Source of the DNA: Pseudomonadota bacterium
GTDB lineage: Bacteria; Desulfobacterota; Desulfobulbia; Desulfobulbales; Desulfocapsaceae
NCBI GenBank assembly: GCA_018821785.1
Contig: JAHJLI010000039.1
Location: 8,878-72,877 of the forward strand
DNA: 64,000 nt
Direction: 5' to 3'
Below the pieces are notes generated by a model. The model was not told where the DNA came from, ran no database searches, and saw only the letters and a program-made list of their open reading frames with translations. The position numbers were made by a program, and so were the translations under genes. Shown piece after piece: positions 1 through 64,000 of this stretch; position 1 is the first letter of the stretch; each line of letters opens with the position of its first letter.

Positions 1-2
1 TG

Positions 3-905
3 CCGCTACGAAAGCTGATTTCAGCAGCCCAGAAAATCAAAATCGACGGCACCACACCGGTACGCATCCCCATCAGCGGGACCATAGAAACTAGAGAACT
101 CGGCCAGATCCTCGATCAGATGATAGATTCACTCAGAAATGCCGTCTATGAAAAAGAAAGTCTTCTTACCGCCCTTGGCGAACGGAACCAGGATCTCAAG
201 AATGCCAATCGTCAACTGGAAGAGGAAATCAAGGTCCGGAGAAATGCGGAGGCAATTATTACTTCAGCCCTGAAAGAAAAGGAGGTTCTTCTCCGGGAAG
301 TCCATCATCGGGTAAAAAACAATATGGCGGTGATTATCAGCTTGCTGGGCCTGCAATCGAATTATATCTCCGACGAGCGCGTACGCAATGCCCTGGAAGA
401 CAGCCGAAGCCGCATCAAATCCATGGCTCTGATCCACGAATCCCTGTACCGATCAGAGAGCATAGCGGAGATTTCCCTGAAAGTATACGCTGAAAATCTG
501 GTTCAGAGCCTCATGAAGACTCTCGACGGACTCTGCGGCGCAATCCTCACTTCTATTGAATCCGAAGAAATATTTTTGAGTATCGACCAGGCAGTTCCTT
601 TCGGCCTGGTGCTGAATGAATTAATTACCAACGCATTGAAATATGCTTTCCCTCATGGCCGAAAGGGTCTCATCACAATAAAAGCGCTTGTAAACCAACA
701 GCATGAAATTGTCCTCGAAGTATGCGATAATGGTATTGGATTGCCGCCAAGCCTGGATTATCGACATGCGGACACCTTTGGGATGAAAATCATTTCCCTT
801 CTCGTGGAAAACCAGCTTGAGGGAGGCTGGTCCATGAAAAACGACAACGGCGCCTGTTTCATCATTCATTGGCCACTTTTCTCCAAATCTACCAAAGGAA
901 TGTAA
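3..905 (+). CDS. Sensor histidine kinase, HAMP + HisKA_2 + HATPase (5'-partial, runs off window start)
   Basis: Frame is open from nt 3 (PLRKLISAAQKI...ELGQILDQM, HAMP-like). H-box LLREVHHRVKNN, N-box LVLNELITNALKYAF, G1 DNGIG. Confidence 0.9.
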   Translation, partial: PLRKLISAAQKIKIDGTTPVRIPISGTIETRELGQILDQMIDSLRNAVYEKESLLTALGERNQDLKNANRQLEEEIKVRRNAEAIITSALKEKEVLLREVHHRVKNNMAVIISLLGLQSNYISDERVRNALEDSRSRIKSMALIHESLYRSESIAEISLKVYAENLVQSLMKTLDGLCGAILTSIESEEIFLSIDQAVPFGLVLNELITNALKYAFPHGRKGLITIKALVNQQHEIVLEVCDNGIGLPPSLDYRHADTFGMKIISLLVENQLEGGWSMKNDNGACFIIHWPLFSKSTKGM

Positions 906-906
906 C

Positions 907-1515
907 ATGAAAAAATGGGAGATCATGATTGTTGAAGATGAGGTGTTAATTGCCGCCGAGCTCGCGCAACAGCTCAATTCTCTCGGTTACAACGTCCCGG
1001 TTTCCGTGACCTCAGGAGAGAAGGCATTGGAGAAATTAGCCGAAGTGACACCGGATTTAATCCTTATGGACATCCAACTGAAAGGCGAACTGGATGGGAT
1101 AGAAACCGCAATGCATATCCATGACCACCATAAAATTCCGGTTATCTTCTTAACCGCCTTTGCCGACGACACGTTCCTGCAGAAAGCCAAGACCAGTGAG
1201 CCATTTGGCTATCTCATCAAGCCAATCGACATCCGAGAACTTCACTCGACTATTGAAATGGCCCTCTTCAAGGCCGCAGCGGAAAGGGAAAAAGAGCAAC
1301 TTATCAGGGAACTCCAGGCTGCCCTCGCTGAAAACAAGATCCTTAAAGGATTTATTCCAATCTGTGCCAGTTGTAAAAAAATTCGTGATGATAAAGGTTA
1401 TTGGGAACAGATCGAAAAATATATTCAAGATCATTCCCGAGCGATCTTCAGCCACAGCATCTGTCCGGATTGTATTCAGAAGCTTTATCCGGATCTCAAA
1501 TGGCCAAAATCCTGA
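907..1515 (+). CDS. Response regulator: REC domain + C-terminal Cys/His-rich tail
   Basis: IMIVEDE...LILMDIQL...GYLIKP receiver motifs; tail IPICASCKKIRDDKGYW...SHSICPDC; starts 1 nt after the kinase stop. Confidence 0.9.
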   Translation: MKKWEIMIVEDEVLIAAELAQQLNSLGYNVPVSVTSGEKALEKLAEVTPDLILMDIQLKGELDGIETAMHIHDHHKIPVIFLTAFADDTFLQKAKTSEPFGYLIKPIDIRELHSTIEMALFKAAAEREKEQLIRELQAALAENKILKGFIPICASCKKIRDDKGYWEQIEKYIQDHSRAIFSHSICPDCIQKLYPDLKWPKS

Positions 1516-1583
1516 CAGGGGATTTTCATAAATATGATATTTTCAGCATTTCAATTGACTCCTCATTCTACCTTGGTGATGAT

Positions 1584-2138
1584 ATGAGAAATATCTTGGC
1601 AGTAATCATTTTTGTTTGTGCATTTCTCGTTGTTCCGAAACTCGCGGTATCTGAGCAGATATCACACACAATCCGCTGTGAAAGTGAGGAATTTTCACCA
1701 CGCAATTGTGCACTGCCGGTCGCCCCTCGCAATGCTGAGATTCAGGAAATCAGGAAGGTAAGACAACTTTCCAGCAAACCATGCATTGAAGGAAAATCGT
1801 GGATGGCAAACGAATCAGGCATTACCGTAAGAGATGGCTGTCGAGCTGAGTTTGCTGTTGTCTACCGGACCTCCGACCGTTCCGATCGTCGCGAAAGATG
1901 GCATAACAATTCGGATTCGCGCCACCAGCAAGAAAGATCAGATGATCGATATTCAAATCCTTCACCACGGCACGAAGCAGATCCGACCGAAATAGTTATC
2001 CGTTCGTTTGAAGATATTCTCAACAGGAGGCCTTCGCGAGAAGAAGTGCGATTCTATCGAAATCTCATGATAGATCGCGGCTGGACAGAACGGCAGATTC
2101 GCAATGAACTGCGCAATCGTGGCCGTTCACGCAGGTAA
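1584..2138 (+). CDS. Secreted DUF3011-like domain protein
   Basis: Signal peptide MRNILAVIIFVCAFLVV; CESEEFSPRNC...RQLSSKPCIEGKSW...RDGCRAEF matches the DUF3011 pattern as I recall it. Start moved from 1401 to the ATG at 1584. Confidence 0.65.
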   Translation: MRNILAVIIFVCAFLVVPKLAVSEQISHTIRCESEEFSPRNCALPVAPRNAEIQEIRKVRQLSSKPCIEGKSWMANESGITVRDGCRAEFAVVYRTSDRSDRRERWHNNSDSRHQQERSDDRYSNPSPRHEADPTEIVIRSFEDILNRRPSREEVRFYRNLMIDRGWTERQIRNELRNRGRSRR

Positions 2139-2462
2139 GGCTATTGAGCTGAAAAGCACAAGCCCAGCAACATATCACAGCAGACGACTGGTGGGATGAC
2201 TCCCCACATTTCTATTTTTTTTCCGTTAAGGTGTCCAGTCGCGCAAAAAGATCTGCCAGATAGTTTTCCATACTCATCAGAAGAAGTCTTGCACTGTAGT
2301 TCTCCGGGTTCTTCTCAAAGTTTTCCCGAGACTCAGCCAGTACGACTTGCGCCTTTTCTATCTGTTCCTTCAGGGAGTCAATTTGGCTCATAATTCATGG
2401 CAATTGAAAGTTTACTCAGTGCAGATACATGTCTTTCGCTTCAAATAGTCTTCCCCGTCAAT

Positions 2463-3047
2463 CTATTTGCGTTTCCCAAGCCCCATATGAGGGAACAATG
2501 AACGTTTGGTCAACGGCGGTGGATACGTCTGATTGACATACCGCATATCCTCGATGGTGTAAAACGCATTTGGATTGTATTTTTTGATAATCTCAATGAT
2601 TTTACCAAGATTTTTCCTTTTGGTGATGCTGAAGATAATTTTCACCGGCCCTGTTTCACCCCTTGCATCAACACTTGTCACACCATAACCTTCATTCCAG
2701 AGAACGTTGACGAGTTCGTTTGCTTCCTTTTGGGTAATGATCCTGATCAACAGGTTTCCAAGTGCAATTCTCTCCTCAAGAACTACACCGACATAATTGC
2801 CGGCGCCAAATCCGAGAGCAAAGGCAATATAGGTCTGCCATGAATGAAGGTTCTGGATTACTTGGGTCACCGCGATCAACCAGATAAGAGATTCGAAAAA
2901 ACCAAGCATTGCCGCAAAATGTTTCAACCCTTTGGAGATAAAAATAATCCGCAGGGTACCAATCGATACATCAAGAATACGGGCTAAAAAAACCAGCCCT
3001 GGAAGAATTATATACCCAAAGATCGTGCTATCACTAAGAAATGTCAT
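2463..3047 (-). CDS. UPF0316 / DUF5698-DUF2179 membrane protein
   Basis: FLARILDVSIGTLRIIFI...FALGFGAGNYVG...GYGVTSVDARG. ATG at 3047 overlaps the upstream stop at 3044-3046 (ATGA coupling). Confidence 0.8.
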   Translation of the reverse strand: MTFLSDSTIFGYIILPGLVFLARILDVSIGTLRIIFISKGLKHFAAMLGFFESLIWLIAVTQVIQNLHSWQTYIAFALGFGAGNYVGVVLEERIALGNLLIRIITQKEANELVNVLWNEGYGVTSVDARGETGPVKIIFSITKRKNLGKIIEIIKKYNPNAFYTIEDMRYVNQTYPPPLTKRSLFPHMGLGKRK

Positions 3048-4948
3048 CTCGAACACTCTGCATCCCCTTCCGGGCACCCGTTGCAAAAAGAATGAAACTT
3101 CGGAGTGGACCATGTATTCCCACTTTTATCCGAGATAAAATTATACGACACAAAACGGCAGACACCATCGTTGTCTTTGTCTTTAAAAAGCACTGCCGCA
3201 CTCATTTTTCGATACTCAATTTTTGAATCGGTGTATCGGTTGTATGCCCAATCACCGGCGATAGCCACTTTGTCGATTTCAGAGGCTGATATCTTCGCTT
3301 GCGCCAGGGCCTTTTTAAATTGTTCGTGCAACTGGGCAGCGTCAGTTCCGGAATACATTTCTCGCGGAAACTGCGATCCGGCAGCAATGCGCTCGTCTTT
3401 TTGGACAATAAGGGAGAACTCTCCAATTGATATCGGTTCACGAGAGCGAAGCTGTCCTTGAACACTCCATAATTCAAAACGGACAGAGTGTGTGCCTGGT
3501 GACAAACCTTTTGTTGTCCGAAACCATGCCTCAGCCTCGCTCTTAAAGCCATCATCAGGGGGCAGCGGATGAGGAGCAAACTGCCAGGTTGTCCAGGTTT
3601 CCCCTGCTTGCCCCTTGAGATTACCGTTGCTGAAGACATTAAATCGATCCACCTTTTCTTTGCCGTCGATAAACAACCTGAATTCGTAACCGAAATCCCG
3701 GTTTTCCTGCGGTTCTCCATCACTTCCATAAACCGGAGTGTTACCGAGCGAATGATGGAGATAGAGTCTGCCAAAGATGGGGTCGCTCAATTGAAATGAC
3801 TTTTCAGGGGCAATCTGATCCTGGCCATCTAAACTTATTGGTTGTTTTGACCAGATCATTCGCCCTGCGTTGGCCCGATGCACCTTGCTGGTTGGGGGAA
3901 CGTCAGTATATCTGGCTTTGATCCGTTGCGCTGCAGCATCATTGGCCTCGTTTTGTGTATTTTTCCCCGCCTGGGCAGCAACTCCCGCCTCGCCCTTGAG
4001 CCTGGCTACTGCATCTTGTCCGCTCTCTAGCCTTAATTGCACCTGCTGATAAGCAACGTGACCGGGTTCGAAGCTGCCTGTGTAATTTTTTTGGAATTGT
4101 TCAAATTTATCTTGAGCAAATTGCAGGTCGCTCTTTACTCCCTCCAGATAGCTCCCAGGTTGGGAAGAATTTGCAGCAGTCTCGAGACGATGCTCGAGTA
4201 TATTCAGGGCACCGGCAATGGCGACGAGGTCTGCACCCATTTGCGCAGGCAAATCTTCAACTGCGCCTGAATTGCTCTCGAGAGGGGCCGTCGCGTTTTT
4301 TTGCACAAAGCCTGCAGTCATCGCCTGCTCTGCTGTATCGATTCTTTTTTTGAGAGCGATAATATCAGGGTGATTGGGGTCGAAACTGCCTTTGTAGTAT
4401 TCAAAAATATTTTTATACTCCACTCTGGCCTTGGTGAGGGAACCTTCCGCCCTTTCACCTTTCTCGGCAGCCTGATTTGCAATGACCAGGGCCCTGTCTG
4501 CAGCATCTATCCGACGGCGAATGTTTGCGGAGAGATCATTCTGTTCTTTACCCTGCGCAACTGTGATGCCAGGTGGCGTTTTCTCTTCGGTTTGCAGCTT
4601 TTCTCCCGTCGAAACCGCCGATCCGCTTTGTGGCTTCTGGCTCTTGCCTGATGCCTGTTCTGTGATATTTGCGATGCGATTTTTTAATTTTACCAGAACA
4701 GGATGAGCCGGATCGAAACTTCCACCATAATAGCTGAAGATAGCATCATATTCCTTTTGCGCAGACTTCACTTTAGCCGGTGCTAGTTCCAACTTTCCCG
4801 TCTTTATTTGGTCTTCGGCCTTATCAAGTTCCTGGTTGGCAGCATTCACTTTACGCATGATATTGGCGTTCAGATCTTGTGAAAAAACTGCATTCAGGTT
4901 GAAGAACAAAAGGGTGAAAAACATTGCCAGTACTGAAATAGCTTTCAT
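3044..4948 (-). CDS. Secreted hypothetical protein with three N-terminal helical repeats
   Basis: 634 aa ORF with signal peptide; repeated motif YYGGSFDPAHP / YYKGSFDPNHP / NYTGSFEPGHV; RBS-like AGGAG upstream. Confidence 0.8.
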   Translation of the reverse strand: MKAISVLAMFFTLLFFNLNAVFSQDLNANIMRKVNAANQELDKAEDQIKTGKLELAPAKVKSAQKEYDAIFSYYGGSFDPAHPVLVKLKNRIANITEQASGKSQKPQSGSAVSTGEKLQTEEKTPPGITVAQGKEQNDLSANIRRRIDAADRALVIANQAAEKGERAEGSLTKARVEYKNIFEYYKGSFDPNHPDIIALKKRIDTAEQAMTAGFVQKNATAPLESNSGAVEDLPAQMGADLVAIAGALNILEHRLETAANSSQPGSYLEGVKSDLQFAQDKFEQFQKNYTGSFEPGHVAYQQVQLRLESGQDAVARLKGEAGVAAQAGKNTQNEANDAAAQRIKARYTDVPPTSKVHRANAGRMIWSKQPISLDGQDQIAPEKSFQLSDPIFGRLYLHHSLGNTPVYGSDGEPQENRDFGYEFRLFIDGKEKVDRFNVFSNGNLKGQAGETWTTWQFAPHPLPPDDGFKSEAEAWFRTTKGLSPGTHSVRFELWSVQGQLRSREPISIGEFSLIVQKDERIAAGSQFPREMYSGTDAAQLHEQFKKALAQAKISASEIDKVAIAGDWAYNRYTDSKIEYRKMSAAVLFKDKDNDGVCRFVSYNFISDKSGNTWSTPKFHSFCNGCPEGDAECSR

Positions 4949-5065
4949 TTGTTTTCTCCTTTCAGATGCAACGGGAAACTCATTCCTTTAACAATAAAGG
5001 TTATTTTTCCCGCCTGGTGAACAGACATGGTCGGAAATTTCAGTCAGTCATTTTTATATTATAGT

Positions 5066-5140
5066 TAACCCTAGTAAGCGGGATAAGTACCTTCACGAAA
5101 TTCGTTTATAATAAACAAGAAACGAAATTTTAAGGTACTA
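5066..5140 (-). repeat. ~75 bp two-hairpin dispersed element, copy 1
   Basis: Minus strand reads TAGTACCTTAAAATTTCGTTTCTTGTTTATTATAAACGAATTTCGTGAAGGTACTTATCCCGCTTACTAGGGTTA; aligns with 5618-5690 and 15648-15720. Confidence 0.85.
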
Positions 5141-5282
5141 AATTTGTCGAAACAACAAGATGAGTTTGAAATTTATCACCGGCATGGATCTTCCGAAATG
5201 CGTACCACAACTTCATTTTCCAACAACCCGGTTAAAAATGTCCTTGTTTTCCGCCACCGTTCAGACTGTTGACAGTATCAGC

Positions 5283-5570
5283 TCAAAGTGTCTCCCCCGT
5301 TTGGCCAGGATGTCTGATAATCACTGCTTCGAGACCCGGCCGTTGTATTTCAACCTTTTCCGGATTGAAACATTCAACCAGCCATGCCGCCTCGCCATCA
5401 TGAGTCGCGCACCCCGGATAGGCGAAAAATTTCTCGATTGATCGAACGTACTTTTGTCCATCTCTACAATGAACAATGACTTTCCAATTCTTTGCGCTGG
5501 GGTCCTTGGAAAGCATGAATAGATTGGAGTCATAGTCGTGTTCAAACGCAACATCTATAAGACGTTTCAT
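5283..5570 (-). CDS. Hypothetical protein (95 aa)
   Basis: ORF with RBS-like GAGGTG upstream; lies between repeat copies 1 and 2; no recognised motif. Confidence 0.5.
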   Translation of the reverse strand: MKRLIDVAFEHDYDSNLFMLSKDPSAKNWKVIVHCRDGQKYVRSIEKFFAYPGCATHDGEAAWLVECFNPEKVEIQRPGLEAVIIRHPGQTGETL

Positions 5571-5617
5571 CTTCTTTGCCCACCTCGCTGAAAACGGTCT
5601 ATCTCACTGTTTTTATC

Positions 5618-5690
5618 TAACCCCGACAAGCGGGATAAGTACCTTTACGAAATTCGTTGAAAAAACAAGAATAAAATTTCTAAGGTACTG
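5618..5690 (-). repeat. ~75 bp two-hairpin dispersed element, copy 2
   Basis: Minus strand reads CAGTACCTTAGAAATTTTATTCTTGTTTTTTCAACGAATTTCGTAAAGGTACTTATCCCGCTTGTCGGGGTTA. Confidence 0.85.
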
Positions 5691-6207
5691 AACAAAAGGA
5701 CAACCAAGCCCAGATACGTTAAAACCGGTATCTTGATAACAGAACGGAACTGAAGTCCCAACCAACAATTTTTTCCCTTTTTAGAGCGCTTCCGCGCAAG
5801 ATAACACTCATCGCATCTTTTAGCTTCAGTCAGGGGACTGACGAAGCCGCTTATCTACAGGCAATCTAGGACATTTGCACCAGTGTCACAACACTAGAAG
5901 CACAGGATACCACACTGAATTAACGTACCAAGTCGATTGATCCTGCCAAGTTAGTCTGTACTCTATTTTATTACTCACCTGTATGGAAAGCATATTACCC
6001 GGAATGCCGGTCTTACCGTTTTTCCTGTATGGACGTTTTCATCGCAATAGGCTTCAATCCCATAACGGAATTAGTTTGCCAAAGCCGTAAAGAAAAGATA
6101 GTCTTTTCATACTACAGGTGGCCGATTAACTCTGGGCACCAGAGTTTCCAAAATATGCCTACAAAGGCAACCTGCAACCTTGTAACCCTTCCATCAAAGG
6201 AGTAACC

Positions 6208-6756
6208 ATGCGCACGATTCTCATCCGTCTCACTTGCATACTCGCCTTGGTCTTGATGATGTCCTGCGACAAAAGTGGTTCTACAGTTTCAGAGTCAAAG
6301 ACCTTCACGCTGCTACCCTGGATGGAAAGCGACACCGGAAAAAGCGTAACTTTGTCCATTTCGGCTCCCTCCTCCTGGGTTATCGAAAAAGATGCAAATG
6401 ATATGGTCAGTTTTAGACCTCCCGATGTGCCAAAAAACGTGATACTTGGGGTATTTAATGTGAATCTATTTAGCTGTTCGGATTCTCAAAAGAGCGCAGA
6501 CTGCATTCAAAAATGGGCGGATCGTCACTTTCAGGGAGCAGCAGCCGGTGCGTTGCAGCGAGAGGAGGTTGGTGAAGGCCGCATCTGGATAACATCTAGC
6601 GCAGGCAAAGACGGCAAAGGAGTGTCAGCCCGATATTACGTATTTAATAACGGAAACCTGGCAGTGGTTAATTATTTGCTGGGGGGAGAAACACTGAAAA
6701 ATCTTGCAACCTTCAAAGAAGTCGGGGGAACTCTGGCTTTCGCAGGCAACAAGTAA
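6208..6756 (+). CDS. Hypothetical lipoprotein
   Basis: N-terminus MRTILIRLTCILALVLMMSC has a lipobox-like ending; AGGAG RBS. Confidence 0.7.
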   Translation: MRTILIRLTCILALVLMMSCDKSGSTVSESKTFTLLPWMESDTGKSVTLSISAPSSWVIEKDANDMVSFRPPDVPKNVILGVFNVNLFSCSDSQKSADCIQKWADRHFQGAAAGALQREEVGEGRIWITSSAGKDGKGVSARYYVFNNGNLAVVNYLLGGETLKNLATFKEVGGTLAFAGNK

Positions 6757-6861
6757 CCAATGGTATCGGGCCAATCCGGGCACACCATCCTGGCCGAGGA
6801 CTATGGCCTTTCAGGACCATACTCTTTCCAGTCCATTGTATTGATTTGTTCACCGCCCGCT

Positions 6862-7923
6862 TCAGATCTTCATTTGCTTCTTTACAGATTTGATGAAGCG
6901 TCCGAATGTTCTATCCTTCTTCCGTTTATCAACATACGACAGCTCATGGTACTCCGACTCATTCCTGAGCTTTATATAGCTTCTATAGCGATCATCAGTC
7001 AATGCGCCGCTTGTTACTGCGGCTCGAACCGCACAGCCGGGTTCCTGCATGTGACCACAATTCGGATAACGACAATTCTGGGAAAGCTGGCCGATGTCTT
7101 CGAAGCCCTGGTTGACCCCTTCGCTCGCTCCGAGAAGGCCCAGTTCTCGCATCCCAGGCGTATCAATCAACATGGAACCTTGATTAAGCACAATAAGCTG
7201 GCGGCGGGTAGTTGTATGAATGCCTTCTCCTGATCCACTCACGGCCTTTGTAGCAAAAGCGTCTTGCCCGATCAGACGGTTAAGGAGTGTTGTTTTGCCT
7301 ACCCCCGATGAACCGAGGAGACAATATGTTCTTCCCGCAACTAACACCTGCTGGAATTCGTCAAATCCTATGCCCGTGATATTGCTGAGGGCAAGGACTC
7401 TGGCTGTAGTGGTGCTCGACCTCATGGCAGCAAGCTTCTGTTCCAGTTCTTCGGGTGAGATCAAGTCCGTCTTGGTGAGAACAACAATCGGCTCAACACC
7501 CCCGTCTGCTGCCATCACCAAATACCGATCCATTCTCCGCACGTTGAAGTCAAAGTGGCACGACTGGACTATGAATGCGACGTCAATGTTGGCCGCAATC
7601 ATCTGTAGATCGATCTTTTCACCGGCCGATTTGCGGCGCAAAAAGGTCTTTCTCGGAAACACCTCATGAATAATTGCTTCAGTGTCGTTATTGTGATATT
7701 GCACTGTTACCCAATCTCCAACACAGGGCAGGTCAATCGAAGATTCTGCCTGGAAATAGAACTTCCCGGCGAGTTCAGCCGGGACTTCCCTGGTGAGATT
7801 TCTGATGAGGTATGAGCCGCGGTCAACTGCCGATATACGCGCAATATCCAGGCCCTCTTGACGCAAAGCACTGCCATGCAATTGAAACCATTGGTCGAAG
7901 CCCATATCATTTAATTTCATCAT
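6862..7923 (-). CDS. rsgA: Ribosome small subunit-dependent GTPase A (circularly permuted GTPase)
   Basis: LTKTD (G4), GSSGVGKT (G1), HTTT, DTPG (G3), C-terminal CRYPNCGHMQEPGC zinc finger. Confidence 0.92.
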   Translation of the reverse strand: MMKLNDMGFDQWFQLHGSALRQEGLDIARISAVDRGSYLIRNLTREVPAELAGKFYFQAESSIDLPCVGDWVTVQYHNNDTEAIIHEVFPRKTFLRRKSAGEKIDLQMIAANIDVAFIVQSCHFDFNVRRMDRYLVMAADGGVEPIVVLTKTDLISPEELEQKLAAMRSSTTTARVLALSNITGIGFDEFQQVLVAGRTYCLLGSSGVGKTTLLNRLIGQDAFATKAVSGSGEGIHTTTRRQLIVLNQGSMLIDTPGMRELGLLGASEGVNQGFEDIGQLSQNCRYPNCGHMQEPGCAVRAAVTSGALTDDRYRSYIKLRNESEYHELSYVDKRKKDRTFGRFIKSVKKQMKI

Positions 7924-7931
7924 ATATTGTC

Positions 7932-7990
7932 ACCCAACTCTGAACAGAGCGGCAGGCAGCTGTGATGGCCTGAGCGCATGCTCTTCTTCT
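7932..7990 (-). other. Weak attC-like remnant
   Basis: Minus strand ends GTTGGGT (R'-like) just upstream of rsgA; R'' side is degenerate (TAGAAG instead of YYYAAC). Confidence 0.3.
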
Positions 7991-8183
7991 ATTGATACTT
8001 TTTGAAATTGTATTTGATAGCAACTTTTGCTTTTTCTTCCGATGGAAGTGACACAAAATATTTTTTCCAGCCAGGACAAAAGTTAATGTGCCAACGCCAG
8101 AATCTTCCGGCAATTGACTTCGGCTGCTTGTCATATTTTGCTCGTAAACTGCAATTGCCACAATTATTCTCAGCCATTATCAT
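7989..8183 (-). CDS. Small Cys-containing hypothetical protein
   Basis: 64 aa; CGNC...RFWRWHINFCPGWKKY; GGAG RBS. Confidence 0.65.
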   Translation of the reverse strand: MIMAENNCGNCSLRAKYDKQPKSIAGRFWRWHINFCPGWKKYFVSLPSEEKAKVAIKYNFKKYQ

Positions 8184-8236
8184 ACTCCATTTTAAAAAAT
8201 AACCTATTAAGAGACTAAGGCATCAGAGCCCTTGCT

Positions 8237-8299
8237 GCCTAACATATATGTTTCGTTCACTCGCTGCTATCAATCGTCGCATGCAAAGGCCGGTTCGGC
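8237..8299 (-). other. attC-like site
   Basis: Minus strand GCCGAAC...GTTAGGC, 63 bp, with near-complementary R''/R' boxes; overlaps the DUF1835 3' end (PNRPLHAT read-through typical of cassettes). Confidence 0.55.
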
Positions 8300-9153
8300 A
8301 AAGCTGTAATCTTGAAGTCCTTGAGCAATACCGCACTTTCCCATTGAGGTAATCTTTCAGTGGGACCTTCGATCCACACCAGCGGAGGGACACGATCCGC
8401 CAGTCCGTTTATCTTGGCCCAAAGTGTCACATCTCCCCAGAATTGCGGTGGCGTATCAGCCGCAGCCACGGATGCGAAAATTTCCCCCGGTGTTTCGTTC
8501 CCGCCTCGAACTGCGGCCAAGGCAAGACGCTCAAGTCGGCCCAACCCGCTTGTCGGGTCAGGCTGTTCCTGAATCCATCGCCTTACGGCGGCGGAAATCC
8601 AGGGCAAGGGGGCCTCTATCATTGCCGACAATTCCACCAACATGGTTGAGGACTGAGTTGCGAATGCCTTGTCGACAAGAACCGCAAAGCCGAATTGCTC
8701 TTCGGTGACTGCAAGTCGGTTTTTATAGAGGGCTGCCAGTTGCTCCGGCAGCAGTTGTCCAAGACCATGAAACGGTACGATCCCGGGAAATGCATCAACG
8801 CAAAGAAGTTCCACATGCAAAATGCCCTTGTGAAGCAGGCAGGTGAGAATGTGGGCAAGCATGGACTGATCAAAAAGGCACGCGTCGAACCACAGGACGA
8901 TGCGCTCGTAGGTTGCGGTTTCCGCCAACTTCCGGTACTGGCTGCACAGTGTCTCCAGAATGAACTCCCTATCCAAACCTCCTGCAGTGGTTTCTTCTAA
9001 AAACAGTGCTCGCGCGCTGAGAGTGTCTTCATTCGGCCACCCAGGATCCCGGGGTCCATCGTATAGGATGTCGTGCCAGACGAATACTTCCCCGGGAAGT
9101 CCGGCTTTTGCCAGACTTCCTCCTGCGATGTCACCACTCGTGATATGAATCAA
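8257..9153 (-). CDS. DUF1835 domain protein
   Basis: MIHITSGDIAGGSL...WHDILYDGP...IVLWFDACLFDQSML. Confidence 0.75.
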   Translation of the reverse strand: MIHITSGDIAGGSLAKAGLPGEVFVWHDILYDGPRDPGWPNEDTLSARALFLEETTAGGLDREFILETLCSQYRKLAETATYERIVLWFDACLFDQSMLAHILTCLLHKGILHVELLCVDAFPGIVPFHGLGQLLPEQLAALYKNRLAVTEEQFGFAVLVDKAFATQSSTMLVELSAMIEAPLPWISAAVRRWIQEQPDPTSGLGRLERLALAAVRGGNETPGEIFASVAAADTPPQFWGDVTLWAKINGLADRVPPLVWIEGPTERLPQWESAVLLKDFKITALPNRPLHATIDSSE

Positions 9154-9608
9154 AAGACGTCAAAGTTCGAGGAATTGGATGCCCCATTATGAAGCCCCGA
9201 ATAAATTAATTGAGTTCTATCCCCGTCAATCCTCCAGATGTGATACACTCTGTCGATACGTTTTTTGTCAGAACCAAAGCCAATATAAAGGACCACATCA
9301 TACTCCTTTTCACTGGTAAAGAGGTTTGATGATTTATTGGCGGTATGGATTTCCCATGACTGCATTGGACCATACTTCGCAATTCTCGTTACCCAGGCTG
9401 CTGCATACTGCTCGGGGGAAATACGTTGTTTCAAGTCATTGTGGAAATTATCATAGGCTTCACGATACTTTCCAGTCGTGACCAGGGAAAAATGATTTTC
9501 CAACGCTATTTGCATTGATGCAATACTCTCCTGGGTGCTACCAATCATCTTGGTGATAAGCACTGCGGCGACAATCACCATGAGAATAGCACTGATGAGA
9601 ACTTTCAT
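9150..9608 (-). CDS. Hypothetical membrane-anchored/exported protein
   Basis: 152 aa with hydrophobic N-terminus; ATGA-coupled to the DUF1835 gene. Confidence 0.7.
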   Translation of the reverse strand: MKVLISAILMVIVAAVLITKMIGSTQESIASMQIALENHFSLVTTGKYREAYDNFHNDLKQRISPEQYAAAWVTRIAKYGPMQSWEIHTANKSSNLFTSEKEYDVVLYIGFGSDKKRIDRVYHIWRIDGDRTQLIYSGLHNGASNSSNFDVF

Positions 9609-9705
9609 TTTTCTTCTCGAATTTGATTGTTAATTGACTGTTGTATTCCCGCTAAACATAGAGGGTAAAATCAACAACCATGTAAGCATTGGCCGCCTGG
9701 AAATA

Positions 9706-10503
9706 TTATGGGACACAATACCATTTCAACTTATCGAAAACATTGAGCCATTGTTGATCAAACTCAACTTCAAGTGCGATTTTTACATTGGTTACAGGAT
9801 GAACAAAATCAAGTTTTTTAGCAAGCAACATTAAGCGGTTGAAACCAAAGTACTCTCGAAAAAATGGATTCTGCTTATTATCACCATAGTTGATATCACC
9901 AATAATTGGGTGGCGTAAATGAGCCAAATGTCGTCTAATTTGATGTCGACGGCCTGTGCTGGGTTCCAGCTTAATCAATGAGTAGCGAACAGTGTCAAAT
10001 TTACCCAATGGAATTGGCAGTGATGCGGTTAAGAGTGACTGGTAGGCAGTTTTGGCCTGTTGTGGCTCTTTATTTCGGCTGACATTTTGATCACCCAAGG
10101 TGTCGAGATTTTCTTTGAGTGGGTAGTCAATAGTCTCACTGCCTAATAAATGGCCACGAGTTAATGCGTAATATGTCTTCTTTATGGTTCTATCGGCAAA
10201 AGATTGCCCCATTAAGCGAGCGACTTCAACACTTAAAGCAAAGAGCAGAACCCCAGATGTTGGTCTGTCCAGTCTATGCACTGGGTATACGTATTGACCT
10301 ATTTGATCTCTAACAAGTTGTAAAGCGAAATATATTTCATCTTTATCCATATAGCTTCGGTGAACAAAGAGTCCCGCTGGTTTATTTACCGCGACTAAAT
10401 ATGCATCTTGATAGAGTATTTCCAGTATCGGCTTTGCCTCAATAGCCAGCCCTGACTCTCGAGCACAATCTCTTTGGCGCAAATCGAACCTCATTTGATT
10501 CAT
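9706..10503 (-). CDS. truC: tRNA pseudouridine(65) synthase TruC-like (RluA family); start uncertain
   Basis: VNKPAGLFVH, HRLDRPTSG (catalytic Asp), TGRRHQIRRHLAHLRHPIIGD, YGDNKQN; no S4 domain. Confidence 0.8.
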   Translation of the reverse strand: MNQMRFDLRQRDCARESGLAIEAKPILEILYQDAYLVAVNKPAGLFVHRSYMDKDEIYFALQLVRDQIGQYVYPVHRLDRPTSGVLLFALSVEVARLMGQSFADRTIKKTYYALTRGHLLGSETIDYPLKENLDTLGDQNVSRNKEPQQAKTAYQSLLTASLPIPLGKFDTVRYSLIKLEPSTGRRHQIRRHLAHLRHPIIGDINYGDNKQNPFFREYFGFNRLMLLAKKLDFVHPVTNVKIALEVEFDQQWLNVFDKLKWYCVP

Positions 10504-10616
10504 ATTGTTATTTTGGCTCTATTGTGCCCCCCTCTCGAAAACCATGCTTAACATATACACGACAACATAATCGCTTTTAAAAAATTCACTACCTCATCTT
10601 CTGCGACAGACACGCA

Positions 10617-13600
10617 ATGGAAAAAAACAACTACCAGAAAAGACAACGCCCTGTGCCCACCGCAACCCGGGTCCGCATCTGGGTCTATGGGAGTATTGCC
10701 GCAATTTTACTCCTGCTAGCGACGGCAATACTTGTCGTACCACGGTTCATCGATTTCACTTCGATCAAACAGAAACTCCAGGCAGTGGTCACCGAAAAGA
10801 CCGGCGGCCGGCTTCTATATCAAGAAATTGGCCTCACCTACATACCCAGGCTTGCCATTGAGCTGCGCCAGGTCACCATGGTCATCCCGGATCTGGCAGA
10901 AGGCAGAGTTGCGGCCCTGCGCATTTCACCGCAATTTCTCCCTCTGATGAGCGGCAATATTCGCCTTGCCCGACTCGAACTGGACACACCTCAGTTGAGA
11001 CTCGACCTTCTGGATCAAAAACCTCAAGAACCCCCAGCGCAACCTCTTGAATTTGAAGGGCCGGGCAAGAGCCTGGCCTTGGCCGTCGCACCGCTCGGCC
11101 AGGTGATTACCGGCCTGGAAATTCAGGTCAACAACGGCAAACTGGCGATTGCCCAGGGCAAACACAGTCTGGTTGACATTGAAGGCCTCAATCTCAGCGG
11201 CAGAGTGCAGATGGCGGGCGACAAGATGACCGCCAAAATCGATCGATTGACTCTGGAGGAACCGGCCCTGACCTTGGCCGGGGAGCTGACTTTGGCGCCA
11301 ACCACACCGGCTATCACGGTGAATATGACAGGCACCAACATTGATGTTGATGCGACCCGCAAAACCGCTCTGTCCCTGGCAGGCGACTCCACCCCCATCA
11401 AACAAATATTCGACTACCTGCGCGGCGGTAAAGTACCTCTGATCAACTTCACCTCTCATGGAGAAAACTTTTCGCAACTGGGCGATCTGAACAACATTCT
11501 GATCAAAGGACACTTGCAGGACGGCAAGGTCTCGGTCCCGGCCATCGACATCAACTTGACCGAGGTTGCCGGGGATGTGGTGATTACCAATGGCGTTCTT
11601 CAAGGTTCCGGATTGTCGGCTCACCTGGATTCATCTACCGGCCGGGACGGCACTCTTGCGATAGGGCTGACGAGAGAGCACAATCTGTTCAAGCTGGGGT
11701 TGAATTTGAGCGCCGACCTCAGCGAAACCCAAGCACTTCTCAAACGGGTGATACGTATTCCGACCTTCACTGCCGAACTGGAAAAAATCACCAACCTGCA
11801 AGGCACCGCCCACGGAAAACTCACCCTCGGCGACAGTCTGAGCAGCATCAACAGCACAGTCGAGATCGACGAACTGAGCCTGACCGCCGACTACCAGAGC
11901 TTACCTCTGCCGATCACCATCACAGAGGGACAGGTGGCCTTCAGCAAAAACCGGCTCAATCTCGGCAAGCTGGGCGGCTCAATAGGACGATCTCAGCTTG
12001 CCGATCTCTCCTGTCAGTTACTCTTTGACGAAGACCTTTCCCTCGACATCAGTTCAGGTCAATTCGAACTGGACATGGCAGAACTCTATCCCTGGCTGGC
12101 CTCCCGGGAAGGACTCCGTGAGAAGCTGCGCACGGCCAGGCAAGTGACCGGTCGAGTCGCATTGTCTACCTTGAACCTTAAAGGCAAGGTTGGCAGACCG
12201 TCCGAGTGGAAGTTCAACTCCACCGGAACGGTGCAAGACCTCGCAGTCGAGTCGGAATCCTTGCCGGACATCATCCATATCGCCAGCGGAGGGTTTAAAA
12301 TTGATACCCAGCAACTGACCTTCGAAAAACTCCAGGCCACCAACCAAGACGCAGCACTCGTCCTGTCCGGCAGACTCAGAGGCTTTCCTCAAAAGCTTGA
12401 ACGAATCGAACTCGGGCTGGATGGCTCCATGGGGCCGCAGTCGGTCGAATGGCTCTCCGCAAAACTCAAGGTGCCGACACCCTATACGATCCATGCGCCT
12501 CTCACTATCAGCAACGCACAGGTCTCCTGGCAGCCGGACGCCACCACTTCCTTCAAAGGTTTGGTACAGATAGAGAAAGGTCCTGGGATCACCGCTGATG
12601 TCGACTCTCGGCCGGACAAACTGCAGGTCAAACGACTGCATATCAAGGATCAGTACTCCGATGCCACCATGGTCTTTGACCTCAACATGGATCAACGCGA
12701 CCTCAGTTTTACCGGCACACTGCAGCACGAAACCCTGCAGGCCCTGTTCGTCGATGATCAATTCGCAAGTGGTAGAGTGGCGGGAGATTTTACCGTCACC
12801 ATCCCACAGACGGAACCAGCCGAGGTCACCACCACGGGACAGCTGACCGGCGAGAACCTGCATTTTGTCCTGTCACCGACCGACTCCGTGAATATCGCAC
12901 AGATCAACCTGCAAGCAGACGGTGCAAAAGTTACAATCGATATCAACAAACTCCAAAGCAAGAACCTTACATTGGATCCCGTTGAAGGCACAGTCTCGTT
13001 CGCTCGCGACGGGGCCGCTGTCAAGTTTGAAAGTGCCAAAGTATGCGACATCAATACACAGGGTATGTTTTCCTTTGCCGGGGATGAATTCTCCCTCGAT
13101 ATGACCCTGAAAGGGAAGGATCTCGACGTTGCTACCAGCTACACCTGCCTGACCGAGGGCCGAGTCAAGGCAACCGGCAGCCTCGATTTTTCGAGCAAAA
13201 TCACCACCAAGGGGAAAATGAACGAGCTAGTCAAGGGCCTGACGGGGCCTTTGCAGATCACGCTGAGTAACGGTGTGATCGAGCAAGACAAATTTTTTTC
13301 GAGAATCCTGGAAGTACTCAATTTCACCGAAATAGTCAAGGGACGACTGCCGGACCTCGGCGCCAACGGCCTCGCCTACACGACTATAACCCTGACAGGC
13401 AGGTTTCAGAACGGCAAGCTTCTCATCGATAAATTTTTCATGGATGGCGAGACCCTCGGCTTGGTAGGTACCGGTCAAATTCGCCTGGAAGATGAAACAC
13501 TCGATATTCAGCTGTTGGCTGCGCCATTTAAAACCGTCGACACTCTAGTAAAATACATTCCTGGGGTCAACTACCTCCTCGGCGACAGCCTGATCGCCAT

Positions 13601-13760
13601 TCCGGTCAGCATTACCGGAACCTTAGACGATCCCAATGTTACTGTTTTATCTCCTTCTGCGATCGGCTCAAGCCTCTACAACCTGGCCGAACGAACGATA
13701 ACGTCACCCCTCAAGCTGATCGAAAAAATCAACTTATGGGGGAAGGGGGATCAAGAATAA
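10617..13760 (+). CDS. AsmA-like / DUF3971 repeat beta-groove envelope protein
   Basis: 1047 aa; N-terminal TM anchor; beta-rich repeats; C-terminal GTGQIRLEDETLDI...PVSITGTLDDPNV typical of AsmA-like C-termini. Confidence 0.75.
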   Translation: MEKNNYQKRQRPVPTATRVRIWVYGSIAAILLLLATAILVVPRFIDFTSIKQKLQAVVTEKTGGRLLYQEIGLTYIPRLAIELRQVTMVIPDLAEGRVAALRISPQFLPLMSGNIRLARLELDTPQLRLDLLDQKPQEPPAQPLEFEGPGKSLALAVAPLGQVITGLEIQVNNGKLAIAQGKHSLVDIEGLNLSGRVQMAGDKMTAKIDRLTLEEPALTLAGELTLAPTTPAITVNMTGTNIDVDATRKTALSLAGDSTPIKQIFDYLRGGKVPLINFTSHGENFSQLGDLNNILIKGHLQDGKVSVPAIDINLTEVAGDVVITNGVLQGSGLSAHLDSSTGRDGTLAIGLTREHNLFKLGLNLSADLSETQALLKRVIRIPTFTAELEKITNLQGTAHGKLTLGDSLSSINSTVEIDELSLTADYQSLPLPITITEGQVAFSKNRLNLGKLGGSIGRSQLADLSCQLLFDEDLSLDISSGQFELDMAELYPWLASREGLREKLRTARQVTGRVALSTLNLKGKVGRPSEWKFNSTGTVQDLAVESESLPDIIHIASGGFKIDTQQLTFEKLQATNQDAALVLSGRLRGFPQKLERIELGLDGSMGPQSVEWLSAKLKVPTPYTIHAPLTISNAQVSWQPDATTSFKGLVQIEKGPGITADVDSRPDKLQVKRLHIKDQYSDATMVFDLNMDQRDLSFTGTLQHETLQALFVDDQFASGRVAGDFTVTIPQTEPAEVTTTGQLTGENLHFVLSPTDSVNIAQINLQADGAKVTIDINKLQSKNLTLDPVEGTVSFARDGAAVKFESAKVCDINTQGMFSFAGDEFSLDMTLKGKDLDVATSYTCLTEGRVKATGSLDFSSKITTKGKMNELVKGLTGPLQITLSNGVIEQDKFFSRILEVLNFTEIVKGRLPDLGANGLAYTTITLTGRFQNGKLLIDKFFMDGETLGLVGTGQIRLEDETLDIQLLAAPFKTVDTLVKYIPGVNYLLGDSLIAIPVSITGTLDDPNVTVLSPSAIGSSLYNLAERTITSPLKLIEKINLWGKGDQE

Positions 13761-13853
13761 TTTGGATGGGGTTAGTGAAATTGCCATAACAAACACAAGC
13801 CTGACTGAGATCTTCAGCAACTTGCTATTACTCTTGTTATGTTGCGTGTCAAC

Positions 13854-14035
13854 CTACCTTGCAGCAACGCTTTGTAACCAGTATCCTTGATCATCTCGTA
13901 TTTTGTGACATTTCGAACAGATAGGTAAAATTCCACACAAAACCTTATCTTCGCGCAAAGCCTCTTGCAGGCTATCAATCATTTTATTTTTTTCCGATTC
14001 TGCATGAATACGGCGTTGAATTTCCAGCATCATTT
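13854..14035 (-). pseudogene. Fragment of a signalling-protein C-terminal tail
   Basis: LQEALREDKVLCGILPICSKCHKIRDDQGYW resembles the tail of the 907-1515 regulator, but lacks the SHxxCPxC half and has no upstream domain. Confidence 0.65.
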
Positions 14036-14349
14036 CGTCTCTTGCGAGTATGGACACATCCCGATCATCGACAAAAATGAACGTGGCAAAGAACCGTTAC
14101 CAATGGCTCCTCATGAAGCAGAGCGCTATAAAATTCGCTCCTGTACAGAACGGGCAAATAGTCAGTTAAAAGAAGATTGCGGCGCCAACAATGTTATGGT
14201 CAAGGGCACGCAAAGGTATCTCTGCATCTGATGTTTGGAGTTATCACCTTGTTTTCAGACCAACTTCTACGACTATTTTATTAGGTTGTCAAAGATCAGA
14301 TAGGCTATCAATGAACAATTTCGAATACTGCTCATTTTGCAAAAGGCTC
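14034..14349 (+). mobile_element. IS remnant: DDE transposase C-terminal fragment with frameshift and probable right end
   Basis: GHIPIIDKNERGKEPLPMAPHEAERYKIRSCTERANSQLKED, then after a frameshift near 14212 KVSLHLMFGVITLFSDQLL (stop 14284); candidate terminal IR TTTTGCAAAAGGCTC at 14335-14349. IS family not established. Confidence 0.65.
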
Positions 14350-14594
14350 TATAATCATGCTCTTTAACCGGATTTATCTTTATTATCCCCGACTGGCTTA
14401 TCTGTCGGGACAAGAGCTGATCGTTTGGTAAAGTGGATTATTTTCCTCGGAATTTGACTTACAGATTTTGTTGGGATAAACTAGATGTACCAGTGGCAAT
14501 CTCCAACGAAAATTCCCCTTGCACTTTCCACAAACAAGTATTCCCGACCGAATTTAGAGGTGTAAATATAACAGGCACACCAAGGAGGTTTACA

Positions 14595-15650
14595 ATGATT
14601 CTTGAAAATCGTCTCATACTACAAGGATTGAAAAATGAACCATTGGTATTGCTCTCTTGTCATCTGTGGGGTCTTTTTATTTTTGTGATTCCAATATGTT
14701 GCCTGCTGCTATTGTTTTCCCCATCCGTTGAAGCCAAAAATATAAAAATCAGTATTCTTATGGCCAGCGATGTCCGTCAGCTGCCAGTGGCTGGGCTCAA
14801 GAATGCACTTGCCACCCATTCTACCGAAGAAGGCCACACCTTTAAATATGAAATTAAAAATGCTGCGGGGGATCGCAAGCAGCTTGCTACTATGGCTGCA
14901 GAGATTATTGCCGCCAAACCGGATGTGGCCATTGCCGGTGGTGGTATTGAGGCGGACGCCCTGCTCGTCGCTTCGGCAGGAACCAACATTCCGGTGGTTT
15001 TCCTCTCGGTTTCCTCCGCGGTTGAGAGGGGAATTGTTGCCAGTATGGTCAGCTCCGGCAATAATTTCACCGGAATTGATACCAACGACACCCAGCTCAC
15101 AGCCAAGCGCCTCTGGTTTATCAGAAAAATTCTCCCCGATGCCAAAAAAGTGCTTTGCTTCCATGTTCCTTCCATCGTCCCATCGAGGCAGGCACTTGCT
15201 GTCGCAAGGCTTAGCGCCAAAGAACTGGGCTTCGAGCTGCAGGTGGTTGAGGTCGAGTCGGATGCCGATATCAAACGCGCCGCAGGCGAACTGTCGAGGG
15301 CAACAACTGATGTGATTCTGCAACTCCCGGCGGCACCAACAGATAAAGCCCTGCGCCCGATAATTTTCCCCAAAGCCATGGCTGAGAAAATCCCGATCTT
15401 TGGCTATGGCGAGGCCAGCATAGACGGTGGAGCTTTTGCCTCCTACGCCGGCTCACGCTTTGCTAATGGTGAGCAGGCGGCTCGTTTGATTCACAAGATC
15501 CTCAAAGGTACAGCACCCAAAGAGATTCCTATCGAAAATCCAGAGAAACCTGAACTCATAATCAATAAAGATCTGGTGGCAAAACTCGGCATAAACCTCC
15601 CGTCCCGGGTATGGCGAATGGCTGATCAACTTGTTGATGTTCAATTTTAG
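14595..15650 (+). CDS. ABC_sub_bind-type periplasmic binding protein (no transporter partners adjacent)
   Basis: AGGAGG RBS before ATG 14595; motifs IAAKPDVAIA, NIPVVF, GNNFTG, EKIPIFG, KILKGTAPKEIPIENP...LIINKDLVAKLGINLP. Confidence 0.85.
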   Translation: MILENRLILQGLKNEPLVLLSCHLWGLFIFVIPICCLLLLFSPSVEAKNIKISILMASDVRQLPVAGLKNALATHSTEEGHTFKYEIKNAAGDRKQLATMAAEIIAAKPDVAIAGGGIEADALLVASAGTNIPVVFLSVSSAVERGIVASMVSSGNNFTGIDTNDTQLTAKRLWFIRKILPDAKKVLCFHVPSIVPSRQALAVARLSAKELGFELQVVEVESDADIKRAAGELSRATTDVILQLPAAPTDKALRPIIFPKAMAEKIPIFGYGEASIDGGAFASYAGSRFANGEQAARLIHKILKGTAPKEIPIENPEKPELIINKDLVAKLGINLPSRVWRMADQLVDVQF

Positions 15651-15720
15651 TACCTTAGAAATTCATTTCTTTTTTTAGAAAGAATTGCGTGATGGTATCT
15701 ATCCCGTTTATCGGGGTGAA
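15648..15720 (+). repeat. ~75 bp two-hairpin dispersed element, copy 3
   Basis: TAGTACCTTAGAAATTCATTTCTTTTTTTAGAAAGAATTGCGTGATGGTATCTATCCCGTTTATCGGGGTGAA; starts at the SBP stop codon and ends 15 nt before the kinase ATG. Confidence 0.8.
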
Positions 15721-15735
15721 ATATGAGAGGACACT

Positions 15736-18700
15736 ATGAAATGGTGGAATCGCTTGAGTGTCAGACTGACTGTTTTCATCCTCTTTCTGGCAATAATTCC
15801 CCTCGCCGGATTTGGCTTTACGACACTGAGGGATTTTCAACGTGTTCGTTTGCAGTCGGTTGCCCAGATCCACAAGGGCCTTGCCAACAATTCGGCCCAG
15901 TTGATTCAATCATCTCTTGCCGATATAGCACAAGTTATTAATCTGGTTGCCGAAAGCACTGAACTGGAGAGCGCAGATCCAGCCGACAAAGAATGGCTCC
16001 TGCAACTCCTGATAAAGTCGTTCCCTCATCTTAGCAGCCTCACTCTTGCTGAAATCGGTGGCCAGGAGCTGGTGAAGGTGGGCCGTGACACAGTCTATAA
16101 CCAAAAAGACCTCGGGAAACATAGTGATCACCCCGAATTTCTCAAAAAAGAAGATCACCACTCAGTAGTAGGGAAATTACATGCCGGCAGTAATAAACTT
16201 CTGCTGCTCGACTTGTATATACCCTTGTTAAGCCCGATGGACAGAAATGTTACCTCGGTTCTCGTCGCGGAAATCGACATGACAAAACTGTTGAATTTCA
16301 CCACCGGTCTGCATGTCGGAGAGACAGGATATGTATACGTTGTCAACGCCGAAGGGAAATACCTTGCTTATCCCGATCAGAGTGCAGTGTTGGCCGATGA
16401 AGACGCTCTTGAAAATCCACTGGTACAGGACTTTGTCGCCGGTCGCAAGACACTCGGCCCCAACCAGACATATTTCAACCGGTATCAAATAGAGGTGTTG
16501 AGTAACGCCAGAGTAGTGGCAGAACCAAAACTGCTGGTGGTGGTGGACCAACCCATTGAAGAAGCAATGGCGGTAGTCAATCTGATAACTAAAAGACAAA
16601 CCCTGGTACTCTTCAGTGTTCTTGTCTTCGCCCTTGTCATCTCCGTCTATTTTGCGGTCAAAATAGTTAAGCCATTGCGCTTGCTCGAATCAGGGGCAAA
16701 ACTGATTGGTGCGGGCAATCTCTCGCATAGAATTCCTGTTCACAGTTCGGATGAATTAGGAGCAGTCACCCAGTCCTTTAATGTCATGGTCGAGGACCTT
16801 CAGACGACACGCAGCACGTCCGACCAACAGAATTGGTTGAAACAGGGAATCACCGAACTTGATAGCCTCCTGCGGGGGGACAAGTCCCTGGAAGAACTGT
16901 GTACAGAAGTTGTTATTTTTATGGCCAACTATCTGCAACAACAAGCAGGGCTCATATACACCCTCGATACCAAGGGAAGATACAGGTATACAGCAGGCTA
17001 TGCCGTTCAACCTGGAACCGGGTCCTCGAGCACTTTCAAAATAGGTGAAGGACTCCCCGGTCAAGCTGCACGCGAAAAGAGAATCCTCTATCTAACAGAT
17101 ATTCCAGTTGAATATTTCTCAATCACCTCCGGTCTGGGTAACCTGCTGCCCAGGCACCTGTCAATAGTGCCATTTGTCCTTAACAACCAGGTTGAGGCGG
17201 TAATGGAACTTGGCACCCTCCATGGACTTACTGAACTGCAGAAATTATTTCTTGAGGAAACTGCCGGCGCCATCGCCATTATCCTCGCCTCCGCCCGGGC
17301 GCGGCGTGAACTGGGCGAGGCCCTCATGCAAACCAGACAACAGACCGAAGAATTGCACCGACAGCAGGAGGAACTGCAAGCCTCTAATGAAGAGATGGAA
17401 GAACAGACACAATTGCTCATGGCCTCTGAAAGTAAACTGAAAGAGCAGCAAGAGGAGCTGCAGGCAGCCAATGAAGAACTTGAGGAAAAAACTGAATACC
17501 TGGAGCGTAACAAAAAAAATATTGAAGAGAAAAATCAGGTTCTTGAGCAATTAGGTAAGGATTTGGAGAAGAAGGCCGAAGATCTTGCCATTGCCAGTAA
17601 ATACAAATCTGAATTCCTGGCGAACATGTCCCATGAACTGCGAACACCACTCAACAGCTTGCTGCTTCTCTCCCGGTTATTGGTCGATAATAAGGAAGGC
17701 AACCTCCTCGCCGAACAGGTTGAGTCAGCCGAAATCATCTATAACAGCGGCAACGACCTGCTTTCCCTGATCAATGAAATTCTTGATCTGGCAAAGATAG
17801 AGGCAGGGAAAATGGAGCTGAAACTGGCAGAGATACCTTTGGTCGAATTGCAAGATGGGCTTGCCAGAAATTTCAGAAAACTGGCAGACGAAAAGGGCCT
17901 TTCTTTCGAAGTAGCCACCCGAGAAGATTGCCCCGCCGCCATAACCAGCGACCGGCAGCGCATTGAGCAGGTATTAAAGAATTTCATCGCCAATGCCTTT
18001 AAATTTACCAATCAGGGTGGCGTAACAGTAGAGATTTGCCAACCCAAAGCAACAGTTGTCTTCTCCAGACCTGGTCTGACAAATGAAAACACCATTGCCA
18101 TAGATGTCCGCGACACCGGGATAGGCATTCCCGTAGACAAACAGAAGATCGTATTTGAAGCCTTTCAACAGCTGGAGGGCGGCACTGCCAGAAAATATGG
18201 CGGGACCGGGCTGGGGCTATCCATATCAAGAGAACTTGCCAATCTTCTTGGTGGTGAGATTCAGTTGCAGAGTGAAGAAAATATCGGTTCGACCTTCACC
18301 CTCTTTTTGCCGAAAGACGCGTCGACCATAAGCACTCCCAGGACCTCTCCCGCACCAGAGGGGACGAAAAGAGAAAGGGCTCCAGGAGTAACTGCTCTAT
18401 CTCAGCCATTTGCCGGTAAAGACGACCAGCAATCGATTAACACCGTTGCCGATGACCGAGAGACACTCGGTGCTAGCGACAAGACTGTTCTCATAATTGA
18501 GGATGATATACATTTTGCCACCACCCTTTTGCACTTCTGTAAGACCAAAGGTTTTAAGGTGCTGATTGCACTCAGCGGCGAAGAAGGCCTGAAATTTGCC
18601 GAAGAATATCAACCAAAAGCGATCATTCTCGATATCAATCTCCCTGGAATCGATGGTTGGGTGGTTCTCGAATCGCTCAAGGACAATCCTGCCACCCGTC

Positions 18701-19650
18701 ATATTCCAGTTCACTTCATGTCCGCCGATGACCCTGTTCCAGAGGCATTTTCTAAAGGTGCCATCGGCTATCTTACCAAACCGGTCAGCCAGGAAGACCT
18801 GGAACAAGCATTAGCCGTCCTTGAATCGATAATCGACAAGGATGTGAAAGATTTATTGCTCATCGAGGACAATGCTAATCAACGACAGGCTATTAGCAAA
18901 CTTGTCGGTGACCAAGACGTAGTTATCCAAGAGGTTTCTAGCGGGAAAGAGGCCATGGCAGCCCTCCGACAGAAGCATTTCGACTGTGTAATCATGGATC
19001 TGGGGCTGCCGGATATGTCAGGCTTCGAGTTGCTGAAGGCAATAGAGAAAGATCCGGGAGTAACACCTCCACCGATTATAGTCTACACCGGCAAAGAGTT
19101 GACGATCGATGAGGAATTAGAACTACGTAAATATTCAGAATCAATCATAATTAAAGGACTCCGCTCAGAGGAGAGGTTGCTTGATGAGACGTCTTTATTT
19201 CTGCATCGAATAGTTGAGAAAATGCCTGAAGAGAAAAGGCTGATGATTTCGTTGCTGCATGGTGGTGATCAAAATTTACGGGATAAAAATATCCTGATCG
19301 TCGATGACGATATGCGCAATGTCTTTGCCTTGTCGAAGGTATTACATGACAGAGGAATCAAGACCATTAAGGCGGAAAATGGCATCAAAGCACTGGAAAT
19401 ACTTAACCTGCGGCAAGATATCGATCTGGTTCTCATGGATATCATGATGCCGCAGATGGATGGCTACGAAACCATGAGAAGGATTCGTGCCCAGAGCAGA
19501 TTTGCACAACTGCCGATCATTGCCTTGACCGCCAAGGCCATGCAGCGTGATAAAGACGAATGTATTGCTGCCGGGGCCAGTGATTATCTGGCAAAACCGG
19601 TGGAAATCAATCGCCTGTTGTCTTTGATGCGCGTCTGGCTCTACAGATAG
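15736..19650 (+). CDS. Hybrid sensor kinase: Cache-like, HAMP, GAF, coiled coil, HisKA, HATPase, 3x REC
   Basis: Two TM segments; H-box FLANMSHELRTPLN; N-box KNFIANAFKFT; DTGIG; GGTGLGL; three receivers with Asp retained (ILDINLP, IMDLGLP, LMDIMMP). Confidence 0.93.
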   Translation: MKWWNRLSVRLTVFILFLAIIPLAGFGFTTLRDFQRVRLQSVAQIHKGLANNSAQLIQSSLADIAQVINLVAESTELESADPADKEWLLQLLIKSFPHLSSLTLAEIGGQELVKVGRDTVYNQKDLGKHSDHPEFLKKEDHHSVVGKLHAGSNKLLLLDLYIPLLSPMDRNVTSVLVAEIDMTKLLNFTTGLHVGETGYVYVVNAEGKYLAYPDQSAVLADEDALENPLVQDFVAGRKTLGPNQTYFNRYQIEVLSNARVVAEPKLLVVVDQPIEEAMAVVNLITKRQTLVLFSVLVFALVISVYFAVKIVKPLRLLESGAKLIGAGNLSHRIPVHSSDELGAVTQSFNVMVEDLQTTRSTSDQQNWLKQGITELDSLLRGDKSLEELCTEVVIFMANYLQQQAGLIYTLDTKGRYRYTAGYAVQPGTGSSSTFKIGEGLPGQAAREKRILYLTDIPVEYFSITSGLGNLLPRHLSIVPFVLNNQVEAVMELGTLHGLTELQKLFLEETAGAIAIILASARARRELGEALMQTRQQTEELHRQQEELQASNEEMEEQTQLLMASESKLKEQQEELQAANEELEEKTEYLERNKKNIEEKNQVLEQLGKDLEKKAEDLAIASKYKSEFLANMSHELRTPLNSLLLLSRLLVDNKEGNLLAEQVESAEIIYNSGNDLLSLINEILDLAKIEAGKMELKLAEIPLVELQDGLARNFRKLADEKGLSFEVATREDCPAAITSDRQRIEQVLKNFIANAFKFTNQGGVTVEICQPKATVVFSRPGLTNENTIAIDVRDTGIGIPVDKQKIVFEAFQQLEGGTARKYGGTGLGLSISRELANLLGGEIQLQSEENIGSTFTLFLPKDASTISTPRTSPAPEGTKRERAPGVTALSQPFAGKDDQQSINTVADDRETLGASDKTVLIIEDDIHFATTLLHFCKTKGFKVLIALSGEEGLKFAEEYQPKAIILDINLPGIDGWVVLESLKDNPATRHIPVHFMSADDPVPEAFSKGAIGYLTKPVSQEDLEQALAVLESIIDKDVKDLLLIEDNANQRQAISKLVGDQDVVIQEVSSGKEAMAALRQKHFDCVIMDLGLPDMSGFELLKAIEKDPGVTPPPIIVYTGKELTIDEELELRKYSESIIIKGLRSEERLLDETSLFLHRIVEKMPEEKRLMISLLHGGDQNLRDKNILIVDDDMRNVFALSKVLHDRGIKTIKAENGIKALEILNLRQDIDLVLMDIMMPQMDGYETMRRIRAQSRFAQLPIIALTAKAMQRDKDECIAAGASDYLAKPVEINRLLSLMRVWLYR

Positions 19651-19674
19651 ATTTTACCAGGGGAAAGAGAGTCA

Positions 19675-20499
19675 ATGAAACTGAGTGACATAGAAAACCT
19701 GGAAATTGACCTCCTGCTGGAAGCAATTTTTTTGCGATACGGCTACGACTTCAGAAGTTACGCCAGGGGCTCTATTCGTCGAAGGATTTTGCAATTCATG
19801 CAGATGACTGGAGTCGGCTCAGTTTCTGAAACGATCCCCAAAATCATTCATGATGAATCCTTTTTTCAACAAATGGCCAGGGAGTTCTCGATCACCGTGA
19901 CGGAAATGTTCAGGGATCCTCAAATGTTTTTGGCCCTCAGAAGAGAGATCGTCCCTCTCTTGAAAAGCTATCCGTATATCAAGGTCTGGCACGCCGGATG
20001 TGCCACCGGTGAGGAAGCATATTCTTTGGCGATCCTCATAGAGGAAGAAAAATTGGCGGAAAGAACCACTTTCTTTGCCACCGATTTTAATGACAATGCC
20101 CTGGAAAAGGCCAAAGAAGGTATTTTTAGTCTCGATTACGTGCAACAATACAGCCAAAACTACCAACAGGCGGGAGGCAAGATTTCATTATCCGACTATT
20201 ACCACGCCAACTACGGGGCAATGGCAATCAAGAGCGCTCTCAAAAAAAAGATCACCTTCGCCAATCACAATCTGGTAATAGACCAGGTCTTCACCGAGAC
20301 CCACCTCATTCTCTGTCGCAATGTGATGATTTATTTCAACAAAGAGCTACAAGAGAGAGTCGTTGGACTTTTCCATGAAAGCCTGGTTTACGGTGGTTTT
20401 TTATGTCTTGGGACAAAAGAAAGTCTGTTGTTTTCAAAGTATCAAAACAAGTTCAGGGAAATTGATACAAAGAACAAAATTTATCAGAAGATAGCCTGA
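19675..20499 (+). CDS. cheR: CheR-family protein-glutamate O-methyltransferase
   Basis: YGYDFRSY, SITVTEMFRDP, KVWHAGCATGEEAYSLAI, ATDFN, ILCRNVMIYF. Confidence 0.92.
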   Translation: MKLSDIENLEIDLLLEAIFLRYGYDFRSYARGSIRRRILQFMQMTGVGSVSETIPKIIHDESFFQQMAREFSITVTEMFRDPQMFLALRREIVPLLKSYPYIKVWHAGCATGEEAYSLAILIEEEKLAERTTFFATDFNDNALEKAKEGIFSLDYVQQYSQNYQQAGGKISLSDYYHANYGAMAIKSALKKKITFANHNLVIDQVFTETHLILCRNVMIYFNKELQERVVGLFHESLVYGGFLCLGTKESLLFSKYQNKFREIDTKNKIYQKIA

Positions 20500-21098
20500 T
20501 GGATAACCGCACTTACAAGGCAATAGCAATCGGCGGATCAGCGGGATCGATGGATGTGCTTTTACGACTTTTTGCATGTTTACCGAAGAAATTCAGCCTG
20601 CCGATAATTGTCGTTTGTCATCTCCACCCTTGCGATGAAGGTGGTCTTATAGAGGTTTTCACCCGTCATGCACCGCTTATCGTTAAAGAGGTTGCCGACA
20701 AAGAGCTGATACAAGCAGGCCATATTTATTTCCCCCCGGCCAATTATCATTTGCTGGTCGAGAGGGATAGAACATTTGCCCTGTCCATTGATGCCAAAGT
20801 AAATTATTCCCGTCCATCGATCGATGTCTTTTTTGAAAGTGCGGCAGCTGTCTGGGGTGATGAACTGATCGGCATAATTCTCACTGGTGCCAATAAAGAC
20901 GGGGCTGCGGGTATTCAGGTGATTAAAAAGCATGGTGGCCTGACAATTGCTCAAGATCCCAGGGAAGCAGCGTATCCGGCTATGGTGCAGGCGGCAATTG
21001 ATACTGGAGATGTTGATCAAATACTTTGCACCGAAGAAATCTGCAAGTTTCTGCAAATGCTTCCCGTCAGTTGCACCGGGCATGTAATTGAGGAATGA
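20499..21098 (+). CDS. cheB: CheB-type methylesterase (catalytic domain only, no REC)
   Basis: GGSAG (Ser), VCHL (His), SRPSIDVFF, LTGANKDG (Asp). Confidence 0.9.
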   Translation: MDNRTYKAIAIGGSAGSMDVLLRLFACLPKKFSLPIIVVCHLHPCDEGGLIEVFTRHAPLIVKEVADKELIQAGHIYFPPANYHLLVERDRTFALSIDAKVNYSRPSIDVFFESAAAVWGDELIGIILTGANKDGAAGIQVIKKHGGLTIAQDPREAAYPAMVQAAIDTGDVDQILCTEEICKFLQMLPVSCTGHVIEE

Positions 21099-23161
21099 CT
21101 CGTATGAACCGAAAACAGAAAATACTCATTGTCGACGACAAGCCGGCCAATCTGTTTAGCCTTGAAATGATTTTAAAAGAAACAGGTGCTGAAATCATAA
21201 AGGCAACCAACGGCAATGAAGCTCTTGTCGCTTCACTGAACCATGATTTTGCCATTGCTCTGCTTGATGTCGAGATGCCGAATATGGATGGCTATGAACT
21301 TGCCGAGCTCTTGCGCAGCGAGGAAAAAACTAAAGAGTTGCCGATTCTCTTTGTCTCTGCCGTCTATTCCAGCGACTACCATGTTTTCAAGGGTTATGAA
21401 GCCGGAGCCGTTGACTTTATGGTCAAACCCTACAACGCCGAGGTGTTGCTCAGCAAAGTCAGGGTCTTCCTTAAGCTGGATCTGCAGAAAAATCTTTTGA
21501 ATGAAGCGAATGCCGGACTTGCCACAACCAATGACACCCTGGAACTCCGGGTGCAGGAAAAAACCGCCGACCTCAACCGGATGCTGACTGAGCTTCGCAC
21601 AGAAATAGAGAGAAGACAACAGGCCGAAAAGGAAATTCTTAAAGCCAAAAAAGAATGGCAGGAGATCTTTGAAGCTATTGGGCATATGACCATGATCCTT
21701 GACAAGGATCATACCGTCATTGCTGCCAACAGGGCTACCGTGGAAAAAACAGGTCTGCCCCTTGAAAAAATCATCGGTCGGAAATGCCATACAATCTTCC
21801 ATAATACGCAGCAGCCATTGGCGGGTTGTCCGCTTTCGACCATGTTGCAGAAGGCCAGTTCCCAGGTGATCACCTCGGAAATTGAGGCTCTCGGAAAAAC
21901 ATTTATCGTTTCCTGTACTCCGGTATTTGATGAAAAAGGCGGATTGGAAAAGATCATCCACATCGCAACCGATATTACTGCCATTAAACACATGAAAAAG
22001 GAACTCATACAGGCCCATAAGATGGAGGCGATCGGGTCTCTCGCCGGCGGTATCGCCCATGACTTTAACAACATCCTCTCGGCAGTATTGGGGTTCACCG
22101 AGCTCTCACTGAGAAGGGTGGAGAAAGGTTCGGCGCTGGAAGAAGATTTGCATCAGATCTATACAGCAGGGATTCGGGCAAGAGATCTGGTGAAGCAGAT
22201 CCTCAATTTTGCCCGTAAAACCGATGAGAATCCAAAACCTGTTCGTATCGATCTTGTTGCCAAAGAGGTGGTCAAGTTCCTCCGTTCATCCATTGCCAGC
22301 TCCATTGAAATCACTGAAAATATTGCCAGCAGGTCTCATGTTTTGGCAAATCCCGTCAAAATACACCAGCTCTTCATGAACCTCTGCACCAATGCGGCAT
22401 TTGCCATGAACGACTCCGGCGTGTTGAAGGTATCGCTTGAGGATGTGCTCTTGACTGAAGCTGACCTGCCCTCCGACAAACCGATGCTCCCGGGCCCTTA
22501 CCAGCGCCTGGAGGTGTCGGACAACGGTTGCGGTATACCGCCGGACATCATCGACATCATTTTTCAGCCCTTTTTCACCACCAAAGGGCTCCATGAAGGC
22601 ACCGGCATGGGACTGGCGATGGTTCATACCATTGTCAAGGAATGCGTCGGCGACATCTCGGTTGCCAGTGAGGTGGGAAAAGGAACTGTCTTCACAATCC
22701 TTCTGCCGATTACGACAATGGAGGAAAAACAAGAGACGTTCAACAGCGGAGAAATCCTGCCGCAAGGCAATGAAAGGATCCTGTTGGTAGATGACGAGAT
22801 ACCAATCTGCAAGCTTGCTTCCCGGATACTCGAAGGCTATGGCTACAAGGTGACCACAGAGACCGACAGTGAAAAAGCCTTAGCCCTTTTCGCGGCGCAA
22901 CCGGATGCATTCGACTTGGTTGTGACGGATATGACCATGCCAAAAATATCAGGAAGTGAGCTGACGGAAAAGCTTCTGCAAATGCGACCTGGGCTGCCGA
23001 TTATCATTGCCACAGGGTATAGCAGAAAAATGTCGGACGCTGAGGCGCTCGAACTCGGAGCCAGATTATTTCTTGCAAAACCGTTCGAAAAAACATGCTT
23101 GGTCAGAGCGGTAAGAAAAGTTCTGGATGAAAACGGTTTGCTCAAGAACACTGAGGAATAA
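21095..23161 (+). CDS. Hybrid histidine kinase REC-PAS-HisKA-HATPase-REC
   Basis: IVDDKPANL/LLDVEMP; PAS with CH..F...C; GIAHDFNNILS; MNLCTNA; GTGMGL; C-terminal REC VVTDMTMP. Confidence 0.92.
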   Translation: MTRMNRKQKILIVDDKPANLFSLEMILKETGAEIIKATNGNEALVASLNHDFAIALLDVEMPNMDGYELAELLRSEEKTKELPILFVSAVYSSDYHVFKGYEAGAVDFMVKPYNAEVLLSKVRVFLKLDLQKNLLNEANAGLATTNDTLELRVQEKTADLNRMLTELRTEIERRQQAEKEILKAKKEWQEIFEAIGHMTMILDKDHTVIAANRATVEKTGLPLEKIIGRKCHTIFHNTQQPLAGCPLSTMLQKASSQVITSEIEALGKTFIVSCTPVFDEKGGLEKIIHIATDITAIKHMKKELIQAHKMEAIGSLAGGIAHDFNNILSAVLGFTELSLRRVEKGSALEEDLHQIYTAGIRARDLVKQILNFARKTDENPKPVRIDLVAKEVVKFLRSSIASSIEITENIASRSHVLANPVKIHQLFMNLCTNAAFAMNDSGVLKVSLEDVLLTEADLPSDKPMLPGPYQRLEVSDNGCGIPPDIIDIIFQPFFTTKGLHEGTGMGLAMVHTIVKECVGDISVASEVGKGTVFTILLPITTMEEKQETFNSGEILPQGNERILLVDDEIPICKLASRILEGYGYKVTTETDSEKALALFAAQPDAFDLVVTDMTMPKISGSELTEKLLQMRPGLPIIIATGYSRKMSDAEALELGARLFLAKPFEKTCLVRAVRKVLDENGLLKNTEE

Positions 23162-23200
23162 ATCCTCCAATCATCGTTATTTCTGAGACTCTCACACAAT

Positions 23201-26110
23201 ATGGCGCAAACACAATGTGTTGTAAAAGCGGGAATTACCTCCCTTCCCACGATCCTGAGGACGTTTATTGTCCTCCTCTGGTGCCTTGCCTCACCACCAG
23301 CAGCATATGCCGACCACCTGGCCGAGGGTCCAACACACCTCCAATCGGCAAGCGAGCTGGACTATCCACCATTTGCCATAGTCAAACCCGACGGCACCGC
23401 CGACGGTTTTTCCGTTGAACTGCTGCAGGCGGCAGTGGAAGCAGCTGGAAAAACAATTTCCTTCAAGATCGGTCCGTGGCACGAACTGAAAGAGGAACTG
23501 GCGACCGGCATACTCGATGTGTTGCCGCTGGTATCCTATTCCAAAGAACGCCATAAAATTTACGATTTTACTGCACCTTACCTGCGAATGAACGGAACAG
23601 TGTTTGTGCGCAAAAATACCACAGACATCAAGAGTATTGCCGACTTGAAGGGCAAAGAAGTGCTGGTTATGAAGGGGGACACCGCCCACGAATATGTGGT
23701 CCAGGAAAATCTGACCGATAAGATTTTCCCGACAGTTTCCTATGACGAGGCATTCCAACGGTTGGCACAAGGACAGCATGATGCGGTTGTCGTACAGCAA
23801 CTCGTAGGACTGCAGATGCTCAAAAAATTACATATCGACAATGTGGTGGCCGTTGCAAGCAAAGGTATTGGCACTCTGAAACCGGTTGCATTACGACTTG
23901 ACGGCTTCGAACAGAATTTCTGCTTTGCAGTGAAGGAAGGCAACCATGAGTTGCTCTCACAGCTCAATGAGGGTCTGGCGGTTCTTTACCTGAATGGCAC
24001 CTACGAGGCCCTTTACAAAAAGTGGTTCTGGCCGATTTTGCCACCACTTGAACACTCTTTGTGGCAAATTATTAAGGAATTATTGTTCATACTGGTTCCT
24101 CTTCTTCTCATCTTGTCGTTATTGGTGATGTGGTACCTGAAACGGCTAGTGTCCCAAAAGACCATGCATCTCGAAGAAGAAATCAAAAGGCGTAAACGCA
24201 TCGAAATTTCGCTGGAAGAAGCCAACGCCAATTATATTAAAGCCCAGGCAATCGGCAGGGTGGGAAATTGGACATATGACATTGCCACAAACACATTTTT
24301 GGGTTCCGCCGAAACCAGAAGGATCTTTGGTTTCGATAGCCATTCTTCATCCTTGAGTCTCGAGGCGGTGGAAGCCTGTATTCGCGAAAGAGACAGAGTT
24401 CATCAAGCCCTCATTGATCTCATTGAAAAAGGCACTTCTTACAATTTGGAATTTGAAATAATCACCCAGAATACTGCGCAGGTGCGGGCTGTTAAAGCAC
24501 GGGCGGAGCTCAGTTATAATTCCTTGGGAAAACCACAGGTGGTCAATGGTATACTCCAGGATATTACAGAGCAAAAACTAGTTGCCGAAGCATTGCAAGA
24601 GAGTGAGAGATTTCTTAGAGAAGTGGGCGCCATAGCCCGAATTGGCGGTTGGGAACATGACCTGATAGCCCGCACTGCCAGATGGACTGAAGAAACATTC
24701 AAAATTGTCGAGATGGAAGCGGGACCTGTGCCCGGCCCCGATGAGCATTTGAGCTATTATCCAGCGGAAGACAGGGCTATTCTTGAAAAAGAATATCGAC
24801 AAGCAATGAAAACCGGCAAAAAGTTTGATCTTGAACTTCAAGGTAATACAAGCAAAGGGAGATTGATTTGGGTTCGAGTCATTGGACACCCGGTATTCAA
24901 TGATGGAAAATGTGTCAAGATGCGAGGTACCTTTCAGGACATTACCGACAAAAAACGCATGCTGGAGAATATGCTGCAGTCCCAGAGACTGGAATCAATT
25001 GGTGTGCTTGCTGGAGGAATATCACATGATTTCAACAACATATTAAGCGCAATCCTGGGTTTCACTGAACTTGCCCTGGAGAATGAATCGGCAAATTCAC
25101 AACTGCGGGATGATCTGCAAGAAATTTACGCAGCAGGCCGCAGGGCCAAGGAACTGGTTCAACAAATTCTCACCTTCAGCCGTGAAAAGTATCAGACTCC
25201 TTGCCCGCTCAGCGTCCCGGTCATTGTCAACGACGCAGTGAGGCTTCTCCGGGCAACATTTCCAGCAACTATTTCTATGGTAATTGATGCTGAGGAAAAT
25301 GTGCGCCCTGTTCTGGCAGATCCTATACAACTTCAACAGGCCATAATGAATATCTGCACCAATGCCTGCCAGGCGATGGAAGGAAAAGGAGGGGCTTTGA
25401 CAATAAAGGTGCAAGAAACGGTGGCTTCGGAGAGCTTGCTCGAAGAACAACCGCATCTCAGCCCCGGCGCATATATTGCGTTGAAAATTCAGGATACCGG
25501 CATTGGTATCATGGCAGAGAGACTCGGTTTAATTTTTGACCCCTACTTCACCACCAAACATTTAGGGGATGGTACAGGACTTGGTCTGGCGGTGACCTAT
25601 GGGATTGTCCGGGAAATGAGAGGGGCTATAATTGTTGAGTCGGAACCGGGACAGGGGAGTATCTTTACCGTCTTCCTGCCGGTTGTCGATCAGGAACTGC
25701 GGGAAATCCCTTCCGCCGACCCGGAGACCCCCTGTCTACCTGGCGGAACCGAACGTATCCTGATTGTTGACGATGAGTTGCCAATTCTCAAACTTACCTC
25801 AAGGGTGTTGGAAGAACATGGCTATACGGTAACAACAGCGGAAAATGGCGTGGTGGCACTTGAGAAATTCAAAAACGACCCTCAGGCCTATGATCTGGTT
25901 ATCAGCGATGTCAGTATGCCAACACTCTCCGGAGACCAGCTGGCGAAGGCGATGCTGACTATCCGCCCTGATTTACCCATACTTCTTGCCAGCGGTTACA
26001 GTAAGACGGTCACGGAAGAAACAGCTTTGCAAGACGGAGTGAAGGGTTTGTTGCAGAAACCGGTTTCCGAGGAAAGTTTATTGCGAGCAGTGCGACAGGT
26101 TCTGCCATGA
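23201..26110 (+). CDS. Hybrid histidine kinase with N-terminal SBP_bac_3 sensor, 2x PAS, HisKA, HATPase, REC
   Basis: DYPPFAI...DGFSVELL (PBPb); TM; two IGxWxxD PAS starts; GISHDFNNILS; VISDVSMP. Confidence 0.92.
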   Translation: MAQTQCVVKAGITSLPTILRTFIVLLWCLASPPAAYADHLAEGPTHLQSASELDYPPFAIVKPDGTADGFSVELLQAAVEAAGKTISFKIGPWHELKEELATGILDVLPLVSYSKERHKIYDFTAPYLRMNGTVFVRKNTTDIKSIADLKGKEVLVMKGDTAHEYVVQENLTDKIFPTVSYDEAFQRLAQGQHDAVVVQQLVGLQMLKKLHIDNVVAVASKGIGTLKPVALRLDGFEQNFCFAVKEGNHELLSQLNEGLAVLYLNGTYEALYKKWFWPILPPLEHSLWQIIKELLFILVPLLLILSLLVMWYLKRLVSQKTMHLEEEIKRRKRIEISLEEANANYIKAQAIGRVGNWTYDIATNTFLGSAETRRIFGFDSHSSSLSLEAVEACIRERDRVHQALIDLIEKGTSYNLEFEIITQNTAQVRAVKARAELSYNSLGKPQVVNGILQDITEQKLVAEALQESERFLREVGAIARIGGWEHDLIARTARWTEETFKIVEMEAGPVPGPDEHLSYYPAEDRAILEKEYRQAMKTGKKFDLELQGNTSKGRLIWVRVIGHPVFNDGKCVKMRGTFQDITDKKRMLENMLQSQRLESIGVLAGGISHDFNNILSAILGFTELALENESANSQLRDDLQEIYAAGRRAKELVQQILTFSREKYQTPCPLSVPVIVNDAVRLLRATFPATISMVIDAEENVRPVLADPIQLQQAIMNICTNACQAMEGKGGALTIKVQETVASESLLEEQPHLSPGAYIALKIQDTGIGIMAERLGLIFDPYFTTKHLGDGTGLGLAVTYGIVREMRGAIIVESEPGQGSIFTVFLPVVDQELREIPSADPETPCLPGGTERILIVDDELPILKLTSRVLEEHGYTVTTAENGVVALEKFKNDPQAYDLVISDVSMPTLSGDQLAKAMLTIRPDLPILLASGYSKTVTEETALQDGVKGLLQKPVSEESLLRAVRQVLP

Positions 26111-26160
26111 CCTGACAGAAACAACTTGCACACAATCTCTCCCAATTTATAGAAAAAAAC

Positions 26161-27771
26161 ATGGAAACGAGAATACTGATTGTCGATGATGAAGATGTGG
26201 TGCAGACCTTGCTGAGCAGGTTCCTGCGTGAAGCAGGCTATGTCTGCCGCTGTGCCGGAGATGTAGCATCCGGAAAGAGATTACTGTCCTCTGAGAAATT
26301 CGACCTTCTTTTCTGCGACCTCAATATGCCTGGAGAGAACGGTCTGGAACTCCTCAAGCACGCCAAAGACCATTATCCCCAAATGGGTAGGATAGTAGTT
26401 ACCGGTCTTGAGTCCCAGGATATTGCCAGTGAGGTTTTAGAAATCGGGGTATACGGGTACATCATTAAACCCATAACGGCCAACGTTCTCCTGATCACAG
26501 CCGAAAATGCCTTGCGCCATTTGCGTTTTGACCTGCATCTCGACGCCTACAAAAATGATCTTGAACAGAAAATATTCCAGCGAACAGAGAAACTCGATGC
26601 GATAATGAACAGTCTCCATATCGGAGTGGTTATGCTATCTCTTGATATGGAGATTTTGGAGATGAACAAAAAGATGCGGGCATATTTTCCCGATGCTCCC
26701 TCTGGAAAAACCACACTGTGCTATCAGACATTCATGGGTGTACCAAGGGATGAAATATGTGAGGCTTGCCCAATGGTGGCAACCTTCAAGAGCGGTAACT
26801 CGGTTGAAGTGTTAAGAAAAATCAGGGTTACAAGTGCCCAGGCCGAAAGATGCTTCAGAATTGTGACGTCGCCCATTTTCGATCAAAACGGGGATATTTA
26901 TGCCGGCATCTCTCTTTATGAGGATATCACTGAGCGATTGGCGATGGAAAGTAATCTGCGCCAGGCCCAAAAACTCGAATCGGTCGGTCAATTAGCGGCG
27001 GGCATTGCCCATGAAATTAATAGCCCGATTCAATTCATTGGTGATAATTTACGATTCTTAAAGGACACTTTCGGAGATCTGACCAAGGTCATGGAAGTGT
27101 ACGAGGGAGTGTGGGAGCGCATGGGTGGAGGGGTTCCCGAAGAACTCCGGCAGCAGCTAGCAAACACCGTAGAAGAGGCAGATCTTGCCTATCTCAAGGA
27201 AGAAATCCCCAAAACCTTTGAACAAAGCTTCGATGGAGTTCAGCGGGTAGAAAAAATCGTGCGGGCAATGAAGGATTTCTCACACCCCGGTGGAGATGAA
27301 AAAACGTCGATTGATATTAACAAAACGATAGAGTCGACAGCGACAGTCTGCCGAAATGAATGGAAATACGTAGCCAAGATGTCTCTTGATCTTGATCCGG
27401 ATTTGCCGTTTCTCTCCTGTTTCGCCGGAGAAATAAGCCAAGTCTTGCTGAATATCATTGTCAATGGTGCCCATGCTATAAGCGATGTTACTTCCGGCGG
27501 CAGCAAAGGTTTAGGAGAAATTCGTATTGCGACGCATAAAACCCCTTCCGGTGTTCAAATTCGTGTCAGCGACACAGGCGGTGGTATTCCAGAAAAAGTT
27601 CGGGAGCGGATTTTCGATCCTTTTTTCACCACCAAAGAGCGAGGCAAAGGCACGGGACAAGGATTAGCCATAGCCCACAGGGTGGTGGTCGAAAAGCATA
27701 AAGGCACACTCTCCTTTGAAACAGAAATGGGTCGAGGTACAACATTTGTCATCGATCTTCCAAATCAATGA
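26161..27771 (+). CDS. REC-PAS-histidine kinase (NtrB-like)
   Basis: ILIVDDE/FCDLNMP; GIAHEINSPIQF; LLNIIVNGAHA; DTGGGI; GTGQGL. Confidence 0.92.
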   Translation: METRILIVDDEDVVQTLLSRFLREAGYVCRCAGDVASGKRLLSSEKFDLLFCDLNMPGENGLELLKHAKDHYPQMGRIVVTGLESQDIASEVLEIGVYGYIIKPITANVLLITAENALRHLRFDLHLDAYKNDLEQKIFQRTEKLDAIMNSLHIGVVMLSLDMEILEMNKKMRAYFPDAPSGKTTLCYQTFMGVPRDEICEACPMVATFKSGNSVEVLRKIRVTSAQAERCFRIVTSPIFDQNGDIYAGISLYEDITERLAMESNLRQAQKLESVGQLAAGIAHEINSPIQFIGDNLRFLKDTFGDLTKVMEVYEGVWERMGGGVPEELRQQLANTVEEADLAYLKEEIPKTFEQSFDGVQRVEKIVRAMKDFSHPGGDEKTSIDINKTIESTATVCRNEWKYVAKMSLDLDPDLPFLSCFAGEISQVLLNIIVNGAHAISDVTSGGSKGLGEIRIATHKTPSGVQIRVSDTGGGIPEKVRERIFDPFFTTKERGKGTGQGLAIAHRVVVEKHKGTLSFETEMGRGTTFVIDLPNQ

Positions 27772-28122
27772 AAGAAACCCCAGGGCTGGTCGTTCACATG
27801 TCCGAACAGGACCAAAATCCGTAGTCACACGACAAAAATCACTACTCTGCGCAAACCCATTACCAGTAATGGTAACAGCCGATTTGTGAACTTACTGCCC
27901 GCAAACGTAGGAAAAATATCTGTTCCTTTTTTTCTTTTAACTGCGAAAATACTATGTCAAGAAATTGAGCTGGAATTACTTGTAAGGGAAAAAGAAGATA
28001 GGTACTGATTTATGATGGAGGCATAGCTACTATCCAGTGTAAGAGATGTCTCTGGGAAAAATAAATCAACGGCACTATACGGTTTGGCTGAGATGCTTCC
28101 TCATTCTTTTCAGATCGTTGTA

Positions 28123-28590
28123 TTAGAAAATTCCAAAATCGATCCCAGCCGCCATGGTTTGGCCAAGCTCTTCCACCGCGTCGTCGTCCTGGGTATTGGG
28201 TGAACCGACAACCCTCAGGTGGGGCTGCACCTTTTTCCATTTGTAGCCGGCGGCAAGTCGTTCAATTTGGGCAATTGCCCCGCGGCCGTCATTGCCGGCA
28301 CAGACAAAAACCACATACGGCAGCCCAATTGTTTTCTCGTGTGCGACTTCATAGGTCCGATCAAAAAAATCCTTTATCATGCCCGCCATCGTTCCGAAAT
28401 ATTCAGGCGAACCAATGGCAATCCCATGACAATTCAGCAGATCCTCTATGGTTGCATCGGTGGCTTTTTTAAAGATTACCTCAATGTTCTGCTCTTTTGC
28501 AGCCCCTGCTGCAAATCGCGTTGCCATACGTTTCATGGTGCCACCCTGGGAATGATACACCACCAGGATACGTTTCTTTGGTGTTTCCAA
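28123..28590 (-). CDS. Flavodoxin-like (WrbA-type) protein
   Basis: VVYHSQGGTMKRMA, IGSPEYFGTMAGMIKDFFDR; probable TTG start at 28590 after AAGGAG. Confidence 0.8.
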   Translation of the reverse strand: METPKKRILVVYHSQGGTMKRMATRFAAGAAKEQNIEVIFKKATDATIEDLLNCHGIAIGSPEYFGTMAGMIKDFFDRTYEVAHEKTIGLPYVVFVCAGNDGRGAIAQIERLAAGYKWKKVQPHLRVVGSPNTQDDDAVEELGQTMAAGIDFGIF

Positions 28591-28701
28591 TAGCAGCTCC
28601 TTTAAGTTTGACGTTACTGCCGCATCATTATTTGCCGATTTACACTGAAAAATGCAGTACAATAGAGACTGCTCAGCGATTCCATAAACCTTCTTTCATT
28701 T

Positions 28702-29031
28702 ATGCTGGCAAATTTGTCTGCAATGTTTGAAGGATCACTCTTTCAACCAGTCGAAAGCATAGACAAGGATATGATTTTTCACATAGACGACCACACCGAA
28801 ATCGATACAGAAAGAGATCTTTGTTCAGAGGAAAAACACATCCTCCAGAAATTGCTTTGCTATAAAATCCTGGTAACGTCAATGGAGGAGTTTCATGAAA
28901 AAACACAAAAAGCATTGCGTGTCGGCTGGAATAATTCCGGCCCTGTACGTGAAAGCCCGGCCTTAGCGAAGGTGATTCAGCAGCTGGAGAGAGAAACTCA
29001 CCGTCGTCTCACAAACAGTACTCCTCCCTGA
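28702..29031 (+). CDS. Hypothetical protein
   Basis: 109 aa ORF, divergent from the flavodoxin gene; no motif recognised. Confidence 0.55.
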   Translation: MLANLSAMFEGSLFQPVESIDKDMIFHIDDHTEIDTERDLCSEEKHILQKLLCYKILVTSMEEFHEKTQKALRVGWNNSGPVRESPALAKVIQQLERETHRRLTNSTPP

Positions 29032-29297
29032 AACTCCTGACAGGCTTCGACTGAATAACACATCTCATAGATTGAGGCTTGATTCAAGTAATAAGTGCAG
29101 TACGTGTGCCAAGAAAAACAAAGAGGAGATATCTGCTGTTTAATTTGCTTAAGATTGATAAACTCTTTATTGTTTTCATTAAAATAATTGCGAAAGCTGC
29201 CTTGAAAAAGTAGGCTGTGAATTATGTCTCCAGATGACTCTTTGTTGGAAATGCTTTTATTTACTCACGAGGAAAGTAATTTTTTGTCACCTATCAC

Positions 29298-30338
29298 ATG
29301 CTGGGAACACAAATGAGTGTCGGATTGAGAGTTGCGTTGGTTGTTTTTATGATGGGGATGGGGTGTATATTTTCCGGTGATGTACAGGCTACAGAAAAGC
29401 ACATTTCCTCTAAAGTCGTTGCGAAAAAGAACGCGGCAAAACCTGCTGCAAACAGGTTAGCCACAGTGCATGTGAAGAAGGCAATGACCTGCAAAATTGC
29501 CAAACCAATTTCTTCGGAGCCTGTTCCGAACTTTGGCCAACTCACTGTTCAGTCAGGGGCAGCTTTAGTCATTGAACAACACACTGGTGGTGTTGCACTT
29601 TTCCAGAAAAATGCCAACCAGATTGTGCCCATTGCCTCTATTACCAAATTGATGACTGCGATGGTGGTGCTGGATAGCTCGCCAAACTTGGACGCACCGA
29701 TTACAATCACTGATGACGATGTCGATTATTTACGAGGAAGCCGTTCTCGTTTGCCTATCGGTGCTATCATTTCCCGCGAAACTGCCTTGCTTTTGGCACT
29801 GATGTCTTCGGAGAACAGAGCAGCTAATGCACTAGCGCGCCATTATCCGGGCGGGATGCAGGCTTTTTTGTCGGCGATGAATAGTAAGGCTAAGGAACTC
29901 GGCATGTTGGATACCAGGTTTGAAGATCCAACTGGCCTTACCAGCAACAATGTTTCAACCGCAATTGACCTGGCCAAGATGGTTACTGCAGCCCACAAGT
30001 ATCAACTCATTCGGAAGTTTACGACTACAACAGAAGCGAAGGTTGATGTTGAAGGTCAGAATATGGCATATCGCAATACCAATCCCCTGGTGAGGAGCCC
30101 GGCTTGGGATGTGGGGCTTTCCAAGACAGGCTATATTAGTGAAGCAGGTAAGTGTCTTGTAATGCAGGCGCGCCTTGCTGAAAAACCCGTAGTCATTGTT
30201 CTTCTTGATTCAGCAGGCACGTTGACTCGTGTTGGCGATGCAAACCGGATCAAACACTGGATGGATAGCATTTACGCATCACATAAGGTGTCCGTGCAAA
30301 CCGTTGCTACACATAAACGTGGCTACAACCGGAGCTGA
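29298..30338 (+). CDS. pbpG: D-alanyl-D-alanine endopeptidase (PBP7, peptidase S11); exact start uncertain
   Basis: ASITKLMTA (SxxK), SSEN (SxN), SKTGYISEAG (KTG). Confidence 0.88.
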   Translation: MLGTQMSVGLRVALVVFMMGMGCIFSGDVQATEKHISSKVVAKKNAAKPAANRLATVHVKKAMTCKIAKPISSEPVPNFGQLTVQSGAALVIEQHTGGVALFQKNANQIVPIASITKLMTAMVVLDSSPNLDAPITITDDDVDYLRGSRSRLPIGAIISRETALLLALMSSENRAANALARHYPGGMQAFLSAMNSKAKELGMLDTRFEDPTGLTSNNVSTAIDLAKMVTAAHKYQLIRKFTTTTEAKVDVEGQNMAYRNTNPLVRSPAWDVGLSKTGYISEAGKCLVMQARLAEKPVVIVLLDSAGTLTRVGDANRIKHWMDSIYASHKVSVQTVATHKRGYNRS

Positions 30339-30473
30339 GTGGAGTTCAAGCCACTTCTCACCAGAGATTGATAGCTCCTTCCGAAATGTAATTTTTTTCC
30401 CGTTCCTGCTCTGTCGCGACAATGATGAGACTGCGCTTCATCTCCATGACAGTCCTGATGATTCCCTGAACTC

Positions 30474-31271
30474 TTATTCACCACACCATACAGGAGTACG
30501 CTTTTCCATAAAAGCGGCAATCCCTTCTTTTGCATCTCGACTCATCATATTCTCGACCATCACTTGACTACAATATTCATAAGCGCTTCTAATATCTTTA
30601 TCGACCTGATCATAGAACGCCTTTTTGCCAATCTTAAGGGTGAGCGAAGATTTAGAAGCAATTCTTGCAGCCAAGTCATCAGTCACTTGTTCAAGTTGTT
30701 CTAGTGGTACGACTCGGTTAACCAGTCCAATTTCATAAGCACGTTGAGCCGAAATCATATCGCCGCACAGTAACATTTCCATTGCATGTTTTCTGGCTAC
30801 ATTACGAGATAACGCAACCATAGGGGTAGAGCAAAATAATCCGATGTTTACTCCCGGCGTAGAAAAACGTGCATTTTCTTCCGCTACAGCCAGATCACAA
30901 CTGGCAACCAGCTGACAGCCCGCAGCAGTTGCAATTCCGTGGACTTTGGCAATTACAGGTTTAGGCAAATGGGTAATTGCCAACATCAGTGTTGAACAAG
31001 TCCGGAACGTTTTTTCGTAAAATGTGCGATCTGAGTTGCTGCTCATTTCCTTAAGATCGTGGCCTGCGCAAAATCCTTTTCCGGAACCTCCTAAAATTAC
31101 GACATTAACCGAAGAATCAGTTGAAAGGACTTCAAATTCTCTGATCAACGCCTCCATACATTCAACGGATAAAGAATTGTATGCTTTGGGTCTATTGATT
31201 GTTATGTAACAGATCTTGTTTTTATCCTCTCTGATAATAAGGGAATTAGAAGTGGCTTGAGTGTCAGTCAT
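30474..31271 (-). CDS. Enoyl-CoA hydratase/isomerase family protein
   Basis: FCAGHDLKEM, AKVHGIATAAGCQLVASCD, TPGVNIGLFC, AKEGIAAFMEKR. Confidence 0.9.
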   Translation of the reverse strand: MTDTQATSNSLIIREDKNKICYITINRPKAYNSLSVECMEALIREFEVLSTDSSVNVVILGGSGKGFCAGHDLKEMSSNSDRTFYEKTFRTCSTLMLAITHLPKPVIAKVHGIATAAGCQLVASCDLAVAEENARFSTPGVNIGLFCSTPMVALSRNVARKHAMEMLLCGDMISAQRAYEIGLVNRVVPLEQLEQVTDDLAARIASKSSLTLKIGKKAFYDQVDKDIRSAYEYCSQVMVENMMSRDAKEGIAAFMEKRTPVWCGE

Positions 31272-31335
31272 GATATTAGCTCCTTTTGTTGAGGTTTTTA
31301 TAAACCAATACTTTTCGTTTTACATAAATACTGTT

Positions 31336-31971
31336 TCAAATATATGCTACTGCCCTTACTGGGGAACCATCTGCATCTTCAAATTTTATTGGAAAGCAAG
31401 AAAAGTTAAAGGCAGATCCAGGCAAATGCAAAAGTTTGGTCAAATTCTCAACAATAATTATCTCTTTATGAAGCAGAATTTTATGAACCGGATAATCGTC
31501 AGATTCTGAATCATCCGCTGAAATAGTATCTAGACCTAGCCCTTTTAGCTTAAATTTACTCAACCATCTTGCAGCCTCTGTAGAGAGAACAGGATAATCA
31601 GAAAAGTACTTATCATCACCCCAATACTTGCTCCATCCAGTATGGATGAGTAAAAAATCAGTTTTTTCTATTTCTTTCCAATGAGGTTCTAATGATGAAA
31701 TATCTATTGTTTTTGATGAATCATTTTCAAAATTCAACCTAAGTCCAGTTCCATAAAAATGTTCAATTGCCAACATGTCGAGCGTCTGAGCATTTTTGAT
31801 TAAATGGGCTGGCGCATCAATATGCGTTCCTGTGTGTGAATACATTGTGATTTTTTTCTCAAGAAATCCAATTTCATCTATTGAGCATCCGGTTATGAAT
31901 ATCGGTTGCTCTGTGCCAGGATAAACAGGCATATTGGATGAAACAGTATGGCTTAAATCAACAATTCTCAT
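31336..31971 (-). CDS. Cyclase / kynurenine formamidase-like metal hydrolase
   Basis: MRIVDLSH, HTGTHIDAPAH (HxGTHxDxPxH), IVENL, DGSPVRAVA; ATG 31971 lies just after an attC-like site. Confidence 0.88.
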   Translation of the reverse strand: MRIVDLSHTVSSNMPVYPGTEQPIFITGCSIDEIGFLEKKITMYSHTGTHIDAPAHLIKNAQTLDMLAIEHFYGTGLRLNFENDSSKTIDISSLEPHWKEIEKTDFLLIHTGWSKYWGDDKYFSDYPVLSTEAARWLSKFKLKGLGLDTISADDSESDDYPVHKILLHKEIIIVENLTKLLHLPGSAFNFSCFPIKFEDADGSPVRAVAYI

Positions 31972-31993
31972 ATTGATATCTCTTTGTTTGGTT

Positions 31994-32060
31994 AAATAGC
32001 GCTTGAATTCACCGGCGCAGCGCACCATTATCGCTCAGCGCCGGTGGAATGATGGTAGGC
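31994..32060 (-). other. attC-like site (degenerate cores)
   Basis: Minus strand GCCTACC-ATCATTCCACCGGCGCTGAGCGATAATGGTGCGCTGCGCCGGTGAATTCAAGC-GCTATTT; perfect 9 bp inner stem CACCGGCGC/GCGCCGGTG. Confidence 0.65.
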
Positions 32061-32103
32061 TGACCGAGCGAAATGAACAAAAGCAGGTACCATATCGGTT
32101 AGA

Positions 32104-32745
32104 CTACTCATTTAGATAGATTTCCACACGCTCTTTGCCTTTGCCGATATTGTCTCGTTTCAGTTTAATTGAGCCGATCTCTCCTGTGCGCCTCACATGT
32201 GTGCCGCCGCATGATACACGTGCCAGCCCTTCGATCTCCCAATATCGCCTTTCATTGGCCTCATCATCGAATCCTGTCAGGATTTCAAGATCTGATCTGA
32301 TGATCCTGTTTGCTTCCTCAGCAAATTTCGGCAAAAAAGAAGAGATGCTTTGAGGCCATGCAAAATCGATTCGAGCCTTGTTTTGAGCAATGTGAGCCCC
32401 GACCTTCTCAACCCCATCGAGTTCTTTGTAAAAGAGTTCTAAAACCAGTTCTGCTGCAAAATGTAGCCGCATCAGTCGATATCGTCTGGCCCAATCAATC
32501 TCGATACCGACATTCTGCCCAAGGCTCAAGCCATGTTCTGGAGGCAGGGTGTACACAATCTCAAGCCCATCCTTCCGGGCAGATACAACGGGGATGCCTT
32601 TGATAGTTCCGTAGTCGCTCTCTTGACCACCAGAGAGCGCGAAAAAAATTGTTGATTCAAGCGTGATGTCAGAGCCATTGACTGAGGAGACGACAGTTTC
32701 ATGGCGTGTGCAATACGGATCCAGCCAAAATGCCTTTTGGGTCAT
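32104..32745 (-). CDS. alaX: Free-standing alanyl-tRNA editing protein (AlaX family)
   Basis: LESTIFFALSGGQESDYG, RLMRLHFAAE, SCGGTHV, KGKERVEI. Confidence 0.85.
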   Translation of the reverse strand: MTQKAFWLDPYCTRHETVVSSVNGSDITLESTIFFALSGGQESDYGTIKGIPVVSARKDGLEIVYTLPPEHGLSLGQNVGIEIDWARRYRLMRLHFAAELVLELFYKELDGVEKVGAHIAQNKARIDFAWPQSISSFLPKFAEEANRIIRSDLEILTGFDDEANERRYWEIEGLARVSCGGTHVRRTGEIGSIKLKRDNIGKGKERVEIYLNE

Positions 32746-32769
32746 ACGTTGTCGCATAGAGCTCCTGAA

Positions 32770-32832
32770 GCCCAAGGGTCCCGTTGAGCGGTGCGCCGCT
32801 TCAGGCGCGTCCACTGCAACGTCTGGTTTATC
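32770..32832 (-). other. attC-like site (degenerate R')
   Basis: Minus strand GATAAAC-CAGACGTTGCAGTGGACGCGCCTGAAGCGGCGCACCGCTCAACGGGACC-CTTGGGC. Confidence 0.55.
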
Positions 32833-32911
32833 ACGTGCATTATCTTGTCGGAAAATGTTAAAAAATGATATCCCAATTTTTCCCGCCTAAGCAACAATCG
32901 TTTCAGAAGCG

Positions 32912-33895
32912 TTAAAGCACTTTCAACAACTCGATAATTTTTACTTTCACTTTCGCTCCGTATTTGCCATCGACGAGCAACTGATGTGAGGCCTGGAACA
33001 GTTTGAGGGTGCTTCTTGTCTTTGGCCCGAATTTCCCGTCGACAGTAAGAGGAACAGCTTGAGGAAAAGTCTTGTTCAAAGCCGTCTGCAACCATTTGAT
33101 CGCATAAATTGAGCTAAAACCGAGGGGCTCCCAGTCAAGAGATATTGCGACCACTCGTTTGTCAAAATCAGGAAAGTTCGCTTGACTAAAAACCGTTTTT
33201 TCACTGGTCTGAGGCAGTGTCAGATGAATTTCACTGATCTCTACATAGGTGCTATCCGTATCCTTTCCCGTAAGAGAATAAAGATAGTTCGAATCGATAC
33301 AGTCGAAACCCCAACACGAATTGATCTGCGACACATGAAGCCTAGTCAGCTGTCCGGTGACCCCACTGTCCCCCGCATCGGAATATTTGTAATAGCAGCA
33401 GGGAATACTGTTGCCGTTTGAAACAAACAGCGTTGTCCCCATATCAAAGGCGAAAACACCAGGCTCTAGACCGGTAGCAATATCTGGTCCGCCAGGGTTG
33501 CAAGGGTCTGGCATCGTTAATTGATTTTTATTGTAAGAATGGTAGACAACCGCCACGCCGTTTTGAATCATATAGATAGTCGTTCCATTTCCGCCGGAGG
33601 TGCTGAAATAGAGATTGTGCTCCCCATTGTACTTTCTATAGGCAATATCCCTGAGGAAAACATTATTGTTTTGGGTCGAGTAGAGACTCAGCGTCGTTTT
33701 CAGCGCAAGGTCGATAAGCAAAATATCATGATGGCGGCAAATATAGAGTTGGTTTCCCTGACCAACCGCCACACTCACTATGGTATGCAAATTGGATTGA
33801 AAGACAGGAAATTCCTTAAGATCGCAAATAAGTATGCAGATTCCTTCTTCCACTCTGTAAATTTTCCCGAGCTTAAGATACACAAAAGAAACCAT
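32912..33895 (-). CDS. Hypothetical protein with C-terminal peptidoglycan-binding (PG_binding_1-like) domain
   Basis: C-terminus IKWLQTALNK...VDGKFGPKTRSTLKLFQASHQLLVDGKYG; beta-rich N-terminal region; AGGAGG RBS. Confidence 0.75.
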   Translation of the reverse strand: MVSFVYLKLGKIYRVEEGICILICDLKEFPVFQSNLHTIVSVAVGQGNQLYICRHHDILLIDLALKTTLSLYSTQNNNVFLRDIAYRKYNGEHNLYFSTSGGNGTTIYMIQNGVAVVYHSYNKNQLTMPDPCNPGGPDIATGLEPGVFAFDMGTTLFVSNGNSIPCCYYKYSDAGDSGVTGQLTRLHVSQINSCWGFDCIDSNYLYSLTGKDTDSTYVEISEIHLTLPQTSEKTVFSQANFPDFDKRVVAISLDWEPLGFSSIYAIKWLQTALNKTFPQAVPLTVDGKFGPKTRSTLKLFQASHQLLVDGKYGAKVKVKIIELLKVL

Positions 33896-33955
33896 TTTCC
33901 CCTCCTAAGTTGAATCGATCGGCGGATTGACGATGAGATCATTCTCATCGCGTGA

Positions 33956-34012
33956 GCACAACGTGGCGGCTCTGGGGCGGCGAGGTACAAGCCGACCTTA
34001 AGAGCCTATTTT
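33956..34012 (-). other. attC-like remnant (R' intact, R'' lost)
   Basis: Minus strand ...GGCTCTTAAGGTCGGCTTGTACCTCGCCGCCCCAGAGCCGCCAC-GTTGTGC. Confidence 0.5.
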
Positions 34013-34024
34013 TTCTGCATTTTA

Positions 34025-34447
34025 TTACACTTTCCATGTGCCGATCGCCAAGAATATTGTTCCGGCACAACAAAACATGATGTCTGCCCAATACGAGACA
34101 GGTTCTGTCTCACGAAAATAGATACGGTTGCGCCCCCTCGAAGAAAAACCATTACAGATATCCACATGCGCAATGAGAAGAAATGGAATCGCCATAATGG
34201 TGGTGATAATGCCCAAAATATTTTTTCGGAAAAAGATTGCCAGAACACCATTTATTAAAAGCACCGCCAAAAGTGTCCCGATGATCAAAAGGGCATGACC
34301 TTTAAAGAATTCGCGTCGCCATAATGGGCCACGCATTGGAGGACGTTTCCAAACTGAGAAAGATTTTAAGTAATCACATTCTGTTTGATTATCATTTGTA
34401 CTTGACTCAATTTGCCTTAGTTTTTTTTCTCTCGATTTCTTTCCCAT
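34025..34447 (-). CDS. Hypothetical membrane protein
   Basis: MGKKSREKK start 7 nt after an attC-like site; about three hydrophobic segments. Confidence 0.65.
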   Translation of the reverse strand: MGKKSREKKLRQIESSTNDNQTECDYLKSFSVWKRPPMRGPLWRREFFKGHALLIIGTLLAVLLINGVLAIFFRKNILGIITTIMAIPFLLIAHVDICNGFSSRGRNRIYFRETEPVSYWADIMFCCAGTIFLAIGTWKV

Positions 34448-34453
34448 GATATT

Positions 34454-34500
34454 CTGCAACGGCAAATGCACCAGCTTGACTGGTGCATTTTATTGTTAGT
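34454..34500 (-). other. Short attC-like site
   Basis: Minus strand ACTAAC-AATAAAATGCACCAGTCAAGCTGGTGCATTTGCC-GTTGCAG; perfect stem AAATGCACCAG/CTGGTGCATTT. Confidence 0.5.
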
Positions 34501-34577
34501 AGCGATTTGACAATCGCCGAATGTCCACAATTCAAGCCTGACCCATCGACCCATCATTTTCTCTCTGGCCAGGTGGT

Positions 34578-34622
34578 TTGGTGGTGTGGTAGCCGGGGGA
34601 ATTTCTCCCCCGGCTACCCAAT
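34578..34622 (+). mobile_element. Group IIC intron 3'-end remnant (end of DV + DVI)
   Basis: TTGGTGGTGTGG...GCCGGGGGAATTTCTCCCCCGGCTACCCAAT; near-identical to 36335-36379. Confidence 0.7.
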
Positions 34623-34774
34623 TGGTCTTCCGGCCGTAAGGATTCTGCTTCACAACGCCTTCTTCACGTCGTAACCGCACTCGCGATCGACCGGGTCACA
34701 GAACGCACGACTATCGTCGACGCTTGGCTCACTCACAGGACATCGGTGGTCTCCATCAAAAGCACAGGAGGCAC

Positions 34775-35506
34775 CTACCAGGGCATGCGCTCGCCTTTGT
34801 GACGCAGCTGGCCATGTGGAAATTGCTCGCGGGTGATGGTCACCAGCTCGACGGCCGTGCTCGCGCCCTCGTCGACCTCCATCGGCGCAGCCTGGCTCCC
34901 GAGATCGGTTTTCACCCATCCGGGATGGGCAGCGGCGACCGCTATCCCTTTGCTCGCCAGCGTTTTTGATTGAATCAGTGTGAGCATGTCGAGCCCGGCC
35001 TTCGAGGTCGAGTATCCCACGGCCATGAAGCCCCCGATTTCCTCCCACATGCTCTCGGCGGCACCCATCGAACCGAGCATCGACGACTGGTTGATTACCC
35101 GAGCGTCGTCGCTGCGCGAGAGGAGGGGAACGAGGGCCTCGGTGATCGCGTAGGGTGCGATGAGGTTGACCTCGAGGGTGCGGCGAATCTTGTCAGCATT
35201 GGTCGGCTTTCCGTCCCACTCAAGGGCGATCCCGGCGTTATTCACGAGCACGTCCAGCTTGCCGAAAGTCGTCTCGAGATAGCTCACAAGGCTGGCGATG
35301 TGGTCGGGGTTGGTGACCTCGAGACGAACAGTGTGGGCGTCGCACCCTGCAGCCACGAGTTCCGCCACAGCCGCACCCCCCGCCTGCTCGTCCCTCGCCG
35401 TGATGACCACCGTGTATCCGAGAGCGCCCAGCTGCCGCCCGATCTCCTTGCCCAAGCCCTTGTTCGCTCCCGTGATGAGCACTACCTTGCCGTTCTTCGT
35501 TGCCAT
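34775..35506 (-). CDS. SDR family oxidoreductase (carbonyl reductase-like)
   Basis: TGANKGLG, LDVLVNNAG, YSTSK, HPGWVKTD; AGGAGG RBS; high GC. Confidence 0.9.
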   Translation of the reverse strand: MATKNGKVVLITGANKGLGKEIGRQLGALGYTVVITARDEQAGGAAVAELVAAGCDAHTVRLEVTNPDHIASLVSYLETTFGKLDVLVNNAGIALEWDGKPTNADKIRRTLEVNLIAPYAITEALVPLLSRSDDARVINQSSMLGSMGAAESMWEEIGGFMAVGYSTSKAGLDMLTLIQSKTLASKGIAVAAAHPGWVKTDLGSQAAPMEVDEGASTAVELVTITREQFPHGQLRHKGERMPW

Positions 35507-35609
35507 GCTTACGTCCTCCTTACTGCCGCCTGGTGTGTTCACCCTTTGAGCGCGAAGGCGCGGCTACCCCCACACGGGCAAGGGTGGAATCTGGGCTCAA
35601 CGCCAGTCC

Positions 35610-35680
35610 ACCCAACGACTCCGGTCACTGGTTGCCATGGAGCGAAGCGGAATGGCAATCCGGTGCACTGGTTTTTTAAA
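35610..35680 (-). other. attC-like site (R'' mutated)
   Basis: Minus strand TTTAAAA-AACCAGTGCACCGGATTGCCATTCCGCTTCGCTCCATGGCAACCAGTGACCGGAGTC-GTTGGGT. Confidence 0.65.
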
Positions 35681-35684
35681 CATC

Positions 35685-36149
35685 CTATCGTAAACGTAAC
35701 GAATAGAGGTAGTCCGCTCCGTTATCGGGCTTCTTAGACTGCCTTATCCATCCATACGATTCATATAGACTTATGGCCGCTGTCATATTCCTGTTTGTTG
35801 TCAATACAACCTCTTCATATCCACCCTCAATAGCTGTAAACAGCAAAGTTCTAATTAGCATATGTCCAACTCCCTGCCCCCGAAAACTTGACCTCACATA
35901 GAAGCCGGTCATTTCTGCGACAGAAGAGGGTCTCGGTCTCAGGATGATGGATCCTACAATCTGTTCCTCATCAAACGCGACGAATTCATGAAAAGGGATT
36001 TCTTTCTCTTGACCAAATTTGGCCAAAGCATGATCAATATTCTCAGGGTCTGGTTCTATGCCCAAGGCTCTCATAATTTCAAAGGCAAAAGCCGTCACCT
36101 CTTCATTATCTTCAGGCCTGGCTTTACGAATCTGTATATTGGATTTCAT
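35685..36149 (-). CDS. GNAT family acetyltransferase
   Basis: IRKARPED, FYVRSSFRGQGVGHMLI (motif A), NMTAAISLYESYGW. Confidence 0.88.
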   Translation of the reverse strand: MKSNIQIRKARPEDNEEVTAFAFEIMRALGIEPDPENIDHALAKFGQEKEIPFHEFVAFDEEQIVGSIILRPRPSSVAEMTGFYVRSSFRGQGVGHMLIRTLLFTAIEGGYEEVVLTTNRNMTAAISLYESYGWIRQSKKPDNGADYLYSLRLR

Positions 36150-36239
36150 AGGTTTTTAGCTTGTTAATCACAGATTCATTCGAAGCATTATTATGTTATA
36201 CAATTAAACTGTTACCTCATTGCTTTCGGTATTTTCTGC

Positions 36240-36379
36240 AGTTGTCGCCTTCTTGCTGTCAAAGAGCTGCGGATATACTTCATCCGGCTACGGTCCGATG
36301 TTCTATGGGAACCGCCAAGTGCGGACCCGCTTGCTTGGTGGTGTGGGGGCTGGGGGAGAAAAACCCCCGGCTACCCGAT
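36240..36379 (+). mobile_element. Group IIC intron 3'-end remnant (possible ORF tail + DV + DVI)
   Basis: DV GAACCGCCAAGTGCGGACCCGCTTGCTTGGTGGTGT (36309-36344): stem ACCGCCAAG/CTTGGTGGT, class-C CGC triad. DVI GGGGGCTGGGGGAGAAAAACCCCCGGCT-A-CCCGAT with bulged A and terminal AT. Confidence 0.85.
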
Positions 36380-36414
36380 TGTCTTTTGTCTAACTAAATG
36401 ATATCGAAAACCTT

Positions 36415-37383
36415 TTACTCAACAAGAATTAAATCAATACGGTTTTTGTTGCTGTCTGCTATTGAATGAATCGCTACCCGAATATGTTCGCCTTGCTTAA
36501 AACGAGTAGAAAAATCGCTCACCAGTGTAGACCTGGGAATTATTCCTTCTGTTCCTGTTTGCAGGGAAATAAAAACCCCCTCTTTTGGACTAATCTTTTT
36601 GACAATCCCTTTGGCAATCAGCGCATTCGTTGATGCAGTTATAATTGAACGCTTTGGAAAATGAGAGTCGGTCCCCTGCCTAGTCGAAATTACCGGCGCT
36701 GTTTTTGATGATAATGCTCGATCATCTTCTTTCTCTATGAGGCGATAAGTTTCTTTGTTATTGCTATGGTTAAATGCTTGGAACAGTCCTTTGGCAGCAT
36801 TTTGATAAGGTAAATATGCCTCTTGATGGGTCAACACAGTAAACCATATAATTCCATGACCTGTAACAATTAGCCAAAAAACTAATTGACAGGGAAGTTT
36901 TTGTATTTTGTGCCGAAAAAAAATCTGCGCAAGCAATGCGCCAGGCCAACCGCCTAATGTCTCCAAAAGGTGCAATCTTTTTTCAGGAGTTCGTTGTAGC
37001 CCTGCTTGAGCTGCGCGCTTATCTAAACTATATACCCAAATTGTCAGCAAACTCATGGCGGCATAAATTGAGAGGAGATGAAAAGGAAGAATTCGTTGAA
37101 AGACCAAGCACACATAAATTACAAAGAACAGGGAAAGACAAAGCCAGATGAAGGTAAAATATGACCATGCCAGGCCTTTGATTTTAGGGGAGGATGCGTA
37201 TAACCGTTTTTTCTCATCCACCTTGTCTTCATATGTCAACACGTCACCATTTTTTGGTCGACGTTGGTAATGAGGTAATGATTTGACATGGAAAAAAGCA
37301 TCCTTCGTCCCATTAGTTGGACAAATAAATCCGTATCCCTTGTCATCATCCCAACGTGTAAGGGTGCCTTGTTTTCGCTCCAT
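36415..37383 (-). CDS. Cold-shock domain + DUF1294 + C-terminal S1-like domain protein
   Basis: GTLTRWDDDKGYGFI...AFFHVKSL; YSLDKRAAQ...RTPEKRLHLLETLGGWPGALLAQIFFRHK; C-terminal GIVKKI...GVFISL..GTEGIIPRSTL...FKQGEHIRVAI...RIDL. Confidence 0.8.
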   Translation of the reverse strand: MERKQGTLTRWDDDKGYGFICPTNGTKDAFFHVKSLPHYQRRPKNGDVLTYEDKVDEKKRLYASSPKIKGLAWSYFTFIWLCLSLFFVIYVCLVFQRILPFHLLSIYAAMSLLTIWVYSLDKRAAQAGLQRTPEKRLHLLETLGGWPGALLAQIFFRHKIQKLPCQLVFWLIVTGHGIIWFTVLTHQEAYLPYQNAAKGLFQAFNHSNNKETYRLIEKEDDRALSSKTAPVISTRQGTDSHFPKRSIITASTNALIAKGIVKKISPKEGVFISLQTGTEGIIPRSTLVSDFSTRFKQGEHIRVAIHSIADSNKNRIDLILVE

Positions 37384-37416
37384 ACACTCCGTTCCTCGTT
37401 TGTCTTTTTACGGTAA

Positions 37417-37480
37417 AAGCAACGCGCTGCTCACCGGACCCGCGTCGTTTGCAGTGTCCGCGGGGAGCAGGAGGTTAAAT
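37417..37480 (-). other. attC-like site
   Basis: Minus strand ATTTAAC-CTCCTGCTCCCCGCGGACACTGCAAACGACGCGGGTCCGGTGAGCAGCGC-GTTGCTT; the TAA in R'' is the stop of the upstream frame. Confidence 0.7.
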
Positions 37481-38044
37481 TAGTTTTTTATTTTCAAATT
37501 CTGAATACGCATAGAATTTATGCACATGTTTGCTTGCTTCAAATAATCCATGGCTTATTAACAAATCTACTGCCCAGATTTTTGATTGTCTGTTAAACTA
37601 GTCAATTTCTTCCTGGGAGACATTTGAAACATCTTTGAAATTTGTCTTTTTGTCAATTTCATCAAAGAAAAGAGATCGAAATATTTCTTCTCTATTTCCG
37701 TTGCCGTCTATAATGGTTACCTGATGCTCTCGCCCTTTTGCAGATATCCGAGAAGAATGAACAGCAAAGTTTCTTGCTTTAGAAAGTAGCTTGACAAGTG
37801 GATCTCGAAGCATTTCCGATTTTTCTGGACTTTCACACCACATATTTTTGCCAAAAATCTTTTTTACGTCTCCATTAATGTTGTCAACTTATAGATTGAT
37901 ATACGCTTAAGGCTGCTCTGAAATACCAAATGGCCATTTGGTCATTTTTTGAAGTCGAGTGCTTTTTTATCTGATCACAAAAATAGCGGCAACGTAATAC
38001 TCGATCAAAGCTTTCTGGCAAAAGTTCAAATGAATGTCATGCAT
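37475..38044 (-). pseudogene. Disrupted hypothetical cassette gene; 5' boundary uncertain
   Basis: ORF 37843-37598 stops at TAG but continues in frame (FNRQSKIWAVDLL...KKLI) to a TAA inside the attC R''; further stops/frameshifts upstream. Confidence 0.6.
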
Positions 38045-38096
38045 ATGCTTTTCTCTTTTATGCAGTTATCAATCAGTGCATTTAACAAGTACTACG

Positions 38097-38135
38097 GGAT
38101 ACATTTTTAGAAGGGCTGGAAAAAGAAAAAGCCGG
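38097..38135. repeat. Direct repeat A flanking higBA
   Basis: GGATACATTTTTAGAAGGGCTGGAAAAAGAAAAAGCCGG; same as 38848-38887 except one T in the homopolymer. Confidence 0.92.
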
Positions 38136-38166
38136 GGTTTACCTAAAGGAAATTATATTTTTTATA

Positions 38167-38463
38167 TCAATGAAGAGCTTGGGCAAGAAAAGGTTTGATG
38201 TTTAGTTCGTGTTTGTGTTGCTCTACTTGCCAGAGATCATAGGCAACCTGGTGGCCCATCCAACTTTCCGGGCTTCCACCAAAGGCGATGGACAAACGAA
38301 ACGCCATTTCCGGTGAAATGCCGGAATTGCCGTTTACGATTTTCGACAGAGTTTTACGGCTGACGCCAAGAGCAAGCGCGGCTTTAGTGACAGACAGGCC
38401 CATGGGGTTAAGCCATAGCCCACTGAGAATTTCTCCTGGATGGGGAGGGTTGTGCATTCTCAT
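38167..38463 (-). CDS. higA: HigA antitoxin (XRE HTH)
   Basis: [11 protein letters not shown]...[36 protein letters not shown]...Q..YDLWQ. Confidence 0.92.
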
Positions 38464-38471
38464 AATCTCAC

Positions 38472-38750
38472 CTAATGATAATCTTCATAATCAACAACTT
38501 CAGCATCTCCGTTCTCAAACCGGAAAGTCACCCGCCAATTTGCCTGCACGGTTACAGACCAGGTCTTTTTTCTTCCGCCCTTCAATTCGTGGAGGGCAAG
38601 AGTCGGGATTTGCATATCTTCAACTGTTCTGGCTTGATTAAGTTGGGCCAGGATAAGCCGCAACCGCTCGGCATGTTTTGCTTGGATTCCCGCCATGCTC
38701 CCGGTAAGGAAGAATTTTTTCAATCCTTTATGCGTAAAACTCCTTATCAT
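38472..38750 (-). CDS. higB: HigB toxin (RelE/ParE fold)
   Basis: [14 protein letters not shown]...[38 protein letters not shown]; toxin-first order. Confidence 0.92.
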
Positions 38751-38755
38751 GAACT

Positions 38756-38800
38756 ATTGTAACCAATATGTTCTCACTATGCAACCATGTTGGTTACAAT
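38756..38800 (-). promoter_or_regulatory. Probable HigA operator pair
   Basis: 11 bp inverted repeat ATTGTAACCAA...TTGGTTACAAT containing the near-palindrome TGCAACCA-TGT-TGGTTACA, immediately upstream of higB. Confidence 0.65.
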
Positions 38801-38847
38801 TTTTTGCTGGATTTGGTAGAGAAGGACGAGACAGCGTGCAGAGTACA

Positions 38848-38887
38848 GGATACATTTTTTAGAAGGGCTGGAAAAAGAAAAAGCCGG
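38848..38887. repeat. Direct repeat B flanking higBA
   Basis: GGATACATTTTTTAGAAGGGCTGGAAAAAGAAAAAGCCGG; overlaps the tRNA-Pro terminator tail. Confidence 0.92.
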
Positions 38888-38913
38888 ACAGCTTGTAACT
38901 GTCCGGCTTCTTT
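38871..38913 (-). terminator. Intrinsic terminator after tRNA-Pro
   Basis: 11 bp stem AAGCCGGACAG/CTGTCCGGCTT followed by a T-tract on the minus strand. Confidence 0.8.
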
Positions 38914-38919
38914 GAATAG

Positions 38920-38997
38920 TGGTCGGGGCGGAGTGATTCGAACACTCGACCTCCTGCTCCCAAGGCAGGCGCGCTAACCAGGCTGCGCTACGCCCCG
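38920..38997 (-). tRNA. tRNA-Pro (TGG)
   Basis: CGGGGCGTAGCGCAGCCTGGTTAGCGCG-CCTGC-CTTGGGA-GCAGG...GTTCGAATC...CGCCCCG-ACCA. Confidence 0.97.
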
Positions 38998-39005
38998 ACT
39001 ATATT

Positions 39006-39036
39006 GAAAAAGGCTCGATTTTGGGAAATCGAGCCT
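39006..39036 (-). terminator. Hairpin + T-tract between the two tRNAs
   Basis: 11 bp stem AGGCTCGATTT/AAATCGAGCCT followed by TTTTT on the minus strand. Confidence 0.55.
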
Positions 39037-39044
39037 CTGAATTC

Positions 39045-39120
<76 letters not shown>

Positions 39121-39193
39121 TTAGAAGTATATTTAATGTGTTTCAGGCTATCACTCCGACGCTGTTTTTTCTGCCGAAACAGCGTAGGCGGGC

Positions 39194-39222
39194 ACTATAT
39201 ACCGCAGGGATACAGGTGTCAA
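39194..39222 (-). promoter_or_regulatory. Sigma70 promoter of the tRNA operon
   Basis: Minus strand TTGACA-17 nt-TATAGT followed by a GC-rich discriminator GCCCGCC. Confidence 0.8.
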
Positions 39223-39369
39223 CAGATTTTTCGGCAGCCTCATCTTTCTTTTCCGGCACTTCTCTCAGCCTTCAGGCACGAACATTCGCTGCAAGACTTC
39301 AGCTGAATCTAACATTTTTGCCCACGCCGTTCCTGTTGTCTTTCCCTAAGAGGCAACAGGAACAGCAAC

Positions 39370-40227
39370 CTATTGTGCCGCCTTTTCCTGCAAACCTTTC
39401 ATCATCTGTTCCATCTGCTGCATCATCTCTTCCTTTTCTTCCCGGGACATCTGCTTTTTCCCGCCTGGAACTGTTTTAGGAGCCATAACCTGTGTATTTT
39501 TAGTGCTCTCCGGATCTTTCAACATGGCGATCGCCTGCGTGGCCATGTTTTTGGCAATCTCATCCGACTGGCTGTTGACTTCAGCGGTTATCCCTTGGGG
39601 GTGTTGAAAGAATGTATCGTCGACCTTGGCCTTGTCAACCGACTCAGCCACCATTGTTAAATTCATGCCCATTATGTTCATTTCAGTTTTCAGGGTTACG
39701 TCGGTATCGTGAATGAGGTACGTAGCAGAACCGTCCATTATTTCCACTTTATCACAGCTGTAACCCAGGATCTCCAGGGCATTCGGCTGCATTGCTCCTC
39801 CCATTCCTTCGGTATAGGCGGCACCCATCTTCTTGGCGCCTTCTCTCACCCTTTCCTGCTCCGCCCGGGACAGCTTGTTGTACTCTTCTATCATATATTT
39901 TTGCGGATTAACTGCCTTAAAACCTTCCTGTTTCTGCAGATCATATGAATATATATAATCAGGGTTCTTTATGGTAATGGTGGAATTGGTCATCTTCATG
40001 CCCATCATATTCGACACCGTTTCTCTATATGTCGCCCTTTCCTTGCCATTCTCCCGGACATAAAGAGTCTCCTTGCCCTCCTCCATTCCCTTGATTACAT
40101 AATGAATTGTGGCATCTTTAAAGGGCAGTTGTTTTTCCCACAGAAGTTCGTTGCCTGCAAAGACCTTCACAGGCAGCAAAAGGAATACAACAACCAGCAA
40201 CGACAAAAAAAATCCTTTCATTTTCAC
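39370..40227 (-). CDS. Exported hypothetical protein (DUF4412-like)
   Basis: Signal peptide ending VKVFA; EILGYSCDKVEI and VDDTFFQHPQG resemble the DUF4412-like family. Confidence 0.6.
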   Translation of the reverse strand: MKMKGFFLSLLVVVFLLLPVKVFAGNELLWEKQLPFKDATIHYVIKGMEEGKETLYVRENGKERATYRETVSNMMGMKMTNSTITIKNPDYIYSYDLQKQEGFKAVNPQKYMIEEYNKLSRAEQERVREGAKKMGAAYTEGMGGAMQPNALEILGYSCDKVEIMDGSATYLIHDTDVTLKTEMNIMGMNLTMVAESVDKAKVDDTFFQHPQGITAEVNSQSDEIAKNMATQAIAMLKDPESTKNTQVMAPKTVPGGKKQMSREEKEEMMQQMEQMMKGLQEKAAQ

Positions 40228-40318
40228 CCCAATATTCTGGTGTTACCCACTGGCCTGACCACTTTCCAGTCGATCCTCCAGATAGACAGGAATAAGGTTA
40301 TCGTCTGGCAGCACCCGC

Positions 40319-41071
40319 TTATTTTCGGTTGATGACAAAATTCCCCCAGCTCTGACAAACCGGCATGACTTCGAGGCAATTGATATTGACATGGGCCGGA
40401 CGACTGGCGGTCCAGTAAATGATCTCGGCAATATCCACCGGCGTCAGGGGCTCCGTACCTTCATAAACCTTGGCAGCCTTGTCTTTATCACCGCCGAACC
40501 GAACAATGGAAAACTCACTTTCGGCGAGCCCCGGCTCAATATTGGTGACCCTGATTCCCGTCCCGTGCAGATCGGCCCGTAGATTTCTAGAGAACTGCTG
40601 GACAAAGGCCTTGGTCCCCCCGTAGGCATTGCCACCCGGATACGGCCACGACGCGGCAATAGAGCCTATGTTGATGATATGCCCACACCTCCTGGCAACC
40701 ATGCCGGGAAGAAGCAGTCGGGTCATATACAGCATGCCCTTGATGTTGGTATCGACCATGGTTTCCCACTCGTCAAGATCGGTTTCATGCGCTGGCCCAA
40801 GGCCAAGAGCAAGGCCGGCGTTGTTCAGGAGAATGTCGACATTTCGAAACTCCTCCGGTAACCTCTCGACCATCTCCTGGACCTGTTTTTTATCTCGGAC
40901 ATCAAAAACGGCGGTATGGACAGCCGCAGGACCGAGTTTTTCCTGCAACTCTAAAAGACGGTCGCTCCGTCTTCCGGTGAGGATCAGTTTCCAGCCATTA
41001 TGGCTGAACAGTTCGGCGCTCGCCCTGCCAAATCCCGAGGTTGCACCGGTTATGAGAATTGTCTTAGCCAT
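40319..41071 (-). CDS. SDR, YdfG-like NADP-dependent 3-hydroxy acid dehydrogenase
   Basis: TGATSGFG, LLNNAGLALG, YPGGNAYGGTK, RVTNIEPGLAESEFS, PAHVNINCLEVMP. Confidence 0.88.
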   Translation of the reverse strand: MAKTILITGATSGFGRASAELFSHNGWKLILTGRRSDRLLELQEKLGPAAVHTAVFDVRDKKQVQEMVERLPEEFRNVDILLNNAGLALGLGPAHETDLDEWETMVDTNIKGMLYMTRLLLPGMVARRCGHIINIGSIAASWPYPGGNAYGGTKAFVQQFSRNLRADLHGTGIRVTNIEPGLAESEFSIVRFGGDKDKAAKVYEGTEPLTPVDIAEIIYWTASRPAHVNINCLEVMPVCQSWGNFVINRK

Positions 41072-41243
41072 TTCATCCTCTCATCGTGTCAGTTGGTGTG
41101 TTGTATTATCCCTATATGCTAATACTCACTCCGGGAAATGAGGCCCAATCCCCAAAGAGCGCTACTAGTCTTACCTCAATCCCAGGAAAATCTCAATTCA
41201 ATCCCGGCTCTGGAAAAAGAAGAGGCCTGCTTTCTTTGCCAGA

Positions 41244-42185
41244 TCAGCCGGCAACAGCAAAGCGGGCGATGGACGAGAGCATCTCGGTAAAGCGGGGATT
41301 GGCCCGCTCCAGGGGGACGGGTCCCCGCTCTGCCCCAAGGGCATGGATCGGGTTTTGCAAAACCACACAGGCATGATCGACGTGATCGGTCACCGGAATG
41401 ATAAAGGGAACAAACCGGTTGTCGGGGGTCCGCCGCTGTAGTTCGCGCAATTTCTCAAGACTGATGACCTTGTCGGATTCGCTCCAGGCGGCAAAAATTC
41501 GTCTGGCCGAGTTGGAGGCACAGTCAAACTGCTGCGACAACTGATTGATTTTCATAATAAGACAGGACAACTCCGCGGCGCTGTTGAGACTGACCCGGTC
41601 GTAGCGATAAGGATTGTTGCCGACCAAGGGCCAGTTTCTGTCAAGCCTGCCGACCAGCGGCAGGCGTAACAGCCATTCCTTTAACCAGCCGGGAATACCA
41701 CACGGGCCTGACGGTAATCCAAGAGCCGCCGAGAAAAGGTAAAGGTCACCGGTAATCCTAGTGTCGGTACCAGCCAGGAAGTAGCCGAGAGCTCCGCCCG
41801 TCGACAAACCACCGATGGAAACCCTTTCCGCGCCCCTGGTCGCGCAATCGATGGCAAAGCGAACGTTTTCAAGCCACTGGGTGTGCGCCACCCCGGCCAT
41901 ACCCTGCGGGGATTTCAACCCATGGCATTGTAAAAGAGGAATGTAGACATCGTACCCCAGTGAACTATAAAAAAAATCGCCGATGGCACTCATGAAATAC
42001 GGGGAGTCGGTCAAACCATGGACCAAGACAATAGCCCGTTCGGTACCGGAGGCCTGCAGCATTTTCCGGGGGTGACAGCCATCACGGACGGTTTCGGTGG
42101 AAAATGGCGGGAATGCCTGATAATATTCCGGCCATAGCCACTGACTGTGATTTTCCCGGGACCAGGCAGATTTCTGCATGTTCAT
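41244..42185 (-). CDS. Alpha/beta hydrolase (esterase/lipase)
   Basis: VHGLTDSP, intact nucleophile elbow GGLSTGG, SESDKVI, VDHACV. Confidence 0.85.
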   Translation of the reverse strand: MNMQKSAWSRENHSQWLWPEYYQAFPPFSTETVRDGCHPRKMLQASGTERAIVLVHGLTDSPYFMSAIGDFFYSSLGYDVYIPLLQCHGLKSPQGMAGVAHTQWLENVRFAIDCATRGAERVSIGGLSTGGALGYFLAGTDTRITGDLYLFSAALGLPSGPCGIPGWLKEWLLRLPLVGRLDRNWPLVGNNPYRYDRVSLNSAAELSCLIMKINQLSQQFDCASNSARRIFAAWSESDKVISLEKLRELQRRTPDNRFVPFIIPVTDHVDHACVVLQNPIHALGAERGPVPLERANPRFTEMLSSIARFAVAG

Positions 42186-42215
42186 ATCCCCTTCTCCCGA
42201 ACTGTCTCAACCATT

Positions 42216-44381
42216 TTACAATCCATCGATAAAAGCGGCGATTTTTGCAAACACTTTACCGGCCCCCTCGCCATTGACAAGAATATGCCGATCATCACTG
42301 AGCAGGCAAAATTCCTTAGAGGCCGAACCAATAGCGGCAAACAGCTGCTGCGAGCCTTTAGGATCGACCACCGGGTTTTTCTCCGCCTGAAGGATGAGGG
42401 CCGGTTTTTTTATGGTGTCGTATCTCTCTTCAATAGATTCGAGGAACTCACCGACCTCCATTATCCCGGAAACAGGGTTTCGTGTATAGCTGCTCTTATG
42501 GGATTCTCCTGGGAGGTCGAGGAAATCAACATTTTTTTCCTCCCGCTTCATCTTGTTGAGGAGCCGATTCCAAACATCCGTCGCCGGTATAATCCTGCTT
42601 GAATAATTCTTAAGAGCAAGAGGCGGGCTTATGGCGAAGACACCGGCCAGGGTATCACTCTCAACCCGCCCTGCCAGATCAAGGACCAGATTACCACCAA
42701 AAGCTATGCCCCCAAGAACGACCCGCTGGCAGATGGTGCTCATCAGTACATAGCCGTTTTCAACAGCTTCCACCCACTCTCGGTATTTCCTGGTAGCAAG
42801 ATCCTCCGCCGAGGTGCCATGGCCTGGCAACCGTGGGGCAAACACCCATACCCCGCGCCGCCTAAGATATCCGGCGAGGTCCCGCACTTGTTCAGGGGAG
42901 GAAAAATAGCTATGTACCAGAACCACCCCGAGTTTGCGGCGCCATGCAGGTAGGAGAAACGATTGCCCGACGTCCTTCGGTCCGGCAGCAAGATTTGGGT
43001 TAAATGCCCGGCCCTCAGCATACCTGAGCTTTTCGCACTTCAGGAGGTAGCGAATCAAAGCAATCTTAATAAGCGGCGATGGCAGCCAGGCCAACCGCCG
43101 CAGCAACGCAGAGAGCTTTTGCAGGGGCTCGACCTCATTGGCCATAACCTCCACCGGATTGTCTATCCGGCCCCTCTGGACACTCAACGGTCCGGACAGC
43201 TTGCAACGATCACACACCAGATTCTCACCGAGTTTTTTGACAACACCCTTTTCCTCGGCCAACTTGAAAAAATTCGCATATTTGCGAAAACGATCATCGG
43301 TCAGCAGATGGGCCTGATTCTCATAGAGAGACCGGTGCAGAAAAAAGATGTCCTTGCCATCTTCCTTGCCGGTAACCAGGGAGGCGGCATAAAAGATGCG
43401 GCGCTTTAACTCACTCTCCTTTATCTGCTTAAATGGGTACATCCGCAAAAAGGCAGCCATGAGATGCTCATGGTTGATCGTGGTCATGGCGTAAATGTCG
43501 TGCATATATTGCTGCATGATCCGGTAGGCTGTGCTGCGCATCTTGCCTTTCAGTTCGGGGGAAACCGAATAGCCTTTTATACCCTGGCGCCCCATGTCCT
43601 CCTGCAGCCACTCTTGCTGGAGATGTTCAGTCATTTTGATGGGCTTGCCGAAGCGGATGTCGAGATCGACACCGGAGAGCAGCATGGTGCCTTCAGTCAT
43701 TATCTCCTCCACCATCCTCTCCGACATGTCCTTGACCAGCTTGCCCACGATATTCAGGGCAATATTCTCGGCTGTGCGAATTGGGTAATAGGTGAGATTG
43801 ACCGGCACGATGGTCGTCGGCAGCGTTACGATCTCGTCAAGCGATGCAATACCGAGGGCTTCGAGCATCTGCCGCAGCCTCCCAGGATCCGTACGCGCAC
43901 TTTGCAGAAGATGGGTGCGATACAACTCAGCCCTGAGCGCCAGGGCAGCGGCTCCGGTGTGGGGCTCGTGCATTCCATTGGGAGCGGCAACCATATACCG
44001 GCCGCCCTCCATGATTTTTTTGGTTTTGACCATGCTGCCCTCTGGAAAAATGATCCAGTCGGCTGCACCTGTAAGCAGATTCTTGACAATCAGTTCATCG
44101 CGTTTCGGATCGTCGGTGGAGATGACCCCCACCATATCAAAAAATTTTTCCAGACCGCCTTTAAAGAGCGATGCCGCGGCCAGAGAAAAAACCGGTTTAT
44201 GGGTCAGCTTATAGATATAATAGGGCAGCAGGAGGGTTTCGATCCTGGTGAAATGGTTCATCACGAAGATAATCGGGCCGGTCGGAAGATTCTCCTGGCC
44301 GTGGATGAAGATATTGGCTTTAGAAAGGCTGGAAAAAACCTTGATCGCCAGGCCGGTTGTAAGGTATGCGGATCTAATCAT
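42216..44381 (-). CDS. PlsC-like acyltransferase fused to a C-terminal alpha/beta hydrolase-fold domain
   Basis: NHFTRIET, IIFPEG, IVPVNLTY; C-terminal PRLPGHGTS...GGIAFGG...HILV. Confidence 0.85.
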   Translation of the reverse strand: MIRSAYLTTGLAIKVFSSLSKANIFIHGQENLPTGPIIFVMNHFTRIETLLLPYYIYKLTHKPVFSLAAASLFKGGLEKFFDMVGVISTDDPKRDELIVKNLLTGAADWIIFPEGSMVKTKKIMEGGRYMVAAPNGMHEPHTGAAALALRAELYRTHLLQSARTDPGRLRQMLEALGIASLDEIVTLPTTIVPVNLTYYPIRTAENIALNIVGKLVKDMSERMVEEIMTEGTMLLSGVDLDIRFGKPIKMTEHLQQEWLQEDMGRQGIKGYSVSPELKGKMRSTAYRIMQQYMHDIYAMTTINHEHLMAAFLRMYPFKQIKESELKRRIFYAASLVTGKEDGKDIFFLHRSLYENQAHLLTDDRFRKYANFFKLAEEKGVVKKLGENLVCDRCKLSGPLSVQRGRIDNPVEVMANEVEPLQKLSALLRRLAWLPSPLIKIALIRYLLKCEKLRYAEGRAFNPNLAAGPKDVGQSFLLPAWRRKLGVVLVHSYFSSPEQVRDLAGYLRRRGVWVFAPRLPGHGTSAEDLATRKYREWVEAVENGYVLMSTICQRVVLGGIAFGGNLVLDLAGRVESDTLAGVFAISPPLALKNYSSRIIPATDVWNRLLNKMKREEKNVDFLDLPGESHKSSYTRNPVSGIMEVGEFLESIEERYDTIKKPALILQAEKNPVVDPKGSQQLFAAIGSASKEFCLLSDDRHILVNGEGAGKVFAKIAAFIDGL

Positions 44382-44499
44382 AAAAACTCCCGATAAGCGG
44401 TGCTGCCGTTCCGGAAAACCACATGAAATTTCAGTATATTATATTGTAGAAGGATTTGCCTGCAGGGTCAAGAAGAGATCCGAACGATCGGATCTTACA

Positions 44500-44528
44500 T
44501 TGCATTTTCAAGGCTTGTCCCCTATAAT
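44500..44528 (+). promoter_or_regulatory. Sigma70 promoter of the cyclodeaminase-arginase operon
   Basis: TTGCAT (44500-44505), 17 nt spacer, TATAAT (44523-44528). Confidence 0.7.
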
Positions 44529-44534
44529 GACAGA

Positions 44535-44548
44535 GATTGTATACAATC
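44535..44548. promoter_or_regulatory. Perfect 14 bp palindrome, probable GntR-family operator
   Basis: GATTGTATACAATC at the expected +1 position of the promoter above. Confidence 0.65.
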
Positions 44549-44603
44549 ACCCGGTACGCACTCTTCGGGGTGACAAAAAATATCTCCTACCAAGAGGTCA
44601 ATC

Positions 44604-45701
44604 ATGAAACTGAATTTCATCTATACCCCACCGGATTTCAGCGGGACCCGCCTGCAAAACAGTCCGGCCGCAACCCTTAATGCCGCACCCGCCGACGGAA
44701 TCGCTCCGGACAACTACCATGCAACATCGAACCATCCGGAATATATAAAAATTGATGAGAAAACCTGGGTCCTCGCCCCGGAAAGCCGCATGGACGCAGT
44801 CTTCGTCGTGAAAGACGGCGCCATTGATGTCGTTGAGGCCAGACGCCTGAAAAAAGGCGATATGGTCGTCACCGGCAGAACAGAAAACGGCGAAGAAGGC
44901 ATCCTCGTCCACGAAAGAGGCTTTGAGCAGGTTTCCACCAACGCCGACAAGTTTTCCTTTCGTTCCAGGGGTACCCGGGAGACACCCTTTTCCTACTCCT
45001 ATGACGCCCTTTACGAAATTCTGAAACATGACCGTGACAATGGCCATATCGTCTGGGTCCTCGGCCCCGCTGTGGCCTTCGACAAGGACTCCCGAGCGGC
45101 CATGCAGGGCCTGATCGAAAACGGCTTCTGCCAAGCCCTGATGGCCGGCAACGCCCTGGCCACCCACGATATCGAAGCAGCAATCTACAATACCGGACTG
45201 GGTCAGAACATCTACACCCAGACCCTCCAGCCGATGGGCCATTACAACCATCTCGACATCCTCAACTCAGTACGCAGCGCAGGTTCCATAGCAAGGGCGA
45301 TCGAGACACTCGGTATCGACAACGGCATCATGTATGCCTGTGAGAAAAACAACATTCCCTATGTCCTGGCCGGTTCCATTCGCGACGATGGCCCACTGCC
45401 TGAGACCGTCGGCAATGTCTATAACTCGCAGGATCTCATGCGCGTCCATGCCCGGAGGGCGACAACCGTCATCACCATGGCGACGCAACTGCACTCCATT
45501 GCCTTTGGCAATATGACCCCCGGCTACAAGGTACTGGAAGACGGCTCTGTTCGTCCGGTCTATTTTTATGTGGTGGATATGTCGGAATTCAGCGCCGACA
45601 AGCTGGCCAACCGCGGTTCGGCCCAGGCCCAGGCCATCCTGACCAATGTCCAGGACTTCATTGTCAACCTGTGGAACCACCTGAAAAAAGAGCAACCATG
45701 A
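44604..45701 (+). CDS. LOR/SDH-like protein, probable AgrE/ArgZ-C-terminal-type ornithine cyclodeaminase
   Basis: AP.DGIAPDNYHATSNHP, VLGPAV, LMAGNALATHDIE, VLAGSIRDDGPLP, ATQLHSIAFGNMTP, KLANRGS, TNVQDFI. Confidence 0.75.
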   Translation: MKLNFIYTPPDFSGTRLQNSPAATLNAAPADGIAPDNYHATSNHPEYIKIDEKTWVLAPESRMDAVFVVKDGAIDVVEARRLKKGDMVVTGRTENGEEGILVHERGFEQVSTNADKFSFRSRGTRETPFSYSYDALYEILKHDRDNGHIVWVLGPAVAFDKDSRAAMQGLIENGFCQALMAGNALATHDIEAAIYNTGLGQNIYTQTLQPMGHYNHLDILNSVRSAGSIARAIETLGIDNGIMYACEKNNIPYVLAGSIRDDGPLPETVGNVYNSQDLMRVHARRATTVITMATQLHSIAFGNMTPGYKVLEDGSVRPVYFYVVDMSEFSADKLANRGSAQAQAILTNVQDFIVNLWNHLKKEQP

Positions 45702-46588
45702 AAAAGACCATCCGTATCATCGGAGTGCCCATGGACCTCGGACAAAATCACCGCGGGGTGGACATGGGGCCGAGCGCAGTGCGCTACGCCAACCTGGCCG
45801 GCAGCCTGCGGGATCTCGGCCACACTACCATCGACAGCGGCGATATCTCTATACCCGGCCATTACGTCCTCGCCAACACCAGTCTGCAGGAACGGCTGCC
45901 GCATATCTGCAAGGCCTGCGAAAGTGCCTATGAACTCGGCAGAAAAGCCTTTGCCGCGGGAGAAATCCCGATTTTTCTCGGCGGCGATCATTCGGCCTCC
46001 ATCGGCACCGTGGGCGGCGTCACCGACGGGACGGAGATCGGTCTTATCTGGATAGATGCACACGGCGATTTCAACACCCATGAAACTTCCTACACCCAGA
46101 ACGTCCACGGTATGGCCCTGGCGGTACTGCTGGGCCTTGGCCCAAAAGAGCTGGTCGATGTCGGCAGACCGGGGCCAAAGGTGAAATCCGAGAATGTCGT
46201 GCTCCTTGGCGTACGTGATCTCGATGCAAAGGAAAAAGAACTGATCCGCGCATCCGGATGCACCGCCTTCACCATGCGCGATGTCGACGAGGTGGGCATT
46301 CGCGCCCTCCTCACCCGCATCCTTAAAGGCTTTAAGCACCTCGACAAGATCCATGTCAGTCTTGATCTCGATGTCATGGACCCGCTCGACGCCCCTGGCG
46401 TCGGCACCCCATCGCAAGGCGGCCTGACCTACCGGGAGGGTCAGCTGATCATGGAAATTCTCGCCGAGACCGACAAAATTCATTCAGTCGATATCATGGA
46501 AATCAATCCCATCCTCGACATCCAGAACCGCACCGCCCAAATGGCCGTCAATCTTGTCGCCTCCCTTTTCGGCAAGAAGATTCTTTAA
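45698..46588 (+). CDS. rocF: Arginase
   Basis: [35 protein letters not shown]; all Mn ligands present; ATGA-coupled to the upstream gene. Confidence 0.93.
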
Positions 46589-46606
46589 GGTAAACGGCCG
46601 GAATAC

Positions 46607-46644
46607 GGTCCGGGATGTGTCGCATCCCGGACCAGGCTGTTTTT
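46607..46644 (+). terminator. Probable terminator after arginase
   Basis: 11 bp stem GGTCCGGGATG/CATCCCGGACC, T-run 6 nt downstream. Confidence 0.5.
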
Positions 46645-46904
46645 AAAAAACAAGGCCGGTGCACTGTCGGCAACTCTACAAGAAAGAATAAAAAACGGTC
46701 TGGGTATTTCCCAACTGGGCCCCCTCAATCAATATTTTTTCATTTCCGATTCAGAGAATGTTATCGGTTGTTGCCTTATTGCGCCCTACGTATTAAATAC
46801 AGCAGGATATTATAAAATCCATACTACCTTATGCAACAGTCAGGCAGTATGCAATCTAGGCCCAGGTTCGGGCCGTAATGTAAACCTTTTCTTTGGAGGA
46901 GAAT

Positions 46905-47978
46905 ATGAAACGTTTTGGGAAGATCGCCTTTACTTTGGCGGCCTGTATGCTTGTAGCATCCCCGGCATTGGCCGCCGAAAAAGTCCGCTGGAAACTAGCT
47001 ATGACCTGGGCAAGCACTCTTACCCCACTGGCATCACCGGCTCCGAAAATGGCAAAACTCGTCAGTGAAATGACCGGCGGGAATTTCGAGATCAAAGTGG
47101 ACGGCGCCGAAAAGCATAAAGCCGGCCTGGAAATTCTCGATATGGTCAAAGGCGGCCAGTACGAAATGGGACACACTGCTTCCTATTACTGGAAAGGCAA
47201 AGACATCACCACCGTCTTCTTTACCTCCGTTCCCTTCGGAATGACCTCCGATGAGCAGAACGCCTGGCTGTACTACGGCGATGGCATGAAACTGCAGCAA
47301 AAGGTCTACAGCAAGTTTAACGTCCTCTCCTACCCCGGCGGCAACACCGGCGTCCAGATGGGCGGATGGTTCAGAAAAGAGATCAAGACCGTCGACGACC
47401 TGAAAGGTCTGAAAATGCGAATTCCCGGCCTGGCCGGTGAAGTATTCGCCAAGCTTGGCGTCAATGTCACCAACATCGCCCCGGGCGAACTCTATACCTC
47501 CCTTGATCGCGGCACCATTGACGCCCTTGAGTGGGTAGGCCCCGGTATGGACATTAAAATGGGCTTCCACAAGATAGCACCATTTTACTACGCCGGCTGG
47601 CATGAGCCTGCCTCAGACATGCAGTTCCTAATCAATAAAGACGAATATGCCAAATTGTCGCTGGAGTACAAGGTGATTCTGGATACCGCAATGAAGGCTG
47701 TAAGTGCGGACATGCTCGCCGAAAATTATGATGCCAGCGCTATGGCTTGGGCTCAGATGAAAACAGAATTCCCCAATATCAAGGTTATGATCTTCCCGAA
47801 AGAAGTCCTCAAGGCTATGAACAAGGCCAACGATGAGGTGATGGCAGCATATTCCGCTCAGAACGCCGAATTCAAAGAAGTGTATGATTCGCAGCAGGCA
47901 TATATTAAAAAGGCCCGCCAGTGGAGCAGAATGTCGACCCAGTACTATCTTGAGACAACCCAGATGGTTGAGGAATAA
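46905..47978 (+). CDS. dctP: TRAP transporter substrate-binding protein (alpha-keto acid/monocarboxylate type)
   Basis: WKLAMTW, HTASYYWKGK, GNTGVQMGGWFRKEI, LKGLKMRIPG, GTIDALEW. Confidence 0.9.
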   Translation: MKRFGKIAFTLAACMLVASPALAAEKVRWKLAMTWASTLTPLASPAPKMAKLVSEMTGGNFEIKVDGAEKHKAGLEILDMVKGGQYEMGHTASYYWKGKDITTVFFTSVPFGMTSDEQNAWLYYGDGMKLQQKVYSKFNVLSYPGGNTGVQMGGWFRKEIKTVDDLKGLKMRIPGLAGEVFAKLGVNVTNIAPGELYTSLDRGTIDALEWVGPGMDIKMGFHKIAPFYYAGWHEPASDMQFLINKDEYAKLSLEYKVILDTAMKAVSADMLAENYDASAMAWAQMKTEFPNIKVMIFPKEVLKAMNKANDEVMAAYSAQNAEFKEVYDSQQAYIKKARQWSRMSTQYYLETTQMVEE

Positions 47979-48019
47979 TTCCTCCGGGTTTTGATGCGGC
48001 TTACTCACTGCCGATCTCG

Positions 48020-48059
48020 CCGTCCATTCGCCGTAAAAGGCGGATGGACGGTTTTTTTT
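48020..48059 (+). terminator. Intrinsic terminator/attenuator after dctP
   Basis: CCGTCCATTCGCC-GTAAAA-GGCGGATGGACGG followed by T8. Confidence 0.8.
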
Positions 48060-48206
48060 ATTTACAACAATTCTCCGACGTGCCATGTTGGAGCGGATGT
48101 CTGTTTCCTGGTGTTTTCAATGGATTGTTTTGGATTTTCGTTTATCAGGTTTGGGGTATGGAAAATTCGGAGTGTGGTATTACTGAACTGAAGCGGGGAC
48201 GTCGAG

Positions 48207-48758
48207 ATGCTGATCAAGATTGAAAATTTTTATCATCGATTGAATAGATTCTGGGGAAAATTGCTTTCAATTGTTTTTTTGCTGATGGCAGCCAATGTAT
48301 TTTTTGATGTCATCATGCGCTATTTTTTCCACAACAGCGCGGTGGCAATGCAGGAGTTGGAATGGCATCTTTTCTCAATTGTCATCCTCTTTGGGGTTTC
48401 CGTCTCCCTTCTTGATGAAGCCCACGTCCGGGTCGATTTTCTTTATGATCGCTTTTCCTTACGAACAAAAGCAATCATCAATATTATCGGTACCATTTTC
48501 TTTCTGCTGCCCCTTGCCCTCTTGATTTTCTATGGTTCCTTCCACTTTGTCATGGACTCCTACCAGATCCAGGAAATTTCCGAAAACCCCGGCGGCCTGC
48601 CCTATCGTTATCTGATCAAGGGCATGATTCCCTTGTCGTTTCTCTTCCTGATCTTTACTGCCTTCGGGTATGTCGTGCAGAACATCAATATTATCAGAAG
48701 TTCAAGGTCTGGTAAACCCCGCCTGCAGCTGCACAGCACCATGGAGGAAAGCAAATGA
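48207..48758 (+). CDS. dctQ: TRAP small permease
   Basis: Four TM segments; QELEWHLF, HVRVDFLYD. Confidence 0.9.
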   Translation: MLIKIENFYHRLNRFWGKLLSIVFLLMAANVFFDVIMRYFFHNSAVAMQELEWHLFSIVILFGVSVSLLDEAHVRVDFLYDRFSLRTKAIINIIGTIFFLLPLALLIFYGSFHFVMDSYQIQEISENPGGLPYRYLIKGMIPLSFLFLIFTAFGYVVQNINIIRSSRSGKPRLQLHSTMEESK

Positions 48759-50089
48759 TCGGTATCATAATGTTCATTTCCGCCCTGGCGCTCCTTGCCA
48801 TCGGCTATCCGGTCGCTTTTACCTTTGGCTCAGTTTCCATCTTCTTCGGTATCCTGGCGGCTATTGTCGAGATTGCACCTGATGTCAGTATGGCCGCCGT
48901 TTCCAAAGAATTCCTGCAAATGTTTTCGATGATGCCCTTCCGGGTCTACTCGATCATGAACAACACCATCCTCATGGCCATTCCCCTCTTTATTTTTATG
49001 GGGATTGTCCTGCAAAGATCGCAACTCGCAGAGAAACTGTTGGAGGCGATGGGCACTTTGTTTGGAAGAGTCAGGGGTGGAATTGCCGTCAGTACGGTGC
49101 TGGTAGGGGCTATGCTGGCCGCCTCTACAGGGGTGGTCGGTGCCTCGGTGGTGGCCATGGGAGTCATCTCCCTGCCGGTCATGCTGAAGTACGGCTATTC
49201 CAAGAAACTGGCGACGGGAACCATCTGCGCCGCCGGAACCCTAGGCCAGATTATCCCGCCCTCCGTGGTCCTGATCGTCCTCGGTGACATCTTCCAGCTA
49301 CCTGTTGGCGACCTCTTCCAGGCCGCATTGTGGCCAGGCCTGATGCTGGTCGCCTTTTATGTCGTCTATATTCTCATTTTTGCAGTAATCAACAAGAATG
49401 CCGCGCCGGCCATGCCGGCCCTTGAAGGCTCCACACTTGGCAATATCGGCCGGGCCCTTCTCGCCATCCTGCCGCCGATGACGCTTATCGTCATGGTTCT
49501 GGGCTCGATCTTCGCAGGTATTGCCACCCCCACCGAATCGGCTGCAGTGGGCTGCATCGGGGCCATGATCCTGGCTGCCATGTACCGGAAACTGAGCTGG
49601 CAGGTTGTTGAAGAGTCGGGACTTGAAACGGTAAAGGTTACCGCCATGGTCTTTGCTATCCTCATCGGCGCCACCGCTTTTTCCATGGTCTTTCTTTACA
49701 GCGGCGCCGATTCCCTCGTCGAAGAAGCCTTGGTCAATCTGCCCGGCCAGAAGTGGACCTTCCTGTTCCTGTCGATGGTGACAATTTTTATTCTTGGCTT
49801 TTTTATCGACTTTTTCGAGATCTGCTACATCGTCGTCCCGGTCCTGCTGCCCATCGTCCATGTTCTCGGGCTTGATCCGCTGTTTTTTGCCATCATGATC
49901 GCCATGAACCTGCAGACTTCTTTTTTGACGCCTCCTTTCGGCTTCTCTCTTTTTTATTTGAAAGGGGTCTGCCCGCCGGAGGTACGTACCACCGACATCT
50001 ACAAGGGGGTCATGCCCTTTATTGTCCTCCAGGTTATTGTTCTGTTATCTGTGGCTATCTATCCGGAATTTTACGGCATGGCAAAATAA
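48755..50089 (+). CDS. dctM: TRAP large permease
   Basis: LMAIPLFIFMG, AAGTLGQIIPPS, TPTESAAVG, SFLTPPFG. Confidence 0.93.
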   Translation: MIGIIMFISALALLAIGYPVAFTFGSVSIFFGILAAIVEIAPDVSMAAVSKEFLQMFSMMPFRVYSIMNNTILMAIPLFIFMGIVLQRSQLAEKLLEAMGTLFGRVRGGIAVSTVLVGAMLAASTGVVGASVVAMGVISLPVMLKYGYSKKLATGTICAAGTLGQIIPPSVVLIVLGDIFQLPVGDLFQAALWPGLMLVAFYVVYILIFAVINKNAAPAMPALEGSTLGNIGRALLAILPPMTLIVMVLGSIFAGIATPTESAAVGCIGAMILAAMYRKLSWQVVEESGLETVKVTAMVFAILIGATAFSMVFLYSGADSLVEEALVNLPGQKWTFLFLSMVTIFILGFFIDFFEICYIVVPVLLPIVHVLGLDPLFFAIMIAMNLQTSFLTPPFGFSLFYLKGVCPPEVRTTDIYKGVMPFIVLQVIVLLSVAIYPEFYGMAK

Positions 50090-50145
50090 AAATTGTAGCA
50101 AGGAGCCGCACCAACCGACTCCTCACATAGCATTTTCGACTCACC

Positions 50146-50847
50146 TCACCGGTTGCGGAAATATTCCTGGACATATCTGATGTGGGTATACATAGCGTCA
50201 TACGCTGCCTGGGGATTCCGCCGTTCTATTGCGGCAAAAATTGCCTGATGATGGTGCAACACATCCTCGAGCGCCGCTCGATCCATATACATATGGGTGA
50301 GATTTTTCTTGATTCCGACGAAGAGGAAATCATAGAAATTCCGCATAAGGTGGATAAGAACCGGATTTTTTGTCGAAAATGTCACAGCCATATGAAAGGC
50401 GGTATCAGGAGTGGTACCGATTTTATCGGTCTCGGCCAGGTCTTCAGTCATCTCCTCCAGGCTTTTGCGAATCGCCCGTATATCCGCATCCGTCGCCCTC
50501 TGAGCCGCCAGCATGGCAGCGTTGCATTCCAACCCCAGTCGCACCTCTAGCAGATCGTCAAGCGTTGCCTCATCAGTTGCCATTACTGCCGCCAGCGGAT
50601 TACCTTGCCTGTTTTCCGGGGAACTGACGAAGGTGCCTTGCCCCTGTCGATGTTCAAGAAGCCCCAGAGTCACCAGTTTATTGATAGCATTGCGAACTGA
50701 GGTCCTGCTCACAGCCATGGAGACTGCCAGTTCCCGCTCCGGGAGAATCTGCTGCCCAGGCTTGAACTCTCCCTTGTAAATCAATTCCCGAATTTGTTCA
50801 AATATCTGGTCTGAAATGCGTTTTGGTTTTATTGGTTTGAGGTTCAT
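50146..50847 (-). CDS. FadR/GntR family regulator (LldR/PdhR-like)
   Basis: ILPERELA..MAVSRTSVRNAI...LLEHRQGQGTFV; FCD domain LEVRLGLE...N.VL...HHHQAIFAAI. Confidence 0.9.
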   Translation of the reverse strand: MNLKPIKPKRISDQIFEQIRELIYKGEFKPGQQILPERELAVSMAVSRTSVRNAINKLVTLGLLEHRQGQGTFVSSPENRQGNPLAAVMATDEATLDDLLEVRLGLECNAAMLAAQRATDADIRAIRKSLEEMTEDLAETDKIGTTPDTAFHMAVTFSTKNPVLIHLMRNFYDFLFVGIKKNLTHMYMDRAALEDVLHHHQAIFAAIERRNPQAAYDAMYTHIRYVQEYFRNR

Positions 50848-50971
50848 CAGTTTTTATTAGATTCTTCCTTTGTTGATTATTAGTGACACCAAAATCCCCA
50901 CCAAGTCTTGCTGATCTTTACAAAAAAAACCTTTCTCATCCCGACGACCAATGCAACAGTACACCGGTCCA

Positions 50972-50989
50972 TATTGGTATGACCTTTGC
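50972..50989. promoter_or_regulatory. FadR-type box and/or sigma54-like site
   Basis: TATTGGTATGACCTTTGC: fits TGGT-N3-ACC (FadR-like) and also GG-N10-GC spacing on the plus strand; ambiguous. Confidence 0.4.
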
Positions 50990-51180
50990 CATGCACGACG
51001 AGGGAAAAGCGTACGTAAAAGAAAACCAATACATACTCCAGGCCGCATCCACACAATCTAGCAAAGATAGATTTTGCCATCAATCATTTTTTCCTTTTCT
51101 TGACAATGGGCAGCAAATTGGTAATACCAATACCCAGACAGGCAACAGGAAAAACTCAAATTCTTCAAAGGAAAAACACA

Positions 51181-51381
51181 ATGCGTGGAAGACTTGTTAA
51201 TAGCAATAATCTCTGCACCAACCCAGACAACCACAAGCTGCACATCTGCGAGCTGACCAAGGCCGGAAAAGCCGAAGAAATTATTGATCTGCAAAAGATC
51301 CCGCAATTCATTTGCGGTAATTGTGGACAAAAGGCCAACACCCCCGGCGCCCTGTGCGCTCCCGGTCCTTTTCAAGAATAG
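51181..51381 (+). CDS. Small Cys/His-rich hypothetical protein
   Basis: 66 aa; HKLHICEL...FICGNCGQKAN...LCAPGP; AAGGA RBS. Confidence 0.65.
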   Translation: MRGRLVNSNNLCTNPDNHKLHICELTKAGKAEEIIDLQKIPQFICGNCGQKANTPGALCAPGPFQE

Positions 51382-51456
51382 CCTTCTTCTTTCAAACGAC
51401 CAATGCATCTATTTTGGTGCATGTAGCAAATATTCATCAAAATAACCGGGCAGTCT

Positions 51457-53070
51457 CTAGCGGTTAATATCTGCCAGCAGATTCATTGGCCCCGGTTCGA
51501 AGATTTTCCGGTTCATTAGCCTCGGAGGACCATCGATTAGAGGAATGAAATCCATCTGCGCCAAGATATCTTTCTCCAAATCAATACCCGGCGCTATCTC
51601 AACCAACTCCATACCCTTAACGGTGAGGATGAAGACGCAACGTTCGGTGATGTAGAGAATTCTCTGCCCACTTTTTTGCGAATAATCACCGCTGAAGGTG
51701 ACATGCTCTACCTTTCCAGCGACAAACTTCCGCGACCGTCCCTCCTGCTCAATGGTCAGACGTCCTTCGCCTATCGTCGCTTTCAGCCCGCCGGCGGTAA
51801 AGGTGCCAAGAAAAGCCACTGTCTTGGCATTCTGACTGATATTGATAAAGCCGCCCGCTCCGGTCAGTTTTGCGCCGAATTTACTGACGTTGACATTTCC
51901 TCTGGCATCAACCTGAGCCATCCCGAGAAATGCGATATCAAGCCCACCGCCATCATAGAAATCAAACTGATAAGGTTGGTCAATGATCGCCTGAGCGTTG
52001 GCGGCAGCACCAAAATTAAGCCCTCCCGACGGTATTCCACCGATTATTCCCGGCTCGGCAGTCAACACCAGGCGGTCGAGCATTTCTTCCTCGTTGACGA
52101 CGCTGCTTACTCCTTCCGGCATGCCAATACCGAGGTTGACAATATCCATCGGTCTTAGCTCAGCTGCCGCCCGCCGGGCAATTATCTTGCGCGGCCCCAT
52201 GGCCATCGGCGGGATAGATTGTACCGGAACCTTCACCTCCCCGGAAAATGCAGGATTATATTGGTCGCCAAAGGTCTGCCAGTGGTTCTCCGGCTTGGCG
52301 ACAACAACGCAGTCAACAAAGATGCCCGGAATTTTCACTTGCCGGGAGTTAAGAGACCCGCGCTCGGCAGCCCGCTCAACCTGAACAATGACTGTGCCGC
52401 CGGAATTCCTGGCCGCTATGGCGATGGCCAGCATTTCCAGGGTGACAGCCTCTCTTTCCATGGTAATATTGCCGTCCTGATCGCCGGTTGTTCCTCTGAT
52501 AATGGCCACGTTGACCGGCATGGTCTTGTAAGCTAGGTACTCTTTTCCGTCAAACTCGATGAGTTCGACGATGTCTTCCACCGTCGCTTCATTAATCTTC
52601 CCTCCGCCATTTCGCGGATCGACAAAGGTACCCAAACCGACATGGGTGATAGTTCTGGGCTTATGGGCACCGATATCCCTGAACATATGGGAAATCACCC
52701 CCTGCGGGATGTTGTAGGCGACGATCTTATTCTCCACCGCCAACTTCTGTAACTTGGGGACCAAGCCCCAATGTCCGCCGATAACTCTCGCTACCATTCC
52801 TTCATGACCCAAATGGTTTAGCCCTCTTTCTCCCCCATCCCCCTGACCGGCAGCATACAGGAGCGTAAGGTCCCGCGGCATTCCAGTCTCAACAAAGCGT
52901 TTTTCCAGAGCGATGGTGACTTCTTCGGCAAAGCCAATGCCAACAAATCCACCCGTAGCAATTGTGTCGCCACTTTTGATCCTGGCAACTGCCTCCTCAA
53001 CACTCATAATTTTGTTTTTTTTCCCACCAGCTGAAGATCCATTGCCGGAAAATGTCATAATATCACCCAA
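51457..53070 (-). CDS. Acyl-CoA:acetate CoA-transferase (propionate CoA-transferase/YdiF family); start 53070 or 53058
   Basis: [31 protein letters not shown] (catalytic Glu), YITERCVF. Confidence 0.9.
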
Positions 53071-53140
53071 TTCGTTATCGTGTTTTTGCCGATGCGCTCC
53101 ATTTCAACAAGGAGCAAAAAATGTTTTCTTGCAGCTATTT

Positions 53141-53158
53141 ATGCAAACCGCATGCCTG
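53141..53158 (-). promoter_or_regulatory. Sigma54 (-24/-12) promoter for the CoA-transferase
   Basis: Minus strand CAGGCATG-CGGT-TTGCAT versus consensus TGGCACG-N4-TTGCW; about 70 nt before the start. Confidence 0.65.
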
Positions 53159-53533
53159 TGTAGCAGACTCCCACTACCGATGCTTCGGATCCTTACTTGC
53201 CCACGCCTTAAAAAAATCAGTTTTTCAGATTCCCCGCAGGATGGCTATACCTTTTTTTTGGGGGGTTAGACAGTATCATCAGCAAGAGTACAACCTCCCA
53301 TCCCTTCGCTTGAGGAAATGTATGTGTAGCAGAATTGCGCCACCATGTGCTGTTTTCCCAAACGGATACAAGGATGATCATCACCTGATGATACGTGTTT
53401 GTTTTAAGCCTTTGCTTTTTACAAAATTTTTATCTATCATGTGAGGTCGCTCTGAGTCTCAATGACTTTTTCATTTATATCGGTACACAACAGAGGCCGA
53501 CAATCAATCAGACTTACTTTAGGCAGGACCACC

Positions 53534-55138
53534 ATGGCTCATTACGTTGAACTTTACGACACCACCCTGCGCGACGGAACGCAGGCGGAGAATTTCAATC
53601 TCTCCGTTGAAGACAAAATTCGCATTACCATGGCCCTTGATGAGCTGGGCATAGATTTTATAGAAGGGGGTTGGCCTGGTTCAAATCCGGTTTCCGTCGA
53701 CTATTTCGAACGGATGCAGTCCTTCAAGCTGAAACACGCCAAACTCACCGCCTTTGGCTCAACCCGTCACTTCAAAAACAGCCCGGCCAAAGACCCCAAT
53801 CTCATGGCGCTGTTACACGCCAAGACCCCGGCGCTGACCATTTTCGGCAAAAGCTGGGATATTCATGTGCGTGACGCCCTGCATATCGAACTGGAAGACA
53901 ACCTGCAGATTATTGAGGATACTCTCGCTTTCCTGCGGCAGCATGTCGACTTTCTTTTCTATGATGCCGAACACTTTTTTGACGGTTTCAAAAATAACGA
54001 GGAATATGCTCTCAGAACTCTGGAAAGTGCCGTAAGTGGCGGGGCCGAGACAATCATCCTCTGCGACACCAATGGCGGCACCTTGCCCCACGAAATCCCC
54101 CCGATAATCGCCAGGGTCATGACTCATCTTGCGGAAAAAGACAAAACCGTCCATCTCGGCATTCATGCTCACAACGACTCGGAAACTGCCGTTGCCAACT
54201 CCCTGATTGCCGTCTCCCTGTCAAAGGTTCGGCAGGTACAGGGAACGATGAACGGCTTTGGCGAGCGCTGCGGCAATGCCAACCTCACCTCGATCATTCC
54301 GGCACTGGTGTTCAAGATGGGTGTTGAATGCGAGGTACGCAAAAATATCGACCAGCTTTACACCACCTCGCGCCTCGTCAATGAACTGGCTAATCTGCCG
54401 CATAGCCGATATCAACCCTACGTTGGGGCATCAGCTTTCGCCCACAAAGGGGGCATCCACGTCAGCGCGGTAAAACAGAACCCGCTCACCTATGAACATA
54501 TCGCCCCGGACAAGGTCGGCAATATTCGCCGCATCCTCATCTCCGACCAGTCAGGAAAGGCCAATATTTTGCACAAAGCAAAACAATGGGGTCTGCCGCT
54601 GTCGGCGGAGGACCCTGTTCTGGCGTCGATCATCAGCGAGTTGAAAGATCTGGAAAACCAGGGGTACCAATACGAAGGCGCTGAAGCGAGTTTTGAGCTG
54701 CTCATGCGCCGCGCCATGGGTTTGCAGAGAAACTACTTCAGGTTCGAGAGCTTCCTGGTGATGAACCATAAATATCTGATGGACAAACCTCCACTCACCG
54801 AAGCGACAATCCGCATGTTTGTCGGCGGCAGCGAAGTCCATACCGCCGCCATGGGAGACGGTCCGGTAAACGCCCTTGACTGCGCCATCCGCAAGGCTCT
54901 AACCCGTTTCTATCCAAGCCTTGAAGAAATGGAACTGACCGACTACAAGGTCCGGGTGCTCTCCGGCGAACACGGCACCGAGGCAAGAGTCCGGGTTCTT
55001 GTGGAAAGCCGGGACAGGCAGAATACCTGGGGCACCGTCGGAGTCTCGGTAAATATCATTGAAGCCAGCTGGCAGGCCCTGGTCGACAGCATCAACTACA
55101 AACTCATGCAGGAGGACAATAAAAAACTTGAAGGATAG
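53534..55138 (+). CDS. cimA: Citramalate synthase
   Basis: YDTTLRDGTQAE, IEGGWPGSNP, FYDAEHFFDG, HAHNDS, AFAHKGGIHVSAV, GDGPVNALD. Confidence 0.92.
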   Translation: MAHYVELYDTTLRDGTQAENFNLSVEDKIRITMALDELGIDFIEGGWPGSNPVSVDYFERMQSFKLKHAKLTAFGSTRHFKNSPAKDPNLMALLHAKTPALTIFGKSWDIHVRDALHIELEDNLQIIEDTLAFLRQHVDFLFYDAEHFFDGFKNNEEYALRTLESAVSGGAETIILCDTNGGTLPHEIPPIIARVMTHLAEKDKTVHLGIHAHNDSETAVANSLIAVSLSKVRQVQGTMNGFGERCGNANLTSIIPALVFKMGVECEVRKNIDQLYTTSRLVNELANLPHSRYQPYVGASAFAHKGGIHVSAVKQNPLTYEHIAPDKVGNIRRILISDQSGKANILHKAKQWGLPLSAEDPVLASIISELKDLENQGYQYEGAEASFELLMRRAMGLQRNYFRFESFLVMNHKYLMDKPPLTEATIRMFVGGSEVHTAAMGDGPVNALDCAIRKALTRFYPSLEEMELTDYKVRVLSGEHGTEARVRVLVESRDRQNTWGTVGVSVNIIEASWQALVDSINYKLMQEDNKKLEG

Positions 55139-55303
55139 CTTCGTTGCAGATGATTCCCTGAAAAACTGATATATTAATGTGTCAATATATACTCCTAGCC
55201 CTAGATTCCAGCCAAACATTATGGTATCTTGCCTGCAGTATGTCGCGCAGTAAACTTTGTTTTTTATGATACAATCCGAAAAAACCTTCCCAAGGAGAAC
55301 CAG

Positions 55304-56281
55304 ATGAAAACCCCAGTACGTGTTGCCATTACCGGCGCTGCCGGACAGATCAGTTATTCCCTTATTTTTCGTGTTGCAGCCGGCGATATGTTGGGAATGG
55401 ACCAACCGGTCATTCTTCAGCTCCTGGAAATCCCTCCGGCGATGAAAGCCCTGGAAGGAGTGGTTATGGAACTCAACGACTGTGCCTTTCCGCTGGTTGC
55501 CGGAATCGTCGCCACCGATGACCCGAACATCGCCTTCAAGGATGTCGATTTTGCCCTTCTCGTCGGCTCCAGACCCCGTGGTCCCGGCATGGAACGTTCT
55601 GATCTTCTCAAAGCCAACGGCGCCATCTTTACTGTGCAGGGCAAAGCGCTGAACGATCATGCCAGCCGCAATGTAAAAGTCCTGGTAGTCGGCAACCCAG
55701 CCAATACCAATGCCCTCATCGCCATGAAAAATGCCCCGGACCTCAGTCCCCGCAATTTCACCTCGATGATGCGTCTCGACCATAATCGGGCTATGTCGCA
55801 AATCGCCGGAAAAACTGGCAGTCATTCTTCCAAAGTCGAAAAAATTGTCGTGTGGGGCAACCATTCCGCCACCCAGTTCCCCGACATCAGTTATGCCACC
55901 GTCGACGGCGTTCCGGTAAAAGACAAGGTCGACAACGAGTGGTATGTGCAATATTTCATCCCCACCGTGCAGCAGCGCGGCGCAGCGATCATCAAGGCCC
56001 GTGGTGCCTCCAGCGCCGCCTCCGCCGCTTCTTCAGCAATCGACCATATACGTGACTGGGCCCTTGGCTCGAATGGCCGCTGGGTCAGCATGGGAGTATG
56101 CAGTGCCGGTAACAGCTACGGGATCAACCAAGACCTGATGTACGCCCTGCCCATTACCTGTGAAAACGGTGAGTGGAAAGAGGTCACTGGTTTGCCGGTA
56201 AGCGACTTTGCCCGCCAGATGATGACTGCAACCGAGCAGGAACTCCTTTCCGAAAAAGAGGCGATTGCCGATCTACTGTAA
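55304..56281 (+). CDS. mdh: Malate dehydrogenase (type 2)
   Basis: [51 protein letters not shown]. Confidence 0.95.
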
Positions 56282-56301
56282 TCCCTCTCTGACTTTTCAG
56301 C

Positions 56302-56337
56302 ATGCAGTGAGTGCTGCTTTCTCAGCACTCACTGCAT
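56302..56337. terminator. Convergent hairpin between mdh and aor
   Basis: Perfect 15 bp stem ATGCAGTGAGTGCTG/CAGCACTCACTGCAT. Confidence 0.65.
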
Positions 56338-56354
56338 TTGTTCTTCCCTCTGCC

Positions 56355-58112
56355 TTACTTCGGCGTATCCACTTCTTTTACAAGAGCCATAATCCGGCGG
56401 CCGTATTCGTCCTTCAATTTGTCAAGGTAAGTGCCGTCAATCGTTCCTTTCCAGGTTTTGACCTGATAGAAACGCTTCGGAATAGAAAAATTTTCTGGGT
56501 TAAATCCGGTTTCGGTCCGCACCTTCCAGCGTAATCGACGAATATTTTCCGATGCGGCCGGGATTGACCCGGCAAGGTCGGCAAAGCCGACGATCGCCAA
56601 ACACTCTGCCAACTGTTTCTCAGTATACACAGATCTGGCAAAAAGACAGCCGACCATGGAGGTCAGAAAGGCCCGGCCCGGTTCATCATCTATGAGAAAA
56701 TCGACTGCTTTATTAATATCCTGATCACTGTTTTTCTGGTCATAGCTGTACGCCCCGGTATCAAGATGCGAGTGCCTGAAACCAAGGGTCTGGGCAGCAA
56801 AAAATAATTCGCCGGTGGCATAGCCGGCCATCTCCTGACCAAGAACACAGGCAAATTCAGAGCCCCCGTAAACGTCCGCCGCCCGCAGGGTGCCTTGCCC
56901 TAAAAGCCGATAAAAATCGGTGCTGCCGCAACCGAGGTAATCGGCCGCCTGTTGATAGCCCTTAGCCTCGCCGAAACAGAGAGGCACAAGGGTCTCTTTT
57001 ACGGTAATGAGCCCCCTTTCCGTCGCCTCCGTCGCCCAGGCGAGAGCTACGCCAGCCGACATTGCATCGAGCCCTGCCTTTTCCATGACCTCAAGAATCC
57101 GCAGAACATCGAAGGTATTGGTTATGCCTAGCATGGTTCCGGCCGCAAAAATCGGTTCATAGTCATAGGCTACTTGATGGTAGTGATAACGATTATCCAG
57201 GCCAATTTTTTCCCGGATAAAACCGATATGGATGCAGCCGACCGGACAGCCGGAACAGGCCCCGTTGCGAAGGAGAGTGTCATCGGCAAAAATGCCCCCG
57301 GTAATTGATGCGATAGCCGGGTCAGAAGTCTGCTGCAGGTTTTTCCAGGGAAGGGAAGAGATCTCATTGAGGCTCTCAAGATTTGCAGCTGTACCCAAAT
57401 TGTGATACTTGCGCATCATCTCAGTCGAAGTAACCTTGCTATAGATCTCCTGATATAGGGATCTGTAGGCCTTGTCTTCCGGAACTTTAAAATCGCAATC
57501 GCCATGGATGACGATGCCCTTGATATTTTTCATCCCCATTGCCGCACCGCCACCCATCCTGCCGAAATGGCGATAGGTATCAACATTGATAGCGGCCATA
57601 GCCAGCCCACCCTCGCCCGCAGGGCCGATCCGCATGATCGAGCGATGGCCGCTGCCTTCTTTGAACATTCTCCGGATGAGTTTCCCTGCGCTTTCGGCGT
57701 CCATCCCGCGAAGAAAAGTTGCCTCCTTCATTTCCAGATGGTTGGCCCCTATGCAAAGACAGGATAGCTGTTTCGCTCGTCCGGTGATAACCAGGGCATC
57801 AAGATCGGCGAACCGCAGGGCCAGTGCCGCTCGTCCTCCGGCGTGGCTTTCGGTGTATTCGTTATGGTAGTTCGACTTGAAGGAACAAACCATCTTGCTC
57901 ATGAGCGGAAAGTATCCGGTCAAGGGGCCAATGGCAAAGATCAGCGGCTGAACCGCATCGCTTGCGGGCAAGGTGGGCTGACCATATTTTGCATAGAGCA
58001 TGGCAGCAAGCCCGCTGCCGCCTGCTACCTCATTGCGGCCACCGAGAAGAACAATTTTGCCCCGGCCGACTGTAACATCAAAGAGCAGCACTCGAAACTC
58101 CTGTCGTATCAT
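56355..58112 (-). CDS. aor: Aldehyde:ferredoxin oxidoreductase family (W/Mo)
   Basis: ESHAGGR, IGPAGE, GRMGGGAAMGMKNIKGI, CSGCPVGC, GLDAMSAG. Confidence 0.9.
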   Translation of the reverse strand: MIRQEFRVLLFDVTVGRGKIVLLGGRNEVAGGSGLAAMLYAKYGQPTLPASDAVQPLIFAIGPLTGYFPLMSKMVCSFKSNYHNEYTESHAGGRAALALRFADLDALVITGRAKQLSCLCIGANHLEMKEATFLRGMDAESAGKLIRRMFKEGSGHRSIMRIGPAGEGGLAMAAINVDTYRHFGRMGGGAAMGMKNIKGIVIHGDCDFKVPEDKAYRSLYQEIYSKVTSTEMMRKYHNLGTAANLESLNEISSLPWKNLQQTSDPAIASITGGIFADDTLLRNGACSGCPVGCIHIGFIREKIGLDNRYHYHQVAYDYEPIFAAGTMLGITNTFDVLRILEVMEKAGLDAMSAGVALAWATEATERGLITVKETLVPLCFGEAKGYQQAADYLGCGSTDFYRLLGQGTLRAADVYGGSEFACVLGQEMAGYATGELFFAAQTLGFRHSHLDTGAYSYDQKNSDQDINKAVDFLIDDEPGRAFLTSMVGCLFARSVYTEKQLAECLAIVGFADLAGSIPAASENIRRLRWKVRTETGFNPENFSIPKRFYQVKTWKGTIDGTYLDKLKDEYGRRIMALVKEVDTPK

Positions 58113-58531
58113 GGCAACACCTCGGCGACTCCATTCACTTCAACCATTTCAAGGCAATTCTGCGGGCAAAATTCGACACATTGGCCACAATGAATACATA
58201 CGTAAACATTTCCTACCCGATCCCGGCAAATGGCATCCACCGGACAGGCCGCGATACAGTTGCCGCACTGAATACAGACATTTGCTTTAACGATGACCCC
58301 GCCACCTCGTCGATTGGTAAAGGCTCCGGTGGGACAGACCGCAGTACAGGGTGCGGGATCGCAGGCCAGACACCTGTTGGCGATAAAACCGGTGGAAAGG
58401 CCACCCGAGGAGTGAATGCGAATCCCCGAGGTTTGCCATGAGATCCTTTTATGGACCAGTCTGGCGCAGGCCAGAGCGCATGATTGACAACCGATACACT
58501 GGTCCATGCGGGGAGTTGTGAGTTGTTTCAT
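58109..58531 (-). CDS. 4Fe-4S dicluster ferredoxin (AOR partner)
   Basis: Four Cys clusters, including CIGCQSCALAC, CIQCGNCIAACP and CIHCGQCVEFCP; coupled to aor. Confidence 0.9.
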   Translation of the reverse strand: MKQLTTPRMDQCIGCQSCALACARLVHKRISWQTSGIRIHSSGGLSTGFIANRCLACDPAPCTAVCPTGAFTNRRGGGVIVKANVCIQCGNCIAACPVDAICRDRVGNVYVCIHCGQCVEFCPQNCLEMVEVNGVAEVLP

Positions 58532-58780
58532 AGGTATTTCTCTTTTACCTTAAGTTGACAGCAATTATGGAAATTTCATTCCATTATACACAAAAGCGGT
58601 TCAAAGAAGAACTGTTCACGGATGGAAGCGGTTTTCCTCTGTTCAATAGTCCATAACTCATTTACTGCACCAGCAGGCTTAGAAAAAAGAATTCTTCCTT
58701 TTTTATTGGGCTTGGGCTAGGTTTCCAAGAGAGTTATGGTCTTTGTCTGAAACCTCAGCAGATCGCGCAAATCCAACCAC

Positions 58781-59680
58781 ATGATTGACAACATCAAACG
58801 GAAATTACAGCTTTTCTTCCCAGGGGAACTCTTTTCTTCAAAAACCATTGAGGAAGATCTGGCAAACGGGGTTCTTCTCACCGGCAAAGAATCAATCCTG
58901 CCGTATCTGCAAACCGCTTTACTCGATGAAAAGGTGCTCGAAGTACAACTGGACGGCATGCCGATGGTCTACTTCTCCAGGCTCAAGGATGGCATACCTG
59001 TCCCTTTAGAAACTGACGTGGATGTTGATACCAATTCAACCCAATATGAATCCGAAGAGGGCGAATATCTAGCTGCCATGAGCAATATTGTGACCCTGCC
59101 GCTTGAGCCGGGCCTCGGCAACTTGCATCTTCGCTATTCCAGTCGTATTGTCTTAAGAATGTTCACCAGCACCTTTGCAGTCGAAATGGCTACGACCTTC
59201 GAGGATCTGGCAAAGGTTCACGATATTCCCGTCCTGTGCCTTGCCTTCCCCGAACTGGCCAGAATAGTCTACAATGCCAGGGAGTTCCGAGCCAAGGTGC
59301 CGGAGAGCTTAGACTTCGTATCATCAATAGAAATTGACGACGAAGGGTCGGAAATGGATACCCGGCCGGTAAATATCAGTATCCGTGGACTCTCCTTTTC
59401 CGTCAAAAAAAAGGAGCAGAAGCTATTCAAGGTAAATACCGTGTATTCGCTCAAACTGTTCGTGGAAGATGAGCTGTTGATAAGGATAAAGGGCACCGTT
59501 AGGTATTTCGCCAGAATACGCAAAAGGTCAGGAATAGAATACCTCTGCGGCATTGAATTCGATTTTCAAACCAAGATCCAGTCGGCTGTTATCGAATCGA
59601 TCGTAGCATTGGTCCAACGGGCTCACCTGAAAGAATTGGCAGAAAAATCGGATGCCACAGGCATAAACCTGATAGCCTAA
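58781..59680 (+). CDS. PilZ domain-containing protein
   Basis: C-terminal REFR...NISIRG...LCGIEF. Confidence 0.7.
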   Translation: MIDNIKRKLQLFFPGELFSSKTIEEDLANGVLLTGKESILPYLQTALLDEKVLEVQLDGMPMVYFSRLKDGIPVPLETDVDVDTNSTQYESEEGEYLAAMSNIVTLPLEPGLGNLHLRYSSRIVLRMFTSTFAVEMATTFEDLAKVHDIPVLCLAFPELARIVYNAREFRAKVPESLDFVSSIEIDDEGSEMDTRPVNISIRGLSFSVKKKEQKLFKVNTVYSLKLFVEDELLIRIKGTVRYFARIRKRSGIEYLCGIEFDFQTKIQSAVIESIVALVQRAHLKELAEKSDATGINLIA

Positions 59681-59687
59681 GCCCGAT

Positions 59688-59969
59688 ATGGAGTTTTTCA
59701 TTATACAAGGCGGATACCTCCCCTTACGTTGGAGACAGATGGTAAGATTCACCGTTCATACCCTAGGCGAACATCTCATCGACAATATGATTGTCACCGG
59801 CCCCTGCCGGGATATCATCATGACTATGGCTGAGATGTTTCTTGCCACCTATAACGGCCCGTCGAACGGCGATCTCGACTACGCTTTCGCCGAATATATT
59901 ATTGGAGTTTCAATGGGCCACGGCAAGATCCTCGACTGGCAGCCGTCTCCACCAGGAGAAATCCATTAA
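59688..59969 (+). CDS. Hypothetical protein; start may be 59739
   Basis: ORF downstream of the PilZ gene; no motif recognised. Confidence 0.5.
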   Translation: MEFFIIQGGYLPLRWRQMVRFTVHTLGEHLIDNMIVTGPCRDIIMTMAEMFLATYNGPSNGDLDYAFAEYIIGVSMGHGKILDWQPSPPGEIH

Positions 59970-59996
59970 CTACGCCAAACGGGATAAGTGTCCTTC

Positions 59997-61538
59997 TTAC
60001 CGGGGGGCTGACCACAGACGGGGTGTCGATTCAGTCGGAGAGGGTAAAGCGCAGGCCAGCCCGGCCATCATCCGTGGAATAAGGGCGACCTTGTCCTCGT
60101 CATCAACAGAAAACAGATCGACTATTGCACCGTTGTACATTACGCCGATACGATCTGCCAGGGCAAGGGCTTCGGCAAGATCGCCGGTAACCAGGAGAAT
60201 ACCGGCCTCTTCCCGCGCCTCAAGCAGCAGCTTCCAGACATCCTCGGTGGCGGCGATATCCAGCCCCTGGGTAGGCTGCTCGGCGACGATCAGCCGCGGC
60301 TTACGATAAAACTCCCGAGCCAACACCATTTTCTGCAGATTGCCTCCGGACAACTGCCAGGCAAAAGCATCCGGATCCAGCGGTCGAATGTCAAAGTCCT
60401 TCATCAACCGCGCAGCCTTGATTCCTGCCTGTCGTCGCATAAGCCAGGGGCCACGGACGAAGCCGCCACGGGTGGTAAGAAGAAAATTATCGACGAGTGT
60501 CAGCCCTTGACAGGTTGCCAGCCCTTGCCGGTCTTCCGGGATATAGGCCAGGGCCCTGTCCCATCCGGCCGTACGAAAAAACCTTGCCCATTCCAGTCCA
60601 AGAATGCGTAGACTATTATCGGTTGGCCGGCGCAGCCCGCTCACGATCTCAACCAGCTGTTTCTGGCCATTGCCGGCAACCCCAACCAGGCCGAGGATCT
60701 CACCCTGGCGCAGCTCAAAGTTCACGCCCCTCAGGCCATAATCGGAAAGATCATTGATCTTGAGCACAATCTGCCGCGGTTCGAGAGGCACGCGGTCGAC
60801 CTGCAGGAGAACCTCTCGCCCAACCATACATTCAGCAAGTTCGGCTATAGAAGAGACATCCGCCGCAGCCATCCCGGCGACAATCTCGCCCCTTCTGAGG
60901 ATCGCAATGGTATCGGCTATGGCCATGACTTCTTCGAGTTTGTGGCTGATAAAGACGATCCCCTTACCCTTGCCTACCATCAGCTTCATGGTGGCAAAGA
61001 GATTGTCCGCCTCGGCGGGAGTCAATACTGCAGTGGGTTCATCGAAGATGAGAATAGTGCTTTTGCGATGCAGGAGCTTGAGAATTTCCACCTGCTGTTT
61101 TTCACCCATCGATAGATCGCATATCCTCGCTGCCGGATTAACCTTCATGCCATATTGTTCAGCAAGAGCAGTCACCTCCCGGTGCATTTTTTTCCAGTTC
61201 AGCCACACCCCGCGGCCTTGGCCGAGGAAGATGTTTTCAGCAACAGTCATGGCATCGACCAGCTTGAAATGCTGATAAACCATGCCGATTCCAGCCGTTA
61301 TCGCCTTTTCCGTTGAGGTGAACTGAACCTTTTCTTCGCGCAGAAAAATAGCCCCGCTGTCCGGCTGAAGCTGACCGGCGAGTATCGCCATAAGGGTCGA
61401 TTTTCCAGCGCCGTTTTCACCGAGTAGAGCGAGGATCTTGCCTTCTTCCAGAGTCAGGGAGACATTGCGGTTGGCTTGCACCTTGCCAAAACTCTTGGAG
61501 ATGCCTTCCAGACGAATGAGCGGGAGTGCTCCCTTCAT
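59997..61538 (-). CDS. CUT2-type nucleoside ABC transporter ATP-binding protein
   Basis: GENGAGKS, LSMGEKQQ, FDEPT; second NBD LSGGNLQK. Confidence 0.92.
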   Translation of the reverse strand: MKGALPLIRLEGISKSFGKVQANRNVSLTLEEGKILALLGENGAGKSTLMAILAGQLQPDSGAIFLREEKVQFTSTEKAITAGIGMVYQHFKLVDAMTVAENIFLGQGRGVWLNWKKMHREVTALAEQYGMKVNPAARICDLSMGEKQQVEILKLLHRKSTILIFDEPTAVLTPAEADNLFATMKLMVGKGKGIVFISHKLEEVMAIADTIAILRRGEIVAGMAAADVSSIAELAECMVGREVLLQVDRVPLEPRQIVLKINDLSDYGLRGVNFELRQGEILGLVGVAGNGQKQLVEIVSGLRRPTDNSLRILGLEWARFFRTAGWDRALAYIPEDRQGLATCQGLTLVDNFLLTTRGGFVRGPWLMRRQAGIKAARLMKDFDIRPLDPDAFAWQLSGGNLQKMVLAREFYRKPRLIVAEQPTQGLDIAATEDVWKLLLEAREEAGILLVTGDLAEALALADRIGVMYNGAIVDLFSVDDEDKVALIPRMMAGLACALPSPTESTPRLWSAPR

Positions 61539-61540
61539 GT

Positions 61541-62029
61541 TCAGGGCCGCTCCTTGCCGGCCAGCGGCGTGACAAATTGCGACTCAGTATCCCAGGGAAA
61601 AAGAATCCAGGTGTCCTGACTCACCTCGGTGATAAAGGTGTCAACCAGGGGCCGCCCCGCTGGTTTGGCATAGACCGTGGCAAAATGTGCCTTGGGAACG
61701 ATCTCCCTGACAATCTTGGCGGTGCGGCCGGTATCAACGAGGTCGTCTATGAGCAGCCAGCCTTCGCCGTTGCCGTCCACTTTTTTCAGTATATCGGCTT
61801 CGCCCTTTTTATCCTTCCAGTCGTAGCTTGAGATGCAGATGGTATCGACCAGATGGATATCCAGCTCTCTCGCGATGATGGCCGCCGGCACCAGGCCACC
61901 GCGGGTGATGGCAATGATTCCTTTAAAAAAGTCCATACTGAGAAGACGCCAGGCGAGGGCCTTGGAGTCACGGTGCAACTGATCCCAGGAGATAGGGTAG
62001 GTTTTTCGGTAGGTGGCATTTGCAGACAT
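61541..62029 (-). CDS. gpt: Xanthine/guanine phosphoribosyltransferase
   Basis: [37 protein letters not shown]. Confidence 0.93.
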
Positions 62030-62094
62030 AGGGTTTCCTTCAAAATAGTATTTATTGGTCGGATTCGCGACATTGTGCCCTGCAGCTTATACTC

Positions 62095-63015
62095 TTATTC
62101 GGCCGGTGCGATATTTATCCCAAGGGACGCCGGTGCATCGCTCGTTCTTTTCCGCCATGACGAAAGGACCAGGACAATGACGGTCAAGGCGTAAGGCAGC
62201 ATCAGCAGAATCGACGAAGACAGCTGGGTGCCCGAGGCCTGCATGCGCAACTGCAGCGCCATAATCCCCCCGAACAGGTAAGCGCCGAAGACTGCCCTGC
62301 CCGGTCGCCAAAAAGCGAAAATTACCAGGGCCACGGCAATCCATCCACGCCCTCCGGTAAGGTTGGTGGTCCACAGATGGGTATAGGCAAGGGACAGATA
62401 TGCCCCACCAAGGCCCATGAAAAAACCGCCGCCGACTATCCCGAGCCACCGGTAGGCCAGGACATTCAATCCTGCAGCAGTGGCTGCAGCCGGATATTCC
62501 CCCGCCGCCCTGAGACCAAGACCAAAACGGGTCCGGGCGAAAAACAACCACATTGCCGGTGGAATGAGGTAACTCACATATACCAGAACATCATGTTGAA
62601 AGAATATAGGTCCAATACCCGGAATATCAGATAGCAGAGGGACGGCAACAGGTGCAAAACCTGGCGCCGCCATGCCGATAAATGCGGTACCCAGATAATT
62701 GGCCAGACCGGTCCCGAGAATGGTCAGGGCCAAACCGGAAACAACCTGATTGCCCTGAAACCACAGACAAACCACGCCGTGAATGGCCGCGGCGAGACCG
62801 CCAATCAGGCCGGCCGCGAAAAAACCTAAAACAGGATTGCCGGTCTGTCGTGCAACAACGAATCCGGCCAGTGCTCCGAGAATCATCACCCCTTCCACAC
62901 CGAGATTGAGGACGCCGGATTTTTCAGTGAAGATCTCGCCCAGGGTGGCAAAAAGAATGGGAGTTCCCGACTGAACAGCTGCAGCCAAAAGAGCGATAAT
63001 GATCTGGCTGGTCAT
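62095..63015 (-). CDS. Nucleoside ABC transporter permease
   Basis: LGEIFTEKSGVLNLGVEG, GRGWIAVALVIF, MLPYALT. Confidence 0.92.
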   Translation of the reverse strand: MTSQIIIALLAAAVQSGTPILFATLGEIFTEKSGVLNLGVEGVMILGALAGFVVARQTGNPVLGFFAAGLIGGLAAAIHGVVCLWFQGNQVVSGLALTILGTGLANYLGTAFIGMAAPGFAPVAVPLLSDIPGIGPIFFQHDVLVYVSYLIPPAMWLFFARTRFGLGLRAAGEYPAAATAAGLNVLAYRWLGIVGGGFFMGLGGAYLSLAYTHLWTTNLTGGRGWIAVALVIFAFWRPGRAVFGAYLFGGIMALQLRMQASGTQLSSSILLMLPYALTVIVLVLSSWRKRTSDAPASLGINIAPAE

Positions 63016-64000
63016 TTTCCCACCCCCCAGGCAATTCGGTAGTGAGTGAACAGACCACCTGCAAGAACAGTCAGGAGAATCAAACCCTCGATGATCCCGC
63101 CAAAGGCCGCAGGCACCTGCAGATCGAGCTGCAGACTCTCGACGCCGACCCGTAAACCTGCCAGAAGGATGGCAGCGATGCCAATACTGAGGGGATGGAG
63201 GCGGGCAAGCCAGGCAACCACGATTGCGGTGTAGCCGTAACCGACCATAATGCTCGGTTGCAAACGATTCACCGTCGCCGACGCCTCAAGAAAACCAGCC
63301 CAACCGGCCAGGGCGCCGCTCATGACCATAACCAGGATCACCAGACGATCATAGGGAAGACCGGCATAGAGAGCCGCCCGAACATTATCGCCACTGGCCT
63401 TGATTTCAAAACCTATGCGGGTGAAACGAAAGAAGAGCCAAATCAGCAGACCAAGGATAACACAATGCGCCAGACCCCAGTTAATGGAGGTACCACCGAT
63501 CTTGCCGACAATTGCTTGCTCTGAAAACATCGGGGTCATCGGAAAGCCGAAACTGGTCGGATCTTTCCAAACTCCGTATACCAGGTAATCGAGGAAAAGG
63601 ATGGCAATATAGTTCATCATCAGGGTGACGATGATTTCATTGGTTTTCAAGTGCTGCCGAAGAAGCGCCGGTATCAAACCCCACAGGCCGCCGCAGGTCA
63701 TCGCCATGCCGATCATTGCCGGCAACAGCAGATATTTCGGCCACCCTGGAAAAGACAGGGCGATCCAGGTGGCACCGATCGCTCCAAGGGCAAATTGGCC
63801 TTCAGCGCCGATATTCCAGATTTTTAAACGAAAGGCCACTGCCACGCCGAGCGAACAAAGAAAAATCGGGATGGCCTTCAGCACACTGTCTTCCAAGGCC
63901 CAGCGAGAACCGAAGGCCCCCTGTAAAAGGACGCTGATTCCCCTGACCGGCGAGGTTCCTCCGAGTGACAGGAGAATGGCGCTGAGCAGAAGGGAAAGAC
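63012..64000 (-). CDS. Nucleoside ABC transporter permease (5'-partial, runs off window end)
   Basis: WNIGAEGQF, NEIIVTLMMNY, GYGYTAIVVAWLA; frame open to the window edge. Confidence 0.9.
   Translation of the reverse strand, partial: LSLLLSAILLSLGGTSPVRGISVLLQGAFGSRWALEDSVLKAIPIFLCSLGVAVAFRLKIWNIGAEGQFALGAIGATWIALSFPGWPKYLLLPAMIGMAMTCGGLWGLIPALLRQHLKTNEIIVTLMMNYIAILFLDYLVYGVWKDPTSFGFPMTPMFSEQAIVGKIGGTSINWGLAHCVILGLLIWLFFRFTRIGFEIKASGDNVRAALYAGLPYDRLVILVMVMSGALAGWAGFLEASATVNRLQPSIMVGYGYTAIVVAWLARLHPLSIGIAAILLAGLRVGVESLQLDLQVPAAFGGIIEGLILLTVLAGGLFTHYRIAWGVGK

Follow-up and report, generated by a model that had tools for sequence, protein, structure and literature searches.

Probable remnants of group IIC-attC introns at two cassette junctions where attC sites are expected

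Two short plus-strand elements in a 64-kb stretch of DNA (the window) lie antisense to the genes of an integron-type cassette array, and both resemble the 3′ end of a group IIC intron. We consider it likely that these elements, here called stub 1 and stub 2, are dead, 5′-truncated remnants of group IIC-attC introns, left by separate retro-insertions into existing attC sites, the rest of each attC having been lost. The initial annotation had described two antisense group IIC intron 3′ stubs in gaps where attC sites are expected, a description borne out by a match of stub 2 to the Rfam group II intron model and by the scores of both stubs against a covariance model of their own family.

The cassette array and its borders

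The region from ~34.6 to 37.5 kb is a minus-strand cassette array of the integron type and, as far as the window shows, a CALIN; no Phage_integrase domain was found in the 30 window ORFs scanned, and a tblastn search of the window with IntI1 returned nothing below E = 3. The array carries, in order, an 81-aa ORF, a CSD-DUF1294-S1 gene, a GNAT gene, an SDR gene and a 148-aa ORF, with the following features (a vertical bar marks a junction or border here and below):

37417-37480, minus strand: attC of the 81-aa ORF cassette, which precedes the CSD cassette (R″ ATTTAAC, R′ GTTGCTT), an imperfect hairpin recognized from its fold and the border at 37422
36415-37383, minus strand: CSD-DUF1294-S1 gene (Pfam CSD, DUF1294, S1)
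36380-36414, minus strand: 3′ UTR of the CSD-DUF1294-S1 cassette, ending in the left half of R″ (top strand ...AAGACA|)
36219-36379, plus strand: stub 2, the ~160-nt 3′-terminal end of an ORF-less intron assigned to group IIC-attC
36171-36218, no strand assigned: AT-rich stretch of ~50 nt that separates the 5′ break of stub 2 from the GNAT cassette start (fold dG -1.8)
35685-36149, minus strand: GNAT acetyltransferase cassette gene (Pfam)
35610-35677, minus strand: intact attC of the GNAT cassette (R″ AAAAAAC, R′ GTTGGGT), recognized from its fold
34623-35615, minus strand: G+C-rich SDR cassette, comprising a 5′ UTR, the SDR gene at 34775-35506 (Pfam adh_short) and a 3′ UTR
34565-34622, plus strand: stub 1, a ~58-nt 3′-terminal intron end of the same family as stub 2
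34472-34564, no strand assigned: stretch from stub 1 to the next gene, folding into two small hairpins
34025-34471: 148-aa ORF, the next gene after stub 1

Three independent cassette relatives on other contigs define the borders. Nucleotide homology of the CSD cassette to L058 and L059 begins exactly at 37422, within the G|TT that starts the cassette (37421-37423); homology of the GNAT cassette to L062-L064 begins at 36158-36164 and ends at 35613; and L054 matches the SDR cassette from 35616 to 34656, with an end-to-end alignment of the 3′ UTR that ends at GACCAA. Since the homology stops at G|TT borders in each case (37422 for CSD, 35613 for GNAT and 35616 for SDR), all three are true cassettes. 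An exact look-up of the window CSD protein found no contig on record. Relatives of the GNAT cassette occur in arrays with HigBA and BrnTA cassettes, and L050 carries the same SDR gene between two classic attC sites. The attC sites were judged from folds and from these relatives; a home-made attC finder (R″/R′ motifs plus an MFE pairing rule), run over 29.5-39.5 kb, returned no credible site, its rule being too strict. Both hairpins listed as attC carry bottom-strand bulges in their folds, and the GNAT attC, whose hairpin has two extra-helical bottom-strand bases, is conserved with the attC of L062.

Stub 2 follows the CSD stop codon by 35 nt and stub 1 follows the SDR stop codon by 152 nt, in agreement with the distances first annotated (35 and about 150 nt). 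The SDR 3′ UTR contains a truncated small ORF and ends in GACCA|, an R″-like half-site; a 117-nt sequence between the SDR stop codon and stub 1 had no match in L048-L053 and is accounted for by L054. Folding of the AT-rich stretch beside stub 2 shows no hairpin and no recognizable attC remainder, and the GNAT relatives (77% identity) are too distant to tell where these 50 nt came from. The stretch beyond stub 1 likewise shows no recognizable attC remainder in its fold. A terminator scan called a terminator-like hairpin on the plus strand at 34464-34490.

Structure and extent of the two intron ends

Stub 2 contains a complete DV and a complete DVI. The DV (36311-36342) has its CGC triad at 36313-36315, with a G36314.T36339 wobble, a 2-nt bulge at 36331-36332 and an upper helix of 3 bp; the DVI (36344-36377) has a bulged A (A36373) at the branch-point position, 7 nt from the end, and the stub terminates in ...CCCGAT. 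RF00029 (Intron_gpII, DV plus DVI) matches 36310-36379 on the plus strand over the full model (1-77) with 41.7 bits, above the gathering score of 40, so that the Rfam check proposed in the initial annotation came out positive. This match was obtained only in a search stretch of ~100 nt, as speed filters dropped it in scans of the whole window and of 2.4 kb. Against the family covariance model stub 2 scores 97.7 bits (E = 7e-19). Its DV with the CGC triad, its DVI, the bulged A and the CCCGAT end are thus as initially annotated at 36309-36379, but the extent is not: homology to complete introns begins at ~36219-36223, and the stub is ~160 nt long rather than 71 nt. It is 95% identical to positions 2237-2395 (159 nt) of L040, within an ORF-less intron, and 92% identical to L028. 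The additional sequence holds the end of DIV with a remnant of the last codons of an RT gene, namely eight C-terminal codons that read ILHPATVR where L027 has IHYPATAR. On the plus strand the 3′ exon of stub 2 is TGTCT, with the junction GAT|T.

Stub 1 consists only of the 3′ strand of DV (TTGGTGGTG) and DVI, and ends in CCCAAT. The annotation of a partial DV followed by DVI therefore stands, with the correction that this DVI lacks the branch-point bulge: it forms a perfect 12-bp hairpin at 34588-34618 in which the A is paired. Accordingly, the combination of triad and 2-nt bulge that characterizes group II intron DVs is found in stub 2 and not in stub 1, as is a bulged branch-point A 7-8 nt from the 3′ end. 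Stub 1 has no RF00029 match; it scores 35.1 bits (E = 1e-5) against the family covariance model, is ~80% identical to family members, and belongs to a direct repeat (34569-34624, 56 nt) that is 75% identical to stub 2. The stub may also retain a very degenerate 5′ strand of DV that extends to 34538. Stub 1 is more diverged than stub 2 and probably the older of the two. The stub and both of its junctions are spanned with zero differences by an independent Logan contig of run X1, a biofilm metagenome and the likely source, and its plus-strand 3′ exon is TGGTC, with the junction AAT|T.

No further intron part was detected in the window. The family model found nothing besides the two stubs above 10 bits, there was no RF02001 or RF01998 match that would indicate D1-D4, blastn of five intron 5′ parts gave no match, and tblastn of three family RTs gave nothing below E = 0.03 in the 64 kb. 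The initial annotation, too, had seen neither an RT ORF nor an intron 5′ end, and no parent intron lies within the window. The two elements are fragments, not functional introns; since the ribozyme core is absent, they cannot splice or move. A third copy of the repeat, at 37384-37457, was considered as an intron end and rejected, as it has no Rfam or family-model match and corresponds to the attC of the preceding cassette.

The intron family in other genomes

A search pattern retrieved 47 stretches from genome contigs where ~5 were expected by chance (a hand estimate), which excludes chance resemblance; 39 of these are true DV-DVI ends of the stub family in other genomes. When all 47 fetched loci were compared with the window by blastn, synteny was limited to the stub. 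An alignment of 26 family members shows covariation in DV and an invariant bulged A. Complete relatives begin with GTACGCC directly after imperfect attC-like hairpins, with 5′ exons that end in (T/G)(T/G)GT, and the 3′ exon consensus across the family (T in 37 of 39 ends, then A in 21, G in 22, G in 28 and C in 29) reads TAGGC, which conforms to TRRRY. The parent class, which the initial annotation had left to be checked, is therefore one associated with attC-like hairpins and not with terminators.

The same 5′ and 3′ ends are found in the intron located between blaIMP-4 and qacEdelta1 in a class 1 integron. This intron (L056) scores 93.6 bits against the family model, starts with GTACGCCC and ends with CCGGCTACCCGAT, and L020, L027, L040 and L041 have ends like it. 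On Klebsiella IncN pIMP plasmids, we take the blaIMP-4-adjacent intron to be Kl.pn.I3. Over its full length, the RT encoded by L027 shares 48-50% identity with that of the blaIMP-4-associated intron; its top plasmid hits include introns of class 1 integrons and of Shewanella and Vibrio plasmids (48-51% identity over 94-99% of the length), and the single best plasmid hit (61.8%) is to an unannotated Candidatus Methylocalor plasmid. By these RNA ends, target sites and best hits, both stubs most probably belong to the group IIC-attC lineage. As in described members such as S.ma.I2 and the blaIMP-4-adjacent intron, the DV-DVI region is near-identical (GGTGGTGTGGGGGCTGG...CCGGCTACCCGAT|T), the target is TTGT/T in R″ on the attC bottom strand, and the orientation is antisense (PMC3001079, PMC7923331). 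Unlike those introns, the stubs comprise only the last ~160 and ~58 nt, lack domains I-IV and an IEP, sit where the rest of the attC is missing, and reside in a chromosomal, environmental array with no integrase nearby.

Truncation is common in this family. Among the 27 classifiable 3′ ends, with both window stubs counted, 12 belong to complete copies and 15 to 5′-truncated ones, although family copies were found by their 3′ ends and this comparison gives no fair count of 3′-truncated copies. The truncated copies range from 45 to 1033 nt and share the identical, exact 3′ end; nine are only 45-75 nt long and consist of DVI, alone or with DV. The closest relatives of stub 2 (L040, L028, L030 and L007; 713-834 nt) contain D1-D4, DV and DVI and no RT gene. 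They resemble the ORF-less bacterial group II introns mobilized in trans (Simon et al. 2008, as cited in PMC4424553).

Insertion sites, proposed history and related cases

The initial annotation had suggested a search for the same cassettes with intact attC sites elsewhere, and L058 provides one. This relative of the CSD cassette has an intact attC with GCTTGT|TGTCTT on the bottom strand (top strand ...AAGACA|ACAAGC...), and stub 2 ends exactly at the bar, that is, at TTGT/T. Judged by this alignment, stub 2 sits at the canonical IIC-attC target in R″, antisense to the cassette, and the “empty site” in L058 affords a direct before-and-after comparison of the target. The fit of stub 1 is loose: its half-site GACCA|A is only R″-like, L054 has GACCAAG where an R″ box would read GACCAAC, and none of the relatives found for it keeps an attC that is intact and alignable. 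No intron end was found in the relatives that bear these cassettes. Because the stubs differ in length, in divergence (95% versus ~80% identity to their relatives) and in 3′ exon, the insertions appear to be independent.

We propose that, on two separate occasions, an intron RNP recognized the folded bottom strand of an attC and reverse-spliced at TTGT/T in the R″ box, just beyond the stop of the cassette gene, and that the inserted intron was then copied into DNA from its 3′ end onward. Reverse splicing and 3′-end-first copying would account both for the antisense orientation and for the exactness of the two 3′ junctions, GAT|T and AAT|T. The source of stub 2 would have been an ORF-less, non-autonomous derivative of ~715 nt that needs an RT in trans. 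In both cases the intron 5′ part and the remainder of the attC (L″, loop, L′ and R′) would have been lost, either at insertion, by abortive cDNA synthesis and imprecise rejoining, or through a later deletion. As neither stub has a recognizable attC remainder on its 5′ side, a simple abortive insertion would be insufficient and an extra deletion has to be assumed. The result would be a CSD cassette without attC, fused to the GNAT cassette, and an SDR cassette fused to the next gene; with the attC sites lost and the cassettes fused, an integrase could presumably no longer excise them singly.

The timing of truncation admits a variant. There is a sizeable minority chance that a complete intron, ORF-less or RT-encoding, first inserted cleanly in each attC and that a later, ordinary deletion took the remaining attC sequence along with the intron 5′ part, perhaps under selection since a whole antisense intron blocks read-through into downstream cassettes; this scenario differs from the preferred one only in when the truncation occurred. 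One deletion over intron and attC would leave no attC remainder 5′ of either stub, as is found, and S.ma.I2 reportedly hinders transcription from Pc (PMC3001079). However, with copies chosen by their 3′ ends there is no fair number of 3′-truncated copies to set against the 15 that are 5′-truncated, and the excess of 45- to 75-nt copies among these (9/15) fits early cDNA arrest at the stable DV/DVI hairpins better than random end-points. The initial annotation had offered two inferences, namely independent retro-insertions by which attC sites were destroyed, or scars left when introns assist in assembling cassettes. The former is supported by the exact TTGT/T site in L058 and by the mutual differences between the stubs. 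The latter, in which introns join a gene to an attC by homologous recombination and leave their 3′ ends behind (the Leon-Roy model, cited in PMC3001079 and PMC7923331), has a precedent in the literature and the right location, exactly between a gene and the place expected for its attC, yet we find it very improbable. Intron-free copies of all three cassettes (CSD, GNAT and SDR), each with its own G|TT borders and attC, occur elsewhere, and the cassettes therefore predate the introns; moreover, the insertion point is the R″ of an existing attC and not the terminator of a non-cassette gene, and the model, as described in those citing papers, finishes with splicing and leaves no remnant.

Two further explanations concern the assembly and a possible function. 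Stub 2 as assembled might be a chimera in which an intron-bearing CSD locus and a GNAT locus with a truncated intron were joined through a high-copy 160-nt repeat: depth in run X1 rises to 200-3400 over the intron 3′ end from 5-9 in the flanks, and neither stub 2 junction is covered by any public contig alignable to the window in any indexed run. We regard this as unlikely, since the neighbors on both sides are cassettes of one array in matching orientation, and an independent contig runs across stub 1 in that array. Each junction must in any case exist in real molecules, so that a CSD attC invaded at TTGT/T and a truncated copy beside GNAT would remain either way. It is similarly doubtful that the G+C-rich DV/DVI hairpins have been co-opted as mRNA 3′ stabilizers, as blocks to antisense transcription or as an sRNA-Xcc1-like RNA, a reading compatible with an intron origin. 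The over-representation of very short DVI stubs with or without DV (9/15), the identical three changes that made the DVI a perfect hairpin in both stub 1 and L047, and the strong folding of both strands (z-scores -2.3 to -4.6) would be consistent with it, and sRNA-Xcc1, an integron-cassette RNA that also occurs antisense to Pc (bioRxiv 10.1101/2025.06.18.660453), is the best Rfam match of stub 1. That match (RF02221) nevertheless reaches 20.5 versus 53 bits and aligns only the outer stem and the ACCC tail, and quasi-palindrome correction at replication yields perfect hairpins without selection. On the mRNA strand no T run follows the hairpins and the terminator scan calls none, and a role as terminators was rejected.

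The preferred history, 5′-truncated insertion into R″, makes this case a well-documented instance of a known phenomenon and not a new kind of element. Truncated copies form the majority of bacterial group II introns (PMC4424553), and a 5′-truncated IIC-attC intron within a cassette array has been described (PMC7923331). The fragments UHB.F1 (IIC-attC) and H.ha.F1/F2 (IIB) are likewise 5′-truncated with DV, DVI and an exact 3′ end, and also lie antisense inside cassette arrays or CALINs with toxin-antitoxin cassettes; they retain most or part of the RT gene, whereas the window stubs are much shorter and the source of stub 2 was an ORF-less intron (PMC7923331). Fused cassettes whose attC is partly or wholly lost show the same outcome of two cassettes welded together (PMC4670013), although in the present case an intron insertion in R″ is linked to the loss and a piece of the intron stays at the junction. 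Outside integrons, the combination of a constant, exact 3′ end with variable 5′ end-points recalls LINE-like “dead on arrival” non-LTR retrotransposons, a different class of element in another host domain. Constant 3′ and variable 5′ ends are expected when reverse transcription starts at the RNA 3′ end at the target; for the introns, such a truncation mechanism is what we infer.

The array offers a base-exact example of an attC-targeting intron disabling an integron recombination site. It also indicates that 58 nt can be all that is left of such an intron, that standard whole-contig Rfam scans miss them, and that annotation tools for cassette arrays may label such junctions “missing attC” or multi-gene cassettes. 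More speculatively, and with little confidence, the environmental IIC-attC subfamily may be dominated by high-copy, ORF-less mini-introns of ~0.5-0.8 kb and DV/DVI stubs of 45-160 nt, with repeated 5′-truncated insertion into R″ as a general route of attC erosion to which default Rfam scans are blind. If so, attC erosion and cassette welding would let mobile arrays decay to fixed chromosomal genes, and, since default scans miss the stubs, most of this process would go unseen in current annotations. ORF-less bacterial group II introns have been called rare (PMC4424553). If our observations on this subfamily hold, which come from a biased sample, RT-encoding copies are fewer than the ORF-less copies and tiny stubs, and sediment and biofilm metagenomes contain the element at extreme abundance.

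Structure and detection of the two intron remnants

Two group II intron 3' remnants, stub 1 (~58 nt, 34565–34622, +) and stub 2 (~160 nt, 36219–36379, +), lie among the minus-strand CSD-DUF1294-S1 (CSD), GNAT, and SDR cassette genes and share a 56-nt direct repeat of 75% identity (34569–34624 and 36326–36381, respectively). The initial annotation had read stub 2 as a complete domain V (DV) plus domain VI (DVI), and this is borne out by a search of 106 nt, in which RF00029 (Intron_gpII, domains V and VI) matches 36310–36379 (+) over the whole model with 41.7 bits (curated threshold, 40 bits), and by a fold that is a textbook group II 3' end.

Retained intron domains
36311–36342, +, stub 2 DV: CGC triad at 36313–36315, central G.U wobble, 2-nt bulge, 3-bp upper helix
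36344–36377, +, stub 2 DVI: A36373 bulged 7 nt before the end ...CCCGAT
34588–34618, +, stub 1 DVI: a perfect 12-bp hairpin, retained with the 3' strand of DV

Since RF00029 is found in 106 nt, the negative results from longer queries, i.e., Rfam at gathering thresholds over the whole window (two tRNAs only, no intron match) and at E ≤ 10 over a 2.4-kb stretch (no intron match), are speed-filter losses. RF00029 matches of 41 to 46 bits for this IIC family (stub 2, L040 and L027 on other contigs, and others) are lost by default filters in scans of a few kilobases or more; an eight-locus Rfam scan reported L030 only, and the same element is now known in L056 (the blaIMP-4-associated intron), L057, and 11 of 26 family-model loci.

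The 3' ends first assigned to both stubs stand, but the 5' limit of stub 2 does not: blastn homology to complete introns runs from ~36219–36223 to 36380 (95% identity to L040, 92% to L028), which makes the stub ~160 nt long rather than 71 nt, and the last RT codons leave a trace in it (ILHPATVR versus IHYPATAR in L027). Stub 1, described as a partial DV plus DVI, does keep these parts; it has no RF00029 match, and the branch-point A is paired in its perfect DVI hairpin. A covariance model was built on 26 family ends, which show covariation in DV and an invariant bulged A. Its scores are 97.7 bits for stub 2, 35.1 bits for stub 1, and no more than 10 bits for anything else in the 64-kb window. 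An intron 5' part and an RT, both already reported as absent, and an integron integrase were looked for in the window and not found. Both stubs are non-functional and represent a mobile intron of an established kind at its established kind of target; PMC7923331 describes truncated copies in cassette arrays that are similar, though longer.

For stub 1 (34591–34623), the best Rfam match is sRNA-Xcc1 (RF02221), an RNA of integron cassettes that lies antisense to Pc, with 20.5 bits where the gathering score is 53. Common to both are the outer stem GCCGGGGG/CCCCCGGC and an ACCC tail, and a distant relation between sRNA-Xcc1 and intron DVI is conceivable.

An attC-targeting intron family

Scanning 185,579 species genomes with the pattern TGGTGGTGTGG-N14-30-CCGGCTACCC returned 47 stretches, 39 of them true DV–DVI ends, hosted by Desulfobulbales, Planctomycetota, the PVC group, and marine Gammaproteobacteria; the GAT terminus is present in 38 family ends. 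L020, L027, and L041 are full length and encode a YADD RT, and the closest relatives of stub 2 (L040, L028, L030, and L007) are ORF-less introns of 713 to 834 nt with Rfam D1–D4, DV, and DVI.

ORF-less introns
L040 1682–2394; L028 3989–4713; L030 966–1712 and 3734–4460: D1–D4, DV, DVI, no RT gene
L007 4267–5100; L032 3185–3720; also L008, L034, L044: D1–D4, DV, DVI, no RT gene

In complete relatives, the initial GTACGCC directly follows an imperfect hairpin whose first element is an RYYYAAC-like box and whose last bases are (T/G)(T/G)GT. Counted over the 39 ends, the 3' exon bases are T (37), A (21), G (22), G (28), and C (29), conforming to TRRRY. These exon ends correspond to the published IIC-attC target, TTGT/T within R'' of the attC bottom strand (PMC7923331, PMC3001079). 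The best single plasmid match of the L027 RT (61.8% identity) is an unannotated Candidatus Methylocalor plasmid, and the top plasmid matches include introns annotated ltrA, one of which, in a class 1 integron, is flanked by blaIMP-4 and qacEdelta1 and runs antisense to the cassette. The blaIMP-4-associated intron begins GTACGCCC after ...GAATTGT, terminates ...GGTGGTGTGGGGGCTGG...CCGGCTACCCGAT/T (slash, intron boundary), and scores 93.6 bits with the family model. RNA ends and target site together place the family, as judged from sequence, in the IIC-attC lineage.

ORF-less IIC-attC introns (~455–834 nt) outnumber the RT-encoding copies (L020, L027, L041) among the fetched family ends, a sample skewed by the search pattern; a review (PMC4424553) rates bacterial group II introns without an ORF as rare. 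There is a hint that this subfamily consists mainly of ORF-less copies and tiny stubs. In L040, a second intron 5' part (2395–2700), without its first G and without a DV or DVI of its own, starts at the base directly after the GAT end of the first, a head-to-tail arrangement that could have arisen if the RT switched templates or if the second copy inserted behind the DVI hairpin. Insertions of ~15 to 26 nt interrupt DV in two members (L007 4267–4365, L012 4348–4434), a change that should leave the ribozyme inactive. On a Planctomycetaceae contig, a type II hammerhead ribozyme (L031 3479–3543, −; RF02276, 53.7 bits) is ~2.5 kb away from an intron stub.

Cassette borders and the empty target site

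The attC positions were tested with relatives of each neighboring gene on other contigs. The window becomes homologous to the CSD relatives L058 (87% nucleotide identity) and L059 precisely at 37422, where the TT of a GTT box lies. For the GNAT relatives L062–L064, which occur in arrays with HigBA and BrnTA cassettes, homology stops with the GTT of the R' box (GTTGGGT) at 35613. The SDR gene is G+C-rich, and homology to its relative L054 starts at 35616, the same border as the GNAT end; in L050 this gene is flanked by two classic attC sites, and another relative adjoins an integrase gene.

Sites at the cassette borders
35610–35677: GNAT cassette attC, conserved with the attC in L062
37417–37480: attC-like hairpin closed by the GTT box at the CSD cassette border

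From these borders and attC sites, the stretch is judged a genuine minus-strand cassette array and, since intI is absent from the window, a CALIN. In L058, the sequence 3' of the CSD gene reads ...GTTAAACATAAGACA/ACAAGCAAATGCACCGGATAAACCGGTGATCTTCAAGTTATCT, an intact short attC (R'' AGACAAC, R' GTTATCT), and in the window ...GTTAGACAAAAGACA/ continues with the intron end in reverse complement. Read on the bottom strand, the unoccupied site GCTTGT/TGTCTT carries the consensus TTGT/T, and the slash marks precisely where stub 2 ends. The target-site evidence is weaker for stub 1: the SDR 3' UTRs of the window and L054 align over their full length except for an internal deletion of ~52 nt, both stop at GACCA/A, an R''-like half-site, and no relative turned up with an alignable intact attC. 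The cassette borders of the relatives and the intact attC in L058 support the proposal that the gaps are former attC positions. A search of the contigs carrying cassette relatives for intron ends found none (0). The cassettes and attC sites would on these comparisons predate the introns, and the suggestion that the stubs are scars of cassette assembly is therefore not supported. The value of the analysis lies in the base-exact comparison with the empty site, in showing that default scans miss such stubs, and in the hint on which forms prevail in the subfamily.

The SDR gene (34775–35506, −, 243 aa) is 84 to 97% identical across contigs attributed to widely separated phyla (Lentisphaerae, Latescibacteria, Anaerolineales; L048–L055). 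It adjoins an integrase in the P0009 contig, judged from gene order, and in L048 and L049 it heads an SDR-ADH-dienelactone hydrolase operon that has transposases next to it. A small ORF 3' of it (VDDSRAFCDPVDRECGYDVKK..., 34625–34760, −), complete (50 aa) in L054, keeps only its first half in the window, where the copy has an internal deletion of ~52 nt. The GNAT attC loop region (...CCATGGAGCGAAGCGGAATGGCAA..., 35634–35662) is 93% identical over 29 nt to L041 2302–2330, an extra hairpin in domain I of this full-length intron that is absent from all other fetched loci. The HigB/HigA toxin-antitoxin pair (higBA, 38167–38750, −) is flanked by a direct repeat, exact over 32 nt (38104–38135 and 38856–38887) and near-exact over ~44 nt (~38094–38135 and 38843–38887), that takes in the T-run half of a terminator belonging to the adjacent tRNA pair (38923–39120, −); higBA looks like a small insertion with duplicated target beside tRNA genes.

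Truncation, independence, and assembly support

Both stubs have exact 3' junctions and arbitrary 5' end-points, and because they differ in length, 3' exon, and age (95% identity to living copies for stub 2 versus ~80% for stub 1), they represent independent events. These differences and the exact TTGT/T site of stub 2 support independent retro-insertions into attC, as first suggested. A search keyed on 3' ends, and hence biased in its truncation counts, gave 27 classifiable family 3' ends (both window stubs included), 12 complete and 15 5'-truncated (45–1033 nt, 9 of the 15 only 45–75 nt). Target-primed reverse transcription that stops early would yield a constant 3' end and variable 5' ends. 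The main alternative for the truncation is a later deletion spanning intron and attC. No attC remainder was found upstream of either stub, ~50 nt of unstructured AT-rich sequence lie between stub 2 and the GNAT cassette, and the R' box of the latter looks mutated.

Pieces of the window occur without differences in a biofilm metagenome (run X1) at a depth of 5 to 9×, and one independent 542-nt contig from this run covers stub 1 and both its junctions. Stub 2 as assembled could conceivably be a chimeric join across a repeat, as its intron end is 200 to 3400× deep in X1 versus 5 to 9 for the flanks and neither junction is spanned by any contig in the indexed public runs; however, each junction must exist in real DNA even if the join is chimeric. 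Exact 31-mers of the intron part at 36239–36380 are present in runs X1–X38, covering permafrost, soil, marine and freshwater sediment, wastewater, plant, and plastisphere metagenomes and one marine-sediment metatranscriptome.

The same three changes (GGGGGCT to GGTAGCC) are found in stub 1 (34588–34618) and the unrelated stub in L047 (oriented 4392–4432), where they leave DVI as a perfect hairpin that lacks the bulged A. Quasi-palindrome correction, once the branch point is no longer needed, may have produced the perfect DVI in both.
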